4,923 bases of DNA from a virus (lineage: Duplodnaviria; Heunggongvirae; Uroviricota; Caudoviricetes; Peduoviridae), in the IMG/VR virus record IMGVR_UViG_2531839583_000014; one strand, given 5' to 3'. Numbering within the stretch: the stretch's first letter is position 1; each line of letters opens with the position of its first letter. Below the pieces are notes generated by a model. The model made no database searches and had not been told where the DNA came from. It was given only the letters and a program-made list of their open reading frames with translations. The position numbers and the translations under genes were made by a program. Positions 1-4,923 of this stretch are shown one piece after another.

Positions 1-585
1 TTATAACGTCACTCCGCCTTTTAGTGGATTCAGAGCGACGGCATTTTGCAGGTAGTCAGGCGCAAGGTGCGCATAGGCCATCGTCTGCTGAATGCTCGCA
101 TGTCCCAGAATCTGTTGCAGTGCGATTATATTGCCCCCATTCATCATGAAATGGCTTGCGAATGTATGCCGCAGGATGTGGGTTGCCTGATTGGGTGGTA
201 TATCAGGTTTCACTCTGCGTAAAATCCCGCAAAATTTCTCATAATCAACTTTGAATAATTTGGCGCTGGCCTCCTCTTTAACTTTTTTCTCCAGTTCCTC
301 AGAAATCGGCACGGTTCGCTTTTTACCGTTTTTGGTTTTCAGGAAGGTAACCCTGCAATTTGTAATCTGTGCTGGTTTTAGCGTGGCAACTTCCGTCCAT
401 CTTCCTCCAGTGCTCAGACATAAAAGCGCGACAAGTAAGTCATCACCAGCCAAAACATTTAACAGTTTTTCGATTTCTGCTTTTTCCAGGAACGTCATTT
501 CAGGGTTGGCCTCCGCCAGTGGCGGCAGTCCGTGAATTGGGTGTTGCCCGGAAAATTCATCCAATTGAATTAATTTTGTGAACAT
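1..585 (-). CDS. int: Tyrosine recombinase / phage integrase of the P2-HP1-186 family, catalytic domain only (N-terminally truncated, probable pseudogene fragment)
   Basis: The translation carries the tyrosine-recombinase catalytic motifs: box I Arg in LSTGGRWTEV, box II HILRHTFASHFMMNGGNI, and LGHASIQQTMAYAHL with the nucleophilic Tyr. The 194 aa from the first ATG (583..585) is well short of the roughly 340 aa typical of this family. The frame stays open upstream to the stop at 718..720 with no further ATG/GTG/TTG, so the arm-binding and core-binding N-terminal domains are missing. Stop codon is at 1..3. Confidence 0.75.
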   Translation of the reverse strand: MFTKLIQLDEFSGQHPIHGLPPLAEANPEMTFLEKAEIEKLLNVLAGDDLLVALLCLSTGGRWTEVATLKPAQITNCRVTFLKTKNGKKRTVPISEELEKKVKEEASAKLFKVDYEKFCGILRRVKPDIPPNQATHILRHTFASHFMMNGGNIIALQQILGHASIQQTMAYAHLAPDYLQNAVALNPLKGGVTL

Positions 586-669
586 GCCGGATACAGCTAT
601 CAGGGCGTTGCAAAGTCCGTCACGCTGCCAAAACTGACCCGTAAGCTCGAAAACTATCGCGGTGCGGGG

Positions 670-1062
670 ATGAACGGCAGCGCACCGGTAGACCTCGGCC
701 TTGATGACGATGCGCTGTCAATGGAGTGGTCGCTCGGGGGCTTCCCGGATTCGGTTATCTGGGAGCTTTACGCCGCAACCGGTGTGGATGCCGTACCGAT
801 TCGTTTTGCTGGCTCTTACCAGCGCGACGATACCGGCGAAACGGTGGCCGTCGAAGTGGTCATGCGTGGCCGTCAGAAAGAAATCGACACCGGCGAGGGT
901 AAACAGGGAGAAGACACCGAGTCGAAAATCTCCGTGGTCTGCACTTATTTCCGGCTGACGATGGACGGTAAGGAGCTGGTCGAAATCGACACTATCAACA
1001 TGATTGAGAAGGTGAACGGCGTCGACCGGCTGGAGCAACACCGCCGCAATATCGGCCTGTGA
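670..1062 (+). CDS. FII: Phage major tail tube protein FII, probably 5'-truncated (ATG at 670 is an internal Met; frame open back to 574)
   Basis: 130-aa ORF ending ...VDRLEQHRRNIGL. The same frame is open upstream to the stop at 571..573 and encodes ...GVAKSVTLPKLTRKLENYRGAG before the Met, which I recognise as a tail-tube motif. P2 FII is about 172 aa, so at least about 10 N-terminal codons are missing, and more if the junction with int-derived sequence lies further right. A GGGG run sits just upstream of the 670 ATG. Confidence 0.7.
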   Translation: MNGSAPVDLGLDDDALSMEWSLGGFPDSVIWELYAATGVDAVPIRFAGSYQRDDTGETVAVEVVMRGRQKEIDTGEGKQGEDTESKISVVCTYFRLTMDGKELVEIDTINMIEKVNGVDRLEQHRRNIGL

Positions 1063-1069
1063 TTTTCAT

Positions 1070-1090
1070 CCGGTCAGCCAGGCTGACCGG
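1070..1090. repeat. Perfect 10-bp inverted repeat CCGGTCAGCC-a-GGCTGACCGG in the FII-E intergenic region (potential RNA stem-loop)
   Basis: 1070..1079 is the exact reverse complement of 1081..1090, 8 nt after the FII stop codon and 29 nt before the E start. It is not followed by a U-run. Confidence 0.5.
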
Positions 1091-1118
1091 TTAACCCCGA
1101 TTCAGAAGTGAGAAAACC

Positions 1119-1394
1119 ATGAACAAAGAAAATGTGATTACCCTGGAAAATCCGGTCAAACGTGGTGAGCAGGTTATCGAACAGGTCACGCTGATGAAAC
1201 CCAGTGCCGGGACACTGCGCGGTGTCAGTCTGGCTGCGGTCGCGAACTCCGAAGTCGATGCACTGATTAAGGTGCTGCCGCGCATGACGGCACCGATGCT
1301 GACCGAGCAGGAAGTCGCCGCGCTGGAACTGCCTGACCTTGTGGCGCTGGCCGGTAAGGTGGTCGGTTTTTTGTCGCCGAACTCGGTGCAGTGA
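1119..1394 (+). CDS. E: Phage tail assembly chaperone E (P2 gpE)
   Basis: 91-aa ORF, the same length as P2 gpE. It sits between the tube and tape-measure genes and contains the TTTTTTG slippery heptamer near its 3' end. Stop TGA at 1392..1394. Confidence 0.85.
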   Translation: MNKENVITLENPVKRGEQVIEQVTLMKPSAGTLRGVSLAAVANSEVDALIKVLPRMTAPMLTEQEVAALELPDLVALAGKVVGFLSPNSVQ

Positions 1395-1546
1395 CGTTTC
1401 CAAAAAATCTCTCGGTCGATGACCTGATGGCGGATGTGGCAGTGATATTTCACTGGCCGCCATCAGAACTGTATCCCATGAGCCTGACCGAACTCATCAC
1501 ATGGCGCGAAAAGGCGCTCCGGCGAAGCGGAAACACGAATGAGTAA
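1119..1546 (+). CDS. E': E+E' tail chaperone fusion made by programmed -1 ribosomal frameshift (shift at 1367..1373)
   Basis: After a -1 slip on T_TTT_TTG, the -1 frame is open from 1373 to the TAA at 1544..1546 and encodes VAELGAVTFPKNLSVDDLMADVAVIFHWPPSELYPMSLTELITWREKALRRSGNTNE. The predicted fusion is 85 + 57 = 142 aa, the size of P2 E+E'. Its end overlaps the T start codon. Confidence 0.7.
1367..1373 (+). other. Slippery heptanucleotide T_TTT_TTG for the -1 programmed frameshift of E into E'
   Basis: Heptamer in X_XXY_YYZ register relative to the E frame (codons TTT 1368..1370, TTG 1371..1373), located 7 codons before the E stop with an open -1 frame downstream. It matches the motif described for the P2 tail operon. 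Confidence 0.7.
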
Positions 1547-2966
1547 CAATGTAAAATTACAGGTATTGCTCAGGGCTGTTGACCAGGCATCCCGCCCGTT
1601 TAAATCCATCCGCACAGCGAGTAAGTCGCTGTCGGGGGAAAGCCGTGCCGTGTTAAGTCGCCTGCAGGCACCGACGGGAAAAGCATGGGATGCACTCAAA
1701 GAGCTTGGCGTGAAAACCTCAGACAGTAAGGGGAATACCCGACCAGTATTTACCATTCTGAAAGAAATGCAGGCCAGTTTTGAGAAAAACCGGCTCGGTA
1801 CTGCCCAGCAGGCTGAATACATGAAAACCATTTTCGGGGAGGAGGCCAGCTCAGCCGCCGCCGTGCTGATGACTGCCGCCTCAACCGGAAAGCTGGACAA
1901 ACTGACCGCTGCGTTTAAAGCCTCAGACGGGAAGACCGCCGAGCTGGTAAATATCATGCAGGACAACCTCGGCGGTGACTTTAAGGAGTTTCAGTCCGCT
2001 TATGAGGCGGTGGGGACAGACCTGTTTGACCAGCAGGAAGGCGCGCTGCGTAAGCTCACACAGACGGCCACAAAGTATGTGTTAAAACTCGACGGCTGGA
2101 TACAGAAAAACAAATCACTGGCGTCAACCATTGGCCTCATTGCCGGTGGCGCGCTGGCGCTTACTGGCATCATCGGTGCAATTGGTCTTGTTGCCTGGCC
2201 GGTTATCACTGGCATCAATGCCATCATCGCGGCAGCAGGCGCAATGGGGGCAATCTTCACGACGGTTGGCAGTGCTGTTATGACGGCCATCGGGGCGATT
2301 AGCTGGCCGGTTGTGGCCGTGGTGGCCGCCATTGTCGCCGGGGCGTTGCTTATCCGTAAATACTGGGAGCCTGTCAGCACATTCTTTGGCGGTGTGATGG
2401 AAGGGCTGAAAGCGGCATTTGCGCCGGTGGGGGAACTGTTCACGCCACTTAAGCCGGTGTTTGACTGGCTGGGCGAAAAGTTACAGGCCGCGTGGCAGTG
2501 GTTTAAAAACCTGATTGCCCCGGTCAAAGCCACCCAGGACACCCTGAACCGTTGCCGTGATACTGGCGTCATGTTCGGGCAGGCACTGGCTGACGCGCTG
2601 ATGCTGCCGCTTAATGCGTTCAACAAACTGCGCAGCGGAATTGACTGGGTACTGGAAAAACTCGGTGTTATCAACAAAGAGTCAGACACACTTGACCAGA
2701 CCGCCGCCAGAACTCAAGCCGCCACGTATGGCAGCGGTGGTTATATTCCGGCGACCAGCTCTTATGCAGGCTATCAGGCTTATCAGCCGGTCACGGCACC
2801 GGCTGGCCGCTCTTATGTGGACCAGAGTAAAAACGAATATCACATCAGCCTGACCGGTGGTACTGCGCCGGGGACACAGCTTGACCGCCAGTTACAGGAT
2901 GCGCTCGAAAAATACGAGCGGGATAAACGTGCGCGCGCCCGTGCCAGCATGATGCATGACGGTTAA
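1539..2966 (+). CDS. T: Phage tail tape-measure protein T, unusually short (475 aa; likely internally deleted)
   Basis: Sits between E/E' and U as in P2. Contains a tape-measure-like segment (RPVFTILKEMQASFEKNRLGTAQQAEYMKTIFGEEASSAAAVLM) and a long Gly/Ala-rich hydrophobic stretch (LASTIGLIAGGALALTGIIGAIGLVAWPVITGINAIIAAAGAMGAIF...) typical of tape-measure proteins. P2 gpT is about 815 aa as I recall, so roughly 340 aa are missing. Stop TAA at 2964..2966. Confidence 0.85.
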   Translation: MSNNVKLQVLLRAVDQASRPFKSIRTASKSLSGESRAVLSRLQAPTGKAWDALKELGVKTSDSKGNTRPVFTILKEMQASFEKNRLGTAQQAEYMKTIFGEEASSAAAVLMTAASTGKLDKLTAAFKASDGKTAELVNIMQDNLGGDFKEFQSAYEAVGTDLFDQQEGALRKLTQTATKYVLKLDGWIQKNKSLASTIGLIAGGALALTGIIGAIGLVAWPVITGINAIIAAAGAMGAIFTTVGSAVMTAIGAISWPVVAVVAAIVAGALLIRKYWEPVSTFFGGVMEGLKAAFAPVGELFTPLKPVFDWLGEKLQAAWQWFKNLIAPVKATQDTLNRCRDTGVMFGQALADALMLPLNAFNKLRSGIDWVLEKLGVINKESDTLDQTAARTQAATYGSGGYIPATSSYAGYQAYQPVTAPAGRSYVDQSKNEYHISLTGGTAPGTQLDRQLQDALEKYERDKRARARASMMHDG

Positions 2967-2971
2967 GGAGG
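2965..2971 (+). promoter_or_regulatory. Shine-Dalgarno sequence AAGGAGG for U
   Basis: Near-consensus AAGGAGG lying 9 nt upstream of the U ATG at 2981 and overlapping the T stop codon. Confidence 0.6.
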
Positions 2972-2980
2972 TGACGAAAA

Positions 2981-3460
2981 ATGATGCTCGCGTTAGGTAT
3001 GTTTGTTTTTATGCGCCAGACGCTGCCACACCAGACCATGCAGCGTGAATCAGATTATCGCTGGCCGTCAAATTCCCGTATCGGTAAACGGGATGCCTTT
3101 CAGTTTCTCGGTGTGGGTGAGGAAAACATCACGCTTGCCGGTGTGCTTTATCCAGAACTGACCGGCGGCAAGCTGACGATGACCACGCTCAGGCTGATGG
3201 CAGAGGAAGGCCGGGCGTGGCCGTTGCTGGATGGCACCGGCATGATTTACGGCATGTATGTCATCAGCAGGGTGAGTGAAACAGGGAGTATTTTCTTTGC
3301 AGACGGCACACCCCGAAAAATTGATTTTACGCTGTCGCTCACCCGCGTTGATGAATCACTGGCCGCGCTTTATGGCGATATCGGTAAACAGGCGGAATCG
3401 CTCATCGGTAAGGCTGGCAGTATGGCGACTAAATTCACGGGTATGACGGGGGCGGGATAA
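2981..3460 (+). CDS. U: Phage tail protein U (P2 gpU)
   Basis: 159-aa ORF, the same length as P2 gpU, preceded by a strong RBS. Its stop overlaps the D start (TAATG), as expected for translational coupling in the P2 tail operon. Confidence 0.85.
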   Translation: MMLALGMFVFMRQTLPHQTMQRESDYRWPSNSRIGKRDAFQFLGVGEENITLAGVLYPELTGGKLTMTTLRLMAEEGRAWPLLDGTGMIYGMYVISRVSETGSIFFADGTPRKIDFTLSLTRVDESLAALYGDIGKQAESLIGKAGSMATKFTGMTGAG

Positions 3461-4623
3461 TGCTGGATGCACTGACATTTGATGCAGGCAGTACGCTGAC
3501 GCCGGATTACATGCTGATGCTCGACAGCAGGGATATTACCGGCAATATCAGCGACCGTCTGATGAGCATGACCCTGACGGATAACCGGGGCTTTGAGGCT
3601 GACCAGCTTGATATTGAACTGAACGATGCCGACGGGCAGGTCGGGCTGCCGGTTCGTGGCGCTGTCCTGACGGTGTATATCGGCTGGGAAGGGTTTGCCC
3701 TGGTATGCAAAGGGAAATTTACCGTTGATGAGGTTGAACACCGGGGCGCGCCAGATGTGGTCACCATCCGCGCCCGGAGTGCAGATTTTCGCGGGACGCT
3801 CAATTCCCGCCGTGAAGGCTCCTGGCATGACACCACGCTCGGTGCGATTGTTAAGGCGATAGCCACCCGTAACAGGCTGGAAGCCAGTGTCGCTCCGTCA
3901 CTGGCCGGAATAAAAATTCCACACATCGACCAGTCGCAGGAGTCTGATGCGAAATTCCTGACCCGTCTTGCAGAACGCAACGGCGGTGAGGTGTCGGTAA
4001 AAATGGGAAAACTGTTGTTTCTCAAAGCGGGGCAGGGAGTGACGGCCGGCGGTAAAAAAATCCCGCAGGTCACCATAACCCGCAGCGACGGCGACCGCCA
4101 TCATTTTGCGATTGCTGACCGTGGAGCCTACACCGGTGTAACGGCAAAATGGCTACACACTAAAGACCCGAAGCCGCAAAAGCAGAAGGTAAAACTGAAA
4201 CGCAAAAAGAAAGAGAAACACCTGCGCGCACTGGAGCACCCGAAAGCGAAACCGGTCAGGCAGAAGAAAGCGCCTAAAGTACCGGAAGCGCGTGAAGGTG
4301 AATACATGGCCGGTGAGGCTGACAACGTTTTTGCCCTGACCACGGTATATGCCACGAAAGCGCAGGCCATGCGCGCCGCTCAGGCGAAGTGGGATAAACT
4401 GCAACGGGGCGTTGCGGAGTTCTCCATCAGCCTGGCTACCGGTCGGGCAGATATTTACACGGAAACACCGGTCAAAGTGTCAGGCTTTAAGCGCGTCATA
4501 GACGAGCAGGACTGGACAATCACTAAGGTGACACATTTTCTGAATAATAGCGGCTTCACGACGTCCTTGGAGCTTGAGGTCAGGCTTTCTGATGTGGAGT
4601 ACGAAACAGAAGATGAAGAATGA
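3460..4623 (+). CDS. D: Phage tail protein D (P2 gpD, Phage_GPD family)
   Basis: 387-aa ORF, the same length as P2 gpD, lying directly between U and ogr. Contains a lysine-rich basic segment (KDPKPQKQKVKLKRKKKEKHLRALEHPKAKPVRQKKAPKV) and an acidic C-terminus (EYETEDEE). Confidence 0.85.
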   Translation: MLDALTFDAGSTLTPDYMLMLDSRDITGNISDRLMSMTLTDNRGFEADQLDIELNDADGQVGLPVRGAVLTVYIGWEGFALVCKGKFTVDEVEHRGAPDVVTIRARSADFRGTLNSRREGSWHDTTLGAIVKAIATRNRLEASVAPSLAGIKIPHIDQSQESDAKFLTRLAERNGGEVSVKMGKLLFLKAGQGVTAGGKKIPQVTITRSDGDRHHFAIADRGAYTGVTAKWLHTKDPKPQKQKVKLKRKKKEKHLRALEHPKAKPVRQKKAPKVPEAREGEYMAGEADNVFALTTVYATKAQAMRAAQAKWDKLQRGVAEFSISLATGRADIYTETPVKVSGFKRVIDEQDWTITKVTHFLNNSGFTTSLELEVRLSDVEYETEDEE

Positions 4624-4641
4624 TGTGTTTTATTTATCTGT

Positions 4642-4670
4642 TTGTTTTGTAAGGATAAATTAACTAAAAT
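4642..4670 (+). promoter_or_regulatory. Candidate sigma70 promoter for ogr (-35 TTGTTT 4642..4647, 17-nt spacer, -10 TAAAAT 4665..4670)
   Basis: AT-rich intergenic region between the D stop (4623) and the ogr ATG (4705). Hexamers were picked by eye; the -35 is weak (3 of 6) and the -10 is 5 of 6. Confidence 0.25.
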
Positions 4671-4704
4671 GGCACCATCAACAAAACCGGAAGAGGTGCT
4701 CGCG

Positions 4705-4923
4705 ATGTTTCATTGTCCTTTATGCCAGCATGCCGCACATGCGCGTACAAGTCGCTATATCACTGACACGACAAAAGAGCGTTATCACCAGTGTCAGAAC
4801 GTGAATTGCAGCGCCACGTTCATCACCTATGAGTCGGTACAGAGATACATCGTGAAGCCGGGAGAAGTCCACGCCGTAAGGCCGCACCCGTTGCCGTCAG
4901 GGCAGCAAATTATGTGGATGTGA
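4705..4923 (+). CDS. ogr: Ogr, zinc-finger late transcription activator (P2 Ogr / E. coli OgrK-like)
   Basis: 72-aa product MFHCPLCQHAAHARTSRYITDTTKERYHQCQNVNCSATFITYESVQRYIVKPGEVHAVRPHPLPSGQQIMWM with a CxxC...CxxxxC zinc-binding arrangement. This matches the Ogr/OgrK sequence as I recall it. The ORF-track start at 4642 is a TTG codon that would add 21 residues; I prefer the ATG at 4705. Confidence 0.9.
   Translation: MFHCPLCQHAAHARTSRYITDTTKERYHQCQNVNCSATFITYESVQRYIVKPGEVHAVRPHPLPSGQQIMWM

Follow-up and report, generated by a model that had tools for sequence, protein, structure and literature searches.

The tape-measure gene studied here is gene T of phage P2 with 340 codons deleted in frame, and it lies in what is left of a P2-like prophage in the chromosome of one Escherichia coli lineage. 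The map of this deletion, its genomic context and its distribution were observed directly. Taken as a whole, the explanation that the shortened gene, called T' below, is a deleted copy of P2 gene T, devoid of function and sitting in the stump of a decayed prophage, is in our judgement very probable. T' is presumably neither expressed nor functional, and its reading frame would have been preserved by chance, for which the null expectation is a prior of 1/3. It represents an ordinary case of prophage decay, not a novel type of phage tail. It belongs to a kind of element that is already known, a cryptic P2 remnant carrying a truncated member of the P2 gpT/TP901-type family.

Content and chromosomal site of the prophage stump

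The window, that is the whole stretch of 4,923 nt that was analysed, matches contig AQEH01000121.1 of E. coli 180050 with 100% identity; E. coli 300081 and several metagenome contigs differ from it at 3 positions. The list of open reading frames and the comparison with phage P2 give the gene order int' followed by FII'-E-E'-T'-U-D-ogr (Table 1). The int' fragment is annotated by PGAP in strain 300081 as an incomplete tyrosine recombinase with a missing N-terminus, and 592 of its 593 nt are identical to the complete int gene of the P15-25 remnant, which occupies the same chromosomal site. T' lies directly downstream of the E/E' chaperone pair, in the −1 frameshift layout annotated in P2, and E' ends 8 nt inside T, the same as in P2. 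The minus-strand open reading frames that run across the T junction, for example 1463-1966 (167 aa), were treated as shadows of the conserved T frame, and the search for RNA genes with Rfam gave nothing above the gathering thresholds.

Table 1. Coordinates of the prophage genes, deletion junctions and protein segments in the window
Feature	Position	Strand	Basis or remark
int', 3' part of a P2-type integrase gene, about codons 130-326 of 326	1..593	-	194-aa ORF
int'-FII' junction, int at about codon 130 of 326 joined to FII codon 15	588..594 (about 591-594)		
FII', tail tube gene without its first 14 codons; ORFs from 625 or 670	588..1062	+	PF04985
E, tail assembly chaperone, intact, 91 aa	1119..1394	+	PF10109
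Slippery TTTTTTG (1367-1373) and E' extension via −1 frameshift	1367..1546	+	PF06528, P2 E+E' annotation
T', tape-measure gene with in-frame 340-codon deletion, 475 aa versus 815	1539..2966	+	comparison with P2 and homologues
T' left arm, P2 T nt 1-101, gpT residues 1-33 and two bases of codon 34	1539..1639	+	
T' deletion junction, GTCGGGGGA joined to AAGCCG	1639..1640	+	single best breakpoint
T' right arm, P2 T nt 1122-2448, gpT residues 375-815 and stop codon	1640..2966	+	
Residual C-terminal half of the TP901-type core	1641..2165	+	TIGR01760; PF10145 part within, aa 36-100
Long hydrophobic Gly/Ala/Ile-rich gpT segment, retained, aa 193-276 of T'	2115..2366	+	Kyte-Doolittle
U, tail protein, intact, 159 aa	2981..3460	+	PF06995
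D, late control/tail protein, intact, 387 aa	3460..4623	+	PF05954
ogr, late transcription activator, intact, 72 aa; its stop codon ends the window	4705..4923	+	PF04606

Between cpxP and fieF, the stump contains no head, lysis, replication, baseplate, fibre or sheath (FI) gene. P_F, the late promoter that depends on Ogr, is annotated upstream of FI in P2; this region falls within the large deletion between int and FII, and the promoter is therefore absent as well. The stump does not possess the gene set and the P_F promoter of a functional P2-like prophage (Peduovirus). Because all these genes and P_F are absent, T' cannot build a tail here, and this is in agreement with the first-pass annotation of the sequence, which had preferred decay to a working short-tail gene.

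The stump is flanked by cpxA-cpxR-cpxP on one side and by fieF-pfkA on the other, and the arrangement cpxP, stump, fieF was found in every locus that reaches the flanks, including three long loci. The cpxP-fieF interval is a documented insertion site for P2-like phages, as exemplified by prophage Wphi1 of E. coli W (PMC3032704). In strain 300081, both int and T had already been marked as incomplete pseudogenes by PGAP/RefSeq. SNPs are as dense in the stump as in the chromosome around it (3 in 4.9 kb against 12 in about 16.5 kb). Truncated phage genes, chromosomal flanks, a known insertion site and inheritance with the host lineage together characterize a cryptic remnant or pseudogene, and the allele, passed on vertically, marks a single E. 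coli lineage.

The deletion inside gene T

In P2, gene T (NC_001895, 19850-22297) encodes the 815-aa protein gpT (NP_046782). BLASTN and direct comparison showed that nt 1-101 of T' correspond to nt 1-101 of P2 T, and nt 102-1428 of T' to nt 1122-2448; exactly 1020 nt, that is 340 codons or 41.7% of the protein, are missing in one clean in-frame deletion. The first-pass annotation had described the open reading frame as about 40% shorter than P2 T, consistent with an in-frame internal deletion, and had guessed that the junction lay at 1635-1650. The loss is indeed in frame, and a breakpoint scan against the full-length genes L004 and L010 gave a single best breakpoint inside that range, between nt 101 and 102 of T or positions 1639 and 1640 of the window. 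The alignment with gpT and other tape measures, proposed at the same time as a check, maps the missing segment to gpT residues 35-374. Codon 34 of T' is a hybrid, made of GA from the left arm and A from the right arm, which changes GAT to GAA (D34E). The protein thus reads MSNNVKLQVLLRAVDQASRPFKSIRTASKSLSG-E-SRAVLSRLQAPTGK..., corresponding to gpT 1-33, the hybrid codon 34 and gpT 375-815.

We compared T' with five full-length homologues, namely those of P2, the pig ETEC remnant, the CFSAN051542 prophage and two contigs encoding P0002, a protein that is among the best matches. The mismatches with these homologues amount to 0-1 in the 101 nt of the left arm and 19-51 in the 1327 nt of the right arm. 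In L004, the closest full-length gene found, the mismatches are so few (0/101 in the left arm and 19/1327 in the right arm) that the alignment is unambiguous and cannot be put down to chance resemblance. The sequences flanking the breakpoint are identical in all five homologues, …GTCGGGGGA being followed by TATCC… on one side and …GGGGACGGG by AAGCC… on the other. In none of the five is there any in-register microhomology at the junction (zero shared bases). The short direct repeats that had been suggested as a feature to look for at the junction flanks are absent from these five genes, and the sole similarity is GGGA, one base out of register. Pairing at this motif would have led to an out-of-frame deletion of 1021 nt. 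The T deletion, with the junction string AAGTCGCTGTCGGGGGAAAGCCGTGCCGTGTT, looks like the product of blunt illegitimate recombination.

Several family profiles indicate what was lost and what was kept. In P2 gpT, weak coiled-coil matches (SMC/Rad50-like) cover residues about 17-190, TIGR01760 (the TP901-family core) covers residues 199-549 and PF10145 residues 239-440, and the protein matches both profiles end to end (positions 2-348 of TIGR01760 and 1-201 of PF10145). T' still passes the curated family cut-offs for a tape measure of the TP901 family, with 164.9 bits for TIGR01760 (cut-off 28.8) and 37.1 bits for PF10145 (cut-off 33.2), but its core is incomplete: the matches extend over profile positions 178-348 of 349 and 139-201 of 201, respectively. 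The earlier description, in which a P2-like N-terminus leads almost directly into the end of the core domain, is therefore accurate, since gpT 1-33 is followed by gpT 375-815 and only the ends of PF10145 and TIGR01760 are present. On the basis of these matches, the deletion takes the whole of the predicted N-terminal coiled-coil region and the first half of the predicted TP901-type core. The extreme N-terminus, the hydrophobic segment (called by Kyte-Doolittle with a 19-residue window and values above 1.6) and the C-terminus were spared. T' is recognized as gene T by its identity and synteny, and it is not collinear with gpT over the ~815 aa of an intact orthologue.

Two distinct deletions and the status of T'

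At the int'-FII' junction (TTTTGTGAACATGCCGGATACAGCTATCAGGG), the two sequences share an exact microhomology of 2 nt, TA, within an imperfect repeat (CGGATA versus CGGCTA). This junction and that of T are separated by 1,052 nt of collinear P2-like sequence, comprising FII', E, E' and the start of T, and for this reason the two deletions must be regarded as distinct events; the view of the T lesion as a second, separate decay event, put forward in the first-pass annotation, is thereby upheld. We propose the following scenario. A P2-like prophage would have integrated between cpxP and fieF in the E. coli lineage that includes 180050, 300081 and their relatives, and would then have decayed. A single illegitimate recombination event would have cut 1020 nt (codons 35-374) out of T, so that GTCGGGGGA was joined to AAGCCG, and a separate, much larger deletion would have fused the middle of int to codon 15 of FII, taking with it the regulatory, replication, head, lysis, baseplate, fibre and sheath genes together with P_F. 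The remainder would be a stump of ~5 kb; its T' frame is open yet would have no function, and it is inherited vertically with the chromosome.

One can ask in which order the two deletions occurred. The T deletion might have come first, in a prophage or phage that was still complete and became a short-tail or tail-less mutant, with the int-FII deletion following later; it may even have been the first inactivating lesion itself. T genes with smaller in-frame deletions are present in prophages with a seemingly complete late region (P0001), and the preservation of the frame would matter only as long as the downstream genes U and D were still used. We hold this order to be less likely than not. No genome was seen with one junction and without the other among the complete E. 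coli genomes, the protein-bearing loci and the exact-pattern scans. A 161-nt probe spanning the T junction matched end to end in one of 5,426 complete E. coli genomes, strain 300081. The int'-FII' junction was likewise found in 1/5,426, again strain 300081, so that both junctions occur together in the single complete genome having either. The exact-pattern scan of the JGI metagenomes found neither of them. A T deletion that came first would alter only the history of the stump, leaving the present status of T' unchanged.

A different possibility is that T' is expressed and acts in trans, in which case it might poison tail assembly when P2-like phages superinfect the cell, or be a donor allele in recombination events. 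We consider such a retained function quite improbable. It is true that the genes left in the stump (E, E+E' with its slippery site, T', U, D and ogr) contain no stops and no frameshifts, that ogr was kept, and that the stump recurs in several isolates and metagenome assemblies belonging to the lineage; in addition, rhaT is called intact in the carrier locus L006, and is split or frameshifted in L005, L007 and strain 300081. The intact stump genes count against a long-neutral remnant, which might show such lesions. Recency explains them just as well, since the window-specific substitutions are few (12 synonymous and 6 non-synonymous) and show no significant difference (Fisher p = 0.10) from the 104 and 20 pooled over five relatives that are intact. 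A fairly recent remnant is thus the simplest reading. Neither the substitution counts nor the comparison of SNP density with the flanks gave a signal of selection or of long neutral decay. Several observations speak against a retained function. P_F is deleted, and no sigma-70-like promoter is predicted in the window upstream of FII'-E-T'; the sole sigma-70-like site of the window lies at 3434-3461, which is no more than expected by chance. The allele is confined to one lineage (1/5,426 complete genomes). Finally, there is no excess conservation, the SNP density of the stump being that of the flanking chromosome.

Upstream of the stump on the same strand lies cpxP, a strongly inducible gene, and transcription may nonetheless reach T' by read-through from it. 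In the tape measure of TP901-1, deletions within the N-terminal 154 residues abolish infectivity (PMC5099701). By analogy, T', in which the deletion starts at residue 35, would probably not work even if the phage were complete. That T' could be an expressed "mini tape measure", interfering with or shortening the tails of superinfecting P2-like phages, is very improbable; read-through from the envelope-stress-induced cpxP, or recombination into an incoming phage, might provide the route. If this were true, the stump would be a decoy or exclusion element and not pure junk. The tail of P2 is roughly 135 nm long, and if T' worked as a ruler, 475/815 of this length would give a tail of about 79 nm.

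According to another interpretation, the open reading frame would be an intact member of a functional P2-like clade that normally has a tape measure of ~475 aa. In its favour there is only that the frame is open, that its start and stop are the authentic ones, and that it still overlaps E' by 8 nt. The distribution of gene T makes this interpretation extremely unlikely. The best 120 protein matches in a collection of 5.8 billion proteins are all 757-820 aa long, and no clade with a protein of ~475 aa was found. The phage records that cover the whole T' query, from 96% identity (P2 and its relatives) to 40% (Erwinia phage ENT90), all match it in two pieces, which span about 2430-2463 nt, and every phage matching both ends of the query carries the missing segment, with a T protein of about 810-820 aa. 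None of the 73 matching phage records contains the 161-nt junction probe end to end, and the exact 32-nt junction string is absent from IMG/VR and the JGI metagenomes. The breakpoint also cuts through the middle of a conserved core domain. In 1,566 complete E. coli genomes, at least 80% of the length of the right arm of T is present. The exact 475-aa protein was retrieved from 23 contigs (public records EMW83701.1 and ESL31482.1), of which five places were shown and the rest reported as similar, all with the same neighbouring stump genes. A functional clade with a collinear T of ~475 aa had been named beforehand as the finding that would overturn decay; none was found, in phages or in prophages, and the decay reading stands.

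The idea that the deletion is an assembly artefact, i.e. a mis-assembly or collapse within T, is virtually negligible, for the identical junction is present in independent assemblies from varied sources and assemblers (NCBI isolates 180050 and 300081, the latter a chromosome-level record, ENA metagenome assemblies and Logan contigs), and T contains no collapse-prone repeat, with zero in-register bases shared at the junction.

Relation to known systems and to other length variants of T

The residues retained in T' are 95.5-96.5% identical to gpT of P2 and its Peduovirus orthologues (95.5% to P2 itself), and 98-99% identical, over the aligned part, to the T copies of E. coli prophages. T' keeps the start, the stop, the 8-nt E' overlap and the FII-E-E'-T-U-D-ogr order of P2. 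It differs from P2 by the absence of residues 35-374 and by D34E, and the stump is devoid of FI and the other morphogenetic genes. Remnants of this sort have long been known in E. coli. The "ogr-D'" remnant at cyaR of K-12 is likewise a cryptic, deletion-derived P2 stump and, judging by its name, keeps less than the present one (FII' to ogr, and int'). Wphi1 of E. coli W is a complete P2-like prophage at cpxP-fieF, whereas the stump found there keeps the attR-proximal end (the D, ogr side). Compared with the K-12 remnant and Wphi1, the distinctive feature of the present stump is its second, internal in-frame deletion. The remnant of pig ETEC O139:H1 (P15-25, ETEC6333/6334) is located at the same cpxP-fieF site and its int is 99.8% identical. 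It is an independent deletion stump, which likewise keeps the end of the tail operon, but its own large deletion runs from cox to just upstream of FI, and it retains int, C, cox', FI, FII, E, a full-length T (815 aa), U, D and ogr, with int, C, FI and FII all complete.

Engineered or selected in-frame deletions within tape-measure genes are reportedly also found in lambda gpH, where tail length is said to scale with the number of remaining residues. Mycobacteriophage TM4 is another system with such in-frame deletions. The tape measure of TP901-1 offers a similar case of in-frame loss of a large internal block, and there too tail length scales with the remaining tape-measure residues (PMC5099701). 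The mutants of these three phages were tested in complete phages, whereas T' sits in a dead prophage that makes no tail.

Smaller length variants of T were observed in sampled proteins from E. coli prophages. These comprise in-frame deletions of residues 124-181, 326-353, 184-203, 179-183 and 154-155 and an insertion of 5 aa after residue 178; the list leaves aside one deletion of a single residue and one extension at the C-terminus. All of these variants (2 to 58 residues deleted, 5 inserted) fall within residues 124-353, inside the block that was lost here. The protein lacking residues 124-181 (P0001, 757 aa, GCA_037980705.1) is encoded by a prophage at cpxP-fieF that carries lysis genes, R, S, V, W, J, I, H, G, FI, FII, E, T, U, D and ogr. 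The position of the variants fits the idea that the N-terminal half of gpT is the length-tolerant "ruler" part of the protein, and the small variants are candidate natural tail-length variants. As for T', its value lies mainly in annotation: it documents a cleanly mapped, stepwise prophage decay through two independent deletions, one of them in frame within T. The protein EMW83701.1, listed in GenBank simply as a TP901-family tape measure, is better read as the product of a pseudogene.

The deletion joining int and FII

The large event that killed the prophage is the deletion that fuses int, read on the minus strand and broken at about codon 130 of 326, to codon 15 of FII. The two ends share 2 nt of exact microhomology (TA), which lie within an imperfect repeat matching at five of six positions (CGGATA versus CGGCTA). 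Of the 5,426 complete genomes of E. coli, a single one, that of strain 300081, carries the junction.

The copy in strain 180050, which is that of the window, differs from the other five copies of the lineage at three positions only, one in FII' and two in D. Since the two changes in D are spaced by 5 nt, a single origin is possible, and they may derive from one multi-nucleotide event or from a small conversion tract.

Genes for rhamnose utilization lie near the stump, outside the window. In strain 300081 (locus L002), rhaB is interrupted by an internal stop and rhaT by a frameshift. Moreover, rhaT is split at two other loci carrying the stump, L005 and L007, and is called intact at a third, L006; the decay of the rhamnose genes is therefore uneven within the lineage.

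Positions of the features discussed
Feature	Reference	Position	Detail
int-FII junction	window	588-594	
Substitution, FII'	window	993	T, C in the others; synonymous
Substitution, D	window	3688	G, A in the others; E77K
Substitution, D	window	3693	G, T in the others; synonymous
T' start, RefSeq	window	1641	
rhaB and rhaT	L002	1475-2944 and 4987-6020	
Pig ETEC stump (L003)	NZ_CP080233.1	3001-11282	
757-aa T (L012)	GCA_037980705.1, ABROUY010000027.1	10001-12274	
T deletions	T residues	124-181, 326-353, 184-203, 179-183, 154-155	
T insertion	T residues	after 178	5 aa

A second stump at the cpxP-fieF site

Pig ETEC O139:H1 strains carry a P2-like stump (L003; also search hits H43 and H44) that is independent of the window stump, although it occupies the same cpxP-fieF site. 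Its gene order is int, C and cox', then, across the break, FI, FII, E, E', a full-length T, U, D and ogr. The large deletion is a different one, and the attR-proximal tail operon was kept in both. When the two were compared, the int fragment of the window (1-593) was 99.8% identical to the int of L003, with one mismatch in 593 nt, whereas the tail genes (588-4921) reached only about 97-97.7% identity. The two parts of the window, int and the tail genes, seem to have separate histories (mosaicism).

Annotation and length variation of T

The annotation of T' (window 1539-2966) is inconsistent between databases. In GenBank the 475-aa product (EMW83701.1) bears the ordinary name 'phage tail tape measure protein, TP901 family, core region', whereas in RefSeq PGAP calls the same gene (ACU5TT_RS22225) a pseudogene 'missing N-terminus'. 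Despite this call, the gene keeps its authentic first 33 codons, joined in frame to the rest.

Small natural in-frame indels occur in other T genes of E. coli prophages (proteins P0001/P0046, P0031, P0039, P0042, P0065 and P0108). Because all of them fall in residues 124-353, a range within the block missing from T', they suggest that the N-terminal half of T is length-tolerant. At the L012 locus, a T of 757 aa lacks residues 124-181, with about 5 nt of microhomology at the deletion junction. This gene belongs to a P2-like prophage that shares the cpxP-fieF site with the window stump and whose late region looks complete (lysis genes, R, S, V, W, J, I, H, G, FI, FII, E, T, U, D and ogr). The 757-aa T is a candidate for a natural short-tail variant.

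Follow-up and report, generated by a model that had tools for sequence, protein, structure and literature searches.

Proteins of the gp27, Mu gp44 and VgrG type are the trimeric central hubs of contractile injection systems. For phage P2, cryo-EM structures were reported in a bioRxiv preprint of 15 September 2026 (10.64898/2026.09.14.750843), the main text of which describes gpD as forming a trimeric hub with the tube initiator above it and the spike below. The same text names an element of gpD, the 'hub-triplex contact loop' L23, which is described as making electrostatic contact with the gpJ2–gpI triplex and as sterically excluding three of the six gpU C-terminal helices; L23 and the gpU helices together are said to take the baseplate from C6 to C3 symmetry, and the gpU C-terminal helix is treated as the partner element of L23 (10.64898/2026.09.14.750843). 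A second loop variant, L12, is also named there, and the lumen is described as occupied by the tape-measure protein (10.64898/2026.09.14.750843). According to the same main text, L23 is conserved in sequence in Peduovirus and also occurs in Vimunumvirus and Duonihilunusvirus, and the loop–helix pair, unseen in other myophages or eCIS, is regarded by the authors as a P2-lineage innovation (10.64898/2026.09.14.750843).

The window, that is, the whole stretch of DNA that was analysed (4,923 nucleotides), carries a copy of gene D with 98.9% DNA identity to gene D of P2:

Positions 3460–4623, plus strand: gene D, encoding the baseplate hub protein gpD of 387 residues (open reading frame, Pfam family PF05954, identity with P2 gene D, and AF2 model).

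The encoded product is the same protein as P2 gpD, from which it differs by three substitutions in 387 residues (K77E, S197G and D386E), residues 235–286 being identical. It matches Pfam family PF05954 (Phage_GPD) with an E-value of 6e-27 and a score of 95 bits, against a cut-off of 30.1, over residues 51–364. An AF2 model built from an alignment of 121 sequences (mean pLDDT 81.7, pTM 0.78) retrieved the hubs of pyocin R2, Mu and MuSo2, T4 gp27 and VgrG in a Foldseek search with a probability of 1.0, and on this predicted structure gpD is a baseplate hub of the gp27/VgrG type, in which sense the label 'tail protein D', given to the gene in a preliminary description of the window, was correct. 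The pyocin R2 hub (PDB 6U5H chain C, 329 residues) has the same fold and aligns with gpD residues 14–231 and 295–371 (E-value 2e-45), but it has about 30 residues between the aligned blocks, compared with about 64 in P2, and is without the Lys-rich HLRALxHPKAKP insertion considered below. The more distant gp27/Mu gp44/VgrG-type hubs (PDB 1K28, 1WRU, 9KI1, 3CDD and 4MTK) give TM-scores of 0.6–0.75, normalized on the shorter partner, whereas sequence identity is 8–17% and an equivalent basic insertion is unreported in them.

The preliminary description had drawn attention to positions 4150–4300 as a strongly basic, low-complexity stretch of about 45 residues. Translated in frame, these positions give WLHTKDPKPQKQKVKLKRKKKEKHLRALEHPKAKPVRQKKAPKVPEAREG, and the peptide quoted at the time lies inside the open reading frame 3460–4623. 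The strongly basic character is borne out: gpD residues 235–279 (nucleotides 4162–4296) contain 15 Lys and 4 Arg in 45 residues, against 15% Lys plus Arg over the whole protein, and when the residues of gpD were shuffled 20,000 times, two of the shuffles had a 45-residue window with at least 19 Lys or Arg. The complexity of the stretch is less low than it looks, in that TRF returned no tandem repeat in the DNA of the segment (minimum score 30) and the segment includes a non-repetitive conserved motif, HLRALEHPKAKP; direct repeats at the segment are of a weak two-copy type, with one (CAR-AAR)2 micro-repeat at the site of an indel. The coding strand is A-rich here (AT skew up to 0.69) because Lys codons require A. 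The window gave no match to Rfam, and at the segment there was neither a promoter-like site nor a terminator-like site above chance expectation, the single terminator-like site being at chance level. A search of the literature for earlier comments on the basic region of gpD yielded nothing useful.

Three further observations on the DNA of gene D may be recorded here. Minus-strand open reading frames at 4128–4404 overlap the segment; they were taken to arise incidentally from the A-richness of the coding strand. Inside gene D, window positions 4054–4060 form a run of seven A residues (GGT AAA AAA ATC, Lys199–Lys200), and a terminator-like hairpin, of a frequency equal to chance expectation, lies on the minus strand at 4085–4063.

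To place the segment in the protein family, full-length representatives of 50%-identity clusters were aligned, taken from a homologue search that gave 3,648 matches at E-values of 0.001 or below. Compared with 48 homologues of 318–345 residues, residues 245–284 are the sole sizeable insertion in P2 gpD, the other extras being a few N-terminal residues and the C-terminal eight. A tight beta-hairpin joins the anchors ...YTGVxAxW... and ...NxKxLxxxY... in about half of the family, the equivalent of P2 residues 222–300 amounting to 46 residues or fewer (typically 39–40) in 59 of the 116 representatives, as against 79 residues in P2. The AF2 model has strands at 226–231, 242–248 and 290–297, and its pLDDT is below 50 for residues 251–286. 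Taken together, the insertion profile, the pyocin R2 alignment and the AF2 fold point to an insertion at a hairpin tip within a canonical hub; in the lone protein an extended, flexible conformation is predicted for it. On this evidence the segment can be divided as follows:

Positions 4153–4326, plus strand: extended beta-hairpin, residues 232–289, between strands 226–231 and 290–297 (insertion profile, AF2 model and pyocin R2 alignment).

Positions 4162–4218, plus strand: Lys-rich N-flank, residues 235–253, KDPKPQKQKVKLKRKKKEK (dN/dS 0.06, mean pairwise amino acid identity 0.84).

Positions 4219–4254, plus strand: conserved core motif, residues 254–265, HLRALEHPKAKP (conserved across genera, dN/dS 0.12).

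Positions 4255–4284, plus strand: variable sub-linker and indel hotspot, residues 266–275, VRQKKAPKVP (dN/dS 0.34, amino acid identity 0.50).

Positions 4285–4317, plus strand: conserved return arm, residues 276–286, EAREGEYMAGE (dN/dS 0.035, amino acid identity 0.93).

Of the suggestion that the segment is a flexible linker, the flexibility is thus retained as a prediction, while the term linker does not apply to an insertion at a beta-hairpin tip, which does not join domains. The further suggestion that such a segment is normal for gpD holds for close relatives, 120 of 120 homologues of at least 76% identity having it, and fails for the family as a whole, in which 59 of 116 representatives are without the insertion. 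Among the close relatives the stretch from GVTAKW to EADNV measures 59–70 residues, and 80 related viral loci agree with this pattern, these loci being close relatives only (at least 71% identity), to which distant phages were added one by one. Lengths between lineages vary, as had been anticipated, from 59–70 residues anchor to anchor in close relatives to hairpins of 18–61 residues across the Peduoviridae, and further out the equivalent of residues 222–300 reaches about 150 residues in some distant homologues. Six of these long homologues (P0138, P0139, P0153, P0155, P0161 and P0186) have 120–150 residues where P2 has 79, and the added sequence in several has the appearance of a hairpin-plus-helix unit that has been duplicated, with, for example, a second '...YSGVRASWKD...' downstream of an 'AVRAEWERLQR'-like helix.

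The distribution of the insertion was followed in 13 phage genomes. A hairpin (P2 residues 232–289) of 58–61 residues carrying the HLRALxHPKAKP core, with the consensus HLRAL(E/Q)HPKAKP, is found in Peduovirus, Vimunumvirus, Duonihilunusvirus and Eganvirus SI22, the last of these lying beyond the three genera named in the preprint's main text (10.64898/2026.09.14.750843). The hubs of Elveevirus Cartapus, Senquatrovirus SEN4, Xuanwuvirus, Reipivirus and Aresaunavirus RSA1 are extended at the same site and carry a net charge of +5 to +8 there, but their basic hairpins are shorter (40–46 as against 58–61 residues), lack the core and cannot be aligned with the P2 insert. Citexvirus, Tigrvirus and Simpcentumvirus lack the insertion, and in these three, as in one phage from outside the Peduoviridae, the hairpin has 18–20 residues. 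Every one of the extended hairpins has a net charge of +5 to +11, even where the sequence differs. The neighbouring gene product gpU varies in a related manner, in a part of the protein that lies past the Pfam GpU domain:

Positions 3356–3457, plus strand: C-terminal tail of gpU, residues 126–159 (PF06995 covers residues 6–125 only).

In the 10 phages in which gpU adjoins gene D, a small sample compared without regard to phylogeny, the gpU tail measures 34–36 residues where the hairpin has 41–61 residues and 0–21 residues otherwise; SEN4, Xuanwuvirus and Reipivirus, with another gene order in which gpU is not beside D, fall outside this comparison. The pattern agrees with the loop–helix module of the P2 preprint (10.64898/2026.09.14.750843).

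These results bear on which part of gpD is L23. Since the main text of the preprint gives L23 without residue numbers, the match was made by elimination and by phyletic pattern (10.64898/2026.09.14.750843). Residues 232–289 are in all likelihood L23, because they hold the sole sizeable insertion in P2 gpD, have the reported genus distribution and co-vary with the gpU tail. The two are alike in being an extended loop of the P2 lineage, in the same three genera, in the coupling to the gpU tail and in a proposed partner that is acidic (10.64898/2026.09.14.750843). The feature is thus almost certainly one that is already known, an ordinary structural loop of the P2 hub. According to the preliminary description, invariance in length and sequence across all gpD homologues would make the segment a standard feature of no special interest; in the alignment the segment is invariant in neither, and it is ordinary despite this variation, being a structural loop that is under selection and has been described before. 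The earlier interpretation is, on balance, partly supported.

That the loop is selected rests on pairwise comparison of coding sequences. The dN/dS ratio is 0.11 for the insert, compared with 0.13 for the N-terminal folded part of gpD and 0.12 for the C-terminal part, these ratios being rough because dS is near saturation (>1), and the insert therefore appears, at the level of sequence, to be under purifying selection as strong as that on the rest of gpD. Only residues 266–275 are relaxed, and most of the length changes fall there. We considered whether the segment might instead be a passive spacer, flexible and without a specific partner, in which an expansion of low-complexity sequence is tolerated and the length drifts by replication slippage. 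The pLDDT below 50, the differences in length among lineages and the faster evolution of residues 266–275 (dN/dS 0.34) are what such a spacer would display, as are small indels in the N-flank, which involve two codons and lie within a (CAR-AAR)n run encoding QKQK. That run is the sole hint of slippage, a process that had been proposed for the segment at the outset and for which support is thin, being confined to these N-flank indels while TRF detected no repeat. A passive spacer is made very unlikely by a dN/dS at the level of the folded domains and by the retention of HLRALxHPKAKP and EAREGEYMAGE across genera; the lack of a tandem repeat, the positive net charge kept by every extended variant in spite of sequence change, and the co-variation of insert length with the gpU tail and with the acidic tail of gpD also argue against it.

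The charge of the insert invites comparison with its possible partners. Residues 235–286 have a net charge of +12, and the core of gpD has –6, P2 gpJ –18, gpI –7 and gpX –6, figures that are crude and silent on the actual interface. So strong a charge on the segment could also suit contact with a nucleic acid or another polyanion, as the preliminary description had proposed in part: the loop might touch the leading genome end in the hub, or the phosphates of LPS or membrane once the baseplate opens, and so aid penetration or DNA exit. The hub gp44 of phage Mu (PDB 1WRU) reportedly has a positively charged surface that has been proposed to touch the membrane. In gpD, however, the sole Pfam match at an E-value of 0.01 or below is PF05954, with no match to a nucleic-acid-binding family, and about half of the homologous hubs do the same job without the insertion. 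The co-variation is moreover with gpU, a structural neighbour, and with nothing on the DNA side, and the main text of the preprint puts the gpD loop at the wedge interface and the tape-measure protein in the lumen (10.64898/2026.09.14.750843). Nothing points to a nucleic-acid-contacting role, nor to contact with the membrane, and we hold polyanion contact of either kind to be highly improbable as the function of the loop and at most a secondary role.

A partner for the basic loop may also be sought within gpD itself, at its C terminus:

Positions 4588–4620, plus strand: acidic C-terminal tail of gpD, residues 377–387, SDVEYETEDEE (absent from short homologues).

Across 116 representatives, with phylogeny ignored, the Spearman correlation between the insert and this tail is 0.51 for length and –0.38 for charge. 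Most representatives with the HPxAK motif also have a (D/E)Y.(V/T)-like motif in the tail. The acidic tail may pair with the basic loop, and in a stronger form of this idea the loop would pair mainly with SDVEYETEDEE as a charge zipper, serving trimer stability or the solubility of unassembled gpD. Such a zipper would account for the absence of the acidic tail from short homologues and for the way in which the length and charge of the tail vary with the insert, and the AF2 model places strands both at the C terminus (381–386) and at 242–248. As the main role of the loop it is nevertheless scarcely probable, given that the correlations take no account of phylogeny, that AF2 confidence is low at both places, and that the preprint's main text assigns the triplex contact to the hub loop (10.64898/2026.09.14.750843). 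The zipper and a contact with the wedge are not mutually exclusive and could coexist.

Our working hypothesis, which we consider the best explanation and very probably right, is that the segment is a P2-lineage insertion at a hairpin tip of the trimeric hub and contacts the acidic baseplate wedge. The insertion of about 40 residues would consist of two Lys/Arg-rich arms carrying the conserved HLRALxHPKAKP core, and the loop would extend outward from the hub to the acidic wedge triplex of two gpJ and one gpI and would hold it through charge–charge contact. A trimeric hub would offer three gpD loops to six wedges, so that three gpU subunits out of six would hold the remaining three wedges with their C-terminal helices, and this arrangement of loop and gpU helix would give the baseplate its three-fold symmetry. 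The contact may be a weak, releasable tether that is lost as the baseplate detaches on contraction. That the loop touches the triplex, and that the symmetry is broken, is taken from the main text of the preprint (10.64898/2026.09.14.750843); our own analysis contributes the insertion itself, where it lies in the predicted fold and how flexible it is predicted to be, along with the purifying selection on it, its distribution, its co-variation with the gpU tail and the opposite net charges of the insert and its proposed partners.

It is tempting to take the wedge contact one step further and to see in the loop a charge-tuned latch, sensitive to ionic strength, whose length and Lys/Arg content would set the force or salt threshold for wedge release jointly with the co-evolving acidic tail of gpD, a possible competitor. 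We offer this as a speculation that is unlikely to be correct as it stands. If the loop were such a latch, the HPxAK core would predate the Lys-rich arms as a short docking motif, given its occurrence in distant, weakly charged variants of the insertion: a match to HPx(A/T)(K/Q) occurs in six of the deeper 50%-identity representatives, the inserts of which are weakly charged.

The copy of gene D studied here differs from that of P2 in its surroundings. The window is a prophage remnant of 4.9 kb in the E. coli chromosome, flanked by cpxP and fieF (99.9% identity); in E. coli strain 300081, window positions 1–4923 correspond to a decayed P2-like prophage remnant at cpxP–fieF. Open reading frames and Pfam matches delineate a P2-type block of tail genes, comprising the truncated tail-tube gene FII (which lacks its 5' end), E/E', T, U, D and ogr/ogrK, and the order T–U–D–ogr around gpD is that of P2 according to Pfam matches of the neighbouring open reading frames, alignment with P2 and RefSeq annotation. 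Upstream of the tail block, on the opposite strand, is a truncated integrase, a pseudogene without its N terminus. RefSeq annotation of the flanks places no sheath, baseplate wedge, spike or head genes adjoining the window. In the window gpD is intact and its partners are probably absent, and with no wedge genes near the remnant the function of the loop in this copy is doubtful; here the loop is probably vestigial, its partners missing from the neighbourhood. Two further observations concern the genes upstream of U and D. Compared with P2, the tape-measure gene T (window 1539–2966) lacks 1,017 bp of its interior through an in-frame deletion, with a junction near 1636–1639, so that P2 positions 19951–20967 are missing and 475 residues are left as against 815, and RefSeq labels the gene a pseudogene. 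The gpE open reading frame (1119–1394) and the E' open reading frame that overlaps it (1391–1546) match the E/E+E' layout of P2, an arrangement that uses a –1 frameshift.

Beyond annotation the significance of these findings is small. They supply residue-level boundaries (residues 245–284 for the insertion, 254–265 for the core and 266–275 for the variable sub-linker) and an independent phyletic check on a loop that the main text of the preprint describes by name only (10.64898/2026.09.14.750843). For the engineering of tails and tailocins, residues 266–275 mark the part of gpD that tolerates changes in length, as against the parts that do not. For the P2 hub itself, a stretch that looks like low-complexity junk in a well-known phage protein is a selected structural element.
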